From Candidatus Methylomirabilota bacterium (lineage in GTDB: Bacteria; Methylomirabilota; Methylomirabilia; Rokubacteriales; CSP1-6), in assembly GCA_046726415.1 (NCBI GenBank), contig JBKPAK010000189.1, forward strand, positions 11,453-75,452: a stretch of DNA of 64,000 nucleotides. The letters run 5' to 3'. The notes under the pieces were generated by a model. The model saw only the letters and a list, made by a program, of their open reading frames with translations, was not told where the DNA came from and made no database searches. Shown one piece after another: positions 1 to 64,000 of the stretch (position 1 is its first letter; each line of letters starts with the position of its first letter). A program made the translations under genes and the position numbers.

Positions 1-579
1 ATCGGATGGTGACTGCCACGCCGCGAGCAGAAAGCGGTTGACACCCCAGTGGAAACCGTTGACACCATGGTCCGGCGCGCCGGACACTCCCCTCGGTGTT
101 TGGTCTCACCGATGCGGTGCGGCGTGTGGCTGTCGCAGGCCTCCGGGCGCAGCTACGCCGCGACAACGCCGGGGGCAAGGTCGCGTTCTGCGCGGGCCCT
201 CGACGCAGTCCTGTGGCCCCTTCCCGGCGACCCAGGTCTTTGGCCTTCAACGGCAGGGCATTCGGTCACTTCAGCCTCCGTCCCGGACTGGTGTCTGGCC
301 GCCGCGTCGGTTCTCGACGCGCGCCGATGCCCATCAGCGCCCATCATCTCCAGCGGGGCAGGCTGGGTTCTGGAACCGAAGATCCTCGGAGCTTTCTCTT
401 GGTGCCTTCGCTCTTGCCCTGTGGCACCTGACGAGGCGTTAGCCGTGTCCCGGTTTGAGCGGGGAGTGGCTGTCCTGTCCGTTCTGGCGATGCAGGCCTC
501 CTCTGAGTCAACGAGGGTCCGACGCCGATCTCCAAGCTGCTGCCGTCGGCGATCGAGGCCATCGATGAGCCGCGGCGTC

Positions 580-867
580 AGGAACACGAATCTCATCCGC
601 TTGCGGGCCATCGATCCTGTTGTCCGCCGCCGCGACCACAACCCTTTCGCTCGCTCGCGCACCAACGAGGCGGACTTGAATAGTGGGCGCGAGAGTGGGC
701 CGGCTGAGTGGCTTCTTGGAGGCGGGGGTGGCTCTACAAGCGAGATCGAGGTTGGGCTCAACCTCGATCGGGCGCAGACGCGTCAGGTGTGGACACTCAA
801 CGCCTTCGTCTTCAACGTGCACGATGCGGGCGGCGTCGGTGTGGCCGCGCCGCTCATCGAATCCTAG
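580..867 (+). pseudogene. Possible 3' remnant of an O-antigen polymerase/ligase-like membrane protein
   Basis: The end of ORF 49..867 reads WLLGGGGGS...WTLNAFVFNVHDAGGVG, like the 'LLGxGxG...N..(D/E)xGxxG' end of Wzy/WaaL proteins. It stops 11 bp before the flippase. The upstream part of the ORF does not look coding. Confidence 0.25.
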
Positions 868-878
868 GGCGCCGCGCG

Positions 879-2333
879 ATGAACACTGCGAATCGCCTTC
901 TCCGCAACAGCGCATGGCTCATCACGGGTCAGGGCTGCGCTCGCGCCATCAACTTTGCCTACGCGGTGTGGCTCGCCCGGACGCTCGGCGTCGACGCGTT
1001 CGGGGCCTACTCCTTCGTCACGGTCACCGTGCTGGCAGGTGGCCTGATGAGCGACGCCGGTCTGAGTTGGCTGACGGTCCGGGACATGGCGAGAGCAAGC
1101 GTGTCATCTCGATTCCTGGTCACGGTCATCGCGCTTCGCGCAGCCTGCAGCCTCGGCGGGTACATTGGCCTTGTGTTCATCCTCCGCGCCTTCCGCTATT
1201 CGCCTGACCTCGTCTGGCTCGTGGTGCTGGGCGGCCTCTCCCTGTTGCCGGCCGGGTTCGCTCAAGTTGCTGAGGCCGTGTATCAGGCCGACGAACGGAT
1301 GGATGTGGTGGCGGCTCTGCAGAATCTCAACGTGGTGCTGAATGCAGGGCTCGGCTCGGCAGCCCTGCTCACGGGCGCTGGCCTCGAGGGAGTCGTGGTC
1401 GCGTGGGTGGGTGCCTCGACCGCTCATGCCGTCGCCTATGCCGCGCTGCTACGGCCCCGCTGGAGGCCGTTTGCGACAGGTGTGCATCTCTCCGAGGCGC
1501 GGTCGATCCTGCGCGCGGCCGCACCGTTCGCCGGGCAGGCCTTGCTGAGCGTCGTCTACTTCCGCGCCGGACCCCTCACGGTGGGCTGGCTGCGCAGCGA
1601 GCGAGAACTGGGCATCTACGCCGCCGCCTATCGGGTGGCCGAGGGTCTGACTCTCGTTCCCAGCATGTTCACGATGGCGCTCTTTCCGATCATGGCGCAG
1701 CTGCACCGCGACAGTGCCGACGCCCTGGGTCGGTTGTACCTAGCGTCGCAGCGGGCCTCGGCCGTCATCTTTGGCCCAGTGGTCGTGGTCGGGGTCGTCT
1801 ATGCCCGCGAGCTGGTGGATCTTCTCTATTCCTCGCGCTACGCCTTGGCCGGCGATCCCCTCATGCTCCTCATGGCCGGCCTCATGTTCGTCATGCTGCA
1901 TGCATCGACCAGCGCCGTGTTGTTGTCAGGGACCGCGCTCGGCCCCGTAGTCCGCCACACCGGCGTGGTGGCTGGGCTCAGCGTCGCGCTGAACCTCGCC
2001 TTCGTTCCGTTGGGGGGGGCAACCGGAGCGGCCCTCGCGAACGTTCTTGCTCAAGCCGCTACGTGGCTGATCTTCCTTCGCCTCATATTTTTGCGCCTCC
2101 CCATCGCGCCGGGCGCGTTCCTCGACGCGGTCGGCAAGCCGGCGATCGCGCTCGCGGTGTTGGCCGGTGTCCTCGCCATAGGCAGAGTGTGGGCGCCGAT
2201 CGGCGGCCCCGTCCTGGGGTCTGGCGTGTACGCGTTGGCGGTGTGGCGACTCGGCATCATTCGGCCCGAGGAAGCCCTTCTCGTGCGCCAGCTCTTGGCT
2301 CGAGTCCTGCTGCCCTCTCTCCGCCGAGGCTGA
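879..2333 (+). CDS. wzx: Polysaccharide flippase (Wzx/MOP family)
   Basis: ATG at 879 (MNTANRLLRNSAWL). Contains ARTLGVDAFGAYSF and LGIYAAAYRVAE, with many hydrophobic segments. Lies next to glycosyltransferases. Confidence 0.9.
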   Translation: MNTANRLLRNSAWLITGQGCARAINFAYAVWLARTLGVDAFGAYSFVTVTVLAGGLMSDAGLSWLTVRDMARASVSSRFLVTVIALRAACSLGGYIGLVFILRAFRYSPDLVWLVVLGGLSLLPAGFAQVAEAVYQADERMDVVAALQNLNVVLNAGLGSAALLTGAGLEGVVVAWVGASTAHAVAYAALLRPRWRPFATGVHLSEARSILRAAAPFAGQALLSVVYFRAGPLTVGWLRSERELGIYAAAYRVAEGLTLVPSMFTMALFPIMAQLHRDSADALGRLYLASQRASAVIFGPVVVVGVVYARELVDLLYSSRYALAGDPLMLLMAGLMFVMLHASTSAVLLSGTALGPVVRHTGVVAGLSVALNLAFVPLGGATGAALANVLAQAATWLIFLRLIFLRLPIAPGAFLDAVGKPAIALAVLAGVLAIGRVWAPIGGPVLGSGVYALAVWRLGIIRPEEALLVRQLLARVLLPSLRRG

Positions 2334-2400
2334 CGATGCGCCCGGACCGCCACTCCTCCCCCCGCGATGGCCACATCGGGCCGGGACGAGAGGAGCCACA

Positions 2401-3372
2401 GTGCGTGACGGCGGAGCCGGTCGCCCGCCAACCCATGCTCGGCGCGCGAAACGAGGAGGAGGCCGCACCATCAACACGGTGACGGTGATCATCGTCAACT
2501 GGAATACTGCCGACCTCGCGCGCCGTTGCATCGAATCCGTGGCCGCCACCACCTCCGTTCCCTGGGAGATTGTCGTCGTCGACAATGCCTCATCCGACGA
2601 CAGCGTCACCGTGATCAGGACGAGCTTCCCGTGGGTCCGGCTCGTGCAGAATTCGTCCAATCTGGGCTTCGCCCGGGCGAACAACCAGGTGCTGCGGGCG
2701 GCCGGCGCGGAGTTCGTCTTGCTGCTCAATCCAGACACGGTTGTGCACAACCACGCCATCGACGGCATGGTGGGCTTTCTCAGGGAGCGACCACGGGCGG
2801 CTGCCGTCGGCTGCATGCTCCTCAACGAGGATGGGTCGCTGCAGCCCTCCTGCCGCAGCTTTCCCTCCCCCCTCAAGCATCTGGCGGAGGTACTGCGTCT
2901 GCCGCGGCTCTGTCGGCACGTTCCCATCCTGAGCCGGCAGTATGTCTTGGCGTGGAAGCATGACGAGGTTCGCGCGGTGGACTGGGTCTCCGGAGCCGCC
3001 CTCATGATGCGTCAAGAAGCGATCCGCGACGTGGGAGTGCTCGACGAAGACTACTTCATGTACGGCGAAGAACTCGATTGGTGCTTTCGCGCGAGGCGCA
3101 GGGGCTGGCTGATCTACTACATGCCCGACGCCCGGGTCACGCATCTCGGTGGCCGCAGCACCGCCCTTGCGGCGCCGGCGATGTTCATCCACAGCTATCG
3201 CAGCACGCTGCGCTTCTACCGGAAGTTCTACTCGCCAGCCGCGGTCGCCGGCTTGCGACTGGTCGTCGCCCTGCGCATGGCGGCAAGGGCGGTGAAGTTA
3301 CTTTTGCTCGGGCCGCCAGACGCGCGCACGACCCACCTGAAAGCCTGTTGGACGGTCCTGCGGCTCCGGTGA
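2401..3372 (+). CDS. Family 2 glycosyltransferase (WbbL-like)
   Basis: Motifs VIIVNWN, VVVDNASSD, NLGFARANN, LLLNPD, VDWVSGAALM and FMYGEELDWC. The true start may be slightly downstream. Confidence 0.93.
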   Translation: MRDGGAGRPPTHARRAKRGGGRTINTVTVIIVNWNTADLARRCIESVAATTSVPWEIVVVDNASSDDSVTVIRTSFPWVRLVQNSSNLGFARANNQVLRAAGAEFVLLLNPDTVVHNHAIDGMVGFLRERPRAAAVGCMLLNEDGSLQPSCRSFPSPLKHLAEVLRLPRLCRHVPILSRQYVLAWKHDEVRAVDWVSGAALMMRQEAIRDVGVLDEDYFMYGEELDWCFRARRRGWLIYYMPDARVTHLGGRSTALAAPAMFIHSYRSTLRFYRKFYSPAAVAGLRLVVALRMAARAVKLLLLGPPDARTTHLKACWTVLRLR

Positions 3373-3399
3373 CTCCACGGGCGGGGCACAGGCAGGTTC

Positions 3400-3655
3400 A
3401 ACTGACGCAGTGCAGAGGGAGCGATCACCATATCGAACGGTGCGCTCAGGATTGCGACGACCTTGTCCAGGTGGTCGAGGTGGGCCGAGAGCTGTCTGAT
3501 GAGGAACGCGTGATGCGCGCGGAAGCGTCCGGCCAGGGCCTGTCGGGGAAGTCGTCGGCATTGTTGCCCAACGTCCCACAGGCCAGCCCGCCCCCGCACG
3601 GCGGGCCCGGCGGTTCCCGCGACTAGGTCTCCAACATGGCGCGGCCGCCCGTGGA
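3400..3655 (-). mobile_element. IS110-family transposase remnant
   Basis: Across a frameshift the minus strand reads GRAMLET/LVAGT...RQALAGRFRAHHAFLIRQLSAHLDHLDKVVAILSAPFDMVIAP, which matches the central helical region of IS110 transposases. No catalytic N- or C-terminal domain is present. Confidence 0.65.
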
Positions 3656-3988
3656 GGGCCCGCCAAACGAATGGACGCCTCGCCCCGGCGCGGGATAGCT
3701 TTTGGGCGATGGCATGCTCGTGGGGACCGACCCCTGCCGTGCGGCAACGGGATCCGGGGGGGCAGAAGGCCAATCGGGGGCGAAACTGCGCCGCAGGCAG
3801 GCGCGGAAGGAATAGTCCGCTATGCCGCCCAAGTCTGAGGGGCTGGTGCGTTGGGCTTGCCACGCTGATCCCACGGGACGAGTACGGCCTGATGCCCTCC
3901 TGAGGCTGATGAGGAGCCGAGGACTGGACCTCGGCCACGGGCGAGTGCACGGGCCTCCTGTTGCACTGGGCATTCATGGCCGCACGCC

Positions 3989-4753
3989 ATGATTTCGGGG
4001 CGAAAGGTGACGGTCGTGATGCCCGCGTACAACGCCGAGGCGACGCTCCAGAAGACCGTCCTCGAGATTCCGAGGAACGTCGTCGACGACATCATCGTCG
4101 TGGACGACCAGTCGCGTGACCGCACCGTCGACGAGGCGCGGCGGCTCAAGCTCCACACGATCATCCACCCGAAGAACCGCGGCTACGGGGGGAACCAGAA
4201 AACCTGCTACGCGGAGGCGCTTCGGCGCGGGGCGGAGATCATCGTCATGGTGCATCCCGACTACCAATACACCCCGCGGCTCATCCCAGTGCTGGCCGCC
4301 TGCATCGGAAGCGGTCTCTACGACGTGGCCCTCGGATCGCGCATCCTCGGCGGGCAGGCGGTCGCCGGAGGCATGCCGCGTTACAAGTACGTCAGCAACC
4401 GCTTCCTGACCGCGGCGGAAAACCTTCTCGTTGGTGCGAAGCTCTCCGAGTACCACACCGGCTACCGGGCGTTCTCCCGACGGGTCCTGGAGGAGGTACC
4501 GCTCGAGGAGAATGATGACGACTTCGTGTTCGACAACCAGATGCTCTTGCAGGCCATCTGGTTCGGCTTCGCCATCGCCGAAGTGACCTGCCCCGCGCGC
4601 TACACTGAAGAGTCCTCGTCCGTCACGTTCCGGCGCAGCGTCGTCTACGGCGTCGGCGTGTTGCGGGCGGCGGTGCTGTTCCGGTTGGCGCGGCTGGGCC
4701 TTGCTCGACCACGGTTCCTGGCACGCAACGGCCGAAGGCTCGCGTTGAGTTGA
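3989..4753 (+). CDS. Family 2 glycosyltransferase (DPM1/polyprenol-phosphate glycosyltransferase-like)
   Basis: Motifs VVMPAYN, VVDDQSRD, NRGYGGNQK, VHPDYQY, GSRILG, EYHTGYRAF and DDFVFDNQML. Confidence 0.93.
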   Translation: MISGRKVTVVMPAYNAEATLQKTVLEIPRNVVDDIIVVDDQSRDRTVDEARRLKLHTIIHPKNRGYGGNQKTCYAEALRRGAEIIVMVHPDYQYTPRLIPVLAACIGSGLYDVALGSRILGGQAVAGGMPRYKYVSNRFLTAAENLLVGAKLSEYHTGYRAFSRRVLEEVPLEENDDDFVFDNQMLLQAIWFGFAIAEVTCPARYTEESSSVTFRRSVVYGVGVLRAAVLFRLARLGLARPRFLARNGRRLALS

Positions 4754-4835
4754 CCCGCTGCTCGGTGTGCGGCGGCGCACTCGCGCCAGGGCTCGCCGGG
4801 GTGCGCGATCGTGAGACCGGCGAGACCTTCGATGC
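4750..4835 (+). pseudogene. Truncated N-terminus of a Zn-ribbon class I SAM methyltransferase-like gene
   Basis: The TTG start overlaps the GT2 stop. MTRCSVCGGALAPGLAGVRDRETGETFD resembles the CxxC...D...F start of glycan-locus methyltransferases; similarity then ends abruptly. Confidence 0.4.
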
Positions 4836-4950
4836 GGCCCCCTCTGGCATAGCCTCGAGCATGAGCCGGAACCCCCTCACGCGCATGATCTCGGAGACGG
4901 CGCATCGCGCACATCAGCTCCGCCGATCGCCCGCGCTGCGCCCTGAAGCG

Positions 4951-6549
4951 TTACTCGAGCTCCCAGAGCTCGAGGCGCTCGAGCACCTCGCCTCCCCACG
5001 CCCACGGGAGCAGGCCCCAATAGTTCGAGTAGAAGCCGGCCCCGAGCGCGAAGCTCATGATGCGCCCGCCGGGGCGCGCGTCCTCGATGCGCGCGAGCAG
5101 CCTGCGCTGTGGGAAGCGCCCGATTCCGTCGCCTAAGCTGCGCAGGCTCGAGACCGCGAGGTCGCCGCGCTCCGGATACGGTGGCGTCGAAGTGAGCGGA
5201 CGCGCCCCGGCTCGCTCCGCGTACCACTGGAAGCCCCAGTGGCCAGCGAACCATACGCGCCGGCCCGCGGCCACGTGGGGCGTGATCCATTCCGCGGCGG
5301 CGCGCCGCCCGAGCTCCGCGAAGGAGGCGTCGGCGTGCAGGATCGCCACGCCTAGCGCGACGCCCGCCGCCACGGTTGCGCCGACGAGCACGCGCGAGAA
5401 GGCGCGTGACCGAAGGGCGACCGATCGGCCGATCAGAATCGCCGCGGCGGGCGCCGAGGCGAGCAGATATTTCGAGGGCATGTGAGGATACGGCGTGACC
5501 GCGAGAGGAAGCAGCAGCCACAACCCGAGCACGAGCTGCACCGCATCGCGGCGGCGGAAACCGTCGGCGAACACGTCCCACAGCGCGCTCGCGGTGAGGG
5601 CGATCACGGGCACGAGCCAGAGGAAGCGGCCGTCGCTCGCAGGGAAGAGCACCAGTGCTAGGCCGAGGGCAGCGACGCAGAGGAGCGGCTGTCGCACGAG
5701 CGCGCGCCAGCGGAGCGCCGCCCACGGGAGCGAAAACGGCAGCACGAGCGTCCAGTGCACGCCAAAGGCCGCGACGTTCGACGCGAGGTTCTTGAGCGAG
5801 CTGAAGGTCTGCGCCGCGCCCAGCCACGCGCTCGGCGCGCCCTCGGGATCGCGGGTCAGCAGCGTCAGCCCGACCACCGCCGCCGGCGCGAGCGCGATCG
5901 GGAGGAACGCCATGAGCCGCGTCTTGCGCCAGCTCGCGCGCGCGAGGAAGTCCCGGGGTAGCGCCAGCGCCGCAATGGCGAGCAACAGCAGGAGATGCGG
6001 GCGCGCAAGCGCAGCCAACGCAAGCGCCGCGGTCGCGACCAGGCATTGGTGCCCGTGCTGGTCGTCGCGCCAGGCGAGCACGCGCTCCAGTCCGAGCGCG
6101 CCGAACGCCATCGCCGGGATGTCCGGCATGGCAGTACCGGCCATAGCTAGCGCGGCGGGGGTCGCGGCGAGCAGGAGCGCCGCCGCGCGCGCCGCATCGG
6201 GCGATCCTCCGAGGCGCAAGGCGAGGGCCGCGGTCGCGGCGATCGCCAGCGCCAAGAGCAGGAGCTGTTCGAGATGCGCGATCCACTCGTGTCCACCGGA
6301 CGCGACCGACGGCACGAGCAGGTACGCCATCCCCGGCCCGCTCGGCATGATGGCCGACATGCGGCGCGGCTCGGTCGACTCCGACCACACCATCTCGAAA
6401 GCCGTTGGGTGCACCGGATCGTTGAGCAGCTGCTCCGCCTGCCGCAGAAACATTGTGTCGTCGATCGTGAAGGCCTTGTCGAGGAACGGGACGAGGACCA
6501 CGGTCGCGAGGAGCAGCGCCGGCGCGGCGCAGCGAAGCGCGCTCAGCAT
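4951..6549 (-). CDS. GT-C fold membrane glycosyltransferase (ArnT/PMT, GT39/83-like)
   Basis: ATG at 6549 (MLSALRCAAP). A first TM segment is followed by the diacidic motif KAFTIDDTMF. Also AMPDIPAMAF and KYLLASAP, about a dozen TM segments and a soluble C-terminal tail. Confidence 0.75.
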   Translation of the reverse strand: MLSALRCAAPALLLATVVLVPFLDKAFTIDDTMFLRQAEQLLNDPVHPTAFEMVWSESTEPRRMSAIMPSGPGMAYLLVPSVASGGHEWIAHLEQLLLLALAIAATAALALRLGGSPDAARAAALLLAATPAALAMAGTAMPDIPAMAFGALGLERVLAWRDDQHGHQCLVATAALALAALARPHLLLLLAIAALALPRDFLARASWRKTRLMAFLPIALAPAAVVGLTLLTRDPEGAPSAWLGAAQTFSSLKNLASNVAAFGVHWTLVLPFSLPWAALRWRALVRQPLLCVAALGLALVLFPASDGRFLWLVPVIALTASALWDVFADGFRRRDAVQLVLGLWLLLPLAVTPYPHMPSKYLLASAPAAAILIGRSVALRSRAFSRVLVGATVAAGVALGVAILHADASFAELGRRAAAEWITPHVAAGRRVWFAGHWGFQWYAERAGARPLTSTPPYPERGDLAVSSLRSLGDGIGRFPQRRLLARIEDARPGGRIMSFALGAGFYSNYWGLLPWAWGGEVLERLELWELE

Positions 6550-7238
6550 CGGGCCACCACACCTCGCCCGCGCCTCGCGCGCGGGGCCAGCCGCAGCCTG
6601 ACCTCGCTCAGCCCGCAGGGCAACGTCTCGGGGAGGTCGCCGCACGCTGCTCACCTTGCGACGCGCGGCGCGGCCCGCCGTGACTGGGATCGCGATGGCG
6701 ACGGCGGCGGACACGCTGAGCAACGAGGCCGTAATTGGCTCAAGCAGGGATTGTCGGCTCCACATCTGCATGGCGTCAACCATCTGGCGGCCGTGTCTCC
6801 CGGGGTTGGGACGGCGTTGGACACTGAGCGTCCGTGCGGCACTGCCGACCGCCGACCAGGCGACGTTCGACCGGCTTCTGCGGCCGCGGCGGCGCGGGCG
6901 CCAGCCCCGCCCGCTCGCCGCCTCGTCGCCGGCCTGTGCACCCAGGTGCCCGTCCGCACCCAGGGCGGGTGGACCGGCGTCCCCCAGGGGCGGTACAGAG
7001 TGGTCTTGTCTTGCATTGCGGCGAGGCCACCGCGGAGTATAACCTCACGACCTTCGTCGTAGTGGACGTGGCCTCGATGTGGACCGAGCTGCTGGCGATC
7101 CGGGGCCGGCCCTATCACTGCGTGAGCGATGGGATGGAGTATGCCCGCCGGCCCTTCCCGTTCGCGATCCGCGAATGGCGCCATAACGGCGGCGAGTCCT
7201 CAACGAACTCTTGATCGGCGGGTGTCGCCGGCAGCAGG

Positions 7239-7555
7239 GATCCGTCCTTCTTCCGGGCGCTGGGCTCGTCGGTCGTCCTTGCCCCCAGCACCGCCCAGGT
7301 CGACGGTCCCGACAATGGCCGAGGAATCGACTTCACTTCCCTGAGAGGTTGCGAGGAGCTGATCACCGGTCAGGCCGGAAAATTCTGGTTCGACCGACCC
7401 AACCGCGAGCGCGCCGTGATCGTGTTCGAGCATCGAATCGAGTCCCCAGAGACGATCCTCCCGACCGTTCGCTCCGGGGCCTTCAATTCTGGCCGCAAGC
7501 GGCTCCTCGAGAGTAGCCCTAGATGCCCTGCGGGACCGTCGATCCCGGCATCTCC
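7239..7555 (+). pseudogene. Degenerate, internally deleted copy of part of the YfhO gene (9941-10387)
   Basis: Shared exact words ATCGACTTCACTTCCCTGAGA (7326 and 10028) and TGATCGTGTTCGAGCATCGA (7417 and 10248). The match is collinear, with roughly 130 bp missing and the frame broken. Confidence 0.85.
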
Positions 7556-8033
7556 ACTTGTCCAAGAGGCGCTAGCCACGAGGGACGACCGGTGCGGGCG
7601 TTTGTCCCAATTTTTGCCCCTGGCCGAAGGAATCGTACGATACGGGGCGAGATGGATGGCGTCAATCATACTGGAAGCGCCGGCGGCGTGGAGCGTGACC
7701 CGTCGGTGGCGCAGGCGTGTGAGCCGCAACGCTGCCCGCGATCACAGATCCGGCACGGACGGGCGTCGCACCCTGCGACGCGCACTCGCGGGCGACGCCT
7801 CAGGCTCGCCGCGGAGGCGTTCCCGGGTTGACGTTCGCCATCAAGCTTGTCCTCCTTCCGCTCGCGCTGCTGCCGGTCCTCGCGCGCCGCCGCCGCGGCC
7901 TTCGGCGCTCGCGATCTCGTCTGCTGGCAACTCTGCGTTGACGCTCGGCCTTGCCCTGCTGCCGATCGGTCTGGCGCGAACGATCCGCGAACCGCGAACG
8001 GGGCGCGTCGCTCGAAGCCTGGTCGCCCACCGC

Positions 8034-8150
8034 GCCAGCATGATCGTCTCGGGCCGTGGTGACATCCTCGCCGAGGCGAGCGCTACCGCCGAGGACATGG
8101 TGGTCGCCGACGTCGATCTCGCCGTGCTTTCCGGGCTCCGGGAGCTCTGG
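8034..8150 (+). pseudogene. C-terminal fragment of a carbon-nitrogen hydrolase (nitrilase superfamily)
   Basis: ASMIVSGRGDILAEASATAEDMVVADVDLAVLSGLRELW matches the typical 'S.IV.P.G.VLA.A...E.LVVADIDL....R' ending. The rest of the gene is absent. Confidence 0.5.
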
Positions 8151-8269
8151 GCTACCACGGTCACCGAGGGCCGGACCCGCGCCGGCCCGGTGGCCGACGC
8201 CTCGGCCTGCGCGCTCCATCCCAAGGCATCGTCGGCGCGGCCGGTGGAGCGGTCTCCGCACGCGATGTC

Positions 8270-10702
8270 GTGAGTGTCTGCCGTGAGCCGGGGGCGGGCT
8301 CGGTAGTGGCGAGGCCGAAGACGCGTCGTTCCGCGCCGCCTGACGACGTCGCTCTGGCCGCGAGGGATCGGATCTTCGCCGGCTCCACGGCGGCAACCGT
8401 CACTGGGGTGGCGGTGCTCGCGGTGGTGCTCGCCGTCTTGCTTCGCGAATCGCTGTTTCTCGGCAGGGGACTGGTCCCGGCCGACGGAGTTCTTCGTTTC
8501 CCGCCATGGGCCCCTACCTGGCGGGTGGCGCCATCCAACTATCTGCTGGCCGACCAGTACGAGGTTTTTGTCCCGCTGCGGCAGTTCTTTCACGACGAGA
8601 TCCTGAAGGGACGCCTCCCGCTCTGGAACCCGCACCTGGGAAGCGGAATGCCGAGCCTGGCGTCGATGCAGGGGGCGGCGCTCTATCCCCTCAATTTGCT
8701 GCTGTCGCCGATCGACCCGTTCGTGGCCAGTGGCGTCGCCGCCTTCATCAAACTCCTGCTCGCGGGGACGTTCACGATGATGTACATGCGCTGCCTCGGT
8801 GTGGTGCCTGGGGCCGCGCTCTTCGCCGGGCTCGTCTACGCGCTGTCGGGATTCATGATCGTCTGGCTCGGCCATCCGCACGTGAACGGCGCCATCCTGC
8901 TTCCTCTCTTGCTGTATCTGATCGAGCGACAGTTCAATGAGCGCCTGGGATTGCGTTGCTGGATCGGCGTCGCGATCGTCTTCGGCGTCATTCTCCTCGG
9001 CGGCCATCCGCCCACGGTCGTGCACATCACCATGGCGGCGGTGGCCTATTTCGTGTTTCGGTGGGCGGAGCCCTGCAGGGAACGACGGGTGACGCGAATG
9101 CTCATGCTCGCCGGTGCCCTGACCGCGGGCGTGCTCGTGGCGGCGGCGCAGGTGCTTCCGTACCTCGAGTACTACCGCGAGAGCTCGAGCGCAGTGTCAT
9201 CCGCTGCTCTAGACCGAGCGGGCAGTCGTCTCGCACCGCACACGCTGATTCACTTCTTCCTGCCGTTTCTGTCCGGAAGCCCGGCGGCCGGCTTCGAGCA
9301 TGTGCCGGCCGCCCTCGGACTTTGGTCGCCATCACCGAACAATAACTTCAACGAGCGGACGGCGTACGTGGGGGTGCTCGCCCTTTTTCTGGCCTTCGTC
9401 GGCGCCATTCGGCGGCGCTGCCGGGTCGGCCTCTTCCACGCCGGTCTGGCGCTTGTCTGCCTCCTCATCATCTACGGTGTCCCGCCCTGGCCGACCGTCA
9501 TGCGCGCCCTGCCCGGGTTGAAGGACGTGAACCATCAGCGCCTGCTGCTCGTCGTCGACTGGAGCCTGGCCGTGCTCGCCGGGCTCGGCCTGGACACGCT
9601 GGCTCGCGCGCGCGCGCGGACGCAGTGGCGAGCGCTGGCCATCGCGTTCACCGCCGCCGTGATCCTCGGGCTCGCGGCACTCTGGAGTGTGATCGGCTCC
9701 CCATTCGCGAGGCTCGACGGGCCGGCGCGTTCATTCCTCATGGGGCAGATGGGGGTCCTGGGGGCCGGGCTGCTCGTCACCATACTCGCGACGCTCGGGC
9801 GGCTGCCGGGGCGCTGGGTCCAGGCCATCTGCGTGGGATGGGCGGCGATGGACCTTCTGTGGTTCGCGACTGGATACAACCCGGCGATTTCCCGGGAGCG
9901 CTACTATCCCCCCACCGAGTCCATCCGCTTCCTTCAGAGCGATCCATCCACCTTCCGGGTGCTGGGCCTGTCGGCCGTGCTTGTGCCCAACACGGCCCAG
10001 GTCTACGGCCTCGACGATGCACGGGGCATCGACTTCACTTCCCTGAGACGTTACGAGGAGATGATCACCGGTCACGCGGGAAACTTCTGGTTCTACCGGC
10101 TCGCCGACCGCCTGCCCCCGCCGCTCGATCTGCTGAACGTGAAGTACGTGCTGGTGCCCCAGCGTCCCACCGTCCCCGAGGGGTTCGAGCTCGTGTACGA
10201 CAAGGAGATCGCCATCCTCCGATACCGACACCATCGGGAGCGTGCGTTGATCGTGTTCGAGCATCGAGTCGAGTCGCCAGAGACCATCCTGCAGACCGTG
10301 CGCTCGGGCGGCTTCGATCCGGAGCGGATGCTGCTCCTCGAAGAGAAACCGGAGTTGCCCCCCGGGGCCGTCGACCCCGGCATCTCCGCCGCACAGGTCC
10401 GGATCGCGAAGTATGAGCCCGACGAGGTCACGGTCGAGGCAGTCACGCCGCGCCCAGGGTTCCTCTTGCTCCTGGACAACTACTTTCCGGGGTGGAAGGC
10501 GTACGTGGCCGAGCGCGAGGTGCCTCTCTATCGCGCCGACTTCACCTTTCGCGCGGTCGCGTTGCCGGCTGGGCGGTGGACGGTGAGGTTCGTGTACCGG
10601 CCCGTGAGCTTCCGCGCCGGGGCCGCGATATCGCTGACGGTCGTCGTGGCGCTCACAGTCCTGTGGTTCGGCGAACGCCGTCTATGCGTGAACGAACCTT
10701 GA
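8270..10702 (+). CDS. YfhO-family membrane protein (GT-C-type glycosyltransferase)
   Basis: Motifs GRLPLWNPHLGSGMP, YPLNLL, YALSGFM, LLGGHP, LDLLNVKYV and LLDNYFPGWKAYV...FRAVALPAG; multiple TM segments. Confidence 0.9.
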   Translation: MSVCREPGAGSVVARPKTRRSAPPDDVALAARDRIFAGSTAATVTGVAVLAVVLAVLLRESLFLGRGLVPADGVLRFPPWAPTWRVAPSNYLLADQYEVFVPLRQFFHDEILKGRLPLWNPHLGSGMPSLASMQGAALYPLNLLLSPIDPFVASGVAAFIKLLLAGTFTMMYMRCLGVVPGAALFAGLVYALSGFMIVWLGHPHVNGAILLPLLLYLIERQFNERLGLRCWIGVAIVFGVILLGGHPPTVVHITMAAVAYFVFRWAEPCRERRVTRMLMLAGALTAGVLVAAAQVLPYLEYYRESSSAVSSAALDRAGSRLAPHTLIHFFLPFLSGSPAAGFEHVPAALGLWSPSPNNNFNERTAYVGVLALFLAFVGAIRRRCRVGLFHAGLALVCLLIIYGVPPWPTVMRALPGLKDVNHQRLLLVVDWSLAVLAGLGLDTLARARARTQWRALAIAFTAAVILGLAALWSVIGSPFARLDGPARSFLMGQMGVLGAGLLVTILATLGRLPGRWVQAICVGWAAMDLLWFATGYNPAISRERYYPPTESIRFLQSDPSTFRVLGLSAVLVPNTAQVYGLDDARGIDFTSLRRYEEMITGHAGNFWFYRLADRLPPPLDLLNVKYVLVPQRPTVPEGFELVYDKEIAILRYRHHRERALIVFEHRVESPETILQTVRSGGFDPERMLLLEEKPELPPGAVDPGISAAQVRIAKYEPDEVTVEAVTPRPGFLLLLDNYFPGWKAYVAEREVPLYRADFTFRAVALPAGRWTVRFVYRPVSFRAGAAISLTVVVALTVLWFGERRLCVNEP

Positions 10703-10854
10703 GTAGCCGGCTCGCCATTCGGCACCGGCGGGGCGATGACGGCCCTGACAGGCTGTGAAATCTCCGTGTCCCGGTGCCTCGGTGGTGAAGGTGTTCTTGT
10801 CACATCAGCATTCGTAGAGCGGTTCGGCGTTTCTCGTGGCCCTCGACATCGAAG

Positions 10855-11616
10855 TCATCGCAAATCGGTCGCGAGCTCAGCGCCGGATCTCCCGGGCGCG
10901 GCGAAGATGTGCAACTTTGGATAAATTGCGAACGGCATCTTGAGCCAGCGGATCGACATGAACACGGGATACCACGCCCAGTAGTTGAACCCCTCGGGGT
11001 CGATCCGGCGCGCCTCGCACGACCCGAAGCGCGCCCGCAGCATGCGCTCGTAGAACCCCCGAGTGTACATCACGACCAGGGGCTGATTGAATGCCTTCAG
11101 GAATCCCCGGGTGAGCGGTAGCAGACCTCGCTGCAGCGGGTACCAAGCCGGGTGTGGGCAGTACTCCAGAATGAACACCCTCCCCGGCGGGCGCAGCCAG
11201 CGCTGGGCCCGCGCCATCGCCTCGTCGATGCGCGCCTCAGACGACCGCCAGCTTCCCTGCGGCGTGTGATGCAGCATCAGCGGAAAGACGACCGAATCGA
11301 AGCTCCCCGGGTGGAACTCGCACGTGTAGAGGTCACCGATGATGCCACGTGCGCGCGGCGGGCAGTACACCTTGAGCATCTCCGGCGACAGGTCGAGGAC
11401 GGTGAGGTTACGCAGATGGTCACCCCACGCGAAGAAGTCCCAGATCCCGCCGATCGCCAGGGCATCACCGCGCACCTCGGTGTTCAGGTAATCGGCGGCG
11501 ACGAGGTCGAGCTTACCCGTCATGCGCTTCAGCGCCTCGTAGTGATTCGTCGCCTGCTGTCGGTCGAAGAACTCACGAAGTTTTTGATGCGATGGGGACT
11601 GCCGCGCTTGTGTCAT
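10855..11616 (-). CDS. Class I SAM-dependent methyltransferase
   Basis: Motifs LTVLDLSPEML and GSFDSVVFPLMLHH, plus LRPPGRVFILE. Motif I is atypical (ALAIGGIWD). Overlaps the oxygenase stop by 4 bp. Confidence 0.75.
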   Translation of the reverse strand: MTQARQSPSHQKLREFFDRQQATNHYEALKRMTGKLDLVAADYLNTEVRGDALAIGGIWDFFAWGDHLRNLTVLDLSPEMLKVYCPPRARGIIGDLYTCEFHPGSFDSVVFPLMLHHTPQGSWRSSEARIDEAMARAQRWLRPPGRVFILEYCPHPAWYPLQRGLLPLTRGFLKAFNQPLVVMYTRGFYERMLRARFGSCEARRIDPEGFNYWAWYPVFMSIRWLKMPFAIYPKLHIFAAPGRSGAELATDLR

Positions 11617-12503
11617 GGGTTGCCTTCTACGTCTTCACGGTCCTTCCGTCGGCCGAGACGCTTGAGCAGGTCGCTGGCGAAGCGGTCGCTGAGGCCAAAC
11701 CTGCGCTTCACTTTGTCGTAGCCGCGCAGAGCCATCTTATCGAGATAGATCCACACGGCCCGCGCCCCATCGCCCGGGCGCGCGCGATACTCCGTCGAGC
11801 GCACCATGAACGGCTGCGGCTCGTCGGTGAAGTAGTAGAGCGCCAGTGACTTGCGCGTGAACGAGGTGGGACAGATCATCGGGTCCGGATGCCCGTGAAA
11901 CGAGTCAGGATCGGTGCGGAAGATGACGGCTCGGTTGAACACCGGCGCGATGCGCTGAACGCAGCGCTTGATCTGCCGATCCCAGAGTTCCAGCTGGCCG
12001 CCGTACGACTCCTGCCAGTCGCGGTTCAAGTACACCAGGAGATTGACACGGCGGCGCCAGCGCGCGTGGTGCGGGTGCCCGGTGAAGTCGGCGTGTATGT
12101 TCAGGTAGCCGCCATTTCCCGACTGGTGCAGCCCGCCGCCCATCAGCGCCTCGTCGGCGATCAGTGCTTCGATGCCGGTGAGCTGCTCGACAAAGCGCAC
12201 GAAGCGCGTCGAGTTGAGCTCGTCGATGGTGGCGCGGAGAGCGGGCCTGAAGGAGCCGCGGTCGGACTTCCCGTACTTGCGCTCGTTGACGTGCGTGTAG
12301 TGGATCCACTCGCTCGAATCGAGGGGGGGGAACTCGCGCAGGCACAGATCCGCGGCCGCGGGGCTCAGGAAGTCGTCGATGACGAGGTGGGGGTACGGGT
12401 CGGCCTCACGAAAGCGTCGGGCCAGCTCTTCCAGCTGAGCCGTCCAGCGCGCATACGGCAGAATCCCACCCTCCGAATGGCGTTCGACGGCGCCGCTCTC
12501 CAT
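11613..12503 (-). CDS. 2OG-Fe(II) oxygenase superfamily protein
   Basis: Motifs PYPHLVIDDFL, GGGLHQ, HADF (HxD), RRVNLLVYLN, GGQLELW, SFHGHP (distal His) and RKSLALYY (2OG-binding Arg). Confidence 0.92.
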   Translation of the reverse strand: MESGAVERHSEGGILPYARWTAQLEELARRFREADPYPHLVIDDFLSPAAADLCLREFPPLDSSEWIHYTHVNERKYGKSDRGSFRPALRATIDELNSTRFVRFVEQLTGIEALIADEALMGGGLHQSGNGGYLNIHADFTGHPHHARWRRRVNLLVYLNRDWQESYGGQLELWDRQIKRCVQRIAPVFNRAVIFRTDPDSFHGHPDPMICPTSFTRKSLALYYFTDEPQPFMVRSTEYRARPGDGARAVWIYLDKMALRGYDKVKRRFGLSDRFASDLLKRLGRRKDREDVEGNP

Positions 12504-12589
12504 GTTGTCGCCCCTTCGAAGCTCTATTCAGACCACCTTCTTCTGTACGCGCCATTGAGGAGCTCTGCGGTGGATGCTTGCCCCTCACG

Positions 12590-12930
12590 GATCCCTTCTG
12601 TCGCTTCTGCCTCGCGGCGGACAACCCTCGCACCGCGCCGATCCCGTAGGCGAGCATCTGCGTCACCGGGCGCACCGTCCTGGACGCGCTCCTCCACGCC
12701 CGTGGTTCCCGTGACGGGGCACTGTCCCGAGAACGTCGGCGAGTACCGGTTCTTCGTCCCCGCCTGATCAATCGATGCCGTCGCCGCCGAACGCCTTCGT
12801 CTCCCCCTCTGTCCAGCCCCCCACGACCAACTCGTGAATGGGGCCGTCGCGGAGCGGAGGGAGCGAGCGCACCAGGGCGAACCACCTAGAGGCCTGGTGG
12901 GCGGTCGGCGACGGCGGTGACCGAGCGTTC
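12590..12930 (-). pseudogene. Probable decayed glycosyltransferase remnant
   Basis: Broken frames include PVTQMLAYGIGAVRGL (GT2-like C-terminal helix) and an HELVV-like stretch. It sits between two co-oriented glycan genes. Confidence 0.3.
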
Positions 12931-12962
12931 GCGAAGGCGTCACGCCCCGGGTGGAAGATGCC

Positions 12963-14123
12963 TCATCGCGGGCCCGTGAATTCCGACGGCACCCGGTTCG
13001 GTTTCCCAGCTCGGGCGAGCACCGTCTTGTACACGTGGACATGCTCGGTGCAGATCTGGCGAAGCGCGGCGTCCTCATCGCGGCGCGAGGACGCGCCTCG
13101 GCGCAGGAGCGCGGGAAGCAAGTCGACGATATTCGTGGCCGTGAAGCGTTCCTCCGCGACGAAGTGCACGTCGGGATAGCGGCCGGTGACCGAGTCGGGC
13201 GTGTTGGCGCCCATGGTGGTGATCAGGGGAGTGCCGTGAGCGACCACCACGTGGAACGTCGTATTGCGCATGGCGACGCCACCCGCGAACGGAAGAACGC
13301 AGGCATCGGCAGTCTGGAGGTACCTCGAAACGCGGTCCGCGGAGAGAAAGCCCGTCCACCGCACGCGATCGGCGATGCCGCGCTCGATGGCCAGTCGAAT
13401 GAGCGACTGAAGGTAGCGCTCGCCCTCGGCGGCGGCATACTCGGCCACTCCGCCAATCATGAGCAGAACGGCCACACGCTTTCGTCGCCCGAGCTCGGCG
13501 AGCACGTCGAGCAGAATCTCGAGCCGATGGACGGGCTTGATGAGCCCGAAGAAGGCGAGCACGGGGGTCGACTCGTCGACGCCCAGCTCTCGCCGCACGG
13601 CGGCGACGTCGGCCGGCGTGACGGGAATGCTGGTCGTCTGGCGGACGACGGTGACGCGATCCTTGAGGAAGGGAACGGCGCGCCGGAGCCGCGCCCCTTC
13701 GACTTCATCGGGGGTGATCACGTGGTTAGCCAAGCTGGCCAGAAGCATCGAGGCGAACCGCCCCAGGCCCCGGCGGGCTGACCACTCGTGGATCGTCACC
13801 ACCGTCGGTACGCCGAGGGTGAGACGCGCGACGAGCGGCAGAAAGAGGATCGCCAGCGAGCGGCCATACCCGGCGGCGGGATATTGGATGTGGAGGAGAT
13901 CGGCGCGGACGGCGCGCAGCAGCCTGGGGAGCTGAAGAACGCGCCAGTTGGGGAGCAGCGGCAGCACGCCGCCCTCGTCCCGCGCGTCAACCTCGGGGTG
14001 GCGCGTGGTGATCACGCGAACCCGCAGGCCCTGAGCGCGCAGGCCCGCCGCGAGCGTTGCCGTGTGATCGCCCACCCCACAGGGGATCGGCGGATAGGAG
14101 CCGCAAACAACGCAGACCGTCAT
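12963..14123 (-). CDS. Family 4 glycosyltransferase (GT-B)
   Basis: Motifs GSYPPIPCGVGDHT, LLHIQYP, VVTIHE, AFFGLIKP, WTGFLS, ADACVLPF and GTPLITT. Confidence 0.9.
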   Translation of the reverse strand: MTVCVVCGSYPPIPCGVGDHTATLAAGLRAQGLRVRVITTRHPEVDARDEGGVLPLLPNWRVLQLPRLLRAVRADLLHIQYPAAGYGRSLAILFLPLVARLTLGVPTVVTIHEWSARRGLGRFASMLLASLANHVITPDEVEGARLRRAVPFLKDRVTVVRQTTSIPVTPADVAAVRRELGVDESTPVLAFFGLIKPVHRLEILLDVLAELGRRKRVAVLLMIGGVAEYAAAEGERYLQSLIRLAIERGIADRVRWTGFLSADRVSRYLQTADACVLPFAGGVAMRNTTFHVVVAHGTPLITTMGANTPDSVTGRYPDVHFVAEERFTATNIVDLLPALLRRGASSRRDEDAALRQICTEHVHVYKTVLARAGKPNRVPSEFTGPR

Positions 14124-14247
14124 CGTCTTTCGGCTCTGTCACTGGCGATGGCGTTCGCCGGGGCCGCTCGGTGGGCGTTCGGTGGGTAGCCGTCGTCGGT
14201 CAACAAATCGATGCTAGCACAGCATTTGCCGGGCGCCGGCCCGCGTC

Positions 14248-14410
14248 GAGGAGTGCCGAGGGCAGGCCCGACTGTACGTCGCATTCCCTCTCCTTCACGT
14301 TCCGGGTTGTGAGAATTGAGCCGGGGCGGGTCGCGCTCTGAGCTCGACGTTCGGAGGTGTCTGGCCAGCCACGTCGAGCAGCGGGAGACGTCGATGACGA
14401 CGTGGGCGCG
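14248..14410 (-). repeat. Collapsed degenerate duplicate of 18118-18590
   Basis: Three collinear blocks: 14248-14322 ~ 18118-18195 (GT4 5' end), 14344-14380 ~ 18452-18488 (intergenic motif), and 14387-14406 ~ 18567-18586 (encodes HVVIDV). Confidence 0.8.
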
Positions 14411-14565
14411 CTTGGTTCGGCGTGGCGGACTAGGCTAAGGGCTCGACGGGCCGCTGTCCAGCTGCCCGTGAAACGTCATCCGGTTGGTCCGGTGCCTGCT
14501 CCAGAACAGATGGCCCACTTGAAGGTGTAGGCGCACGCTTTCGCGACGCGAAACGGCAAGGGTCG

Positions 14566-15214
14566 CTAACCGGCGACAACTCGACCCGGGACAGCTCCGT
14601 TGACGGCCATGTAGATCCGATCGTCGTTGAATGGATCCACGTGCACCTCCGGTCGATCGAAGCCGCCCTGGGTGGTAGTGCAGTCGGTCGATCGGAACAC
14701 GTACTCCACGCCACGACTAGTCGAGCCAGGACTGGTGCAGGGAAGGCCGAGCGTGGCGTGATCGTCGTCCCGCCTAACCCCCTGATGAATCAAGAGCAGG
14801 TCACCCCCGGGCAGACGCAGTAACTGGGAGTCGTTTGAGCCCTGCGGTCCACAACTCCCGCCACAGCCTTGTTCCGTCGTCGCAGTCGAGAACCCCTGCC
14901 GCGGTGACGAGTGGCCACTGACTCGAGCCGTAGACGACATCGCTCGTCGGGGAGCAGTGCGATCTATCTCCCTCGAAGCACGCCATACTCGATCGCCAGA
15001 TTCGTGGAGTCGAGTCAACGGAAAATAGAATCGCACCCTTCGGGCCACAATGGCCTCTGTGCGGCGGCACGGCGAGCGCAACGTGCTCCCAAGTCGGAAT
15101 GGCCACGAGCTTGTCGTTTACTGTGTTCACGAAATGGGTGGGAGGTCGGAAAAAAAGGAAAGGGGAGAGTGACAATGTATCACACCCAGACAGGATGATG
15201 AGCGTCGCGGGCAC
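14566..15214 (-). pseudogene. Fragmented putative lipoprotein with sialidase/BNR-like segments
   Basis: ORF 14801..15214 begins with a lipobox-like LIILSGC. An overlapping frame has NDSQLLRLPGGDLLLIHQG, YVFRSTDC (Asp-box-like) and GFDRPEVHVDPFNDDRIYM. Confidence 0.4.
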
Positions 15215-15491
15215 GATTACCCCGAACCGCAGAGAGGCTGCGCTGCCGAGCCATCATCGTCTGCTGCGAGGACGTGAGGAGGGTACATCCCAGAACCCAC
15301 CAGAGCGACCGTCAAGAGCAGAAGCCACATCGGGGTTCGCATTGTCATCTCCTCGGCCACCCTTTCCCTACCTCGTCAGAGGAAGACATTCGCGCCCCCG
15401 GCGACCACGGCGCGCGGCGCACGGAGTGGCAGGACGGGTGAAAGCCGCTGCCTCAAATTTGCGTAGGTGGCGGCGTCCCTCCCCGTCCACG

Positions 15492-16482
15492 TTCGAGCGC
15501 GTCTACGCGCTACGCAACGACTATCCCTTCGCCTCGGTCAATATGAGCATCGGCGGTGGACGCTTCTTCTCAACTGCGACTCGGATGCTCGAAAGGTGGC
15601 GATTGACAACCTCAAGTCCGTTGGGATCGCCACCGTCATCTCCTCGGGCAACGACGGCTTCACCGATTCCATGAGTGCCCCCGCATGTATCTCAACCGCC
15701 TGAGCGTGGGCTCCACGCAGGATGGTTCCTTAGGCACGACGACGGACGCCATTTCGAGCTTCTCTAACAGCGCGTCCTTTCTCTCGCTGCTCGCTCCGGG
15801 CCAGCCGATCAACTCCCCGATCCCTGGCAACGCCTTTGCGAACTTCCAGGGAACCTCCATGGCGGCTCCCCACGTGGCGGGCGCCTGGGCCATGCTCAAG
15901 CAGACGACGCCGTCGGCGACGGTGCCGGAGATCCTCAGGGCGCTTCAGACGACCGGGCTGCCGATCACCGACCCACGCAACGGCATCACCACGTCTCGCA
16001 TCGAGATCTTCGACGCGTTACCGGCAATCGGCCCTCCGCCCGACGGGTACAAAACCTACACCGTCGCGCCGTGCCGGCTCGTCGACACCGGTCTCGCGGG
16101 CGGCCCCATCGCCGCCCACGGCTTTCGAGCGTTCTTGGCCGCCGGAGCGCTCAGCGGGCAGGGCGGAGCATCTGACTGCCTCGTCCCACTGGGGCCCAGC
16201 AAGGCCGTGCACATCAATGTGGTAGCGGTGAACCCAAGCGGCCCTGGCCACCTCACCATCCATCCGTACCCGACGCCACTTCCCCTCGCGAGCACCCTCA
16301 ATTTCTCAACGGGCGAGACCATCGCGAACGGCGTCTTGATCCCAATCTGCGATTCAAGCGTCACGTCGTGCTCGTATGATTTCACGGTAACCATGGGACC
16401 CACGGCCGCTCACGTGGTCATCGATGTGACCGGTTACCTGGCCCCCACCGCCGTGATAGGGAGAGAAGCCCCGACTCATTGA
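15492..16482 (+). pseudogene. N-terminally truncated, frameshifted subtilase (S8) with the C-terminal 'PCR/DVTGY' domain
   Basis: Three frames join as SVNMSIGGG / VISSGNDG...APACIS / SVGS...SSFSN...LLAPG...GTSMAAPHVAG. One-base shifts at about 15570 and 15700. The catalytic Asp and His regions are absent. Confidence 0.85.
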
Positions 16483-16506
16483 CCGCCGGCACAGGAGGGG
16501 AACGAG

Positions 16507-17012
16507 GTGACGATGACCCAGCGGTGTGTTGGCGCGCTACTTTCAGTATCCGTCTTGGTTGGCGCGTTCTGCGCCGGGGCGACGCCCACCCGGGCGGGCG
16601 GGCCCTACGATACGCTTACCGTCCCACCCTGTCGGATTGTCGACACCCGGATCGTCGGCGGCCCATTCCCCCCTCCGGCTCCAGGAGCTTCCAGGTCGCC
16701 GGAACCTTTCCGAGTCAGGGGGGACAGACGAACTGTGGAGTGCCCTTGGGACCAGCCAAAGGCGTGTTCATCAACGTTGTGGCAGTGGGACCTAGCGGAC
16801 TGGGCCATCTCACCGTCCACCCTTGGCCGTCGTCCCTGCCGTTGGCCAGCACATTGAATTTCTCTGCCGGCCAAACGATCGCCAACGGCGTCCTCGTGCC
16901 GATCTGCGACACCGACACCGTCTCCTGCTCATTCGATTTCACGGTTACCATGGGCCCGGCATCGGCGCACATCGTGATCGATGTCACCGGCTATCTCCAG
17001 CCGACTCCGTGA
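16507..17012 (+). pseudogene. Secreted stand-alone 'PCR/DVTGY' domain protein, split by one frameshift (possibly a sequencing error)
   Basis: Signal peptide MTQRCVGALLSVSVLVGAFCAGA, then TVPPCRIVDTR. Adding one C at about 16662 joins it to ...[15 protein letters not shown]...HIVIDVTGY. Confidence 0.8.
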
Positions 17013-17088
17013 TATCGGCTTTGCACCGCTGCCTCGGGGAGGATCGGGTAGCTCAGCCATTCGGCCCTTGGCGGACGCTCATCGCAGC

Positions 17089-18204
17089 TCAGCGTGTCGC
17101 GACAGCGCGGTACACCGCCAGCGTGCGACGGGCGGTCTCCTCCCAGGAGTACTGGCGGCTCCGCACCAGGCCGCGCCGGGCCAGTTCATCCGCGAGGGCG
17201 CGATCGAGAAGGACCCGCCCCATCGCGGCCGCCAGCGCCTCGACGTCTTCGGGGTCGACCAGCAGACCCGCATCGCCGACGAGCTCTGGTATGGAAGCTC
17301 GCGTCGAGGCGATCACCGGAGTACCGCACGCCATCGCCTCGAGGATCGGAAGCCCGAACCCCTCGAAGAGCGAAGGATACACGAAGGCGGCCGCGGCGCT
17401 GTAGAAGGCCGGAAGATCCTCCTCAGGCAGGAGACCAACCCACCGTACCCTGCGGTCCTGGCTTGGCTGACCCGTCTGCTTGAGCATCTGCTCGGCTCCG
17501 AAGTCGGGCTTGCCAGCAACGACCACCTGGGGGTCCGCAGTGCCGCTCGTCCTGAGGAGGACGGCTGCGCGGATGAGTCGACCGAGATTCTTCCTCCGAT
17601 TCAGCCGGCCGAGCGCGAAGACGAAGCCGGGCTGGAGGCCGTAACGCGAGAGCACCTTGACCGCGTCGTTGACCGGGCAGGGCCGAAGGCTTGTCTGCGC
17701 GGCCAGTGGGATCGCCGTGATCCGATCGGAGTCGACGCCGTAGCGGTTCGCGATGTCTCGCCGGGAAAATTCGGAGTCGGTGATGATGTGCGACGCTCGG
17801 GCGAGGCTCTTCGGGACGAGCACGCGCATGGCTACCCGCAGCCCTCGTGGAAAGGCCTCTGGTACGTGGAGGAAGCCGAGGTCGTGAATGGTGACGACGA
17901 GAGGTCCACCGTAGCCCAGTGGAGTGAAGTACTGCACATGCAAACAGTCGACCCTGGCGCGAGCAGCGGCCCGGCCGAGAGCGAAGGCGAGGCGGGCAAC
18001 ACCGGCACCCTGCGTGACGCGCACCGTCTGAAGCGGGCGCCGACCATCGAGGGCACCATAGAAACGGTGCGCGGGATCCGCCGCGAAGAGGGTGAGGTCG
18101 TCCTTGCCGTTGCCGTTGAGGAGTGCCGAGATCAGGCCCCGACAGTACGTCGCATTCCCCTCACCTTCACGTTCCGCGCTATGAGAATCGATCCCGACAT
18201 TCAT
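17089..18204 (-). CDS. Family 4 glycosyltransferase (MtfB/WbaZ-like)
   Basis: Motifs [46 protein letters not shown] and [10 protein letters not shown]. Confidence 0.95.
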
Positions 18205-18542
18205 CGGGCGGCCCGGCGAGCCGATCCAAGATGACGAGAGCCCGCGAGCCTCTTTTGGGCGAGGTCCCCTCTATCTTGCCAAAGTACTGACGGGGATACT
18301 CTCATCCTTTTCCGTTCCGTCACTCACAGTATGGTCGTTCCTCGCCGTTTCTCGATGGGCGAACCGGGCCGCGCCACCAAACGCTGGTATCGACGCGAGT
18401 GTCAACATGACCAGGCGGCGGTTGCTGATCTCGCGTCGCGCCCCGCGACGTTCGACGTTCCGAGGTGTCCGGCCAGCCCCATCGAGCAACCAACAGAACG
18501 ATGATGCAATGTGTGGTACTGGAGCACGGACCCGCCTAAATT

Positions 18543-20230
18543 CTACGGGGCCGCAGTATAACCGGTGACGTCGATGACCACGTGGCTGGCACTGGGGCCC
18601 GCCTGGAGGACGAGGTCGGACATGCACGTGCTCCCCGCCGCCTCATCACAAATCGGCAGTAGGATCCCGTTCGCGACGTTCTGGCCCGGCGTGAAGTTGA
18701 TCGTGCTCGCCAGCGGTGGTGACCAGCCGAACGGAAATACCGTGAGATGGCCGAACATCGTCGGGCCGACCGCCACGACGTTCACGTGTACCCCCGTGGC
18801 CGTGGTGGGCACGCCGCACGTGCTAGCGGCGCCCTGGTTGAGCCCCGAGCCGGTTACGCGAACGTTGCGGCAAGCGTTCCCGGCCAGGACTCCGCCGCCC
18901 CCTGGATTGCGCGTGTCGAGCACACGGCAGGGTGGCACCGTAAAGGTCTTGTTGGCCCCCGGCTGGAGGCCAATGTAGCGAATCTTGCGGAAGCTCCCGG
19001 CACCACCCGTCCCAGGCGACTGCGACAGGTAGTAGAGCGCCCCGTCGGGGCCCACCGCCATGTCTGCCACGCCGTCGGCGAGATCGGTCGCCCAGAACTC
19101 CGGGGTCGCTCCTGGAATCTTTTCCCAGATCCCGGTCACGCAGTTGAAGCGGAGCGCGTATAGGAAGCGGCGATAGTAGTCGGCGGCGAGTGAACGCCCT
19201 GGTAGTTAGGCGGGAAAAGCTCGACCCCTGCTCCGGCCGGCGCCTTGTACACCGGGCCGCCGATGATGGCATCGGCGGTCCCTCCAGCATTCACATATTC
19301 GAGGATCGGGGCAACGAGGTTAAGCGGATCCGGCTCCCCGCCATTGCAATCGGCGAACGGCAGGGTGCCCTCGAAGTAAGGCCAGCCGAAGTTGTCGCCG
19401 CCGGTCGGTGTCCCCCGGCTGGCTTCCTCACGCTGCGCATTGCCGACATCCCCGACGAACACGGCTCCGGTAAGCGGATCGATCGAGAACCGGAAAGGAT
19501 TGCGCAGCCCGTACGCCCACACGAGCCTTGCGTTCACGTTCGCGCTGCCGGCGAAGGGGTTGCCGGCCGGAACCATCGTGGCCAGATCGAGCGGCGTGAT
19601 CGAGTCGTCCACCTTAACCCTGAGGATCTTCCCCTTGAGTTGGGCCAGATCCTGCGCGGCGCAGGCGTCTGCGTCGTCCCCGATGCTGATGTACAGCATG
19701 TTATCGAGGCTGGAGCGGATCGTGCCGCCGTTGTGATTGCCCGCGACATCCGGGATCTGGTTGATCAAGAGCTGCTTCGATGTGGGGCTGATCGTGAGGT
19801 TCGTCGAGTTCGGATCGCCGAGATTGCCGGCCAGGGCATAGCGGGCCAGATGCGAGTTCTCGCTCCCGTTGTCGGAATATAGGACGTAGACGAACGGCCG
19901 CGCCGGGAAATCCGGATCCACCGCGATGCCGAGAAGCCCGCGCTCACCGTTGAACTCCACTTCGGGCATGGCGAGCAGCGCGTCCGCGACCAGGGTGCCG
20001 TTGACGACAAGGCGGATCTCTCCTGACTGCTGAATGATCAAGACGCGACCATCGGGGAGAAAGGCGAAGCCGACTGGCCAGGCGAGCCCGTTCGGCCCGC
20101 CAGGGACAACCGCGGCCTCCTCGAAGTTCGGGGGCAGCTCGATGGCCGCCGCGCGCGACGCGATGGTCGCGATCATGACGGCCATGATGAGCTTCAGCGC
20201 CACCTTCGAAACAACGGATGGGCGTACCAC
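18543..20230 (-). pseudogene. Secreted PQQ-dependent glucose/sorbosone dehydrogenase-family beta-propeller with the C-terminal 'PCR/DVTGY' domain; one frameshift at about 19190
   Basis: Signal peptide, then AFLPDGR, GERGLLGIAVDPDF, NHNGG, LYISIGD, WAYGLRNPFR, GDVG and NFGWP. Adding one base (cac t[t]c gcc gcc gac tac) continues into the frame of ORF 18543..19139 (DMAVGPDGALYY, then the domain). Confidence 0.85.
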
Positions 20231-20310
20231 CCTTGGTACTCTACCAAAACCGCCTCCGGCCGCGCCGCGGCGTGGCCGCCGAAGGATGGTAATCTGTCCC
20301 CGCGCGGCCC

Positions 20311-22053
20311 ATGCACGACCAGGATCTGCTCAGCGCCATTAGCGTCAGCATCATCGCCGCCGCGCTCCTGGCCCTCCTCGCCCGCTCCATCAAGCAACCC
20401 CTGATCCTCGGGTACATCCTCGGCGGCGCCCTCCTCGGGCCCAACGTCGGGCTCGGCATGGTGACCGACGAGGCGAGCATCGAGCTGATCTCCGAGATCG
20501 GCCTGATCCTCCTCCTGTTCATCATCGGGCTCGAGCTGAGCATCCCGCGACTGCTCCAAACGGGCCGTACCATCATCGTAAGCGGACTTCTGCAGTTCCC
20601 CATCTGCGCGGTGCTCGCGTGGTTCGCCGCCGCCCCCATCGCCGTCATGACCGGCGGGCCCTTCGATCGCCTGTATCTCGGGGTGACGCTGAGCCTCTCC
20701 TCAACCCTGATCGTGGTAAAGCTCTTGTCGGACAAGTTCGAGATGGGCACCTTGGGCGGGCGCATCACGCTGGGCGTGCTCGTCTTCCAGGACATCTGGG
20801 CCATCGCCTTCCTGGCCCTCCAACCCAACCTGGGCTCGCTCAGGGCCGGGCCCTTGATCGCGTCGTTGGCGGCCGGGGCGGGGCTGGTGGCCGGGGCGGC
20901 CGCCCTGTCGCGCTGGATCCTTCCGCGGCTCTACCGCGCGATCGCCAAGTCGCCGGAGATGGTGCTCGTCGCCTCCATGGCGTGGTGCTTCCTGGTGGCC
21001 GGGACGGCGGGAGCGCTCGGACTCTCGAAGGAGATGGGGGCCCTCATCGCCGGGATGACCATCGCCTCGTTCCCCTACGGCACCGAGGTCATCGGGCGCC
21101 TGTCTGGCGTGCGCGACTTCTTCGTGACCCTGTTCTTCGTGGCCCTGGGGTTGAAAGTTCCCGCGCCATCGTTGCCCCTCATCCTCCTCGCCTGCGCCGT
21201 CGCGCTCTTCGTGGTGGCCAGCCGCTTCGTGTCGATCTACGCCATCTTCGCCGGACTCCGCCTCGACGCGCGCACGGCGGGCGTGGTGGCCATCAACCTG
21301 TCGCAGATCAGCGAGTTCTCCCTCGTGATCGTGAACCTCGGAACCGAACATGGGCACGTGAGCGAAGGCGTCGGCTCGCTCGTCCTCTACACGTTGCTCC
21401 TCATGTCGGTGACCTCGACCTACACCACCTTGTTCAACCACGAGATTGCCACCCGGATCGCCCGCGCCCTGGCGATGATCGGGATCCTGCGCTGGTTCGG
21501 CGCCCGCCGCGAGGAAGCCCCGACGCCCAGCGCTCACCCCGTCGGCCACCACGACCTGTTCCTGCTCGGGGTGTCCCGGGAAGGACTCGCCTTTCTCGAG
21601 CACCTCGAGCGGACGCGACCAGAGATGAAGAACCGCGTGGTGGCTATCGACTTCAACCCCGAGACCCTGGAGCGACTGCGGGCGGCGGGAGTGGAGTCGC
21701 ACTACGGCGACATCTCGAATCCGGAGACCTTGCAGCACGCGGGGATCGGCCGGGCCTCGGTGATCGTGTCGAGCATCTCCGACTGGTTCCTGAAGGGCAT
21801 CGACAACCAGCGCCTGCTCCGTTGGGCGCGCAGCCTCGCTCCCAACGCGCAGGTCATCGTCACCGCCGACACGCTGACGGGGGCGACCGGGCTCTACAAC
21901 GCCGGGGCCGACTACGTCCTTCTGCCCGCGACGCTCTCCGCCGAGCATCTGTACACGGTGCTCAGCAGCGAGGCTCCGGATGCGCTCGCCGAGGCCAGGC
22001 GACGCCAGGCGCGCGAGCTGTTCCAGAAGGAGCTTCCGGAAGAGGTCCACTGA
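20311..22053 (+). CDS. Cation:proton antiporter (CPA2, KefB/C-like) with TrkA-N/RCK domain
   Basis: Motifs QPLILGYI, LLFIIGLE, LSSTLIVVK, GVLVFQD, RDFFVTLFFV, LSQISEFS and IDFNPE...YGD. Confidence 0.93.
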   Translation: MHDQDLLSAISVSIIAAALLALLARSIKQPLILGYILGGALLGPNVGLGMVTDEASIELISEIGLILLLFIIGLELSIPRLLQTGRTIIVSGLLQFPICAVLAWFAAAPIAVMTGGPFDRLYLGVTLSLSSTLIVVKLLSDKFEMGTLGGRITLGVLVFQDIWAIAFLALQPNLGSLRAGPLIASLAAGAGLVAGAAALSRWILPRLYRAIAKSPEMVLVASMAWCFLVAGTAGALGLSKEMGALIAGMTIASFPYGTEVIGRLSGVRDFFVTLFFVALGLKVPAPSLPLILLACAVALFVVASRFVSIYAIFAGLRLDARTAGVVAINLSQISEFSLVIVNLGTEHGHVSEGVGSLVLYTLLLMSVTSTYTTLFNHEIATRIARALAMIGILRWFGARREEAPTPSAHPVGHHDLFLLGVSREGLAFLEHLERTRPEMKNRVVAIDFNPETLERLRAAGVESHYGDISNPETLQHAGIGRASVIVSSISDWFLKGIDNQRLLRWARSLAPNAQVIVTADTLTGATGLYNAGADYVLLPATLSAEHLYTVLSSEAPDALAEARRRQARELFQKELPEEVH

Positions 22054-22148
22054 GGGGGTCGCCCTCACCGAGCCCGCGGCCGCTCCGCTCTGGCCGGTGC
22101 TATATTTCCCCCACCCTTGAACCACTCGCACCGAGTCAGGAGATCCCG

Positions 22149-23318
22149 ATGAGTACCGTCAAAGCCCTGATTGGTCAGGCTGTCGACAGCCTCGCCGATG
22201 AGCTGGAACAGCTTTCCCACCAGATCCACGCCAACCCGGAACTCGGCTATCAGGAGATCAAGGCGGCCGGCTGGCTTTGCGATTTCCTCGCCGCCCAGGG
22301 CTACGAGGTCGAGCGGGGGGTGGCAGGAATCGACACGGCGTTTCGAGCCATCATCGACAACGGCGACGGCCCCACCATCGCCATCCTGTGCGAATACGAC
22401 GCCCTCCCCGCCATCGGCCACGCCTGCGGGCACAACGTGATCGCCGCCTCTGGCGCCGGAGCCGGAGCGGCCCTGGCGCGCGTGAGGGCCACGCTGCCCC
22501 GCGGACGCCTGGTGGTCGTCGGGACCCCGGCCGAGGAAGGTGGTGGTGGCAAGGTCCGACTCCTCAAGGGGAACGTCTTCAAGTCCGTGGATGTCGCTAT
22601 GATGGTGCACGGGTGGGACCGGTGGATCGGGCACCAGGATCTTCTGGGTATCGTCCGCGTGGGCTTCGAGTTCACCGGCAAGGCCGCCCACGCCGCCGCC
22701 GACCCCTGGGAAGGCGTCAACGCGCTCGATGCCGTCGTCCAAACCTTCAACAACGTCAGCATGCTGCGCCAGCAGATTCGCCCTGATGCGCGCATCCATG
22801 GCATTGTGACGAATGGCGGCGCGGCCGCCAACATCATCCCGGAGGCGGCGGCCGCCCTGTTCTACGTGCGCGCGGCGAAGCTCGACTACATGTGGGAGCT
22901 GCACCGTCGGGTGATCGCGTGCGCGGAGGGCGCCGCCCGGGCCACGGGATGCTCACTCAAGGTCGTGGAGAACGAACACGCCTATGAGCCGATGAAGCGC
23001 AACGAGACGCTTCTCGACCTCTTCCGCGCAAACCTCCAGGCCCTCGGGGCGGTGGAGTCTCCCGAGGTCCGCGACCGCCTGGGTTCATCGGACGTCGGCA
23101 ACGTGAGCCAGGTGATTCCGGCCATTCAACCCCTCGTGAAGATCGCCCCCGAAGGTACCCCGATTCACTCCCGTGCCTTCGAGGCCGCGGCCGCCGCGCC
23201 CCTCGCCCGGGAGGGAATGCTGATCGCCGCCAAAACCATGGCCATGACGTCGTTCGATCTGCTCGCCGATCCCTCCCTGGTGGCCAAGGCCCGGCAGGAG
23301 TTCGAGGCCACGCCGTGA
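22149..23318 (+). CDS. M20 family amidohydrolase (ACY1L2/AbgB-like)
   Basis: ATG at 22149. Motifs HANPELGYQE, EYDALP, GHACGHN, GTPAEEGGGGK, AHAAADPWEGVNALD and GSSDVGNVS. Confidence 0.93.
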   Translation: MSTVKALIGQAVDSLADELEQLSHQIHANPELGYQEIKAAGWLCDFLAAQGYEVERGVAGIDTAFRAIIDNGDGPTIAILCEYDALPAIGHACGHNVIAASGAGAGAALARVRATLPRGRLVVVGTPAEEGGGGKVRLLKGNVFKSVDVAMMVHGWDRWIGHQDLLGIVRVGFEFTGKAAHAAADPWEGVNALDAVVQTFNNVSMLRQQIRPDARIHGIVTNGGAAANIIPEAAAALFYVRAAKLDYMWELHRRVIACAEGAARATGCSLKVVENEHAYEPMKRNETLLDLFRANLQALGAVESPEVRDRLGSSDVGNVSQVIPAIQPLVKIAPEGTPIHSRAFEAAAAAPLAREGMLIAAKTMAMTSFDLLADPSLVAKARQEFEATP

Positions 23319-23409
23319 GCGAAGTTGCCCTCGCTCAGATCAAGCCGAGGGTCGCGGCCCTCGATCGACCTCCTCGCGCCCTCGCGAAGACAAAGGAGGA
23401 ATTCACGCG

Positions 23410-23778
23410 ATGACCCGTCAACGTTGCCGGTCCGCCATCCTGAGTGGCGCCCTCCTGCTCGGCGCAGTCGCGCTCGCGGTGCCCCTCATCGCGGGAGAGA
23501 TCGCCCTCACCGTGGTGAACATCGAGACACCACAAGGCGTGAAGATCTGGGAACCGCCGACCATCGTGGCCAAGAAGGGCGACACCGTGGCCCTGAAGCT
23601 GATCAACCGCCACGCGGAGGAGCACGGGTTCGAGATTGAGGCCTTCGGCGTGAAGGAAGTCGTCGACGGGAACAAGGCCAAGGACGTGAGCTTCAAGGCC
23701 GATAAGGCCGGGATCTTTCCCATCAAGTGCCAGCTCCATCCCGCGCACGTGGTGGGCCAGTTCGTCGTCCTGGAGTGA
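23410..23778 (+). CDS. Periplasmic cupredoxin, nitrosocyanin-like
   Basis: Signal peptide and upstream GGAGG RBS. Motifs EPPTIVAKKGD, HGFEIEAFGV, FKADKAG and CQLHPAH. Confidence 0.85.
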   Translation: MTRQRCRSAILSGALLLGAVALAVPLIAGEIALTVVNIETPQGVKIWEPPTIVAKKGDTVALKLINRHAEEHGFEIEAFGVKEVVDGNKAKDVSFKADKAGIFPIKCQLHPAHVVGQFVVLE

Positions 23779-23784
23779 AGCCCG

Positions 23785-24567
23785 GTGGGCTGGCGAGCGC
23801 GGGCGGTCATGGCCCTGAGCGCTCTGCTTTGCGTGGCCCACTCCTCGTTCGGCCAGCCCGCTGACCCTACGCGCGGCCGAAAGGTCTACGAGGCGAACTG
23901 TGCCATCTGCCACGGCGAGCATGGTGACGGCAAGGGGCAGGCTGCCCACCACTTCGCCTCGGCTCCCCGCGACCTGACCACGGGCCGCTACAAGTTCCGC
24001 TCGACGGCCACCGGACAGCTCCCAACCGATGACGACCTCCGGCGGAGCGTCGTGACCGGGATCCCGGGCACCGGCATGGTGCCCCAGGACCATCTGATCG
24101 ACACGGACGTTCGGTCCGTCATCGACTTCATCAAGAGTCTGTCGCCGAAGTTCGCGACGGCCACACCCCCGAAACCGCTCCCGATCCCCTCCCCGCCGGC
24201 CCGGACCCCCGAGGCCATCGCGCGAGGCCGCAAAGCCTACGAGAAGGGCGAATGCCGAGAGTGCCACGGCCCCGAGGGCCACGGCGATGGCCCATCGGCG
24301 AAGGACCTCAAGATCAAGCCCTCCGATCTCACCCGCCGACCGCTCAAGGGCGGAGCGACACCTCGCGACATCGCCCGCACCCTTTTCACCGGACTCGACG
24401 GCACTCCCATGCCGTCCTACCACTTGATCCTCGACGATGACGAGCTCTGGGATCTCGCGTACTACGTGGACTCGCTCGGCACGCCGCCGGTCGTCACCGA
24501 CGACGAGCGCGCCGGATGGCACGTGGTGAGGATGCACCAGCGTCGAGGCCCCGCATCCCCCCGCTAG
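23785..24567 (+). CDS. Dihaem cytochrome c
   Basis: Signal peptide, two CxxCH motifs (CAICH, CRECH), and distal Met motifs GTGM and GTPMPSY. Confidence 0.92.
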   Translation: MGWRARAVMALSALLCVAHSSFGQPADPTRGRKVYEANCAICHGEHGDGKGQAAHHFASAPRDLTTGRYKFRSTATGQLPTDDDLRRSVVTGIPGTGMVPQDHLIDTDVRSVIDFIKSLSPKFATATPPKPLPIPSPPARTPEAIARGRKAYEKGECRECHGPEGHGDGPSAKDLKIKPSDLTRRPLKGGATPRDIARTLFTGLDGTPMPSYHLILDDDELWDLAYYVDSLGTPPVVTDDERAGWHVVRMHQRRGPASPR

Positions 24568-24593
24568 CCAGGGCGCCGCGAGCCGGCCGCGCT

Positions 24594-26189
24594 TCAGGAC
24601 CGGTGGCGGCGGTGCTCGGCAGCGCGCTCGGCCTCGAGGCGTTCCAGGGCCACCCCCGAGTGGTCGGCAAAGCGCATGGCAGCCGCGATGGCCGGGTGCC
24701 CCGCCTGCTCGGCGATCAACCGGTGCATCGCCTGACAGATCCGCCGATAGGAGGGGTGTCCCTGGGGGGTCGTGCGCAACTCGATGACGTGCATGGCCTC
24801 GCGCGCGTTCATCTGCATGACGAATCGAACTCGGTACGCCATTGACACTGCGTAGGAGGCCACCTCGGGCATCCCGGCGCTGGCGATAGCCTCCCAGGTC
24901 GCAGCGGACTCGTCCATCACCTGTTCCCACTCGGCCTGGCCGCCGGCAGCGGCCACGGCTTCGGGCATGACGTAGCCGTGAGTCGTCGCGAGACGCTGCC
25001 ACTCGAGCGTCAGCAGGCGGTGCCGCTGTAGATCGCGGAAGGCCCCGTAGTCGCCGACGATGTCGAACCGGTATGATGTCCGCTCGAAGGCACGCCCTGG
25101 CTTGTGGCGCCGGTTCCCACGCGTGCCCACGTAGGATTCGAGGAGGCGGCGGCGCTCGTCCGCGGTCATCCGGCGAGCCATGGCGAGAAGCTGATCGTCG
25201 GGAAGTCCGGACGCAGCGTAGAGAGCTGCCGCCACTACTTTCACCTCACCCTCTGGATCGAAATCGGCGAGGGTCACTTCCCCCCGGGGCTCCGGCTTCA
25301 GGCCGGAGAGCACGCGTTCGGTGGCGGCCTCAGCCCCCGCCCTGGTCTCCGCGAGATAGGCCGACCACGCCCCTCCGCGCTCAGCGACGTCCACCCGCCG
25401 CAGGAAGGCAGGGATCACCTTGCGCAACTCGGTGAGCATGAGCTCTGCATAGGCGCGGACCTCGGCCAAGCGGTGTGCGCGCATTCGGAGGAGGAGCTGC
25501 TCGTAGCCTTGCCCGGTTCCGAAGATGCCTACATTGGAGACGGTGGCTGCCGGCAGGAGACCGCGCAGGGTGTCGAGCGCCTTGGCGCGAATCGTCATCC
25601 GGTACACGTTCTCGGATTCGTCGGCGGCCCTCGGGAATTGCGTCGCATAGTAGTCGCGCATCCGGGGAAGCCACGCGGCGTAGGTGGTGAAGGCGCGGTC
25701 CAGCGCGGCCATGTAATGCTGGCGAAGGACTCCCTCTAGTTCCACCGGGACGTGGTAGCGAAACCGGTCATCAGGCCGGTCGTCGTACGGGATATATCGC
25801 GTCGACTGCTCGAGATACGCCATCAGGCGGCCCCACTCGAGGACCTTGGTGAGGATGTTCGACGCGCCCTCGCAGGCCAGGTGCAGCCCGCCGAGCTGAG
25901 CCACCGAGTCATCGCCGTACTCGACGAAGACTCGTTCGTAGAGCTGCTCGGCGCGCGACGTCCCGACCTCGGTCAACGAGGCGCGCGCGCGGGATGTGTC
26001 GAAGCCTCCGGGAGCCAGGAATTCGTCGAGGAACAGCCGGCGGAGCGATTTGGGTGAGCGCGAGTAGCGCGCGAACAGCGCCCCTTTCACGACCTCGGGG
26101 AGGTTGACGAGCGCGAACACGGGACCATCGAGGTTGGTGAAGTAGGGCGCGAGTCGGGCGCGTTCCGCTGGGGTGAACTCGTCGCTCAT
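24594..26189 (-). CDS. thyX: FAD-dependent thymidylate synthase (long, tandem-domain type)
   Basis: Start MSDEF at 26189. Motifs GALFARYSRS, YGDDSVAQL, YLEQSTRY, RGLLPAAT, FRDLQRHR and ELRTTPQGH. Confidence 0.88.
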   Translation of the reverse strand: MSDEFTPAERARLAPYFTNLDGPVFALVNLPEVVKGALFARYSRSPKSLRRLFLDEFLAPGGFDTSRARASLTEVGTSRAEQLYERVFVEYGDDSVAQLGGLHLACEGASNILTKVLEWGRLMAYLEQSTRYIPYDDRPDDRFRYHVPVELEGVLRQHYMAALDRAFTTYAAWLPRMRDYYATQFPRAADESENVYRMTIRAKALDTLRGLLPAATVSNVGIFGTGQGYEQLLLRMRAHRLAEVRAYAELMLTELRKVIPAFLRRVDVAERGGAWSAYLAETRAGAEAATERVLSGLKPEPRGEVTLADFDPEGEVKVVAAALYAASGLPDDQLLAMARRMTADERRRLLESYVGTRGNRRHKPGRAFERTSYRFDIVGDYGAFRDLQRHRLLTLEWQRLATTHGYVMPEAVAAAGGQAEWEQVMDESAATWEAIASAGMPEVASYAVSMAYRVRFVMQMNAREAMHVIELRTTPQGHPSYRRICQAMHRLIAEQAGHPAIAAAMRFADHSGVALERLEAERAAEHRRHRS

Positions 26190-26305
26190 GCTGAGCGATG
26201 GTAGCACCGAGGACGGGCGCCACCTCTGAGAGGGCGGCGTCCCGATGATCCGATGACCCGGCCGCGGCTTCGACGGCCCCAGCGAGACCGCGGTCGAAGC
26301 AGGCG

Positions 26306-27400
26306 TCAGGAGATCGCGACCGAGTTGCCCGGCGAGCCCGTGGCCCCTTTGAGCACCAACGGATTGAAGGACCAGGCGAACTCGTACACGCGATCCTGGG
26401 CCAGCGCCGCGAGGTTGAGATTCTCGTTGATGTAGATCCCGTTCATGACGAGCCAAATCGTGTGGCACTCGAAGGGCCGGTTGGCATCCTCTCCGGGCAC
26501 CGCCTCGACTGGCCAGGTATCCGCGCCGACGACGGCGATCTTCTTGTCGGCGAGCCAGTTCGCCACGGTCTTGCCGGGGCCGGGACAGCCTTTGTTGTAC
26601 TCGTCGTTGAACTTCTTCCAGAGCTTGCTGTGCCCGGTGTGAAAGAGGACGACGTCGCCCTCACCCGGCTCGCGGAGGCCCGCCATGCGCAGGGTGCCCA
26701 TCACGTCGTCCATGGTGATGATGTAGTCGATGGCCAGCCGATCAAAGCCCCTGTAGCGCGCGACGTCGAGGAGGATGCCGCGCGTGAAGAAGGGCTGGCA
26801 GTTGTGGATCCCGAGCTTCTGGAGACCATAGGCGCCGCCCACTTGTTCCTGGGTAAAGCCGTTGTAGTAGCGGAGCTCGTTGCCCACCTTGTTGCCGATG
26901 TGGCCGAGGCCGTCGAACTGGGAGCCGACCTGGCCGACCTCACCGCTGAACATCTCATCGTTGTAGTACAGGTTGTGGTTGCCAAACGGCCCGCCCGTCG
27001 GCCCTCCGGGGATCGTGACGGAGACGTGGCGGGCGCCGAAGAGCGGGATGCCCGTCTCGAGCACTTGGCTCAGCGGATAGATCCGGCCTCGCTTGATGAG
27101 CGCCGCGGCCTCGAGGACCTTGGCCGGGGTGATGCGGTTATTCGCACCGCGCTCATCGGCGGGGCCCCAGGGCGAGGGCCACCAGTTCCGCCCCATCGGA
27201 TTGGCGGGGGCTTGGGCCTGAGCCTGACCCGCCTGACCCGCCACCACTCCGGCCGCCACGCTCGCGACGAACCCGGTCTTGACGAAGTCACGTCGAGAAA
27301 CGTCGCTCTCGGGCCCCTCGCGCCGGTCGGCCTCCTCCGCGTGCGCGCACGGCTCCTGGTGCTGATGCCCGAAGTATCGCCTCAGCCACTCACCTTGCAT
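26306..27400 (-). CDS. Cyclase-family metal-dependent hydrolase with a Tat signal
   Basis: Twin-arginine SRRDFVK plus an AQA cleavage site. Motifs WGPADERGA, QVGSQFDGLGH, RGILLD, GDVVLFHTG, GADTW, INENL and GATGSP. Confidence 0.88.
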   Translation of the reverse strand: MQGEWLRRYFGHQHQEPCAHAEEADRREGPESDVSRRDFVKTGFVASVAAGVVAGQAGQAQAQAPANPMGRNWWPSPWGPADERGANNRITPAKVLEAAALIKRGRIYPLSQVLETGIPLFGARHVSVTIPGGPTGGPFGNHNLYYNDEMFSGEVGQVGSQFDGLGHIGNKVGNELRYYNGFTQEQVGGAYGLQKLGIHNCQPFFTRGILLDVARYRGFDRLAIDYIITMDDVMGTLRMAGLREPGEGDVVLFHTGHSKLWKKFNDEYNKGCPGPGKTVANWLADKKIAVVGADTWPVEAVPGEDANRPFECHTIWLVMNGIYINENLNLAALAQDRVYEFAWSFNPLVLKGATGSPGNSVAIS

Positions 27401-27501
27401 GGGTTGCTCCTCCTCGTCGTCGAGTGCGCCGGCCCGTCAACCGTTCTCCAAGAAGCTCGTCTCGGACTGCGGGATGCCTTTCACAACGCGTCTCGCACCT
27501 T

Positions 27502-27618
27502 GGGACCCAGCCCCGCGGCGTCCTGCGGCTCGGGCTCCAGAACCTCGCCTCGGACGGCGGGGACCCCAGCCCCGCGGCGTCCTGCGGCTCGCACGACGCC
27601 CCGGCCTCGCCGCGGCGC
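27502..27618. repeat. Two-copy GC-rich intergenic repeat (about 58 bp period)
   Basis: GGGACCC(C)AGCCCCGCGGCGTCCTGCGGCTCG occurs at 27502-27532 and 27560-27591; each copy is followed by a CCTCGCC.CGG tail. Confidence 0.8.
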
Positions 27619-27688
27619 TGTGCGAAGCGTGCCGTGCACCGTAAGTCGCTTGCGCGCGAGGTGTCAAGTGACCGGGTGCAGCACCGCA

Positions 27689-27697
27689 TGCTAGGCT
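27689..27697 (+). promoter_or_regulatory. Extended -10 element, probable leaderless start
   Basis: TG-C-TAGGCT lies 8 nt before ATG 27706, with no SD sequence. Confidence 0.5.
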
Positions 27698-27705
27698 CAC
27701 CGATC

Positions 27706-28695
27706 ATGGCCAGGCTGAAGATCGGCTTCATTCCTACGGAAGGTGGTCACTACTACCGCGAGGCGCTGGATGAGGTCACGCGGGCCGAGGAGCTGGGCTT
27801 CGACTCCGTGTGGATGGAGGAGCACCACGCCGTCACCAATCATTACTGGCCATCTCCGCTCACTGTCCTCGCCGGCTTTGCCACGCGCACGTCGCGCGTG
27901 GTGCTGGGCACGGACATCGCCGTAGCGCCGTTTCATCATCCCGTGCGACTGGCCGAGGACGTGGCCATGCTCGACGTGATGTCGAACGGGCGCACCATCC
28001 TCGGCATCGCCATCGGCTACAAGCCGGACGAGTTCACCCTGTACGGTGTGGACCTCGAGAAACGCGGGGCACGCTTCGAAGAACAGCTCGCGATCATGAA
28101 AGGGCTCTGGACCCAGGATCGGCTCGCCTTCCGTGGCTCGTACTACAGGGTCGACGGGCGACTCGAGCCGAAACCGGTCGCCAAACCCCATCCTCCCATC
28201 TGGATCGGGGGCTGGGGGGAGCTGACCTTGCGGCGCGCGGCGACCCTGGCCGACAACTGGATTCCGGGCCCGACCGCCGATCTGCAACGCCTGCAGGCGG
28301 GCAAGCGCGCCTTCATCGAACATCGCCGCGCAGCGGGACGAACGGAACCCATTGGGGAGTGGCCCCTCACGCGCGACGTGATCATCGCCGACACCGACGC
28401 GAAGGCGCGGGAGCTCGCGGAGCAACACATCATGGTCGCCTACCGCAAGGAGTACGCCGGCGGCTGGCGGCATCCGTTCATCGACGCGAGCATTGCCACG
28501 GACCTCGACAAGCTCATGGAAGACCGTTTCATCATCGGCGGACCCGAACAGTGCATCGCCCGAATCCGGCGATTCGTCGAGCACTACGGGATGACGCACC
28601 TCATCTGCCGCACGTTCTTTCCGGGAATGCCGCATGAGCACATCATGCGCGAGTTGGAACTGCTGGCCCACGAGGTCGTACCAGCCTTCAAATAG
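27706..28695 (+). CDS. LLM-class flavin-dependent oxidoreductase
   Basis: Motifs AEELGFDSVWMEEHH, HPVRLAEDVAMLD.MSNGR and PKPVAKPHPPIWIGG. Confidence 0.93.
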   Translation: MARLKIGFIPTEGGHYYREALDEVTRAEELGFDSVWMEEHHAVTNHYWPSPLTVLAGFATRTSRVVLGTDIAVAPFHHPVRLAEDVAMLDVMSNGRTILGIAIGYKPDEFTLYGVDLEKRGARFEEQLAIMKGLWTQDRLAFRGSYYRVDGRLEPKPVAKPHPPIWIGGWGELTLRRAATLADNWIPGPTADLQRLQAGKRAFIEHRRAAGRTEPIGEWPLTRDVIIADTDAKARELAEQHIMVAYRKEYAGGWRHPFIDASIATDLDKLMEDRFIIGGPEQCIARIRRFVEHYGMTHLICRTFFPGMPHEHIMRELELLAHEVVPAFK

Positions 28696-28719
28696 GTCCT
28701 ACCAAAACTCCTAACTATC

Positions 28720-28728
28720 TGATATACT
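28720..28728 (+). promoter_or_regulatory. Extended -10 element
   Basis: TG-A-TATACT in an AT-rich gap just upstream of the DHOD-like gene. Confidence 0.5.
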
Positions 28729-28733
28729 TCGGT

Positions 28734-29816
28734 TTGCGCCTCAACGATGACGCGCGAAAGGGGTGCTCACCGATCGCAAACGGCACGTATCGGGTCGATC
28801 GTTCCTACGCTTGGAACTACGCGCATTCGCCGTCTCTTCCCCGCGTGCGCCGGCTTCCGGGTGGCCCCGGAGGCCACCTCTTCGAGTACCGGCTGAACTC
28901 CAACCTGGGGGTGTCGGCCGGCCCGCTTCTCAATTCGAAGTGGGTGGAGGGCTATGCGCGGCTGGGCTTCGATATCCTGACCTACAACACCGTTCGATCT
29001 ACCTTCTGGCCGGCGTACAACTTGCCCAATATCCGCCACGTCGAGAACCGCGAGCAGGTGGCCGTCACCTCTCGCCGCCCCCTGCACGCCGCCCATCCGA
29101 CGCTCGCCGTCTCGCTCGGCAATCCCTCTTCGGAGCCCGACGTCTGGCGGAAAGACGTTCGGCGGGCCAGGGAGCGCATGGGGCGGGGGCAGGTCCTCAT
29201 CGTCAGTGTCATCGGCACGCCGACGCCCGGGGGAGATGCGGAAGCCTTCGTGACCGACTACGGGCGGTGCGCGGCGTGGGCGGCGGAGGCCGGGGCGGAC
29301 ATTGTCGAGGTGCACCTCGCCACGCCGGACCCCTTCGCCGAGCAAGCCCAGATGGTGTTCGAAAATTTCCTGCTGTCCGCGCAGATCCTGCACCGGGTGC
29401 GGACGACCATCTCGGTACCTGTGCTGGCCAAGCTCGGGGCCTTTCGGACCCCGCGAGCTCTCCACGAGACGGCGACCAAGCTGGCTCCGTGGGCGCACGG
29501 CTTCGTGCTGGTGTCGGGGATCCAGCGGCGCATCATCGACGAAGAGGGCAACGCCGCCTTCGATGGCCGCGATCGCGCTGACGTGGTCGGTGCCGACATG
29601 TTCGCGGTCTGTTCGCGGCAGGTTTCTGAGATGTTGGCGTGGCGCAAAGCCGGCGCCTGGGAACGGGCGGTGCTGGCCGTCGGGGGGATCACCACCGTCG
29701 AGCGCGTCGACGCGATGCTGCGCGGAGGCGCCGACGCTGTGCTGGTGGCCACCGCCGCGCTCTACGATCCGCTGTTCGCGACGCGCTTCCGCCAGTCGCG
29801 CGCCTCCGCCGCCTGA
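28734..29816 (+). CDS. Dihydroorotate dehydrogenase-like FMN protein with an altered active site
   Basis: Motifs LGVSAGPLLN, GFDILTY, LIVSVIG, AGADIVEV, VPVLAKL and AVGGITT...GADAV. The usual NxSCPN motif reads HLATPD. Confidence 0.7.
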   Translation: MRLNDDARKGCSPIANGTYRVDRSYAWNYAHSPSLPRVRRLPGGPGGHLFEYRLNSNLGVSAGPLLNSKWVEGYARLGFDILTYNTVRSTFWPAYNLPNIRHVENREQVAVTSRRPLHAAHPTLAVSLGNPSSEPDVWRKDVRRARERMGRGQVLIVSVIGTPTPGGDAEAFVTDYGRCAAWAAEAGADIVEVHLATPDPFAEQAQMVFENFLLSAQILHRVRTTISVPVLAKLGAFRTPRALHETATKLAPWAHGFVLVSGIQRRIIDEEGNAAFDGRDRADVVGADMFAVCSRQVSEMLAWRKAGAWERAVLAVGGITTVERVDAMLRGGADAVLVATAALYDPLFATRFRQSRASAA

Positions 29817-29944
29817 CGGCGTCGCGCGCTCTCGCTGCCTGAGACCCTGGAGGCCTCGAAGGAGCCCGTTAAGCCTCACCGTTGGGACGACCCGGGCCAG
29901 CGTTAGCGCAGCGACGCGGGCCAGGCAGACGGTCTGAAGCCCTA

Positions 29945-29953
29945 TGCTAGGCT
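29945..29953 (+). promoter_or_regulatory. Extended -10 element, probable leaderless start
   Basis: TG-C-TAGGCT lies 7 nt before ATG 29961. Confidence 0.5.
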
Positions 29954-29960
29954 ACGGCCG

Positions 29961-30956
29961 ATGCGGTGGGTCCTCGTGGTCGGGTTCGAGCACGCCGCGG
30001 ACTTCGGACTCGACGTTCGCGACGAGCTGACGGCCATGGGCCACGACGTGCGCACCTTCGCGTATCGGCGCGCCAATGTTCTCTACAAAAACCGAAGCAC
30101 CAAGGCCGCCTACCAGCTCTTCATCCTGCGCCGGCTGGAGCGGCTGTGCGCGACCTGGCGCCCGCACCTCGTGCTCGTGCTGAAGGGAAGCCCCATCACG
30201 CCAGGACTGATCCGCCGCGTGAAAACCCGCGCCGACACCCTCTTCCTCAACCTCTTTCCCGACAACCCGCTGTGGATGATGCCCTTCGAGCACATCGAAG
30301 CTTACGACGTCTTCTTCACCAAGGACCGCTACGCCATGCGCGCGCTCCAGCTGGTGGGACTGCGAAACCTCTACTATCTGCCCCTCTACTGCGTGCCGGC
30401 GTTCCAGCATCCGGTGGCGCTGACCCCCGAGGAGGCCTCCGGGCTTGGCGGCGTGGCCGCGCTGGTGGGGAGGCACTATCCCTTCCGGGAGCGCTTCGTG
30501 CGAGAGCTGGCGGACTATCCGCTGCGCGTCTGGGGACCTGGCTGGGAGCGCGTGACCGACCCGCGCGTCCGCGCGCGCGTGGCGGGGGCGGGCGTGTGGG
30601 GAGAGGCCAAGCTGAAGATCTACTCGGGTGCGCCGCTCTCGGTCAACCTGCATCATCCGATGAACGACGTGGTCGGGGTGAACATCCGGACGTTCGAGCT
30701 GGCCGCGGCGGGGGCCTGTCAGGTCGTCGATCTGAAGGAGGATCTGGGGGCTCTGTTCAAGCCCGGCGACGAAGTCGTGGCCTTTCGGGACCTGGCCGAT
30801 TTGAGGCGCCAGCTCGACTATTACCTGACGCACCCCGAGGAGGCGCGCGCCATCGGCGAGAATGCGCGCCGACGGGCCCTCGCCGAGCACACCCTGCAAC
30901 ATCGCCTCGAGGAAGTCGTCTTCGCCGTCGAGGAGCGATTCGGCCGGCGGTCATGA
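29961..30956 (+). CDS. CgeB-family glycosyltransferase
   Basis: Motifs FPDNP, FFTKD, RVWGPGW, VNLH, NIRTFELAAAGACQV, IGENARRRALAEHT and HRL. Confidence 0.88.
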   Translation: MRWVLVVGFEHAADFGLDVRDELTAMGHDVRTFAYRRANVLYKNRSTKAAYQLFILRRLERLCATWRPHLVLVLKGSPITPGLIRRVKTRADTLFLNLFPDNPLWMMPFEHIEAYDVFFTKDRYAMRALQLVGLRNLYYLPLYCVPAFQHPVALTPEEASGLGGVAALVGRHYPFRERFVRELADYPLRVWGPGWERVTDPRVRARVAGAGVWGEAKLKIYSGAPLSVNLHHPMNDVVGVNIRTFELAAAGACQVVDLKEDLGALFKPGDEVVAFRDLADLRRQLDYYLTHPEEARAIGENARRRALAEHTLQHRLEEVVFAVEERFGRRS

Positions 30957-32191
30957 CCGAATCCCTGGCGCAGGTTTTGGGCTGCATCGACTGTGGCGCC
31001 ACCTTTCCCCTCACCTATCGGCTGCAATGCGCGCGATGCCGCGGCCTGCTCGAAGTGCGTTACGACCTCGACGTGATGCGTCGCGGTGGCCCGGCGCTGC
31101 TGAGCGGCCGGGGACTCTGGCGCTACGCGATCGCCCTGCCCGTGCCCGATCCAGCCCATCGCGTGACCTTGGGTGAGGGCCAAACCCCCTACCTCGAGTG
31201 CCCGCGATTGGCCGGCGAGTTGGGCGTGCGCAGCCTGGCCGTGAAATTCGACGGCGCGAATCCCACGGGCAGCGTGAAGGACCGAACCTCGGCGACGGCC
31301 GTCGGCGCCGCCCGCCAGTTCGGCTTTCACGCCATCTCGGTGGTCAGCACGGGCAATGCCGGTTCGTCCATCGCGGCCTACGCCGCCCGCGCAGGATTGC
31401 GCGCGTTCGTGTTCGCTTCCGAGCGGGCCTCCGCGCCCAAGCTCCTCCACATGGCCGCGACGACATCCGACCTCATCCTATACGCCGGGGGGTACGACGA
31501 TCTCATCGGCCACTGGGACCGCCTGGTTGACGATGGCTTGTTTTTCGATGGTGGCGCCTCACGCAACCCCTACAAGCACGAGGGGAAGAAAACTCTCGCC
31601 TACGAGATTGCCGAGCAGAGCGGATGGACGCCGCCAGACGCGATCGTCGCTCCAGTCGCAGTGGGAGAGACGTTCATCGCCACCGCGCGCGGCTTCCAGG
31701 AGCTCGCGGCCGCGGGTTGGATCGCCCGCTGCCCTCTGCTGATCGCCGCTCAGGCCACGCGCGCCAACGCCATCAGCCGGGCTCACACCGCCCGCGCGCC
31801 GCTGACACCGATGGCGATCACTCACACCGTCGCGGAGGGCCTTGCCGCGGGCAATCCTGGCCGCAAGGGCGAGTGGGTCCTGCGCCTCCTGCGCGAGGGC
31901 GATGGCCTCGCCGCGGATGTGGAGGATGACGAGATCCTGGCCGCCCAGCGGCGCCTGGCCCGCAGCGAAGGCCTCTGGGCGGGTCCCACGGGCGTGGCAC
32001 CGCTGGCCGTACTGATCAAGCTGCTGGCCGAGCGCCGTGTCGATCCCGACCAGCGCTTCGGGGTTCTCGTCACGGAGACCGGGCTCAAGACCGAAGCGGC
32101 CCTCCCGGCTCGCCAGGGCGTGGTCCACGACTACCAGTCGCTGCGTCGCCTCGTCGAGGAGCGACTGGCCGAGTGCGCTGGCCGCATCTGA
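30953..32191 (+). CDS. Threonine synthase-like PLP-dependent enzyme
   Basis: ATGA overlap with the upstream gene. N-terminal CxxC/CxxC, TLGEGQTP, NPTGSVKDR (PLP lysine), STGNAGSS, EGKKTLAYE and TETGLK. Confidence 0.85.
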   Translation: MTESLAQVLGCIDCGATFPLTYRLQCARCRGLLEVRYDLDVMRRGGPALLSGRGLWRYAIALPVPDPAHRVTLGEGQTPYLECPRLAGELGVRSLAVKFDGANPTGSVKDRTSATAVGAARQFGFHAISVVSTGNAGSSIAAYAARAGLRAFVFASERASAPKLLHMAATTSDLILYAGGYDDLIGHWDRLVDDGLFFDGGASRNPYKHEGKKTLAYEIAEQSGWTPPDAIVAPVAVGETFIATARGFQELAAAGWIARCPLLIAAQATRANAISRAHTARAPLTPMAITHTVAEGLAAGNPGRKGEWVLRLLREGDGLAADVEDDEILAAQRRLARSEGLWAGPTGVAPLAVLIKLLAERRVDPDQRFGVLVTETGLKTEAALPARQGVVHDYQSLRRLVEERLAECAGRI

Positions 32192-32195
32192 CCGC

Positions 32196-32813
32196 GTGCC
32201 GCTGAGCCGAGCGTTCTACGAGAGGCCGGCCCGGGTCGTCGCCCGCGATCTCCTCGGCTGCGTGCTCGTCTCGCGCCACGGGGGAGTGATCACTTCGGGG
32301 CGCATCGTGGAAACCGAGGCGTACCTTGGTCCCGAAGACGCGGCATCGCACGCGGCGTTTCGCCCTGGTAGTCGGGCGCTCTTCTATGGCGCAGGCGGTA
32401 TCGCGTATGTGTACCAGGCCTATGGCATGCACTGCTGCCTGAACGCGATCTCCGGCCCGGTCGGACTCGCGGGGTGCGTGCTCATCCGCGCCCTGGAGCC
32501 GCTGGAGGGCGCCGACGTGATGGCTCGGCGGCGTGGCGTCCCCACCGACTCGCCCCGGCTCGCCAGCGGCCCTGGCAACCTCACGCGGGCCCTGGCCATC
32601 ACGGTGGGCGACACAGGCGTGGATCTCACCGTCGGTCCACTCACCATCGGACCGGCTCTCGCTGACCGACGCCCGCGGATCGCCAGGGGCCCCCGCGTCG
32701 GTATCACGCGCGACACCGCGCGGATTCTGCGCTTCTGGATCGCCGCCAGCCCCTGCGTCTCGCGGGGCGCGGCGACAAAGCCGCGAATGTCCTCGGATCT
32801 GGGTCTCCCGTAG
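32196..32813 (+). CDS. mpg: DNA-3-methyladenine glycosylase (MPG/AAG family); start uncertain
   Basis: Motifs VARDLLG, GRIVETEAY, YVYQAYGMHCCLN, VLIRALEP, GPGNL and RVGI. Confidence 0.92.
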   Translation: MPLSRAFYERPARVVARDLLGCVLVSRHGGVITSGRIVETEAYLGPEDAASHAAFRPGSRALFYGAGGIAYVYQAYGMHCCLNAISGPVGLAGCVLIRALEPLEGADVMARRRGVPTDSPRLASGPGNLTRALAITVGDTGVDLTVGPLTIGPALADRRPRIARGPRVGITRDTARILRFWIAASPCVSRGAATKPRMSSDLGLP

Positions 32814-32863
32814 GAGGGAATCGGAACCATGCGAACAACATCTCGATTTTGCTCACCATTTTG

Positions 32864-32893
32864 TTGACACTCTTCGAAACGCCTGCGTATCAT
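32864..32893 (+). promoter_or_regulatory. Sigma70-type promoter of the tol-pal operon
   Basis: TTGACA (32864), an 18-nt spacer, then TATCAT (32888); GAGGAG RBS before GTG 32921. Confidence 0.7.
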
Positions 32894-32920
32894 GCTGGAA
32901 ACGCCAACTGAGGAGCGAGC

Positions 32921-33646
32921 GTGCCCACCGAAAACCTAAGCTCCAGCGTCCTGGAACTTCTGCTCACCGCCGGGCCCGTCGCCAAGGCCGTTCTGATCAT
33001 TCTGCTCATCTTCTCCATCGTGAGCTGGGCGCTCATCGTCGAGAAGTGGTGGCAATTCCGGCGGGTGCGCCGGCAGAGTGTCGCTTTCCTCAGGGTATTC
33101 CGGGAAGGACGCCGATCTTCAGCGCTGGTGGGTGCCTCACGCAAGCTGCGGGATAGCCCCCTGGCGAACCTCTATCTGGCCGGATACCATGAAGTCGCGG
33201 GAATCTCGGAGATCGCCGACCGTGTACTGGACGAAGCGGATGAGGGGCTTCCCCCCGATCGCCTCGACGCCGTCCACCGGGCTTTGCGGCGCACCGCCGG
33301 ACAAGAGGTTTCCCGGCTCGAGCGCTACCTCCCCTTCCTGGCCACCACGGCCAGCGCCGCGCCTTTCATCGGCCTGTTCGGGACGGTGTGGGGGGTCATC
33401 ACGGCGTTCCACGGGATCGGCCAGCAGGGTTCGGCGAGCCTCGCCGTGGTCGCGCCAGGCATTTCCGAAGCCCTCATCGCCACGGCAGCGGGACTGGGTG
33501 CGGCCATCCCGGCCGTGATGGGGTACAACTATTTCGTGAACCGCGTTCGCCACTGGGCCACGGAGATGGATGGCTTCATGTTCGACTTGCTCAACCTGTT
33601 GAGCCGCCCCGCCCCGCGGGTGGCGCGGCCGGCGAAGGATGTTTAA
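32921..33646 (+). CDS. tolQ: TolQ (MotA/TolQ/ExbB family)
   Basis: Motifs LATTASAAPFIGLFGTVWG and VAPGISEALIATAAGL; first gene of the tol-pal operon. Confidence 0.93.
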   Translation: MPTENLSSSVLELLLTAGPVAKAVLIILLIFSIVSWALIVEKWWQFRRVRRQSVAFLRVFREGRRSSALVGASRKLRDSPLANLYLAGYHEVAGISEIADRVLDEADEGLPPDRLDAVHRALRRTAGQEVSRLERYLPFLATTASAAPFIGLFGTVWGVITAFHGIGQQGSASLAVVAPGISEALIATAAGLGAAIPAVMGYNYFVNRVRHWATEMDGFMFDLLNLLSRPAPRVARPAKDV

Positions 33647-34067
33647 GCTAGAGACGTCCGAAGGAGTACGCAGTCGCACCAGCTCCGCGCTGGCCGAGAT
33701 CAACATCATCCCGTTTGTCGACGTCGTGCTCGTGCTGCTCCTGATCTTCATGCTCACCGCGCCCATGATGTATCGCGGAATCGATGTGAACCTGCCCAAG
33801 GCGTCGGCCAAGCCCACGGCCGTTGAAGAGCGGATGGTCCTGACCGTGACCAAGGATCGGACGCTCTACCTCAATGACAAGCCGGTCCCGGTCGCGTCAC
33901 TGGACACCCAGCTGGCGGCCGTGTTTCGCGATCGAAAGGACAAGACGCTCTACCTCAAGGCCGATTCCGGCTTGTCGTACGGCACCGTGGTCGAAACGAT
34001 GGACCGCGTGCGTCGCGCGGGCATCGAGCGGCTCGGGATGGTGACGGAGCCAGTTCGTCCGCAATGA
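33639..34067 (+). CDS. tolR: TolR (ExbD/TolR family)
   Basis: Motifs EINIIPFVDVVLVLLLIFM and LKAD...YG. Confidence 0.93.
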   Translation: MFKLETSEGVRSRTSSALAEINIIPFVDVVLVLLLIFMLTAPMMYRGIDVNLPKASAKPTAVEERMVLTVTKDRTLYLNDKPVPVASLDTQLAAVFRDRKDKTLYLKADSGLSYGTVVETMDRVRRAGIERLGMVTEPVRPQ

Positions 34068-34077
34068 TGCGGCGCCG

Positions 34078-34992
34078 TTGATGGCTGCCACCGTCACCCT
34101 CAGGATGCGTCCCCGACCGGCGAGCGGGCCCGCCGTACGTCGCTATCCGCTCCCGGTGAGAAGTCTCCTCCTGTCGTCGTGCGTCCATGCGATCGTTCTC
34201 GGCGCCATCATTGGAGTCGCCCTGCTGTGGCGTCCCGAGCCGACGCGGACCTACTTCGTGAATCTCGCGCCCTCGGTTCCGGCTCTCGGGAGTCCGGTGG
34301 GAAAGCCGACGACACCGACGACCGCGCCACCGGCGCCTCGGGTCGAGGAGCCTCCGAAGCCGACGAAGTCCGCCGCGCCCGAATTGCCGGTCCGGGACGT
34401 CGCGCCAAAGCCGATCCGCCCCGCGGCCCCCCCGGATCTGCCGGCCCGCCCGGCCACGCCTCCGGCGCTGCCCGCGCGCACCGCCACCAAGCTCCCGGAG
34501 ATGCCCACGCGCGAGGTTCCGCGCGACACTCCAAAATCCGGTCAGAAGGAATTGCCTTCCCTGTCGACGCCAGCCCCACCGACCTCGACGGCGTCGAAGC
34601 CCAGTCCCGCGCCGGCCGCGAGCGAAGCGGCTCCTGCCCCTCCCCCAGCTGCGCTCGGCCGACCCACCGGCGCGCCTCAGGGGGCCGGAACGATGGCGAG
34701 CGTAGAGGGAGACTTTCCTTTCCAATGGTACCTGACCGCCGTCCAGCGCAAGGTCTACGAGCAGTGGACTCAACCGCTGTCGAGCGCGCAGGGACAGCGG
34801 GCGATCATCGTATTCGAGATCGCGCGCAACGGCGAGGTCAGCCGCGCCCGCGTCGAGAAGACCTCCGGGGACGCCACCTACGATCTGGCGGCGCTTCGCG
34901 CCGTGGCCAATGCCAATCCTCTCCCACCGCTCCCTGCGGAATTCAAGGGCACCATGATCCGAGTGCATTTTGGGTTCGAATACAAAGGCTGA
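34078..34992 (+). CDS. tolA: TolA/TonB-like protein
   Basis: N-terminal TM with SxxxH (SSCVH), a Pro-rich linker, and a TonB-C-like domain (FEIARNG, SGDATYDLAALRAV, PLPPLP). Lies between tolR and tolB. Confidence 0.8.
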   Translation: MMAATVTLRMRPRPASGPAVRRYPLPVRSLLLSSCVHAIVLGAIIGVALLWRPEPTRTYFVNLAPSVPALGSPVGKPTTPTTAPPAPRVEEPPKPTKSAAPELPVRDVAPKPIRPAAPPDLPARPATPPALPARTATKLPEMPTREVPRDTPKSGQKELPSLSTPAPPTSTASKPSPAPAASEAAPAPPPAALGRPTGAPQGAGTMASVEGDFPFQWYLTAVQRKVYEQWTQPLSSAQGQRAIIVFEIARNGEVSRARVEKTSGDATYDLAALRAVANANPLPPLPAEFKGTMIRVHFGFEYKG

Positions 34993-35022
34993 GGCCGACG
35001 AGGCCTCTTTGAGGGGCTTATT

Positions 35023-36348
35023 GTGAAGATCCGTCGGGCCGCGCTCCTGCTCGCTCCCCTGTTCCTGGTGGCGCCGCTGCTGCTCGTCGCGAAGCTGCCG
35101 GCGCCGCACGCGCAAGGGGTCGATGTCTTCCTCAACGTCACGGGTGGTGGAGCGAAGAAGCTGAACATCGCCATTCCCGAGTTCACCCTGGTCAGCGGCA
35201 CGGACACCGGGGGGGCCGGCAAGGCGCTTGCCGGCGTGATCGGAGCGGACCTGAACTTCTCGGGTTTGTTTCAAGTGGTCAGTGCCACCGGTCCCGTCCC
35301 TCCCAACAATCCCGACGCGCTCCAGAAGCTGTGGAGCGACTTCGCCGCGGCCGGCGCCCATGCTGGGTTGCATGGACTCTTGACGGTCCGAGGGGACCGG
35401 CTCGACGTGGAAGCCAGACTCTACGACCTCACGTCGGCGGATCAGCGTCCGATCGCTGCGAAGAAGTTCGAGATGCCCGCCGCCCAGATGAGGCGACTCG
35501 CGCATCGCATTGCCGACGATGTGGTGCTCCAGTTCACCGGGCAGCGCGGAATTGCCGACACGAAGCTGGCGTTCACGCGCGTCGCCGGTAACGTCAAGGA
35601 GATCTACGTCGCGGATTACGACGGAGCAGGGGCGAGCGCCGTAACCCAGAATCGTTCCGTGAATCTGAGCCCCGCGTGGAGCCCCGACGCCCGCTCGCTG
35701 GCCTTCACGTCGTTCTCCAAGGGCTATCCCGACCTCTACCGGATCTTCCCGTTCGAGCGGCGTCCGGAGCAGGTGCTGGCGGCCTTCGCCGGGATCAACA
35801 CGTCACCCGCATGGAGTCCCGACGGTCAGCATGTCGCCCTGACGCTGTCGAAGGATGGCAACCCCGAGATCTATCTTCTGACCCTCGCCACGGGAGCCTT
35901 CCGTCGGCTTACCCGCCATCCGGCCATCGACACCGAACCGACGTGGTCGCCCGACGGGCGACAGATCGCCTTCGTCTCCGATCGTTCCGGCGGACCGCGA
36001 ATCTACGCGATGGACCTCGATGGCGGCAACGTGCGCCCACTGACCGAGGGTGGGCATCACACGCAGCCGCGCTGGTCCCCGCGGGGAGACGTCGTCGCGT
36101 ACACGGCGCGCGAGGGGCGATTCAACATCTGGGCGGTCAATGCCGATGGCTCGAATGCGCGGCGCCTCACCGAGGGAGGCGACAATCAGAGTGCCAGCTG
36201 GTCCCCCGACGGCCGCCATCTCGCCTTCCAGACCAGCCGACTCGGCGGCTGGCAGATCTTTGCGATGTTCGCCGACGGTTCGGAACAGAATCTCCTCATC
36301 CGTGGCGGATCGGATACAAGTCCATCGTGGTCACCCAGGCTACCGTGA
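35023..36348 (+). CDS. tolB: TolB
   Basis: Motifs RRLAHRIADD and IYVADYDG, with repeated PAWSPDG (PD40) propeller motifs. Confidence 0.95.
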   Translation: MKIRRAALLLAPLFLVAPLLLVAKLPAPHAQGVDVFLNVTGGGAKKLNIAIPEFTLVSGTDTGGAGKALAGVIGADLNFSGLFQVVSATGPVPPNNPDALQKLWSDFAAAGAHAGLHGLLTVRGDRLDVEARLYDLTSADQRPIAAKKFEMPAAQMRRLAHRIADDVVLQFTGQRGIADTKLAFTRVAGNVKEIYVADYDGAGASAVTQNRSVNLSPAWSPDARSLAFTSFSKGYPDLYRIFPFERRPEQVLAAFAGINTSPAWSPDGQHVALTLSKDGNPEIYLLTLATGAFRRLTRHPAIDTEPTWSPDGRQIAFVSDRSGGPRIYAMDLDGGNVRPLTEGGHHTQPRWSPRGDVVAYTAREGRFNIWAVNADGSNARRLTEGGDNQSASWSPDGRHLAFQTSRLGGWQIFAMFADGSEQNLLIRGGSDTSPSWSPRLP

Positions 36349-36395
36349 TACGATCGATTTTGCTGCGACTATCGCGCACGTCACAAGGAGGCGAC

Positions 36396-37013
36396 ATGGT
36401 CATCCGTGCGGTCAGTCTTCTGGGTGTTTCGCTCCTCGTCACGGCCACGGTGCTTGCCGGGTGCGCGAAGCGCCCCGCCATGACCCAGGCCTCCGCGCCG
36501 CCTCCGCCTGCGGCGGTGGTCGCCCCGAAGCCACCTCCCCCCACCGTGGTGCAAGAGACGGTCAGGGAGACGGTCGTCGCGACCCCCGCTCCGGAGCCGG
36601 CGACGCCACCAGCCACCGCCGCGCCCGCTACGCCCGCTCCCACTGTGCGGCCGTCGCCCAAAGAGTTCGCCGTCAACGCGAACGTCAAGGACATCTTCTT
36701 CGACTTCGACAAGTACAACATCAAGCCGGAGTTCGCGAAGGTCCTCGACGACAACGCGGGATGGCTGAAGGCGAACCCCGGGCAGCTCGTGCTGATCGAG
36801 GGGCATTGCGACGAGCGTGGCACGGTCGAGTACAACCTCGTGCTCGGCGAGCGGCGGGCGAAAGCCGCCATGAACTATCTGGTCGCCCAGGGCGTGCAGG
36901 CGAGCCGCTTCACCGTCATCAGTTACGGCAAGGAGCGTCCGTTCTGCACCGAACACAACGAAACATGCTGGTCTCAGAACCGGCGCGCCCACTTCCTCAC
37001 CAAGGCGCAGTAG
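36396..37013 (+). CDS. pal: Peptidoglycan-associated lipoprotein Pal
   Basis: GGAGG RBS and lipobox LAGC. Motifs FFDFDK, IEGHCDERGTVEYNLVLGERRA, SYGKERP and NRR. Confidence 0.96.
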   Translation: MVIRAVSLLGVSLLVTATVLAGCAKRPAMTQASAPPPPAAVVAPKPPPPTVVQETVRETVVATPAPEPATPPATAAPATPAPTVRPSPKEFAVNANVKDIFFDFDKYNIKPEFAKVLDDNAGWLKANPGQLVLIEGHCDERGTVEYNLVLGERRAKAAMNYLVAQGVQASRFTVISYGKERPFCTEHNETCWSQNRRAHFLTKAQ

Positions 37014-38050
37014 CCACTGTAACCGCGGCGAGGGGGAGCGCGCTCCTCCTCGCCGGGGCTCTCTGCCTCGGCGGATGCGCGGGGATGGCCGAGGTGACTG
37101 GCTCGGCCACCCAAGAGGATCTGCACCAGGTCCAGACCGACCTCTCCCGGCTCCAGCTGACCGTTCAGCGGATGCAGGGCAGTCTCGAGGCCGCCGCCGG
37201 GGCATCGGCCGGACGTTCGCGCGAGCAGATCACACAGGTCGAGCAACAGGTGACCGCATTGTCTCGACGAATCGAGGGTCTGACCACCTCGGTCACCGCG
37301 CTGAGCACTCGCGTCGACGAACTCAGCTCGCGGCTCGATGCGCAGGCGCGGCAGTCACGCGCCGCTCCGTCGGCTCCACCACGCCCCGCGATGTCCGCAC
37401 CTTCGGCGCCGCCGGCCCCCGGTGTGCCACCGGCTAGTGCTCCGACCCCTGCCCCAGCCGCGCCGTCGGCTGCCACTCCGACTCCTGCCCAGCCCGCGAC
37501 TCCGACCCCTGCCCCAGCTGTCCCCCCGGCCGCTACTCCGACCCCGGCCACCCCGTCGGCCAATATTCCGGCACCAGCCCCGCCGGTGGCGGTGCTGCCC
37601 CCTGGCGCTCGGGCCACGACAAGTGCTCCCGGCCCTCAGGACGCCTACCAGGCGGCATATATCGATTTCAGCAAGGGGAGCTATGCTTTGGCCGTCACCG
37701 GGTTCCGCGAGTTCCTGCGCCGCTATCCGGAACATGCGCTGGCTGGCAACGCTCAATACTGGATAGGCGAGGCCCAGCTTGGACTCGCGCGAAGCCAGGC
37801 GAACTCCGGGCAAGGGGATCGCGCCGCGCAAGCTCTGGAGCAGGCCGTGCAGGAGTTCCGGAAGGTGGTGGCGAACTACCCGCGCAGCGACAAGGCACCT
37901 GCCGCGCTTTACAAGGAAGCGCTCACCCTCATCGAGCTAAAGCAGCCGGCGGTCGCGCAAGCCCGCCTGCAGTACCTCGTTGATAATTTCCCTCAGGCTG
38001 CGGAGGCGCCGCTCGCCCGCGAGCAACTGGCAGCGCTGAAGGACCGCTAG
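36965..38050 (+). CDS. cpoB: CpoB/YbgF-like TPR lipoprotein; start uncertain
   Basis: Lipobox LGGC, a coiled coil, a Pro/Ala linker, and TPR motifs FLRRYP...NAQYWIGE and YPRSDKAPAALYK. Follows pal. Confidence 0.85.
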   Translation: MLVSEPARPLPHQGAVATVTAARGSALLLAGALCLGGCAGMAEVTGSATQEDLHQVQTDLSRLQLTVQRMQGSLEAAAGASAGRSREQITQVEQQVTALSRRIEGLTTSVTALSTRVDELSSRLDAQARQSRAAPSAPPRPAMSAPSAPPAPGVPPASAPTPAPAAPSAATPTPAQPATPTPAPAVPPAATPTPATPSANIPAPAPPVAVLPPGARATTSAPGPQDAYQAAYIDFSKGSYALAVTGFREFLRRYPEHALAGNAQYWIGEAQLGLARSQANSGQGDRAAQALEQAVQEFRKVVANYPRSDKAPAALYKEALTLIELKQPAVAQARLQYLVDNFPQAAEAPLAREQLAALKDR

Positions 38051-38071
38051 CTCGCCGCTCCGGGCTCCTGC

Positions 38072-38545
38072 TCACTCGTCGAAGACCCAGACCACGGCGA
38101 CCTTGTCCGGCGTGTGATACACCATCGTCCCACCCGGGTACTGCGTGTTGGCCGCGGTGACGACGACCGATTCCTCGGACGCCCGTGGTGCCCAACCCTG
38201 GTACCACAGACCGACGGACAGCACCACCACGGCTGCCGCCGCGACACCGCTGAGCCCCCACCGCGCACCGGTGCGCGGCCACCGGCGCCGCCGTGCAACG
38301 GCCACCTGGCTGGCCGTGCCGTCCGCGATGCTCCTCACAATTCCCGGCCAGAAGCCAGTCCAGTCCGGATCGGCCGGGAAGACGATCGCTTGCTGGAGGA
38401 GCCCTTTCACGCGGCGCAGTGCGTCGATCTCTTGGCGGCAGCGATGGCACGCGTCGAGATGCCGTGTCATCGCCCGGGACGCCCCGGGATCAAGTGCGCC
38501 ATCGAGGTACGCGCCGACCCGTCGGCGAGAGAGGAGACAGATCAC
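38072..38545 (-). CDS. Zinc-finger (zf-HC2) anti-sigma factor-like membrane protein
   Basis: AYLDGAL...HLDACHRC (HxxxCxxC), one TM segment and a short extracytoplasmic tail. GTG start assumed. Confidence 0.8.
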   Translation of the reverse strand: MICLLSRRRVGAYLDGALDPGASRAMTRHLDACHRCRQEIDALRRVKGLLQQAIVFPADPDWTGFWPGIVRSIADGTASQVAVARRRRWPRTGARWGLSGVAAAAVVVLSVGLWYQGWAPRASEESVVVTAANTQYPGGTMVYHTPDKVAVVWVFDE

Positions 38546-38592
38546 CACGGCTGTTGGACGCTGCTCCCCGGGGCCGGTATTCTCATGCACCC

Positions 38593-39237
38593 ATGATAGC
38601 CGAGCGGGCAATCGCGCTCAGAACTCGCGATGGGATCAGCCTGGACGGGCGGCTCGCCGAATCGCCGGATTCCCGAGCTGGCGTCGTGGTATGTCACCCG
38701 CACCCGCTATACGGCGGGGACATGGACAACCCGGTGGTCGTCCGCGCGGCCGAGGTTTGCGCCGGCCTGGGCCTGGCGGCGCTCCGCTTCAACTTCCGGG
38801 GGGTCGGTCAATCGTTGGGGAGGCACGGAAGCGGGCTTGACGAGCGGCTCGACGTCGAAGCCGCGCTCCACCAACTGCGCTCCACACTCTCCGTCGACGG
38901 AGACGTAGCCCTGGCGGGCTACTCCTTCGGCGCTTCAGTGGCGGCTCAGGTAGCTGCCGGGAGGGCCGATCTGACCGGCCTTTGCCTCATCGCGCCTCCC
39001 TTGGCGATCGAGGGGATGGCCCTCCCACCAGCTCTCGCCCAGTTCGGAGGATCGCTATGCGTGGTAGGCGGCACGCGTGACGAGTACTGCCCCGTGGCCT
39101 CCTTGCGCGCCCTGGGGCACAAGTTTCCCAACGCGCAGGTGACGATCGTAGAAGGCGCGAATCACTTCTTCTTCGGCAGGCTGTTCCCGCTGGGGGAGAC
39201 AGTAGGCGCCTGGGCTCGCGCGGCCTGCATGAGTTAA
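38593..39237 (+). CDS. Alpha/beta hydrolase
   Basis: Motifs HPHPLYGGDMDN, LRFNFRGVG, GYSFG (nucleophile), GTRDE and GANHFF. Confidence 0.92.
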   Translation: MIAERAIALRTRDGISLDGRLAESPDSRAGVVVCHPHPLYGGDMDNPVVVRAAEVCAGLGLAALRFNFRGVGQSLGRHGSGLDERLDVEAALHQLRSTLSVDGDVALAGYSFGASVAAQVAAGRADLTGLCLIAPPLAIEGMALPPALAQFGGSLCVVGGTRDEYCPVASLRALGHKFPNAQVTIVEGANHFFFGRLFPLGETVGAWARAACMS

Positions 39238-39276
39238 TGGCCGGCCGGAAAAGGCCCTATCGACGCGGCCCATGTC

Positions 39277-39882
39277 CTACGGCCGGGGAAGCCTTCTCGG
39301 AGTGGCCGTGCCGGCTGAAAAGATAATGCGGATGCCCTCCTCCACGCCCATCCCGGTATGGATGACGTCGTCGTGCGGCACGACCACCACCTCACCCAGG
39401 TACAAATTGTTGGTAGGCACGAAGACCGTTACCATCTCCTGCTTGCCGGTCGGCGTGTCCACCAAAACCTCGCTCGTCACGAAGCCGAAGGCATAGGTAC
39501 CCTCGCGAGGGTGCTGGACGAGTACCACGGCCTTGAAGGCACTGCGACGCTCGGGCGAGAAGGAATCGATCAGCATCTTCACCGAGGGATACAGCATTCG
39601 GTAGATGGGAAGGTTGAGGAGCACCCGCTCGCCCCAGCCGATCACCCGCCGCCCCACCACGTTGCGGGCGATGATCCCCATGACCAGGACGATGCCGACC
39701 GCGGTAAGGAAGCCGAGGCCGGGGGGGGGATGCCCGAACACTCGTGCGTAGACCGGCGCGAAGAAGTCGTCGATCTTGCTCCAGAAGATCCAGAGGAGCC
39801 AGGCGGTGGCGATAGCGGGCACGGTCACAAAGAACCCGGCCACCAAGCGAACCTTGAGCCAGGTCTTCAACCACGTCACCAT
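39277..39882 (-). CDS. DUF502 membrane protein
   Basis: Two TM segments; motifs LPIYRMLY..VK, VVLVQHP, FGFVT, VFVPT and EEGIRIIFSAG. Confidence 0.88.
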   Translation of the reverse strand: MVTWLKTWLKVRLVAGFFVTVPAIATAWLLWIFWSKIDDFFAPVYARVFGHPPPGLGFLTAVGIVLVMGIIARNVVGRRVIGWGERVLLNLPIYRMLYPSVKMLIDSFSPERRSAFKAVVLVQHPREGTYAFGFVTSEVLVDTPTGKQEMVTVFVPTNNLYLGEVVVVPHDDVIHTGMGVEEGIRIIFSAGTATPRRLPRP

Positions 39883-39893
39883 CGCTAGGTAGC

Positions 39894-40637
39894 ATGTCAT
39901 CACAGGGATCCAGGGCCGTCAAGGAACGCCCCTGTGCGCTCGTCACCGGCGGTGCCGTGCGCGTGGGACGCGCCATCGCCATGGCCCTCGCGCGGGAAGG
40001 CATGGACGTCGCCATCGCATACTACGGCTCCAGGCAGGAGGCCCTCTGCACTCGGCGAGACCTCGAAGCCCTCGGGGCCCGCGCGGTGGCTATTCGGGCC
40101 GACCTCACCTCGCCGATGGCAGCGGGCCGCCTTGTGCGTGAGGCCGCGGCGGCGCTCGGGGGCCTCGATGTCCTTGTCAACAACGCAGCGGTCTTCGCGC
40201 GCACGCCGTTCCGCTCCGTCACGCCGGCGACCTATGACCGCTTCCTCGATCTCAATCTGCGCGGCGCGTTCTTCTGTGCGCAAGCCGCCGCGGCCTTGAT
40301 GGCTCGGCGCGGTGGCCATATCGTGAACATAGGCGACATCGCCTACCGGAAGGCCTGGCCCGGCTACATCCCGTATACGCTATCCAAGGCGGGCGTGGTC
40401 GCGCTGACGCGGAGCCTGGCGGTGGCGCTGCGTCCGAGGCGCATCGCGGTGAACTGCGTGGCGCCAGGAGCGGTACTACGGCCGGCCGGCTTTGCCCGCG
40501 CGCGCTGGAGGACCCTAACCCGCGGCCACGAGGGCTCGGCCGAGGACGTGGCGAAAGCGGTGGTCTTCTTCGCGACCTGTCCACCCTATATCACCGGCCA
40601 GATTCTCGGTGTGGACGGCGGCGAAGGCGCCTGTTGA
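39894..40637 (+). CDS. SDR oxidoreductase (pteridine reductase/FolM-like)
   Basis: Motifs LVTGGAVRVG, LVNNA, YTLSK (YxxxK), VNCVAPG and ITGQILGVDGG. Confidence 0.9.
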   Translation: MSSQGSRAVKERPCALVTGGAVRVGRAIAMALAREGMDVAIAYYGSRQEALCTRRDLEALGARAVAIRADLTSPMAAGRLVREAAAALGGLDVLVNNAAVFARTPFRSVTPATYDRFLDLNLRGAFFCAQAAAALMARRGGHIVNIGDIAYRKAWPGYIPYTLSKAGVVALTRSLAVALRPRRIAVNCVAPGAVLRPAGFARARWRTLTRGHEGSAEDVAKAVVFFATCPPYITGQILGVDGGEGAC

Positions 40638-40651
40638 CGAGCCGCCCTGCC

Positions 40652-40902
40652 GCCGCCTACGAGCAGTCGACGGCCCAGACCTGAAGCCCCCACGAGCAGT
40701 GGGCGACACCTGCTGCCGCCCACGAGCAGTTGACTAGCCGGACCTGAAGCCGCCCACGAGCAGTTGACTAGCCGGACCTGAAGCCGCCCACGAGCAGTTG
40801 ACTAGCCGGACCTGAAGCCGCCCACGCAGTTGACAAGCCGGACCTGAAGCCGCCCACGCAGTCGACAAGCCGAACCTGAAGCCGCCGACGAGCAGTCGAC
40901 GA
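40652..40902. repeat. Tandem array of about eight 29-34 bp units, followed by hairpins
   Basis: Unit GCCGCCCACGAGCAGTTGACTAGCCGGACCTGAA is exact at 40715, 40749 and 40783, with variants at 40652, 40686, 40817, 40849 and 40881. No spacers. Confidence 0.95.
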
Positions 40903-40903
40903 G

Positions 40904-40987
40904 GCGGGGAGGAGCGAACGCTCCCCCCCGCCGTCGCCAAATTGGCGGTGGGGGGTGTCGGGGGGAGCGGCGCTCGCTCCCCCGACG
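40904..40987. terminator. Cluster of GC-rich inverted repeats (REP-like or bidirectional terminator)
   Basis: GCGGGGAGGAGCG-AA-CGCTCCCCCCCGC, CGCCAA-A-TTGGCG and GTCGGGGGAGCG...CGCTCCCCCGAC lie between convergent genes. Confidence 0.55.
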
Positions 40988-40989
40988 TC

Positions 40990-41697
40990 TCACGGAAGGA
41001 CGATGCGGCCCCCACCCATGGCACGCAGGAATTCGCCGAGCGACGTGAAGCGCATGAAGGCGTTGTCGCGCTTCTCGTCTCCGAGTGTCGACGAGGCGCC
41101 GCCATAGTTGTGCCCGGGAAGGAGGACGGTTTCGTTGGGCAGCGCTCCCAGCCGCTGGGTCAGCGAGTAGTACATCTCGGTGGGATCGCTTCCGGGAAGG
41201 TCCGTGCGCCCACACGAGCCGATGAAGAGGGTATCCCCCGATACAAGACGGCCGTCCACGAGAAAGCACTGCGAGCCCGGAGTGTGCCCCGGCGTGTGCA
41301 AGAACGTCAGGGTGAGACGTCCCACCGCAAGGGTGTCGTGATGATCGACCTTCACGAGATCCGACCCGAAGCCCTTCAAGAATTCGCGCTCGGCCTTGTG
41401 TACGTAGACCTTGAGCGCGACGCGCTCGAGCAGCTCGTCAACGCCTGGGATACGTCCGGGCATCCCCCAGGAGGCGAGGCTGCCACCCACGTGATCCTGA
41501 TGCGTGTGGGTCACGAGCGCGCCTTTAAGGATCATCCCGTCGCGCGCCGCGGTGTCCACGATGGTGTCGATCTCCCAGGCTGGATCGACCACGACGCATT
41601 CCCGCGCGAGGGGGTCGCCGATGAGGTACACGAAGTTCTGCATCGGCCCCAGCTCCATCTGCTTCAGGTAGATATCCGGCTCGACCGGCGCGCTCAT
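40990..41697 (-). CDS. MBL-fold metallo-hydrolase (glyoxalase II-like)
   Basis: Motifs NFVYLIGD, VVDP, THTHQDHVGG, HTPGHTPGS, GDTLF.GSCGR and PGHNY. Confidence 0.93.
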   Translation of the reverse strand: MSAPVEPDIYLKQMELGPMQNFVYLIGDPLARECVVVDPAWEIDTIVDTAARDGMILKGALVTHTHQDHVGGSLASWGMPGRIPGVDELLERVALKVYVHKAEREFLKGFGSDLVKVDHHDTLAVGRLTLTFLHTPGHTPGSQCFLVDGRLVSGDTLFIGSCGRTDLPGSDPTEMYYSLTQRLGALPNETVLLPGHNYGGASSTLGDEKRDNAFMRFTSLGEFLRAMGGGRIVLP

Positions 41698-41701
41698 GAG
41701 G

Positions 41702-43465
41702 CTACCCCTTGAAGTCGTCGGGGACGTTAGGAAGATCGCCCAGCTGACGCGCCTCCAGCGCATAAATGGCCGGTGAGGCCTTGGTACGCACGAAGACGCG
41801 ATCTCCGTCCCGTTTGCCGACGAGGACCGTTCCGATCTCCTGGCCGCCAGCGCCACCCAACGCAATCTCCAGCTCCGGTGCGTCCAATCCGTAGCGGGCG
41901 GCATCCTCGCCACTCGGAGCCACCACGTCCTTCCATTTGAGCGCCCGCGCGGTGTAGACCAGATCGTCGACCTTTCCGCCCTTGGCCGGCCCCTTGGTCG
42001 GCTCGACCATGCGCCATTCGTCACCGTCCTTGCGCTCGAGCACGACGGTTTTCCCACCTCGCGTGACGGTCACTCGCCGGATGTCTTTGGGCTCCACGTT
42101 GCCCAGCAGTCGGCGGTCGCGAAGGTCGTTCACGGTCCGCCCGAGATCGTCGAGCGCCGTCGCGTCCACGAGTACCAGGGGACCCCGTCCGGCAACGGCG
42201 GCGTACGCCGAGGGTTGATTGCCTCGACGTTCCGTGGAGGGTGCGAGAAGCAGGGTCGTGGCCGCGCCCGCCTCGTCGGTGACGGTGACCCGCAACGCGG
42301 GCTTGGCGAGATAGCGCGAAATGCCCGAGGCGTCCTCGGTGAGAAAGGCCTGTGCCTTCAGTTCCCGCAGCTTGCGGACCAGCGCCCCCGCCTCCACCTG
42401 GTCGGCGGCCAGCGATTCCGGGGAGGCGATCCGCCACTGATTCTTCTCTCGGATGAGGGTCACCGCGCCCTTGGGACCATCGATCTCGATCTTGGCGGCC
42501 TTCTCGCGATCGAAGGCCAGCACGGTCTTGTCCCGCAACACGGCCACGTTCTTCGGGAGCGCCTTCCAGAGCTCCTCGGGAAGCAGGAGCACACTGGTCT
42601 CGCCAGGTCGCATGGCGTAGACGCCCTGCTTGGTGGGATCGACCTGGCCGACCAGGAGGCTCTTGGTGGCCCGGTCCTTGTCGCGTCCGGTGTGGACGTC
42701 GACTCGCGTTGGGCGATCCAGCCCGTAGCTCTGGAGCGATGATGGGGACTCGGCCGCGAATTCCTTGACGCGCGCTGCGCCGAGCTTTTCCAGAAAGTCG
42801 CCGACGACGTCGGCATCGGCGGCCAGGGGCGCAGGCCGCGTCAGCCTCCACTTGCCGTCGGCCGACTCCAGCGCCAACGGGCCCTCGGAAGTGGTGATGT
42901 CGAGGCCGGCGACGCTCGAGCGATCGAAGGCGAGCACCGACTTGTCCCGGTAGTCCGTCACGGGGCGGGTGGCGTCGCGGAGGACACTCTCCGGAAGGGC
43001 GACCACGGCAGACTTGCCCCGTTCCTGTCCGTACACCCAGACGCCGGTCGGGTTCTTCGCCCCGAGGCGCAAGCCGATCTGCTTTCCATCCTTGAGGGTG
43101 AGGGTGACGTCAGCCTTGGGCACGTCGAGCCCGTACTCGGCAAGAGAGGCGGGGTTGGCGGAGATCTCGCGGTCGGCCTTGGCCGTGAGAACAGATGTAA
43201 TGAGCTCCTCAATGGCGCCCCGGTCACCGCGCGTCGCCACTGGCGCCACCAGGCGCCAGGCGTCACCCTCGCGCTGGAACTTCACCACCTCAGCCCCTCG
43301 CTTGATCTCTACCGCCGTTACGTCGGCCGGCTCGGCGCTGAACACGCGTCCCTTGCGACCTTCGGCTTTCTCCCGCTCGGGACCCAGGCGGATCTCGTAG
43401 ACGTAGTAGAAGCCGCCGAGAAGGGCGAGGATGACGGCGAGGACGGCCGTCGTCTGCCAGCGCAT
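41702..43465 (-). CDS. DUF4340 repeat protein
   Basis: N-terminal anchor and three repeated units (W.l..P...aD...; YGLD.P). Lies downstream of the GldG-like gene. Confidence 0.85.
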   Translation of the reverse strand: MRWQTTAVLAVILALLGGFYYVYEIRLGPEREKAEGRKGRVFSAEPADVTAVEIKRGAEVVKFQREGDAWRLVAPVATRGDRGAIEELITSVLTAKADREISANPASLAEYGLDVPKADVTLTLKDGKQIGLRLGAKNPTGVWVYGQERGKSAVVALPESVLRDATRPVTDYRDKSVLAFDRSSVAGLDITTSEGPLALESADGKWRLTRPAPLAADADVVGDFLEKLGAARVKEFAAESPSSLQSYGLDRPTRVDVHTGRDKDRATKSLLVGQVDPTKQGVYAMRPGETSVLLLPEELWKALPKNVAVLRDKTVLAFDREKAAKIEIDGPKGAVTLIREKNQWRIASPESLAADQVEAGALVRKLRELKAQAFLTEDASGISRYLAKPALRVTVTDEAGAATTLLLAPSTERRGNQPSAYAAVAGRGPLVLVDATALDDLGRTVNDLRDRRLLGNVEPKDIRRVTVTRGGKTVVLERKDGDEWRMVEPTKGPAKGGKVDDLVYTARALKWKDVVAPSGEDAARYGLDAPELEIALGGAGGQEIGTVLVGKRDGDRVFVRTKASPAIYALEARQLGDLPNVPDDFKG

Positions 43466-43472
43466 GGGACGG

Positions 43473-44990
43473 CTACTTCGCGGCGCGCCGCCGCACGGCG
43501 GCCACCACACCACCGGCCAGGACGACGGCCGGCAGCACCACCACCGGCAGCAGAAACACCAGCAAGCCCTGCTGGGAGGTGAGGAACACCGGCGCGGACT
43601 TCGTCTCCTTCGGACGGATGGAGATCTGATCCTCCTGCTCGGCGAGCCAGCTCACCGTGTTCAGGAAGAGGTCGCGATTTCCCTGCAAGTTGAGGAACTG
43701 GTTGGAGGCGAGATTCGAGGTGCCGTACACCACGATGCGAGCCTTGTCCTTGGTGACCACGACCGCCACCGAGGGGCCCTTGATGTCCTTGTCGTCGGCT
43801 CGCACCTCGCCGCGATTGAGGGCGGCGCGGTCCGTCTCCCCCCAGCTCTGCGGGCTGGTCTTCACCAGCGGCTGGACGTTCACGCCCCGCGGCGGGGCCT
43901 TGGCCGAGGAGACGCTGCGCGTAAGCGGGAACAGCGTAGTGATGCCGGCCATGTCGCGCGTGATGGGATGGGGCTCGTACTGCTGCACGATCGGCACCTC
44001 GGGACCGATCCCGAACATACGGCCAATGGGATTGGACTCGATGACGAGATCGTCGCCCAGGTCGACTCCGTAGGCGGCCAGGAACTTCTTCATCCCTTCG
44101 TTCTGGAAGGGATTGACCATGACGAGGAGCTTGCCGCCGCGGCCCAGGTACGCGTTCAGGGCGTCGATCTCCGGAGAGAGCGGATCGGTGCGCGGACCAG
44201 GATCGATCACCACCGCCGCGTCGTCGGAGATCTTCCCCTCGCGGGTCAAGGCCAGCGGTTTCACCTCGTAGTTCGCACCCTCCAGGGCCTTCTTGGCTTC
44301 GCTGAAGCCGGCGCGGTCGGAGCTGTTCAGCTCGTGCTCGCCGTGGCCCTGGATGACATAGACGACGCGCTTGCCCTCGCGCGTCAGCCGCACCAGGCCG
44401 TTGGTGACCTTCTCTTCCTCAGCGTCGGTCACTTTCTCCGATTTGTCCTTGGTCTCCAGCACCACCGTGCCGTACGTCTCCACGTTGTAGCGGCGAGCGA
44501 GCCCCGGCTCGCGGTCGGGATCGACGACCTTCCAGGAGAAGCGCCCGCCCGCGTAGCGGGCGTATTGCTTGAAGAGATCTTCGGCCACGCGCTTTCCCGG
44601 CTGGTCGCTCCGGAAGAAGGCCACCGCGCTGACGTCAGTTTTCAGGTCTCGCAGGAGCTGGATGGTTTGCGGCGCCAGACTATTCCGGCGGTTCTCGGTG
44701 AGATCGAGACGGGCATTGTGCCGATAGGACACCGCCTCCACGATGGCAATGATGCCGAGGAGCAGCACGATCATGAGCGCGGTATTGAGCCCATAGCGGG
44801 CGGTTCGCCCGCGCAGGGTCGCGCGCGCCTCCCGCAGGTAGACCAGGAGCGACAGGACGACCAGAACGGCGCCCACGCCTACCAGCCACGGTCGGACCCG
44901 CAGCCAGTCGGGTCGCGCGAACGGCAGGATCACGGCCGCCGCCAACACGGCCAAGCCGACGTAGCCCGCCCACTCGAGGAGCTTGCGCAT
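43473..44990 (-). CDS. GldG-family ABC transporter auxiliary component
   Basis: Motifs RLDLTEN..SLAPQT, VDPDREP, GHGEHE, YLGRGG, HPIT and NRDLFLNTVSWL. Confidence 0.9.
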   Translation of the reverse strand: MRKLLEWAGYVGLAVLAAAVILPFARPDWLRVRPWLVGVGAVLVVLSLLVYLREARATLRGRTARYGLNTALMIVLLLGIIAIVEAVSYRHNARLDLTENRRNSLAPQTIQLLRDLKTDVSAVAFFRSDQPGKRVAEDLFKQYARYAGGRFSWKVVDPDREPGLARRYNVETYGTVVLETKDKSEKVTDAEEEKVTNGLVRLTREGKRVVYVIQGHGEHELNSSDRAGFSEAKKALEGANYEVKPLALTREGKISDDAAVVIDPGPRTDPLSPEIDALNAYLGRGGKLLVMVNPFQNEGMKKFLAAYGVDLGDDLVIESNPIGRMFGIGPEVPIVQQYEPHPITRDMAGITTLFPLTRSVSSAKAPPRGVNVQPLVKTSPQSWGETDRAALNRGEVRADDKDIKGPSVAVVVTKDKARIVVYGTSNLASNQFLNLQGNRDLFLNTVSWLAEQEDQISIRPKETKSAPVFLTSQQGLLVFLLPVVVLPAVVLAGGVVAAVRRRAAK

Positions 44991-45757
44991 CAGCCCTTCC
45001 AGCGGCGCGCTTCCAGCGAGCGCAGGGTCAAGAACAGGGCGAAGGCGATGAAGGTCACGTAATAGATGATGTCCCGGGTGTCCAGCACGCCCTTTCCGAA
45101 GTTGTCGAAGTGCTCGGTGAGTGACAGATGGGACAGGACGCGTCCGGTGGCGCCTCCCACCGTGTCGGCCGACCAGCCGATGACCCAGAAGATCAGCAAG
45201 ATGCCGAAGGTGGTCATGGCCGCCACGATCTGATTCTCCGTCAGCGAGGAGGCGAAGAGCCCGGCGGCGATGAAGGCGGCCCCCAGCAACAGGAGCCCGA
45301 TGTAGCCGGTCAGGATGGGTCCCCACTCCGGCCGCGCGAAAGAGAGGAGGAGTCCAGGGTACAGCAGGGTGAGAACTAGCATGATCACGTAGAGGACTAA
45401 GGCGGCCAGGAACTTACCGAGGAGGACGGCGCCGTCGCGCACAGGATAGGTGAGCAGGAGCTCGATCGTGCCTGATCGGCGCTCCTCCGCGAAGAGCCGC
45501 ATGGTCACCAGCGGCATGAGGAGAAGCAGGATGACGCTCACGTTGGAGAAGAGCGGGCGCAGCACCATATCGGTGACGTTGAGGTCTCGCCCCATCTGAG
45601 GATTCATGGCCGTCTGGAGGGAGGCGCGCGTGAAGAAGTCGAAGATGGCGAAGAAGAAGTAGCCGGCCAGGACCAGAAAGACGGCGATGACCACGTAGGC
45701 CGTGGGCGACGTGAAGTAGAGTCGCATCTCCTTTTTGAAGATCGGCCACACCCTCAC
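44990..45757 (-). CDS. ABC transporter permease (GldF-like)
   Basis: Motifs KKEMRLYFTSP, TMRLFAEERRSGTIELLLTYP, GKF and SSLTENQIVA. Confidence 0.92.
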   Translation of the reverse strand: MRVWPIFKKEMRLYFTSPTAYVVIAVFLVLAGYFFFAIFDFFTRASLQTAMNPQMGRDLNVTDMVLRPLFSNVSVILLLLMPLVTMRLFAEERRSGTIELLLTYPVRDGAVLLGKFLAALVLYVIMLVLTLLYPGLLLSFARPEWGPILTGYIGLLLLGAAFIAAGLFASSLTENQIVAAMTTFGILLIFWVIGWSADTVGGATGRVLSHLSLTEHFDNFGKGVLDTRDIIYYVTFIAFALFLTLRSLEARRWKG

Positions 45758-46755
45758 GCGTGGGCACTCCCTTCCCCGGTTCCGTCGGTGTCCCCAGTTC
45801 CGTCGGTGGCAACATCCGGCTGCGCCTCTTCGCCGGCCACGATGCGCATGAACACCTCCTCCAGCGTGGTGCCCACCCGCCGCAGCTCCGTCAGCTCCCA
45901 CGTCCGCGCGGCGGCCAACCGGAAGATCTCAGCGCGCACGTCGCGCCCCGGGGCGGCCTCGACCAGCCAGGCGCCGGCCCCGTCCGCGGTGGATTCGGCG
46001 ACGCCGAGGACGCCGGGAATACTGCAGAGCCCGTCGCGGACCGCGGCCGCCGGCCCCTCGATCTGCACCTGAACGCGGGAGACCGGGAAGAACTGCTCGA
46101 CCAGGGTGTCGATGGGGCCCTGGGCCACGATCGAGCCCTTGTTGATGATGATCACGCTCCCGCACACCATGGAGACCTCCGGCAGGATGTGCGTGGAAAG
46201 GATGACGGTGTGGCTGCCGGTCAGAGACTTGATGAGGGCGCGGATCTCCGTGATCTGCTGCGGGTCAAGTCCGATGGTCGGCTCGTCGAGGATCAACACT
46301 TGAGGATCGTTGACGATGGCCTGGGCGATCCCCACCCGCTGGCGATAGCCCTTGGACAGGGCGCCGATCAGGCGGTTCTGCACGTCGGCGATGAGGCAGC
46401 GATCCATGACCTCCGCCACCCGCGCCTTGCGCTGCGCCCGCGGCACGCCCTTCACGTCGGCCACGAAGTCGAGGTAGGGGGCCACCCGCAAGTCGGAGTA
46501 CAGCGGGACATTTTCGGGCAGATAGCCGATGCGCCGACGAACGTCGAGTGAGTCGCGGAACACATCGAAGCCCGCCACGTGGGCGCTGCCGCTGCTCGCC
46601 GGCATGAAGCACGACAGGATGCGCATGGTCGTCGTTTTCCCCGCCCCGTTCGGGCCGAGGAAGCCGACAATGGTTCCCGGCGCCACGCGGAAGGACACAT
46701 CGCGGATGGCGGTCACCGGACCGTAGTGCTTGGTCAATCCCTGGACTTCGATCAT
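45754..46755 (-). CDS. ABC transporter ATP-binding protein (GldA-like)
   Basis: Motifs GPNGAGKTT, LSKGYRQR, ILDEPT and STH. Confidence 0.95.
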   Translation of the reverse strand: MIEVQGLTKHYGPVTAIRDVSFRVAPGTIVGFLGPNGAGKTTTMRILSCFMPASSGSAHVAGFDVFRDSLDVRRRIGYLPENVPLYSDLRVAPYLDFVADVKGVPRAQRKARVAEVMDRCLIADVQNRLIGALSKGYRQRVGIAQAIVNDPQVLILDEPTIGLDPQQITEIRALIKSLTGSHTVILSTHILPEVSMVCGSVIIINKGSIVAQGPIDTLVEQFFPVSRVQVQIEGPAAAVRDGLCSIPGVLGVAESTADGAGAWLVEAAPGRDVRAEIFRLAAARTWELTELRRVGTTLEEVFMRIVAGEEAQPDVATDGTGDTDGTGEGSAHA

Positions 46756-46770
46756 GCGGCCGAACCCAAA

Positions 46771-47196
46771 TTATACACCCTCGGCGGTCGCAGATCCGTC
46801 TGTCGCGATCGGCATGATCGCCTGCAACCATGGCGGCATGGCGATCATCTTGCCGCTGGCGGGATTCCAGCAGGCGTGCAGGGTCGAACCGGTGGCCACC
46901 ACATCCCCCGTCTCGCTGCGGATTTCATAAGAGAAGCGGAAGCTGGCGCGCTTGCGCTCGCTAATCCAGCACCGGACATCCAGGAGGTCATCGAGGTGGG
47001 CCGGGCGCAGGTAGCGCACGGTGGCCTCCACCACCGGCAAACGGATGCGCCGGTCGACCTCTGAGATGGGCAGGCCGTGCTGCCGAAGGAATTCCACGCG
47101 CCCGACCTCGAAGTAGGTCAGGTAGTTGCCGTAGTAGACGACGTTCATGCAGTCCGTATCCTTGTACCGGACGCGGAGGGAGGTCCGGGATACCAT
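46771..47196 (-). CDS. Acyl-CoA thioesterase (YbgC/FadM 4HBT family)
   Basis: Motifs VRYKDTD...VYYGNYLTYFEVGR and YLRPAHLDD. Confidence 0.92.
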   Translation of the reverse strand: MVSRTSLRVRYKDTDCMNVVYYGNYLTYFEVGRVEFLRQHGLPISEVDRRIRLPVVEATVRYLRPAHLDDLLDVRCWISERKRASFRFSYEIRSETGDVVATGSTLHACWNPASGKMIAMPPWLQAIMPIATDGSATAEGV

Positions 47197-47199
47197 GCG

Positions 47200-48135
47200 C
47201 TAGAGGTACTGGCCGTAGCGAATCTTCTCCACAACTCCGCGCACGCGCTTGTATTCGTCGATGGCCATGAGCAGATCCTCGGTGCTCACCGGCGTGGCTT
47301 CGTGGCGCTCGGCCGCTCGGTGGACCTTCACTTCCAGGGCGCGCTGCACGATCTGCGAAATCTCCGCGCCACTCATCCCGCCCATGACCGGCAGCACCGT
47401 CCGGTAGTCGATGTCGGCGAACACCGACCGTCCAGCTAGCCGCTCGATCTTCGCCCGGATCAGGTCGAAGATTTCCTGCTGGGCGGCCGCATCGGGAAGC
47501 GCCACCTCGATGAGATGGTCGAGCCGCCCCGGGGCCACCAGCGCCGGATCGATCGCGTCGGTGCGGGTGGTCGAGGCCAGGACGAGAATGCGCGAGGCCG
47601 CGTCGAGGCCGTCCAGTTTTTCGCACAGGGCCGCCACCAAGCGCGCGCTCGCCTCGCGCGCCTGGGGCGGGGGCAGGAGATGCTCGAGGGCGAGCGCGTC
47701 GGCCTCGTCGAGAAAGAGGACGCCCCGTCCCTCGTTGGCGGCGATGCGAAGGATCTCCTGGAGCAACTCTCCCGTGTTCACCCCGAACTTGGTGGTCAGG
47801 TTGGTGAGCTTCAGGTGGTAGAAGATCGCTTGGGCCGCGGTCGCCAGCGCCCGGGCCAGAGTGGCCTTCCCGGTACCGGGCGGACCATAGAGGAGGAGAC
47901 CCCGGGGAGGCCGGATGCCCCACTGCGCGTACAGCTCCGGCGACGTCAGGGTATAGGCGAAGCCCCGCACGGCGGCCTTGGCCTCGCGGAGTCCGCCGAC
48001 GTCGTCGAAGGAGACGCTGGGGCGAATGCTGGTCTCCACTCGCCCCGTCAGATCGCCGAACTTCTCGCCAAGCTTGGCAAAGACGTCCTCGATCCGCCGC
48101 TGAATCGCCCACTGGAGATCGCTGAGGTCGGACAT
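47200..48135 (-). CDS. Short AAA+ protein with C-terminal GQYL and degenerate catalytic motifs
   Basis: Motifs SFDDVGGL, PRGLLLYGPPGTGKA, FLDEAD, IDPALVAPGRLD and GMSGAEI; ends RYGQYL-stop. Confidence 0.88.
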   Translation of the reverse strand: MSDLSDLQWAIQRRIEDVFAKLGEKFGDLTGRVETSIRPSVSFDDVGGLREAKAAVRGFAYTLTSPELYAQWGIRPPRGLLLYGPPGTGKATLARALATAAQAIFYHLKLTNLTTKFGVNTGELLQEILRIAANEGRGVLFLDEADALALEHLLPPPQAREASARLVAALCEKLDGLDAASRILVLASTTRTDAIDPALVAPGRLDHLIEVALPDAAAQQEIFDLIRAKIERLAGRSVFADIDYRTVLPVMGGMSGAEISQIVQRALEVKVHRAAERHEATPVSTEDLLMAIDEYKRVRGVVEKIRYGQYL

Positions 48136-48153
48136 GGCCAGCCTCTCGCGAGA

Positions 48154-48675
48154 TCAGATCTGCGGACGGCGGGGGGGGGTGAGGAGTTCGCTTTTGTCGA
48201 ACACCCGGTTCTCGACGAGCACCGGCACCTTGGCGCGGATGGCCAACGCGATGGCGTCAGACGGTCGCGCATCCAACTGAAGCGGTGCCGCCGAGCTCTG
48301 CAGATACACGTTCGCGTAGTAGATGCCATCCCTGAGATCCGTGATGACGACCCGGGTGACGCTGACGTGAAGGCGCCCGAACAGGGTGAGGAACAGATCG
48401 TGCGTCAAGGGGCGGATCGGCACCACCCCCTGAAGGGGGACGGCAATGCTGGTCGCCTCCGCAGGACCAATGGCCATGAGCAGCTGTCGCTTGTCGCGCT
48501 TACCCTCCAGCACGACCACGGGGTTCTGGGTCCGCGCGTCCTGCATGACGGCGAGCACCTCGACCTCCTGGGTCGAGAGTGGCGCGGGGGCATCGGCCCG
48601 CTCGCGCGCCGATGCAGTGTGAGCGAGAGCGACGATGACCAGGACGAATACTCCGAGTCGACCGTGGCGTCCCAT
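48154..48675 (-). CDS. Bifunctional nuclease family (DUF151) protein with a signal-like N-terminus
   Basis: Motifs IGPAEATSI, RPLTHDL, GIYYA, DARPSDAIALAIRAKVPV. Confidence 0.9.
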   Translation of the reverse strand: MGRHGRLGVFVLVIVALAHTASARERADAPAPLSTQEVEVLAVMQDARTQNPVVVLEGKRDKRQLLMAIGPAEATSIAVPLQGVVPIRPLTHDLFLTLFGRLHVSVTRVVITDLRDGIYYANVYLQSSAAPLQLDARPSDAIALAIRAKVPVLVENRVFDKSELLTPPRRPQI

Positions 48676-48856
48676 GTTTCCCCCACTTCCGCTAGGATGC
48701 CGCCAGTATAAGCCGGTTCCCACCGCGCCCAGCACCGCCGCGACGGGGATGGACCGCAACAAACCGCACGAAACCGTCGAGGCTCGGGAAGGAGAAGTGC
48801 CTGACCGCGCGGAAGCACAGACGGTCCGCTACAATGGGCGGCACGCCGATTCTCGC

Positions 48857-49687
48857 ATGCTGACCACCGAAGCTCTCCTCCGCCGCTCCATCGACGTCGA
48901 TGGTGCCGGCCTGCGGCTCACTCTCGATGGCGCGTTCCAGGGGCTTCCGGGAACCGCGCACGGCGGGAGCGTACTCGCGGCCTTCGATGCGATCGCCGGC
49001 GTGGCCGGGATCCGCCAGCTCAGCGGCGCCTATCTCAAGCGCGTGCCCCTCGGCGTCGCCCTCCGCCTCGAGGTAGCGCGTGGCGACGGAGCGGCGGCTT
49101 GCCGCCTTGCTCAGGGCAGTGCCGTCCTCGTCGAAGGCGGTGTGGTCTCGTCCTCGCTCCCCGAGCCGAGGGTGGAGATCGACGCGACCGACGGGCTACC
49201 GCTGCCGGTGTCGAAGACCTGCTTCGTGTGCGGCGTCGACAATAGAGCCGGACTGTGCGCGCGCCTGCGGTTCGACGAGCAGGGCGTCTTCGGTCTGTGG
49301 ATACCGCCCGGGCGATTCCGGACGGAGGAGGGCGGCCTCGCACCGCTCGCCCTGACCGCGATCTTGGATGAGGCCGCCTTCTGGCTGGGCGCGCTGGCCT
49401 CAGGGGAGTCGGGCATGACTACCGACCTGGCGGTGACGCTCGCCTCTCCGATCTTCTTCGCCTCCCCCGTCATCCTTCGAGGCGAGCGCGCGCACGCGCG
49501 GCCGATGACCGCCGATCCGCGGTATTGGCAGACCCACGTCGCGGCGTGCGACGCGGCGGGACGCGTCGTGGCCGCGGCCGACATCACGTTCGTGGCCGTG
49601 CGTGGAGCAGCGCGCAAGCTGGCGGCGTGGCTTGCACCCATGAATCCGCCCGACCTCATGCCCAAAATCTTTCCCGCCTACGCATGA
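48857..49687 (+). CDS. Double hot-dog fold thioesterase-like protein
   Basis: Motifs FQGLPGTAHGG, CFVCGVDN..GL and ILDEA. Confidence 0.7.
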   Translation: MLTTEALLRRSIDVDGAGLRLTLDGAFQGLPGTAHGGSVLAAFDAIAGVAGIRQLSGAYLKRVPLGVALRLEVARGDGAAACRLAQGSAVLVEGGVVSSSLPEPRVEIDATDGLPLPVSKTCFVCGVDNRAGLCARLRFDEQGVFGLWIPPGRFRTEEGGLAPLALTAILDEAAFWLGALASGESGMTTDLAVTLASPIFFASPVILRGERAHARPMTADPRYWQTHVAACDAAGRVVAAADITFVAVRGAARKLAAWLAPMNPPDLMPKIFPAYA

Positions 49688-50574
49688 GGCCCGCGCCCGG
49701 CCGTCCGCGCTGGCCACCAGCGGCGCTGGCGTGGACGAGCGCGGCGGTTGCCCTGGCCTTCGCCGCCAGCTGCACGCCATCCCCTCCTGGCTTCAGTAGC
49801 CCGAGCGTCCCCTACGTGTCCACGCCCTTGGATGTCGGCGTGGAGATGTTGAAGCTCGCCGGGGTCACCAGCAATGACCTCGTGTATGACCTGGGTTCAG
49901 GCGATGGTCGGCTGGCCATCGCCGCCGCCACGCTCTTCGGGGCTCGGGCCGTCGGGGTGGAGATCGACGCCAAGCTCATCCAGGACAGCCGGGAGGCCGC
50001 CGCCAGGGCGGGGGTGGCCGACCGCGTGACCTTCGTCTGGGGCGATCTCTTCACGGTGGATCTGCGTCCGGCAACCGCCGTTCTGCTCTATCTGCTGCCG
50101 GAGATCAATCTGAGACTCCGCCCCAAGCTCCTGGCCGAGCTGAGGCCCGGCACACCGGTGGTGTCCCACAACTTCGACATGGGGGAATGGACACCCGACC
50201 GCCTGGTGCGTGTTGTGACTACCGATGGTACCTACCGTCTGTACCTTTGGATCGTCCCAGCGCAGGTCCAGGGTACGTGGGCCATGACCCTGACCATGCC
50301 GGATGGCGACATGGCCGCCAGCCTCGTCTTCGAGCAGAACTTCCAGCGCTTGTCCGGGGTCTTGCAGACGCCGACCGGCCCGGCGCCCCTCGTGGACACG
50401 AGCCTGCGCGGCGACGCCATCGCCTTCTCGACCACCTTCGGCATGAAGCCCGGTCTGCGAACGGTCCGCTTTCGAGGCTTGGTCACCGGCGACAGCACCG
50501 CCGGAACGGCCGAGGTGACGGGCGGGCTCGCCATCGATCCGGGGCGGTGGGTGGCTCGGAGGCTGTCGCGCTGA
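49684..50574 (+). CDS. Class I SAM methyltransferase with a lipoprotein-like signal and a C-terminal beta domain
   Basis: Motifs VPYVSTP, VYDLGSGDGR, GVEID, LYLLPEINLRLRPKL and VVSHNFDMGEW; N-terminal AFAASC. Confidence 0.88.
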   Translation: MRPAPGRPRWPPAALAWTSAAVALAFAASCTPSPPGFSSPSVPYVSTPLDVGVEMLKLAGVTSNDLVYDLGSGDGRLAIAAATLFGARAVGVEIDAKLIQDSREAAARAGVADRVTFVWGDLFTVDLRPATAVLLYLLPEINLRLRPKLLAELRPGTPVVSHNFDMGEWTPDRLVRVVTTDGTYRLYLWIVPAQVQGTWAMTLTMPDGDMAASLVFEQNFQRLSGVLQTPTGPAPLVDTSLRGDAIAFSTTFGMKPGLRTVRFRGLVTGDSTAGTAEVTGGLAIDPGRWVARRLSR

Positions 50575-50630
50575 GCCCGCTCGTCGGACGCGAGGCGTTG
50601 GCCCCGCCGTCCTCCGGTGACCCCGGCACG

Positions 50631-50993
50631 CTACCGCGTCAGACGACTCCCTTCCAACCAGGCCCCCCATTGGTCGGGAGTGTGCCCGACCCCGACGCGA
50701 TTCCCGCAGCGGACGAGAGGCGTGCGGAGCAATCGGGGTTCCGTCAGCGCGCGGTCGAGAAGGCGTTCAGGAGAGTCCCCGGCCACATGGAGACCGAGAG
50801 CGCGCAAGCGCGGGCTCTCGCGATTGACGAGCGTGGCCGCTCCGAGGCGCTCCTTGAAGCGGCGCAGCTCACCCGCAGAGGCCGGGCGGTCGTCGAGGTC
50901 GACGAAGTGGACGGCGATCCGGCGCTCGGCGAAGAATCGCTGCGCCTTGCGGGTGTCCGGGTCGTTCCGGAAGCCGAAGATCTGAACGTTCAC
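50631..50993 (-). CDS. ArsC/Spx/MgsR-family protein
   Basis: GTG start overlaps the PHP stop. Motifs QIFG...DTRKAQRFF and PRLLRTPLVR. Confidence 0.85.
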   Translation of the reverse strand: MNVQIFGFRNDPDTRKAQRFFAERRIAVHFVDLDDRPASAGELRRFKERLGAATLVNRESPRLRALGLHVAGDSPERLLDRALTEPRLLRTPLVRCGNRVGVGHTPDQWGAWLEGSRLTR

Positions 50994-51832
50994 GCCGCCC
51001 GCGCGCGGGCCATGCGCTCCTGCAGCGCCTCCCATACGGCCAGGGGGACGGCCGGCGTGCCTGGCGGGTTGAGGCGACCGGTGTGAGGGCCATGGAAGTC
51101 GGAGCCGCCGGTGGCCACCAGACCGCAACGCCGACACAGCTCGAGGTAGCTCGCCAGCTGTCCGGCTGAATGCTCCGCGTAGTAGCACTCGATCCCCATC
51201 AAGCCGGCAGCGATCAGCTCGCCAATCAGCTCGTCCCGCCCACCCACTCCGGGGTGAGCCAAAACCGGCACCCCTTTGGCCTTCCGGATGACGTCGACCG
51301 CCTCGGCGGGCGTGAGCCGATGGCGCGCCACGTGGGCAGGACCGCCTGTGTGCAAGTAGCGGTTGAAGGCCTCCCGCACCGACTTGACGTAACCGCGCGC
51401 GACCATCACCCGAGCGATGTGTGGGCGGCCCGGCGAGCCTTCCTTGACGATGGCGAACACCTCGGCCGGATCGATGGGCAGCCCGAGCTCTGCGAGTCGA
51501 CCCGCCATGCGATGGACGCGCGCTATGCGCTCGGCGCGCTGGGCTCGCAGAAAGTCCTGGAACCAGGCCGCGGCGTGGTCCACGCCATAGCCGAGGATGT
51601 GAACTTCGCCGCCGCCCTCCACGTCGCAGTTGATCTCGAGCCCGGGAACGATCGTCAGCCCCGGACAGGCTCCGGCCGCCGCCTCGGCCTCGGCGAGCCC
51701 GTCCGTGCTGTCGTGATCGGTGACGGCCAGGACGCGCACGCCGTGTCGCCAGGCCAGCTGCACCAGGTCGCGCGGCGCCAGCACGCCGTCCGAGGCCGTC
51801 GTGTGGCTGTGGAGGTCGATGGCGCCGCCCAT
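50990..51832 (-). CDS. PHP-domain phosphoesterase (TrpH/YciV-like)
   Basis: Motifs DLHSHTTASDG, AVTDHD, VHILGY, GRPHIA, VLAHP and GGSDFHG. Confidence 0.93.
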   Translation of the reverse strand: MGGAIDLHSHTTASDGVLAPRDLVQLAWRHGVRVLAVTDHDSTDGLAEAEAAAGACPGLTIVPGLEINCDVEGGGEVHILGYGVDHAAAWFQDFLRAQRAERIARVHRMAGRLAELGLPIDPAEVFAIVKEGSPGRPHIARVMVARGYVKSVREAFNRYLHTGGPAHVARHRLTPAEAVDVIRKAKGVPVLAHPGVGGRDELIGELIAAGLMGIECYYAEHSAGQLASYLELCRRCGLVATGGSDFHGPHTGRLNPPGTPAVPLAVWEALQERMARARAA

Positions 51833-53385
51833 CAGCGGAGTTCAGTGAGATACGTGAGGATCGTGCGCACGCCCACGCCGGTGGCGCCCTTGGGGGCCAA
51901 AGGGCCGTCTTTCTCGACGAAGGCCGGGCCGGCGATGTCGAGGTGCGCCCACGGCAGCCCCCCCGCGAATTCCCGCAGGAACAGCCCGGCGGTGATGGCG
52001 CCACCGCCGCGCGGCCCGACGTTGTTGAGATCGGCGATCTCGGACTTGAGATGCTCGCGGTACTCGTCGATGAGCGGCAGCTGCCACAGGTGTTCGCCCG
52101 CCGCCTCGGCGGCGGCTCGCAGCCGGTTGGCGAGTCCTTGATGACTGGCCATCAGCCCCGAGCAGAGCGGACCCAGCGCGACGACACAGGCGCCGGTGAG
52201 CGTGGCGAGGTCGATCATCTCGTCGGGCTTGATGGTCTGAACGGCGTAGCTCAGCACGTCGGCCAGGGTGAGACGCCCCTCCGCATCCGTGTTGCCGATC
52301 TCGATGGTCGTGCCATTCATGGCGCGCAATACGTCGCCCGGCCGAAACGCCGTCCCCGACGGCATGTTCTCGGTGGCGGCGATCAGGCCATGCACCTCGA
52401 CGCGCGGCTTGAGTCCCGGCAGGGCCCTTATGATGCCGAGCACGGCCGCCGCGCCGGACATGTCGTCTTTCATGCGCAGCATCCCCTCCGCCGTCTTGAG
52501 ATCGAGCCCGCCCGCGTCGAAGGTGATGCCCTTGCCGATGATGACGACGCGGCGGGTGGGCCGCCCGGCGGGACGGTACGTGAGGTGGATGAACTTCGGG
52601 GGCTGCTGGCTGCCGGCCGCCACGCCGAGGAAGGCGCCCATCCCCAGCTCGGCACACTCCGCGCGGTCGAGCACCTTCACGCTGAGCCGCGGCTGCTGGC
52701 CGATCGTCTCGGCCACCTCGGCCAGGTGGGTCGGATGCACCTCGTTGGCCGGCGCGTTGACGAGATCTCGCGCAAACCACGTGGCCCGCGCGAATGCTTC
52801 GCCCGTGCGAACGCCTTCGCCAACCTCGCGAGCGCCCCGACCGTCCGCGGGCACGACCAGCGCTTCCCCGACAAACTTCTCCGCCGTCTCGCGCTTGTAG
52901 CGCTCGAAGGCGTAGGTCCCCAGAATGAGGCCCTCGACCACCGCATGGGCGCGCCGGCGCGGCGGCAGGCGATCGCCCAGCACCTCGATGGCCACGGTAC
53001 GCGCTCCGAGATCCCGCGCGCGGCGGATGCCGTTGGCCGCCGCACGCCGGATCGCCTCCAAGGTCAACTCCCGCCGCGACCCCAGCCCCACCACCACCAC
53101 GCGCGGGCTCGGCAGGCGATCGCCAGCGTGGACGTGGGTCACTGCCCCGGTCTTGCCCGAGAACTTCTCGGCGTCGAGGACAGCCTTGATGAATCCGCCC
53201 GCTCGCCGGTCGAGGGCGAGGACCGTCTCCGGCAAGCGCTTCTCGTTTGCAAAGAGACCCACCACAAGGGCATCAACGGTCAGGTCGCCCAGCGCCTTGC
53301 GGGCCACGCCGACTTTCAGCGCGCGCGACGACGGAGCAGTCGCGCGTTCGGTGTCCGGGGTTGCCGTTTCGGCCGGGGCCTTCAC
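51832..53385 (-). CDS. pepA: Leucyl aminopeptidase (M17)
   Basis: Motifs GKGITFDAGG, MKDDMSGAA, NTDAEGRL, DLATLTGA and WAHLDIAG. Confidence 0.95.
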   Translation of the reverse strand: MKAPAETATPDTERATAPSSRALKVGVARKALGDLTVDALVVGLFANEKRLPETVLALDRRAGGFIKAVLDAEKFSGKTGAVTHVHAGDRLPSPRVVVVGLGSRRELTLEAIRRAAANGIRRARDLGARTVAIEVLGDRLPPRRRAHAVVEGLILGTYAFERYKRETAEKFVGEALVVPADGRGAREVGEGVRTGEAFARATWFARDLVNAPANEVHPTHLAEVAETIGQQPRLSVKVLDRAECAELGMGAFLGVAAGSQQPPKFIHLTYRPAGRPTRRVVIIGKGITFDAGGLDLKTAEGMLRMKDDMSGAAAVLGIIRALPGLKPRVEVHGLIAATENMPSGTAFRPGDVLRAMNGTTIEIGNTDAEGRLTLADVLSYAVQTIKPDEMIDLATLTGACVVALGPLCSGLMASHQGLANRLRAAAEAAGEHLWQLPLIDEYREHLKSEIADLNNVGPRGGGAITAGLFLREFAGGLPWAHLDIAGPAFVEKDGPLAPKGATGVGVRTILTYLTELR

Positions 53386-53822
53386 GAAGTGCTCCCCGCG
53401 GCCAGCGCCATTGCTCGGCGGATCATGTCGATCAGTCCCTCCGTGACGTCGAGTGAGTGTACGTGCTCGGCTGGAACCCAGCGAACCTCGGCCGCGTCCG
53501 TGCCAGCACAGATGGCGTCGGATTCCGGATACGCGAGGTAGTCGATGAGGACGTAGTGATACCGGACGCGCCCGGCGTCGTCGCGAATGATGCGCTCCAC
53601 CATCCCGGCCACTCCCTCCACGCGGACGTCGATGCCGCACTCTTCGACCACTTCGCGACGGGCGGCGTCGGCGGTGCTCTCGCCGAGGTCGACGAGGCCG
53701 CCGGGCAGGCTCCACTTGCCCACGCCAGGAGGACGCCCGCGCTTGACGAGCAGGACGCGGCCTTCGTGCAGGACGATGGCTCCCACGCCGACGCGGGGAT
53801 AGTCCGGGTATTCGCGGCTCAC
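53382..53822 (-). CDS. NUDIX hydrolase
   Basis: Nudix box GGLVDLGESTADAARREVVEECG. Confidence 0.93.
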   Translation of the reverse strand: MSREYPDYPRVGVGAIVLHEGRVLLVKRGRPPGVGKWSLPGGLVDLGESTADAARREVVEECGIDVRVEGVAGMVERIIRDDAGRVRYHYVLIDYLAYPESDAICAGTDAAEVRWVPAEHVHSLDVTEGLIDMIRRAMALAAGSTS

Positions 53823-54634
53823 GGCACTCCGGCGAGCCAGCCGTCCGTCCCATATCGCGTCCGAATCAAATCCTCCGCGCGCGCTAGCTCGTCGGCCGTG
53901 AATCCATCGGGCTTCATGGTGAGGGCATGCTCGGCTTCGAAGGCGGCGGCCAGGGCATCAGCCACTTCCGGCCAGCGTGGGCGGCGACCGAGAACGCGTT
54001 CAAGCGTGGTCATCCTCGAGAGCGGATCCACCGTAGTCGGGAAGAGGGTCCGCAGGCGGCTCTCGTCAACCCCGAGGAGCACGGACCCATGCTGCAGAAA
54101 ACACCGTCCCTGGCGTCGCTGGGCGCTCCCCACCACTTTGCGGCCGGCGATCTCGATCTCGTAGCGCCCGGTCCGGGCGAAGCAGAAAGCCGGGATCGGC
54201 CCGGCGGAGGCGCTCACGGGCACCAGCTCGGCTCCAGCACCAAGCGCATTCAATCCGCGCAACAGCGCGGCGCCGATCCAGCGATACGTCTCGAGCAGAT
54301 CCCCGCCGAGTTCTAGGTCCTCGGCCGCCGCCACGACGCTGTACGTCAGCTCGCGCTCCGGACCGTCGTGATAGATTGCGCTGCCTCCGGTTGGACGGCG
54401 CACGAGACCGACGCCCAGCGCCCGGCATGCGACCACATCGACGTCGGCATTGAGCGGCTGGCCATAGCCGAGCGACACCGTGGGAGGCGACCATGCGAAG
54501 AAGCGGAGCGTCGGTGGCGACGTCCCTGCCTGGCGCCCCCGCCATAACGCTTCGTCAATGGCCATATTGGTAGCGCCGTCGAGGGGCTCCGAGATCAGGA
54601 GCCGCCACCCCGGACGCGCGTGTGCCTGGCTCAC
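53819..54634 (-). CDS. Lipoate-protein ligase / octanoyltransferase (LipM/LplA family)
   Basis: Motifs [31 protein letters not shown] and LQHGS; located in the gcv operon. Confidence 0.92.
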
Positions 54635-56103
54635 CCTGCGGGTCCGCGCCAGCGCAGGACGGGCTCGCGGGCGCCCTTGGTCTGATCCAGTCGGCGCACC
54701 GCGGTGCTGGTAGGGGCCTCGTGGATGCGCTGCGGATGCTCCTCGGCCTCGCGGGCGATCCGGATCATCGCGTCGCAGAAGGCATCGAGCGTCTGCTTCG
54801 ATTCCGTCTCCGTCGGCTCGATCATCAGCGCCTCGTCGACGATCAGCGGGAAGTAGGTCGACGGCGCGTAGAAGCCGAGATCGAGCAGGCGCTTGGCGAC
54901 GTCCATGGCGGTCACGCCGAGCTTCTTCTGCCGCCGGGCCGAGAACACGCACTCGTGCATGCACGGGCCCGGGGCCGCCACGTCGTAGTGCCCTTCCAGG
55001 CGCTTCATGATGTAATTCGCGTTGAGGACGGCGTTCTCCGAAACCGCCCGGAGCCCGTCGGCGCCCATGGTGCGGATATACGTGTAAGCCCGCACCAGCA
55101 TCCCGAAGTTGCCCCAGAACGCCTGCAGCTTGCCGATGGATTTCGGGCGTCGCCAATCGAGGGCGTACCGCCCTCCGCGCTTGACGACTACCGGCACTGG
55201 TAGGAACGGCTCGAGGTGCGCCTTGACGCCCACCGGTCCAGCCCCTGGACCGCCTCCCCCATGCGGCGTGGTAAAGGTCTTGTGCAGGTTGAAGTGGCAA
55301 ACGTCGAAGCCGAGATCGCCAGGCCGCGTGATCCCGAGAATGGCATTCAGGTTTGCGCCGTCCATGTATACCTGGACGCCCTTGGCGTGGCACATCTCGG
55401 TGACATCGGAGACCCGGGGCTCGAACATACCGAGCGTGTTCGGCACGGTGATCATGAAGGCGGCGACGTCCGTGTCGAGGTGCCGCGCGAGATCGTCGAC
55501 GTCGACCTCTCCGCTGGCCGTGGACTTGACCTCGACGACTTCGTAGCCCGCGATGGCCGTCGACGCCGGATTGGTGCCGTGGGCGGAGTTCGGCACCAGG
55601 ACTTTGGTCCGCTTCTCGCGCCTGGCGAGGTGGTAGGCGCGGATCATGAGGATACCCGCGAGCTCGCCCTGCGCCCCCGCCGCCGGCTGGAGCGAGACGG
55701 CGTCCATGCCGGCGATCTCGGTCAGCGCCTCGGCCAGCGCGTGCATGAGGGCGAGGGCGCCCTGCGCGGCGGACTCCGGAGCCAGAGGATGCAGTCGGGC
55801 GAACCCGGGGAGTCGCGCCATGTCCTCGTTCAGCTTGGGGTTGTACTTCATGGTGCACGAGCCGAGGGGATAGAAGTGCGTGTCGAGCCCATAGTTGAGG
55901 CGCGACAGGCGCGAGTAGTGTCGCACGACATCGAACTCGGACACCTCGGGAAGCGCGGGCGGCTCGGGGCGGAGGTAGGACACCGGCAGCGCGGCGCGCG
56001 GATCACCGGGCACGTCCGATTCGGGCAGCGAGTATCCGACGCGGCCGGGCGAGGACAGCTCAAAGATGAGCTGATCGTACGGCGGGGCGGCCGTCCGGCT
56101 CAT
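54631..56103 (-). CDS. gcvPB: Glycine dehydrogenase subunit 2
   Basis: Motifs [39 protein letters not shown] and MIEPTETE. Confidence 0.97.
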
Positions 56104-57446
56104 GCGCCCACCGCCTTGGCCAGTGCGGCCGCGAACCGGTCGATTTCCTCGCGCGTCCGCTTCTCGGTGACGGCGACGAGCAGGCAATCTTTCAGGCGTC
56201 GATCGAAGGCCTTCATCGGCACGCCCGCCAAAATGCGCTCCCGCATCAGCCGCGCCACCACTCGCTCGGGCGGCTTCGGCAGAGCGAGGGCGAATTCCTT
56301 GAAGAACGGGGCGCGAAAGCGGAGCGACACGCCCGCGATCTGGCTCAATCGCTCGGCCGCATAGTGGGCTTTGGCCGTCGACAGCTCTCCCACCTTCACC
56401 AGCCCCTGCTTGCCCAGGAGCGACAGGTAGATCGTGGCCATGAGCGCACACAGGGCCACGTTGGTGCAGATGTTGGACGTCGCTTTGGCCCGGCGGATGT
56501 GCTGCTCGCGGGTCTGGAGGGTCAGCACGAAGCCGCGCTCACCGTCGACGTCGACAGTGGCCCCCACCAACCGACCCGGCATGCGGCGCACGAGCTCCTG
56601 CTTGGCGGCGAAGACCCCGAGATAGGGCCCCCCGAACGACAGCGGCACGCCGAGGCCTTGGCCCTCGCCCACGTAGATGTCCGCGCCAAGCCGGCCTGGC
56701 GCCTCCAGGACTCCGAGATTGACGGGATCTGCGGACACCACCAGCAGGGCCCCGGCGGCGTGGGCGATCTCCGCCGCTGCCCGGATATCCTCGAGGCAGC
56801 CGTAGAAGTTTGGCGACTGCAGCACGAGGGCGGCGGTCTCGTGCCCGGCGAGCTTCCGCAACTGGTCGAGGTCCAGGGTACCGTTCGGCGCGGCGGCATC
56901 GCGCAGGCGCAGGCCGGGACCGGCGCAGTAGGTCGCGACGACGCGCCGGTGGAGCGGATGGACACCGCCCGCCAGCACGATCTCCGGCCGCGAGGTGACC
57001 GCGTGGGCCATCAGGGCCGCCTCGCCGAGCGATGACGCGCCGTCGTAGATCGACGCATTGGCCACGTCCATGCCGCTCAGCTCGGCGATCATCGACTGAT
57101 ATTCGAAGATCGTGCGCAGCGTCCCCTGGCTGGCCTCTGGCTGGTAGGGTGTGTAGGCGGTGAAGAACTCGCCGCGGGAGATCAGGTGATTGATGGGACT
57201 CGGAATGTGGTGATCGTAGGCGCCGGCCCCCAGGAACGAGGTGTAGGCGTCCGCGTCGGCGTTCTGCGCGGCCAGCTCGCGGAGGTGCTGCACGAGATCG
57301 CTCTCGGCGATCGCCGGGCCGATGCCCAGCGGTCGGGCCAGCCGCGCCTTGGGCGGGACGCCAACCAGCAGATCATCGAGGGAGCCGGCGCCGATGACGT
57401 CGAGCATCGCCCGCTGTTCGTCCCGAGTGTTGGGGATGTACCGCAT
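56100..57446 (-). CDS. gcvPA: Glycine dehydrogenase subunit 1
   Basis: Motifs [27 protein letters not shown] and [18 protein letters not shown]. Confidence 0.97.
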
Positions 57447-57449
57447 GGG

Positions 57450-57842
57450 TTAGTGCCCGCCCTGCGCGATGATCGCCTCGTACTGGGCGGCCGTCAGCAG
57501 ATTCGCCCGCTCGGCCGGATCGGACGGCGCGATGACGATCATCCAACCCTGCCCGTACGGATCCTGGTTCACCAGCTCGGGGCGGTTCGGCAGCTCAGCG
57601 TTGACCTCTGCGATCTTCCCCGACAGCGGCGCGAAAAGATCAGACACGGCCTTGACGGACTCGACGACCCCGAAGCCCTTGTGCTGGGTGACGGTGCCTC
57701 CCACCTTGGGCAACTCGACGAACACGACGTCACCGAGCTGCTCCTGGGCATAGGCAGTAATGCCGATGCGAACGCGGTCGCCCTCGACCTTTGCCCACTC
57801 GTGCTCTTTGGTGTACATGAGGTCCGGAGGTACGTTGGCCAT
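57450..57842 (-). CDS. gcvH: Glycine cleavage H protein
   Basis: Motifs YTKEHEW, GITAYAQEQLGDVVFV, VESVKAVSD (lipoyl-Lys) and DPYGQGW. Confidence 0.97.
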   Translation of the reverse strand: MANVPPDLMYTKEHEWAKVEGDRVRIGITAYAQEQLGDVVFVELPKVGGTVTQHKGFGVVESVKAVSDLFAPLSGKIAEVNAELPNRPELVNQDPYGQGWMIVIAPSDPAERANLLTAAQYEAIIAQGGH

Positions 57843-57849
57843 AGGGTCT

Positions 57850-57855
57850 ATTGTA
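57850..57855 (-). promoter_or_regulatory. Internal -10 element, probable leaderless gcvH transcript
   Basis: Minus-strand TACAAT lies 7 nt before the gcvH ATG, with no SD sequence. Confidence 0.5.
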
Positions 57856-58068
57856 GCGACGGCGCGGCGCCTGGCTCGACCCGTGGGTGGCCTGCTCTCA
57901 ACGCGGCGAGCTGCCTACGCCCCACCGATTCATTCTCGATCATGATCTCTCCCTTGGGCGGACGCGAATCGCGCCTCGCCCGTCTCGCGCCCGTGGGTAC
58001 GGACCGCGTGGGCCCGCGCGAATCATCGATCCCAATGCTCTTGCGCGGGCGGAATGGCGCGTGCCGCG

Positions 58069-59205
58069 TCATCGCTTGACGCGGGGCGGATAGAATGGCG
58101 TGCGGACGACTCGCGCGCCCTTGACCTGGCCGCGGATTTCCACGCCCAGCTCCATCCCGACCGCCGCCTGGGCGGCCGGCACGTAAGCCATCGCGATGTA
58201 TTTGTCCACTGATGGGCCGTAGGAACCCGAGGTGACCACGCCGACGGCCGCGCCGTCCTTCATGACGGGATAGCCGTGGCGAGCCACCGCGCGCTCGGTC
58301 ATCTCCAAGCCCACGAGCTTGCGCGCCGGTCCCTCCGCCCGGACCCGTTCCAGCGCTGCGCGTCCGATGAACTCCCCTTTGGAAGGCTTCACAACCCATC
58401 CGAGACCGGCTTCGAGAGGGTTCGTGGTCTGATCGATGTCGTTGCCATAGAGGGCATACTTCATTTCGAGGCGAAGGGTGTCGCGGGCCCCCAGCCCCAC
58501 CATGGCGGCTCCGTCGGGCGCCCCCTCGGACATGAGCGCCGCCCACAGGCGCTCGGCGTCCTGCGCCGAGATGTACAACTCGAAGCCGTCTTCCCCGGTG
58601 TAGCCCGTCCTCGAGATGAGACCCGGCACGCCAGCCACGTGTCCGCGCCTGAAGCGGTAGTAGCCAATGCCGGCCACGTCGCAATCGGCGAGGCGGCCGA
58701 CGAGGGCCTCCGCGGAAGGGCCCTGCACGGCGATGAGCGCGGTCTCCGCCGAGATGTCGCGCCAGCGGGCGCCGCCCCCGTGTGTGGTCATCCACCCCCA
58801 GTCCGTCTCGATGTTGCTCGCGTTGACGGTCATCATGAAGCGGTTCGCGGCTAGGCGATAGACCGTCAGATCGTCGACGATGCCGCCGTCGGGCTGGCAG
58901 AGGACTGAGTATTGGACCTGTCCCTCGGCGAGGGCGGCGACGTCGTTCGTCGTGAGCATCTGAAGCGCCGCCAGCGCGTGGGGACCCTCGACTTCGAACT
59001 CGCCCATGTGGCTCACGTCGAAGAGCCCTACCGCCGCCCGCGTGGCGCGGTGCTCCTCGATGATGCCGGTGTACTGAACGGGCATGTCCCATCCCCCGAA
59101 GGGGACCATGCGCGCACCCGCTTTCACGTGCCTCGCATAAAGCGGTGTCCGCTTCAACACCGACTCCGTCACCGTGACGTGGGAGAGCCCGATATGACCT
59201 CCCAC
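58069..59205 (-). CDS. gcvT: Aminomethyltransferase (glycine cleavage T protein); start may be GTG 59172
   Basis: Motifs KRTPLY, FGGWDMPVQY, FDVSHMG, SRTGYTGEDGFE and GLGARDTLRLE. Confidence 0.97.
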   Translation of the reverse strand: MGGHIGLSHVTVTESVLKRTPLYARHVKAGARMVPFGGWDMPVQYTGIIEEHRATRAAVGLFDVSHMGEFEVEGPHALAALQMLTTNDVAALAEGQVQYSVLCQPDGGIVDDLTVYRLAANRFMMTVNASNIETDWGWMTTHGGGARWRDISAETALIAVQGPSAEALVGRLADCDVAGIGYYRFRRGHVAGVPGLISRTGYTGEDGFELYISAQDAERLWAALMSEGAPDGAAMVGLGARDTLRLEMKYALYGNDIDQTTNPLEAGLGWVVKPSKGEFIGRAALERVRAEGPARKLVGLEMTERAVARHGYPVMKDGAAVGVVTSGSYGPSVDKYIAMAYVPAAQAAVGMELGVEIRGQVKGARVVRTPFYPPRVKR

Positions 59206-59292
59206 ACCCCCCGCGCTCGGAGCGCCCGGGGGAGGCCATGGCGTTCAACGATTTCCCGAATGCCCCCCCGCCAACGCATCACGCCGGCCCTT

Positions 59293-60090
59293 TCAGGCGG
59301 CGGGCAACCAGTCGCGCAACGGTTTCACGCGGCAGCCGGCCTGCTCCAGCGCCTCGCGCACCGCTCGCACGATCTGCGGAGCCCCCGGGGTGTCACCGTG
59401 GCAGCAGATCGACTGCACCGCGATGTCGATCTCCACCCCGTCGATCGTGCGGACTTTGCCCTCCGTGGCCATGCGCACGGCCTGCTCGGCCGCCCGCTGC
59501 GGATCGGTGATGAGGGACCCCGGGATCTTGCGGGAAACGAGCCGGCACTCGACATCGTACGCGCGGTCGGCAAAGCCCTCGGAACAGACGCGCACGCCCA
59601 TCTTGCGACAGGTGCGGTCGTACTTGCCCGTGGCCATCGCCATGAGGATGAAGTTCTTCCCACCCGACTCCAGCACGGCTTCCCCCGCGGCCGCGGCGAG
59701 GGCCTCGTCGCGCTCCATCATGTTGTAGAGAATGCCGTGCGGTTTCATGTGCTGCAGCTCGCTGCCCTCCACACGGGCGAACTCCCGCAAAGCCCCCGTC
59801 TGGTAGCAGAGGTAGTCCTTCACCTCTTGCGGCGTCACATCCATGACCCTGCGCCCGAACCCCATGAGGTCGGGGAGCCCTGGATGGGATCCGATGGCCA
59901 CCCCGTGCTGGAGGGCCCGGGCCACGGTCTGGCGCATGACGTGAGGATCGCCACCGTGGTAGCCACAGGCCACGTTGGCCGAGGTGATGTACGGCATGAT
60001 TTCTGCGTCCGCGCCGAGTGTCCAGCGGCCGTAACTTTCGCCCATATCGCAGTTGAGGTCGATGAACTCGGTTTCCGCCATGGTCGTCAC
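59293..60090 (-). CDS. pxpA: 5-oxoprolinase subunit A (LamB/YcsF family)
   Basis: Motifs DLNCDMGESYG, SANVACGYHGGDP, GFGRR, KPHGILYN, EGFADRAY and CCHGD. Confidence 0.93.
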   Translation of the reverse strand: MTTMAETEFIDLNCDMGESYGRWTLGADAEIMPYITSANVACGYHGGDPHVMRQTVARALQHGVAIGSHPGLPDLMGFGRRVMDVTPQEVKDYLCYQTGALREFARVEGSELQHMKPHGILYNMMERDEALAAAAGEAVLESGGKNFILMAMATGKYDRTCRKMGVRVCSEGFADRAYDVECRLVSRKIPGSLITDPQRAAEQAVRMATEGKVRTIDGVEIDIAVQSICCHGDTPGAPQIVRAVREALEQAGCRVKPLRDWLPAA

Positions 60091-60093
60091 TCC

Positions 60094-61419
60094 TCAGAGA
60101 CGCGCCAGCACACGAGCCAGCGCGTTGATGAGCCGGTCGGTTTCGTCGTCGGTCATGGCCAGCGAGCATGCGCCCAACCCCCGCTGGGTGAGCACGATCC
60201 CCTCGTTGAGCAGTCCCACGAAGATCTGGGTCGAGAGGGTCGGGTCCTTCGGCCGCGTCGAGCGATAGTCGGTCAGCGGACTCGTGGTCCAGTGCAGCCA
60301 GAAGAGCGATCCGGCTCCCGTCACCTGTCCCTTGCGCCGCGTGGCCGTCAACAGCCGTGCGATGCCACTGCGCAGCCGATCGCCGAGCGCGTCCAGCCGA
60401 CCGTACGCCTCCGGGGTGAGGGCCTCGAGGGTGGCCAGTCCCGCGACCATGGTGAGCGGGTTGGCGTTGAACGTCCCGCCCTGGCTGATGCGCGGATTCC
60501 CACCGCGGGGATCGTAGTAGCTCATCACGTCGGCGCGGCCGCCGAAGGCCCCAACCGGAAGCCCGCCTCCGATGATCTTGCCCAAGGTCGTGAGATCGGG
60601 ACGAATTCCGAAGCGCTCCTGCGCCCCGCCCGGGGCGATCCGGAAGCTGATCACCTCGTCGAAGATCAGGAGGATGCCGAGCCGGTCGGTCACCGCCCTC
60701 AGCCGGGGCAGGAAGTCTTCGGCCGGCGGAATCATCCCGGCGTTGGCGAGCAGGGGATCGACGATGACGGCGGCCACGTTCGCGCCCTCGCGATCGAGGA
60801 TGGCTTGGCACGCCTCACCGTCATTCCAGGGGAGGACCACCACGTTCTTGAGGATGGCGGGGGGAAGGCCCGCCGACCACGGGACCGGCTTAGGATGGCG
60901 CCGGCCGCCGGCCGTTTTGGGATCGGGCGTGACGCTCACCATCACCCAGTCGTGCGTGCCATGAAAGGCGCCCTCGAACTTGGCGATCTTCGACCGCCCC
61001 GTGAAGGCGCGAGCCAGCCGCACGGCGTTCATGGTCGCTTCCGTTCCGGAGTTGGTGAAGCGCACGCGCTCCAATGACGGAATGCGCCGGGTGAGGGTCT
61101 CGGCCAGCTTGATCTCGTATTCCGTCGGCCCCGGGAAGGAGAGGCCGGCTTCCGCTGTCCGTTGGACGGCCTGTACGACGGTGGGCGGGGCGTGACCGAG
61201 AATCAGGCTCGTGTAGTTCCCGTTGAAATCGACGCGATCGTTGCCGTCGGCGTCCCAGACGTGGGCGCCGTGCCCGCGCTGGAGATAGAACGGGTACGGA
61301 TCGAAGAACGTGGTAGTGCGGCTGTTGCCGCCCGGCATGGCGAGAAGCGCCTCCTCGAACAGCGCGCGGGAGCGCGCCGTCTTGGCCACATATTCGTTGA
61401 CTTCCCGATCCATGCTCAT
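60094..61419 (-). CDS. Class III aminotransferase (GSA-aminomutase-like / beta-aminotransferase-like)
   Basis: Motifs MPGGNSR, RFTNSGTEA, KFEGAFHG, LIFDEVI, PDLTTLGKIIGGG and GTFNANP. Confidence 0.9.
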   Translation of the reverse strand: MSMDREVNEYVAKTARSRALFEEALLAMPGGNSRTTTFFDPYPFYLQRGHGAHVWDADGNDRVDFNGNYTSLILGHAPPTVVQAVQRTAEAGLSFPGPTEYEIKLAETLTRRIPSLERVRFTNSGTEATMNAVRLARAFTGRSKIAKFEGAFHGTHDWVMVSVTPDPKTAGGRRHPKPVPWSAGLPPAILKNVVVLPWNDGEACQAILDREGANVAAVIVDPLLANAGMIPPAEDFLPRLRAVTDRLGILLIFDEVISFRIAPGGAQERFGIRPDLTTLGKIIGGGLPVGAFGGRADVMSYYDPRGGNPRISQGGTFNANPLTMVAGLATLEALTPEAYGRLDALGDRLRSGIARLLTATRRKGQVTGAGSLFWLHWTTSPLTDYRSTRPKDPTLSTQIFVGLLNEGIVLTQRGLGACSLAMTDDETDRLINALARVLARL

Positions 61420-61436
61420 CGGAGCCTCCTCGTAGC

Positions 61437-62378
61437 CTAGACCAGAACGCGGGCGAGCGCCGCCTCCGCCTCACGCAGGATGGCGTGGGCTTCGATCACG
61501 GAGACGGCAGCGAAGCGCACGCGCTGGCCCGGCTTCACCTGCCCGAACCGATCGATGTCGAACGAGCAAATCGTGGCGACCTTGGGGTAGCCACCCGTCG
61601 ACTGACGGTCGACGAGCAGGGCGATGGGATGGCCATCTCCAGGTACCTGGATGCTGCCTAGGGCAATGCCGTCGGACAGGATGTCGTGCCCGTTCCGATG
61701 CTCGATGCGCGGGCCAGCCAGGCGCGCGCCCATGCGGTCCGACTGGGGGAGCATTGCGTAGGGGTGGCCGAGCAGCGCAGCAATGCCGGCATCCGTGAAT
61801 CGATGGGCCTGGGGACCCAGCACCACCCGCAAGGTCGGCTCCTCCTCGAAAACGACCGGCGGCCGCGTCACCGAGCGCACGACCGGCATGGGCGCGGGGC
61901 TCAGGCGCAGACAGTCCCCTTTGCGCAGGGCGCGCCCTTCCAACCCGCCGAGCCGGCCGCGCAGATACGTCGAGCGCGATCCCAGCACCACGGGAACGTC
62001 GATGCCACCCGCGAACGCGATGTAGCCGCGTACGCCCGCGCGGGCGGAACCCACGCGCACCACGTCGCCCGGCCGCACGGGAAGGGTCGTCCACAACGGC
62101 ACGTCGCGTCCGCTCAGCGACACCGGCATCTCGGCACCCGTCACCGCGATGGCCCCCGCCGCCGTCACTTCGAAGCGTGGCCCCATTACCGTGCACTCGA
62201 GACCGGCGCGGCCATCGGGGTTGCCGACGAGGCGGTTCGCCATGACGAACGACAGGCGGTCCACGGGGCCGGATGGAGGAATTCCCGAGCGAAGGTGTCC
62301 GGCCCGGCCGAGGTCCTGGATCGTCGTCTGGGGCCCCGGGTCCAGCACGGTGAAGCCGGCTCTGGCCACGTTCACCAA
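61437..62378 (-). CDS. pxpC: 5-oxoprolinase subunit C (AHS2 domain)
   Basis: Motifs TIQDLGR, ANRLVGN, LGSRST, SDRMG, GSIQVP and QSTGGYPK. Confidence 0.92.
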   Translation of the reverse strand: MVNVARAGFTVLDPGPQTTIQDLGRAGHLRSGIPPSGPVDRLSFVMANRLVGNPDGRAGLECTVMGPRFEVTAAGAIAVTGAEMPVSLSGRDVPLWTTLPVRPGDVVRVGSARAGVRGYIAFAGGIDVPVVLGSRSTYLRGRLGGLEGRALRKGDCLRLSPAPMPVVRSVTRPPVVFEEEPTLRVVLGPQAHRFTDAGIAALLGHPYAMLPQSDRMGARLAGPRIEHRNGHDILSDGIALGSIQVPGDGHPIALLVDRQSTGGYPKVATICSFDIDRFGQVKPGQRVRFAAVSVIEAHAILREAEAALARVLV

Positions 62379-63106
62379 ATCGTCGGCTCGTACGCGCGTC
62401 GAGCGACGTCGGCGGCGATGGCCTCGAACTCCACGCGATCGATGGGGCGAAAGCGCACCCGATCACCCGCCCGCAGCAGGATCGGCTCTGGTCCCTCCGG
62501 ATCGTAGAGCCGCAGCGGAGTGCGGCCGAGGATCCAGTAGCCTCCGGGACTCTCGACCGAGTAGATGCAGCATTGGATCCCCCCGATCCCCACACTTCCG
62601 GCGGGAACTTTCGTGCGTGGCGTCTCGAGGCGCGGCAGGTGCAGGCGCTCCGGCATGCCCGTCATGTACGGCAGTCCCGGCGTGAACCCGATGAAGTACA
62701 GGTGGTAGGTCGGCTGCGCGTGAAGGCCAACCACCTCTTCCCTCGACAGACCCAGCCGCCCCGCCGCCGCTTCCAGATCGAGTCCGAGCTCCGGATCGTA
62801 GCAGCACGGCAACTCGACGTGGCGCGCGGGCGGCAGCGCCATGCTCCCCGTCTGTGGACTCAGTTCTTCGATCGCCTCGACCAGGGCGTCGTATGCGGTC
62901 ACCAGGGGATCGTAGTAGACGAGAAGCGATCGGAAGGTCGGGACCATCTCCACCACGCCCGGCACTCCCTTCTGCTGGATGAGCAGCTCGAGAGCGCGGA
63001 CTCGCAAGTTGATCTCGACGGTGATCGCGTCCCCCAACTCCACGCACAGCGCGCGATCGCCAGCGGCAAAGATCGACGGACGCGCCGCCGTCGTGGGCGC
63101 GCTCAC
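62372..63106 (-). CDS. pxpB: 5-oxoprolinase subunit B (AHS1 domain)
   Basis: Motifs GDRAL, VPTFRSLLV, FIGFTPG, PRTKVPAGSVGIGG and SPGGYWILGRT. Confidence 0.92.
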   Translation of the reverse strand: MSAPTTAARPSIFAAGDRALCVELGDAITVEINLRVRALELLIQQKGVPGVVEMVPTFRSLLVYYDPLVTAYDALVEAIEELSPQTGSMALPPARHVELPCCYDPELGLDLEAAAGRLGLSREEVVGLHAQPTYHLYFIGFTPGLPYMTGMPERLHLPRLETPRTKVPAGSVGIGGIQCCIYSVESPGGYWILGRTPLRLYDPEGPEPILLRAGDRVRFRPIDRVEFEAIAADVARRAYEPTIW

Positions 63107-63891
63107 AGCGCGGCGAGCGCGGCGTTGGGGATATCAGTGATGAACATGTGCCCCGGGCTGTGGGTGATCATGAACGGGGGCCTCGAGGCCAGGGCGACGG
63201 CCTGGGGTGTCACCCCGCACGCCCAGAAGACGGGAATGTCATCCGGGGCGAAGGGCTGGGGATCTCCCCAGTCCGGGCGCGCGAGGTCTTTGATCCCGAT
63301 GGCCGCTGGATCGCCGACGTGGATCGGTGCTCCGTGCGCTCCCGGAAACCGGGCGCTGGCCGTGACCGCCTTGGCCAGCTGAGCCGCGGGGATGGGCCGC
63401 ATCGACACCACCATGGGACCGTGGAAAACACCGGCGGGTCGGCACGCGATCGAAGTCTGCCACATCGCCACGTTCTTTCCCGTCTCCACGTGCCAGAGGC
63501 GAATGCCGGCCTCCATGAGGGCCCACTCGAAGGTGAACGAACAGCCGAGGAGGAAGGCCACCAGATCGTCGCGCCAGTACGGCGTGGCGTCTGTGACTTC
63601 ATCGGCCAGTGCCCCGTCTTTGTAGATGCGATAGCGGGGGATGTCCGTCCGGAGGTCCGCGCCGACCGCCACCCCCGCGGGCTCCGGAGAGCCGACATCC
63701 GTCACCTCAATCAGCGGGCAGGGCCGCGGATTGCGCTGACAGAAGAGCAGGAAGTCGTAGGCGTGATCGCGCGGAAGCACGGCCAGGTTGGCCTGCACGT
63801 AGCCCTGGCCCAGGCCAGCGGTGGTTCCGGTGAGCGTTCCGCCTCGGATGTCTCGACGGATCTCGCGCGGGTGCCGCGTATCGATCGGCAT
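63103..63891 (-). CDS. DUF1445 putative hydro-lyase (YcsI / D-glutamate cyclase family)
   Basis: Motifs GYVQANL, FCQRNPRPCPL, DLRTD.PRY, GCSFTFE, MVVSMRP, FWACGVTPQ and THSPGHMFITD; GGAGG RBS. Confidence 0.93.
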   Translation of the reverse strand: MPIDTRHPREIRRDIRGGTLTGTTAGLGQGYVQANLAVLPRDHAYDFLLFCQRNPRPCPLIEVTDVGSPEPAGVAVGADLRTDIPRYRIYKDGALADEVTDATPYWRDDLVAFLLGCSFTFEWALMEAGIRLWHVETGKNVAMWQTSIACRPAGVFHGPMVVSMRPIPAAQLAKAVTASARFPGAHGAPIHVGDPAAIGIKDLARPDWGDPQPFAPDDIPVFWACGVTPQAVALASRPPFMITHSPGHMFITDIPNAALAAL

Positions 63892-63927
63892 GATGGTTCC
63901 TCCGAGTCTAGCGCAGCCGGCTATTGA

Positions 63928-64000
63928 GGTGGGGGGGCCAGTGATGGGCCCCCCCCCCCCCCCCCCCGCCGGGGGCCCCGGCCCCCCCGGGGGCCCCCCC
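63928..64000. other. G/C homopolymer tract at the window end (REP-like hairpin running into a probable assembly artefact)
   Basis: GGGGGGGCC-AGTGAT-GGGCCCCCCC followed by long C and G runs. Confidence 0.6.

What the first reader, a model, noticed from the sequence alone, without database searches (positions are those of the whole stretch)
47200..48135. Minimal, catalytically degenerate AAA+ protein ending in GQYL: candidate new 20S proteasome cap or regulator
Seen: a 311-aa single AAA module ending ...KIRYGQYL-stop, with only about 40 aa before the ATPase core. Several key positions deviate together: Walker A GPPGTGKA (usually GK[T/S]); pore loop TKFGVN (usually K[YFW]VGE); sensor-1 STTR (usually ATNR); and second region of homology ALVAPGR (usually ALLRPGR, so the first arginine finger is lost). 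Walker B (FLDE) is intact. Established: C-terminal GQYL is the 20S-core docking motif of the bacterial proteasome activators ARC/Mpa and Bpa/PafE. Mpa also has a Pup-binding coiled coil and OB domains, which are absent here. Inference: this could be a Pup-independent, possibly ATP-hydrolysis-independent gate opener, a competitive inhibitor, or a hetero-oligomeric partner of ARC. The intact ORF and retained tail argue against simple decay. No prcA/prcB/pup genes lie in this window.
Basis: partly seen in the sequence, partly recalled or inferred. Interest (0 to 1): 0.85.

Follow-up and report, generated by a model that had tools for sequence, protein, structure and literature searches.

The report
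Stand-alone AAA ring with proteasome-docking tail
A small, widely conserved ATPase-like protein of soil Methylomirabilota (Rokubacteria) carries the exact tail that known bacterial activators use to dock on the 20S proteasome, so it is probably an undescribed proteasome cap or regulator, but binding has not been tested.

Summary
The ORF is real: window 47200-48135 (-), 311 aa, one AAA module, ending KIRYGQYL.

It belongs to a single-copy family of about 313 aa. A tail scan found the family in 142 of 170 Methylomirabilota genomes. The RYGQYL end is kept from 100% down to 38% identity.

The window's genome has a full Mpa-Dop-PrcB-PrcA locus, two Pup genes and no Bpa. In this phylum both Mpa (TGQYL) and Bpa (PGQYL or PGHYL) use the same tail code.

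The family forms its own branch of classical AAA proteins. It is PAN-like in fold, is not a truncated Mpa, and has no longer fused forms.

In the query's clade (170 unique sequences):
- the first SRH arginine is always lost;
- the sensor-1 Asn is mostly lost;
- the Walker A Ser/Thr is often Ala;
- the Walker B Glu is Gln in 13.

The P-loop Lys, the pore-loop Phe and the tail stay fixed. The NC10-like sister clade keeps mostly canonical motifs.

Best reading (about 0.55): a hexameric ring that binds nucleotide, hydrolyses it poorly, and docks on the 20S alpha ring.

Against this reading, the gene is never in a proteasome operon. It sits in a conserved BFN-AAA-thioesterase-ABC operon. No binding test could be run.

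The parts
47200..48135 (-). Gene for the 311-aa stand-alone AAA protein with the GQYL tail
   Evidence: ORF. Pfam AAA 80-212. AF2 model with pLDDT 91.3. Family found in 142 of 170 genomes of the phylum.
47203..47229 (-). Codons for the last nine residues, EKIRYGQYL. KIRYGQYL is invariant in a 34-sequence alignment of the family.
   Evidence: Synonymous codon variation without amino-acid change is visible.
48058..48132 (-). N-terminal helix (res 2-26), the only element before the AAA module. It is strongly conserved in the clade (W9, Q12, R13, R14, D17, G23-K25).
   Evidence: Secondary structure. Per-position conservation.
47863..47886 (-). Walker A, GPPGTGKA. Lys90 is invariant. The following Ser/Thr position is Ala here.
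   Evidence: K in 170/170; +1 position S63/A58/T46/G3.
47776..47793 (-). Pore-loop-1 region, TKFGVN. Lys and Phe are kept; the usual hydrophobic-Gly order is altered.
   Evidence: F117 in 169/170 of the clade; W in 17/17 of the sister clade.
47704..47715 (-). Walker B, FLDE, intact in this protein.
   Evidence: E144 in 156/170, Q in 13, D in 1 in the clade; f2 orthologues have DD or ED.
47563..47574 (-). Sensor-1 region, STTR (Asn replaced by Thr).
   Evidence: Asn in only 9/170 of the clade; 13/17 of the sister clade.
47524..47544 (-). Second region of homology, ALVAPGR. The first arginine is Ala; the second (R204) is kept.
   Evidence: Arg at 201 in 0/170 of the clade and 9/17 of the sister clade; R204 in 193/193.
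48154..48762 (-). Upstream gene, 18 nt from the AAA start. It encodes a BFN-domain protein with a signal-peptide-like N-terminus. This neighbour is conserved in the query's clade.
   Evidence: Pfam BFN_dom, E 8.9e-34. PDB match TM0160. Present upstream in 44 of 70 loci.
46771..47196 (-). Downstream gene, starting 3 nt after the AAA stop. It encodes a 4HBT/YbgC-like thioesterase and is a conserved neighbour.
   Evidence: Present downstream in 48 of 70 loci.
45754..46755 (-). ABC transporter ATPase. It is followed by ABC-2 permease and GldG-like auxiliary ORFs (44990-45901 and 43473-45326 as listed). Probably the same operon.
   Evidence: The ABC ATPase is found in 37 of 70 loci within the 2 kb fetched.

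Best explanation
The gene encodes a member of an undescribed family of stand-alone, PAN-like AAA modules. The family is single-copy and spread across most Methylomirabilota. Its invariant C-terminal tail (K-I-R-Y-G-Q-Y-L) is the docking code for the bacterial 20S proteasome. Inferred mechanism: six subunits form a ring held together by bound nucleotide. Their free C-terminal tails insert into the pockets between PrcA alpha subunits, against the conserved Lys52. The ring therefore caps the core particle independently of Pup, because it has no coiled coil or OB domain. In the query's Rokubacterial clade the residues that drive ATP hydrolysis have decayed, while the P-loop Lys, the pore-loop Phe and the tail are fixed. 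This version is therefore more likely an ATP-binding, hydrolysis-poor gate opener or occupancy regulator than an unfoldase. Functionally it would resemble Bpa/PafE, or compete with Mpa. The NC10-like sister clade, with mostly canonical motifs, may still be an active unfoldase. Shown here: gene, family, conservation pattern, fold, and a proteasome in the same genomes. Inferred: ring formation, docking, and the effect on the gate.
For: 1) Tail conservation in sets not chosen by the tail. Of the best 120 homologues, 117 end RYGQYL. Cluster representatives at 71%, 45% and 38% identity end EKIRYGQYL. Four of 4 f2 orthologues (53-54% identity) end VVKIRYGQYL, and G124 ends EKTRYGQYL. KIRYGQYL is invariant in a 34-sequence alignment, whereas the Walker B residues are not.
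2) GQYL is the motif needed for 20S activation by Mpa and PafE/Bpa (passages of PMC12288473, and PMC6017811). Bpa itself was discovered by a search for this tail combined with prcAB co-occurrence (PMC4254994 section 16).
3) The same code is used in this phylum. The window genome's Mpa ends NTGQYL. Bpa homologues of 4 relatives end PGQYL (3) or PGHYL (1).
4) The window's genome has Mpa at 748 bits, Dop at 617.5, PrcB at 317.7 and PrcA at 335.4, all over the curated cut-offs. PrcA keeps Lys52 and the N-terminal gate residues, which are invariant in 12 PrcA sequences.
5) Apart from one short frame that is probably spurious, the only GQYL-ending frames in the genome are Mpa, an Mpa fragment and this protein.
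6) Distribution. The tail is in 142 of 170 genomes of the phylum and the 20S alpha subunit in 144 of 170. Family f4 (2 genomes, 100% complete) lacks both. In 4 of 5 checked 'tail but no alpha' genomes, Mpa or PrcB pieces lie at contig ends. The one lineage outside the phylum list (G170) carries the gene and a 20S alpha on the same contig. Eleven of its 12 relatives have neither.
7) The fold is PAN-like and the tail is free. The AF2 model has pLDDT 91.3, with a last helix at 285-306 followed by a 5-residue tail. The top Foldseek hit is the PAN AAA domain 3h4m (E 6.7e-21, TMt 0.87).
8) Decay of hydrolysis residues alongside retention of binding residues.
Against: No physical or in-silico binding test was obtained. 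The gene is not next to proteasome genes in any context examined. The one exception is an Mpa-like paralogue lying convergent to it in G014 (L213). In the query's clade it sits in a tight operon with an apparently exported BFN-domain protein, a thioesterase and an ABC-2 transporter, which suggests no proteasome link. Inside the phylum, presence of the tail does not track presence of the 20S: 122 of 142 tail-positive genomes have alpha, against 22 of 28 tail-negative ones. Ten of 11 f11 genomes have a 20S, but only 1 of 11 has the tail. A complete f11 genome has no orthologue, so the protein is dispensable for the proteasome. G147 (93% complete) has the gene, but no proteasome gene was found there. 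G184 has a 20S alpha but no orthologue. The modelled tail extends only 5 residues past the last helix. R204 and, in this protein, the Walker B DE are intact, so some ATPase activity cannot be excluded.
Confidence: 0.55

Rival explanations
1. The AAA ring works with its operon partners or some other cellular machine, not with the proteasome. Candidate partners are the BFN-domain protein, the thioesterase and the ABC-2 exporter. The conserved tail would then bind a different partner, or pack back on the ring itself for assembly. On this view the identity with the proteasome motif is coincidental.
For: The BFN-AAA-thioesterase order is conserved, with gaps of 18 nt and 3 nt. It is seen in 44 and 48 of 70 loci, and the ABC ATPase in 37 of 70. 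There is no proteasome gene in the neighbourhood. Nine tail residues are invariant, not only the four of the motif, which could reflect a different binding site.
Against: The operon is restricted to the query's clade. Sister-clade genes have unrelated neighbours (GNAT; LysM-SLT/patatin; LexA/ThiF) yet the same tail, so the tail's partner must be encoded elsewhere and be common to all. The BFN protein has a signal-peptide-like N-terminus, which makes it an unlikely partner for a cytosolic ring. Chance convergence on GQYL at the extreme C-terminus of a PAN-like ring, in a phylum whose Mpa and Bpa use that code, is improbable.
Confidence: 0.25
2. It is a fully active, Pup-independent unfoldase cap, a bacterial mini-PAN. 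The substitutions in this clade are tolerated, and ATP hydrolysis still drives substrate translocation into the 20S.
For: In this protein the Walker A Lys, Walker B DE, second SRH Arg and pore-loop Phe are all present. The sister clade has GKT, a KW pore loop, sensor-1 Asn in 13/17 and SRH Arg in 9/17.
Against: In the clade the first SRH Arg is absent in 170/170. Sensor-1 Asn is absent in 161/170. The Mg-coordinating Ser/Thr is Ala or Gly in 61/170. Walker B Glu is Gln in 13/170. The f2 orthologues have DD or ED. This drift indicates relaxed selection on hydrolysis. There is also no substrate-recognition domain.
Confidence: 0.12
3. It mixes into, or stacks onto, Mpa rings as a regulatory subunit, rather than forming its own cap.
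For: The two share an AAA fold and tail. The window's genome also holds an orphan Mpa C-terminal fragment, which hints at modular reuse. The review (passages seen) notes that Mpa seems to need extra factors to expose its tail.
Against: It is a separate long branch from Mpa in the tree and scores only 109 bits against the Mpa model. It lacks the coiled-coil and OB domains, which from recalled knowledge organise the Mpa hexamer. Nothing was tested.
Confidence: 0.05
4. It is a decaying, functionless remnant of an AAA gene.
For: Several catalytic residues are lost.
Against: The frame is intact in nearly all genomes and the gene is single-copy. It is present in 142 of 170 genomes. Many positions are invariant, including the N-terminal helix and the tail. 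The AF2 model is high-confidence.
Confidence: 0.03

Closest known systems
Mpa/ARC, the bacterial proteasomal ATPase (NCBIfam TIGR03689)
   Same: A classical AAA module. The C-terminus ends in GQYL. It is encoded in the same genomes.
   Different: The query scores 109 bits against a cut-off of 504.75. It has no coiled coil, no double OB domain, and no beta-grasp domain before the tail. It forms a separate branch, and hydrolysis residues have decayed in this clade.
PAN, the archaeal proteasome-activating nucleotidase (AAA domain, PDB 3h4m)
   Same: It is the best structural match (Foldseek E 6.7e-21, TMt 0.87) and the best NCBIfam profile (178.8 bits). It also has a free C-terminal tail with a penultimate Tyr.
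   Different: The score is far below the cut-off of 500. There is no coiled-coil/OB N-domain. The query is bacterial and carries a GQYL rather than an HbYX tail. It does not fall inside the PAN-like group in the tree.
Bpa/PafE, the ATP-independent bacterial proteasome activator (Pfam PF10759)
   Same: A GQYL tail. The proposed role is similar: gate opening without ATP-driven unfolding. Bpa was discovered by the same tail logic (PMC4254994).
   Different: The fold is unrelated, and by the literature Bpa is a dodecamer rather than an AAA hexamer. Bpa is absent from the window's genome but present alongside the AAA in some relatives, so the two are not simple substitutes.
Cpa, the Cdc48-like protein of actinobacteria
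   Same: An AAA protein proposed as an additional proteasome interactor.
   Different: Cpa is a two-AAA-domain Cdc48-like protein without an HbYX or GQYL tail, and its C-terminus does not mediate binding (PMC6017811 passages). The query has a single module and an invariant tail.
Hydrolysis-inactive structural AAA rings such as NSF-D2 (recalled, not tested here)
   Same: Retention of nucleotide-binding residues with loss of hydrolysis residues suggests a nucleotide-stabilised ring.
   Different: This is analogy only. No sequence or functional link was examined.

Membership tests
Classical-clade AAA ATPases (Pfam PF00004) | AAA domain match above the gathering score | tested here: met
   93.8 bits against a cut-off of 21.2, residues 80-212.
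Mpa/ARC (TIGR03689 pup_AAA) | Whole-protein score above the curated cut-off | tested here: not met
   109 bits against 504.75. The genome's true Mpa scores 748.
Mpa/ARC (TIGR03689 pup_AAA) | N-terminal coiled coil and tandem OB domains | tested here: not met
   There are no Prot_ATP_ID_OB hits. Only about 38 aa, one helix, precede the module. No longer fused relatives exist.
Mpa/ARC (TIGR03689 pup_AAA) | C-terminal GQYL | tested here: met
PAN (NF003069 / TIGR01242) | Whole-protein score above the curated cut-off | tested here: not met
   178.8 and 167.6 bits against 500.
PAN (NF003069 / TIGR01242) | AAA-module fold like PAN | tested here: met
   Foldseek rank 1 is 3h4m_A, with TMt 0.87.
Bpa/PafE (PF10759) | Match to the BPA profile | tested here: not met
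   The Pfam scan lists only AAA-type families. A PF10759 search of the genome found nothing.
GQYL-tailed 20S activators (functional class) | Conserved extreme C-terminal GQYL with penultimate Tyr | tested here: met
   117 of 120 homologues. Also the representatives at 71, 45 and 38% identity, the f2 orthologues and G124.
GQYL-tailed 20S activators (functional class) | Occurs only where prcA and prcB occur | tested here: inconclusive
   122 of 142 tail-positive genomes have alpha. In 4 of 5 exceptions checked, proteasome genes are cut at contig ends. Family f4 lacks both. G170 has both on one contig. However, the 20S is near-universal in the phylum, and no proteasome gene was found in G147.
GQYL-tailed 20S activators (functional class) | Ring-shaped oligomer that binds the alpha ring and opens the gate | not testable with these tools
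   The complex prediction never ran. Biochemistry is needed.
Known anti-phage defence systems (PADLOC) | Specific match to a defence protein model | tested here: not met
   Only generic AAA similarity to IetA/TRIP13 at 78 bits or less. The neighbours have no hits.

The most novel reading that the evidence does not exclude
An AAA+ ring has been converted into a passive proteasome cap. It binds nucleotide but no longer hydrolyses it. It opens the bacterial 20S gate, or controls access to it, through GQYL tails. Functionally this would be a Bpa/PA28-like activator, or an anti-activator competing with Mpa, built on a PAN scaffold. Its catalytically canonical orthologues in NC10-type bacteria would still act as a Pup-independent unfoldase. 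The same orthologous family would then show the transition from motor to passive regulator, giving bacteria a fourth class of proteasome partner.
Probability: 0.3. Interest if true: 0.82.

Novelty: new variant of a known kind. Interest (0 to 1): 0.68.

Why it matters
According to the 2025 minireview (passages seen), bacterial proteasome biology knows three partners of the core particle: Mpa/ARC, Bpa/PafE and Cpa. The same review says that nothing is known about how activator association is regulated. Nearly all experimental work is in Actinobacteria.

This family would add a fourth candidate partner. It lacks any Pup-binding domain, is spread through a whole non-actinobacterial soil phylum, and comes in a canonical and a hydrolysis-degenerate version. 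The small proteins could be expressed together with their cognate PrcAB. That would directly test two questions:
- whether nucleotide binding alone is enough for an AAA ring to open a bacterial 20S gate;
- whether caps compete for the alpha ring.

The family also shows that the GQYL code has been recruited onto a third unrelated scaffold.

Tried and rejected
- **Complex prediction.** The job was two PrcA chains (alignment A4) plus residues 212-311 of the AAA (alignment A3). I handed it in unchanged many times. The queue was full, and there was no usable answer. It never ran, so there is no result of any kind.
- **The search for related loci.** Run with the family alignment, it was swamped by the generic Walker A pattern. 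Only 1 of the 80 matches kept (79 distinct loci), L012, is a family member. I replaced it with a back-translated tail pattern.
- **First tail pattern.** EK.RYGQYL missed the f2 orthologues (VVKIRYGQYL) and wrongly suggested 0 of 15 in f2. The relaxed pattern corrected this.
- **Apparent 'tail without proteasome' genomes.** G031, G032, G148 and G152 are assembly breaks, not real absences.
- **Non-Methylomirabilota labels.** The labels were Verrucomicrobiia, Dormibacterota and 'bacterium'. For three loci (L116, L163, L115) the genomes have the same coordinates as phylum members G120, G102 and G006.
- **HslU-substitute idea.** Rejected, because a full HslU (649 bits) is present.
- **Defence-system idea.** Rejected.
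- **Expression.** No RNA holder is listed for the operon, only soil DNA runs.
- **Fused forms.** Among proteins of 546-2000 aa only P0124 is a family member. It is an over-extended, C-truncated call with no extra domain.
- **Other scans.** The ESM Atlas gave only the family's own clusters. No tRNA or Rfam family lies in the window.
Full report
**Observation.** The minus strand of the window carries an ATG-initiated ORF at 47200-48135. It encodes 311 aa and ends ...VVEKIRYGQYL-stop (DNA).
- Walker A GPPGTGKA (84-91)
- TKFGVN (115-120)
- Walker B FLDE (141-144)
- STTR (188-191)
- ALVAPGR (198-204)

Pfam sees a single AAA domain at residues 80-212 (93.8 bits). Alignments to Cdc48 and PAN chains start at residues 34-39. 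Only one short N-terminal element therefore precedes the module. The AlphaFold2 model (34-sequence alignment, mean pLDDT 91.3, pTM 0.87) shows a helix at 2-26, a normal AAA large and small domain, a last helix at 285-306, and a free five-residue tail.

**A conserved family.**
- The word-indexed search gave 2270 hits among 8000 scored candidates. The best 120 are 73-100% identical and 275-344 aa long (most about 313 aa), and the names that sources give point to Rokubacteria/Methylomirabilota.
- Of these 120, 117 end RYGQYL. One ends RYSQYL, one RYGQSL, and one lacks the last two residues.
- The exhaustive search of 50%-identity representatives listed 150 proteins. Six of them end GQYL. They include full-length representatives at 71%, 45% and 38% identity that all end EKIRYGQYL.
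Of these, 73 held a full-length frame: 57 at 64-86% identity, 15 at 44-49% and one at 39%. Tail conservation in this set is circular, because the loci were found by the tail.
- Orthologues found by protein similarity alone are not circular. Four of 4 f2 genomes (53-54% identity) end VVKIRYGQYL, and G124 ends EKTRYGQYL.
- In a 34-sequence alignment spanning the family, K304-L311 are invariant, whereas the Walker B residues are not.
- Among proteins of 546-2000 aa the only family member is an over-extended, truncated gene call with no extra domain. The next hits are Cdc48 proteins at 38% identity or less. The family therefore stands alone.

**Catalytic residues.** The table covers 193 unique full-length sequences.

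| Position | Query's clade (n=170) | Sister clade, 42-50% id, NC10-like (n=17) |
|---|---|---|
| P-loop Lys | 170 | 17 |
| Next residue (Mg-coordinating) | S63 / A58 / T46 / G3 | Thr/Ser 17 |
| Pore-loop aromatic | Phe 169 | Trp 17 |
| Walker B | Glu 156, Gln 13, Asp 1 | DE in 16 |
| Sensor-1 Asn | 9 (Ser 105, Thr 54) | 13 |
| First SRH Arg | 0 (Ala 159) | 9 |
| Second SRH Arg | 170 | 17 |

- The four f2 orthologues have GNGKT, a Val at the pore position, and Walker B DD or ED.
The pore aromatic is not lost.
- The joint decay of hydrolysis-linked residues, set against fixed binding residues and a fixed tail, is real.
- In a quick maximum-likelihood tree the family is one group (SH-aLRT 98). 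The query's clade plus f2 is one subgroup (SH-aLRT 99). This is consistent with a single shift.

**Proteasome in the genome and the phylum.**
- Contig C90 of the window's genome carries Mpa (748 bits), Dop (617.5), PrcB (317.7) and PrcA (335.4), all above NCBIfam cut-offs. The contig ends shortly after prcA.
- Mpa ends NTGQYL.
- Two stand-alone Pup-like ORFs end YVQRGGE.
- No PafA and no Bpa were found.
- PrcA keeps Lys52 and the N-terminal gate segment. Both are invariant in 12 PrcA sequences of the phylum.
- Bpa homologues exist in 5 of 26 relatives; one of these genomes is flagged unpublished. The four I read end PGQYL (3) or PGHYL (1). The G[QH]YL code therefore operates in this phylum on two established activators.
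- In the whole genome only four frames of 60 aa or more end GQYL: Mpa, an orphan Mpa C-terminal fragment, this protein, and a 68-aa frame that is probably spurious.

**Co-occurrence.**
- Across 170 genomes of the phylum (85% or more complete), the K.RYGQYL-stop pattern is in 142. The reversed control pattern gave 0. The bacterial 20S alpha subunit is in 144, with 142 over the cut-off.
- Cross-tabulating the two lists gives: tail+alpha+ 122, tail+alpha- 20, tail-alpha+ 22, tail-alpha- 6.
- These tallies include five genomes flagged unpublished (G026, G033, G052, G145, G146). Without them the table is 118, 19, 22 and 6.
- This is no association, because the 20S is near-universal in the phylum.
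- Informative details:
  - Family f4 (two genomes, 100% complete) lacks the alpha subunit, the tail and any orthologue.
  - Of five tail+alpha- genomes examined, four have Mpa or PrcB pieces at contig ends: G031, G032, G148 and G152. For G147 nothing was found.
  - Family f11 has the 20S in 10 of 11 genomes but the tail in only 1 of 11. A complete f11 genome has no orthologue.
- G170 carries the most divergent member (39% identity) on the same contig as a 20S alpha gene. In my searches none of its 12 relatives has the tail, and only one (G184) has a 20S alpha. Four of them, including G184, were also searched by protein, and no orthologue was found.
- For three loci with non-Methylomirabilota labels (L115, L116, L163), the genomes have the same coordinates as phylum members G006, G120 and G102.

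**Relation to known AAA families.**
- No NCBIfam model reaches its cut-off. The scores are PAN 178.8 (cut-off 500), CDC48 152.3, FtsH 130.9 and Mpa 109 (cut-off 504.75).
- The best single-domain PDB sequence match is PAN (140.6 bits). The Cdc48 D2 and D1 domains score 129 and 116.
- The best structural match is the PAN AAA domain 3h4m.
- In the tree the family sits on a long stem, separate from Mpa, PAN-like, Cdc48 D1/D2 and FtsH-like groups. The deep order is unresolved, and one long-branch warning concerns an unrelated 572-aa AAA.
- It is therefore not a truncated Mpa. The GQYL tail sits on a third scaffold.

**Context.**
- In the window the gene lies 18 nt after a BFN-domain gene and 3 nt before a 4HBT thioesterase gene. 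The BFN protein has a signal-peptide-like start and resembles TM0160. An ABC ATPase, an ABC-2 permease and a GldG-like protein follow.
- This order is conserved in the query's clade: BFN in 44, thioesterase in 48 and ABC ATPase in 37 of 70 loci.
- Sister-clade genes have other neighbours: GNAT, LysM-SLT/patatin, or LexA/ThiF/another AAA. In one genome (G014) an Mpa-like 566-aa gene ending TGHYL lies convergent to it.
- No proteasome operon linkage exists.
- PADLOC gives only generic AAA hits. HslU and HslV are both present.

**Mechanism.**
- Shown: a conserved stand-alone PAN-like AAA module with an invariant proteasome-docking tail, in genomes with a gated 20S whose other activators use that tail.
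- Inferred: hexamer formation, insertion of the tails into inter-alpha pockets, and Pup-independence, because there is no coiled coil or OB domain.
- Also inferred for this clade: nucleotide binding without efficient hydrolysis. The ring would then act as a passive gate opener for unfolded proteins or peptides, or as an occupancy regulator competing with Mpa.
- From recalled knowledge, ATP binding alone lets PAN associate with the 20S and open its gate. I did not check this in the library.
- I put about 0.55 on tail-mediated 20S docking in any of these forms.
- I put 0.25 on a non-proteasomal partner. The remainder goes to an active mini-unfoldase reading, Mpa mixing or decay.

**Literature.**
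- The full-text search for 'GQYL' found 23 papers. Judged from the 20 listed titles and abstracts, none concerns this family or phylum.
- 'Proteasome' with 'Rokubacteria' gave 6 irrelevant papers.
- 'Methylomirabil', 'proteasome' and 'Pup' gave nothing relevant among the 15 listed.
- I read passages only of PMC12288473, PMC4254994 and PMC6017811.
- Subscription-journal papers are outside the library, so 'not in print' means 'not found by these three searches'.

**Not done.** The complex prediction never ran. No RNA data hold the locus. Oligomeric state, nucleotide binding and 20S binding all need experiments.

Noticed in passing
G000 contig C330, locus L006:1489-2043 (+): An orphan piece of a second Mpa. 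It covers only the C-terminal part (pup_AAA positions 353-510, 183 bits) and ends TTGQYL. The upstream part of the frame is not homologous. It could be a pseudogene remnant or a free tail-bearing fragment able to occupy 20S pockets.
   Followed up: partly
G000 contigs C193:1880-2113 (+) and C223:10566-10769 (+): Two stand-alone Pup-like ORFs (77 and 67 aa) end ...YVQRGGE, away from the Mpa-Dop-PrcBA locus. Only one Pup-ligase-family gene was found in the genome, and it scores as Dop. No PafA was found, but contig C90 ends about 240 nt after prcA.
   Followed up: partly
Locus L213:8175-9875 (+) (G014, contig C1): An extra Mpa-like gene of 566 aa, with OB-N, OB-C and AAA domains, ends TGHYL. It lies convergent to, and next to, the clade-A GQYL-tailed AAA gene. 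The main 20S locus of that genome is on another contig.
   Followed up: no
Loci L252-L255 (G153, G113, G155, G179): Bpa/PafE homologues (PF10759) occur in some Methylomirabilota. They end PGQYL (3) or PGHYL (1). The window's genome has none.
   Followed up: partly
Several MAGs: G031:C607, G032:C139, G148:C212, G152:C15; also G000:C90: The proteasome locus repeatedly sits at contig ends in these assemblies. Mpa is cut by the contig end, or the contig stops just after prcA. As a result, simple presence/absence counts understate how often the 20S is present.
   Followed up: yes
Window 48154-48762 (-): The BFN-domain protein upstream has a signal-peptide-like segment (hydrophobic stretch ending ASA) after an alternative internal start. 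An exported 'bifunctional nuclease' domain protein co-transcribed with a cytosolic AAA protein is unexplained.
   Followed up: no
Locus L216:5446-8520 (-) (G032, contig C226): In family f8 the GQYL-tailed AAA gene is followed, on the opposite strand, by a ThiF-family (E1-like) gene and a very divergent 572-aa AAA gene. The latter is the longest branch in the tree.
   Followed up: no
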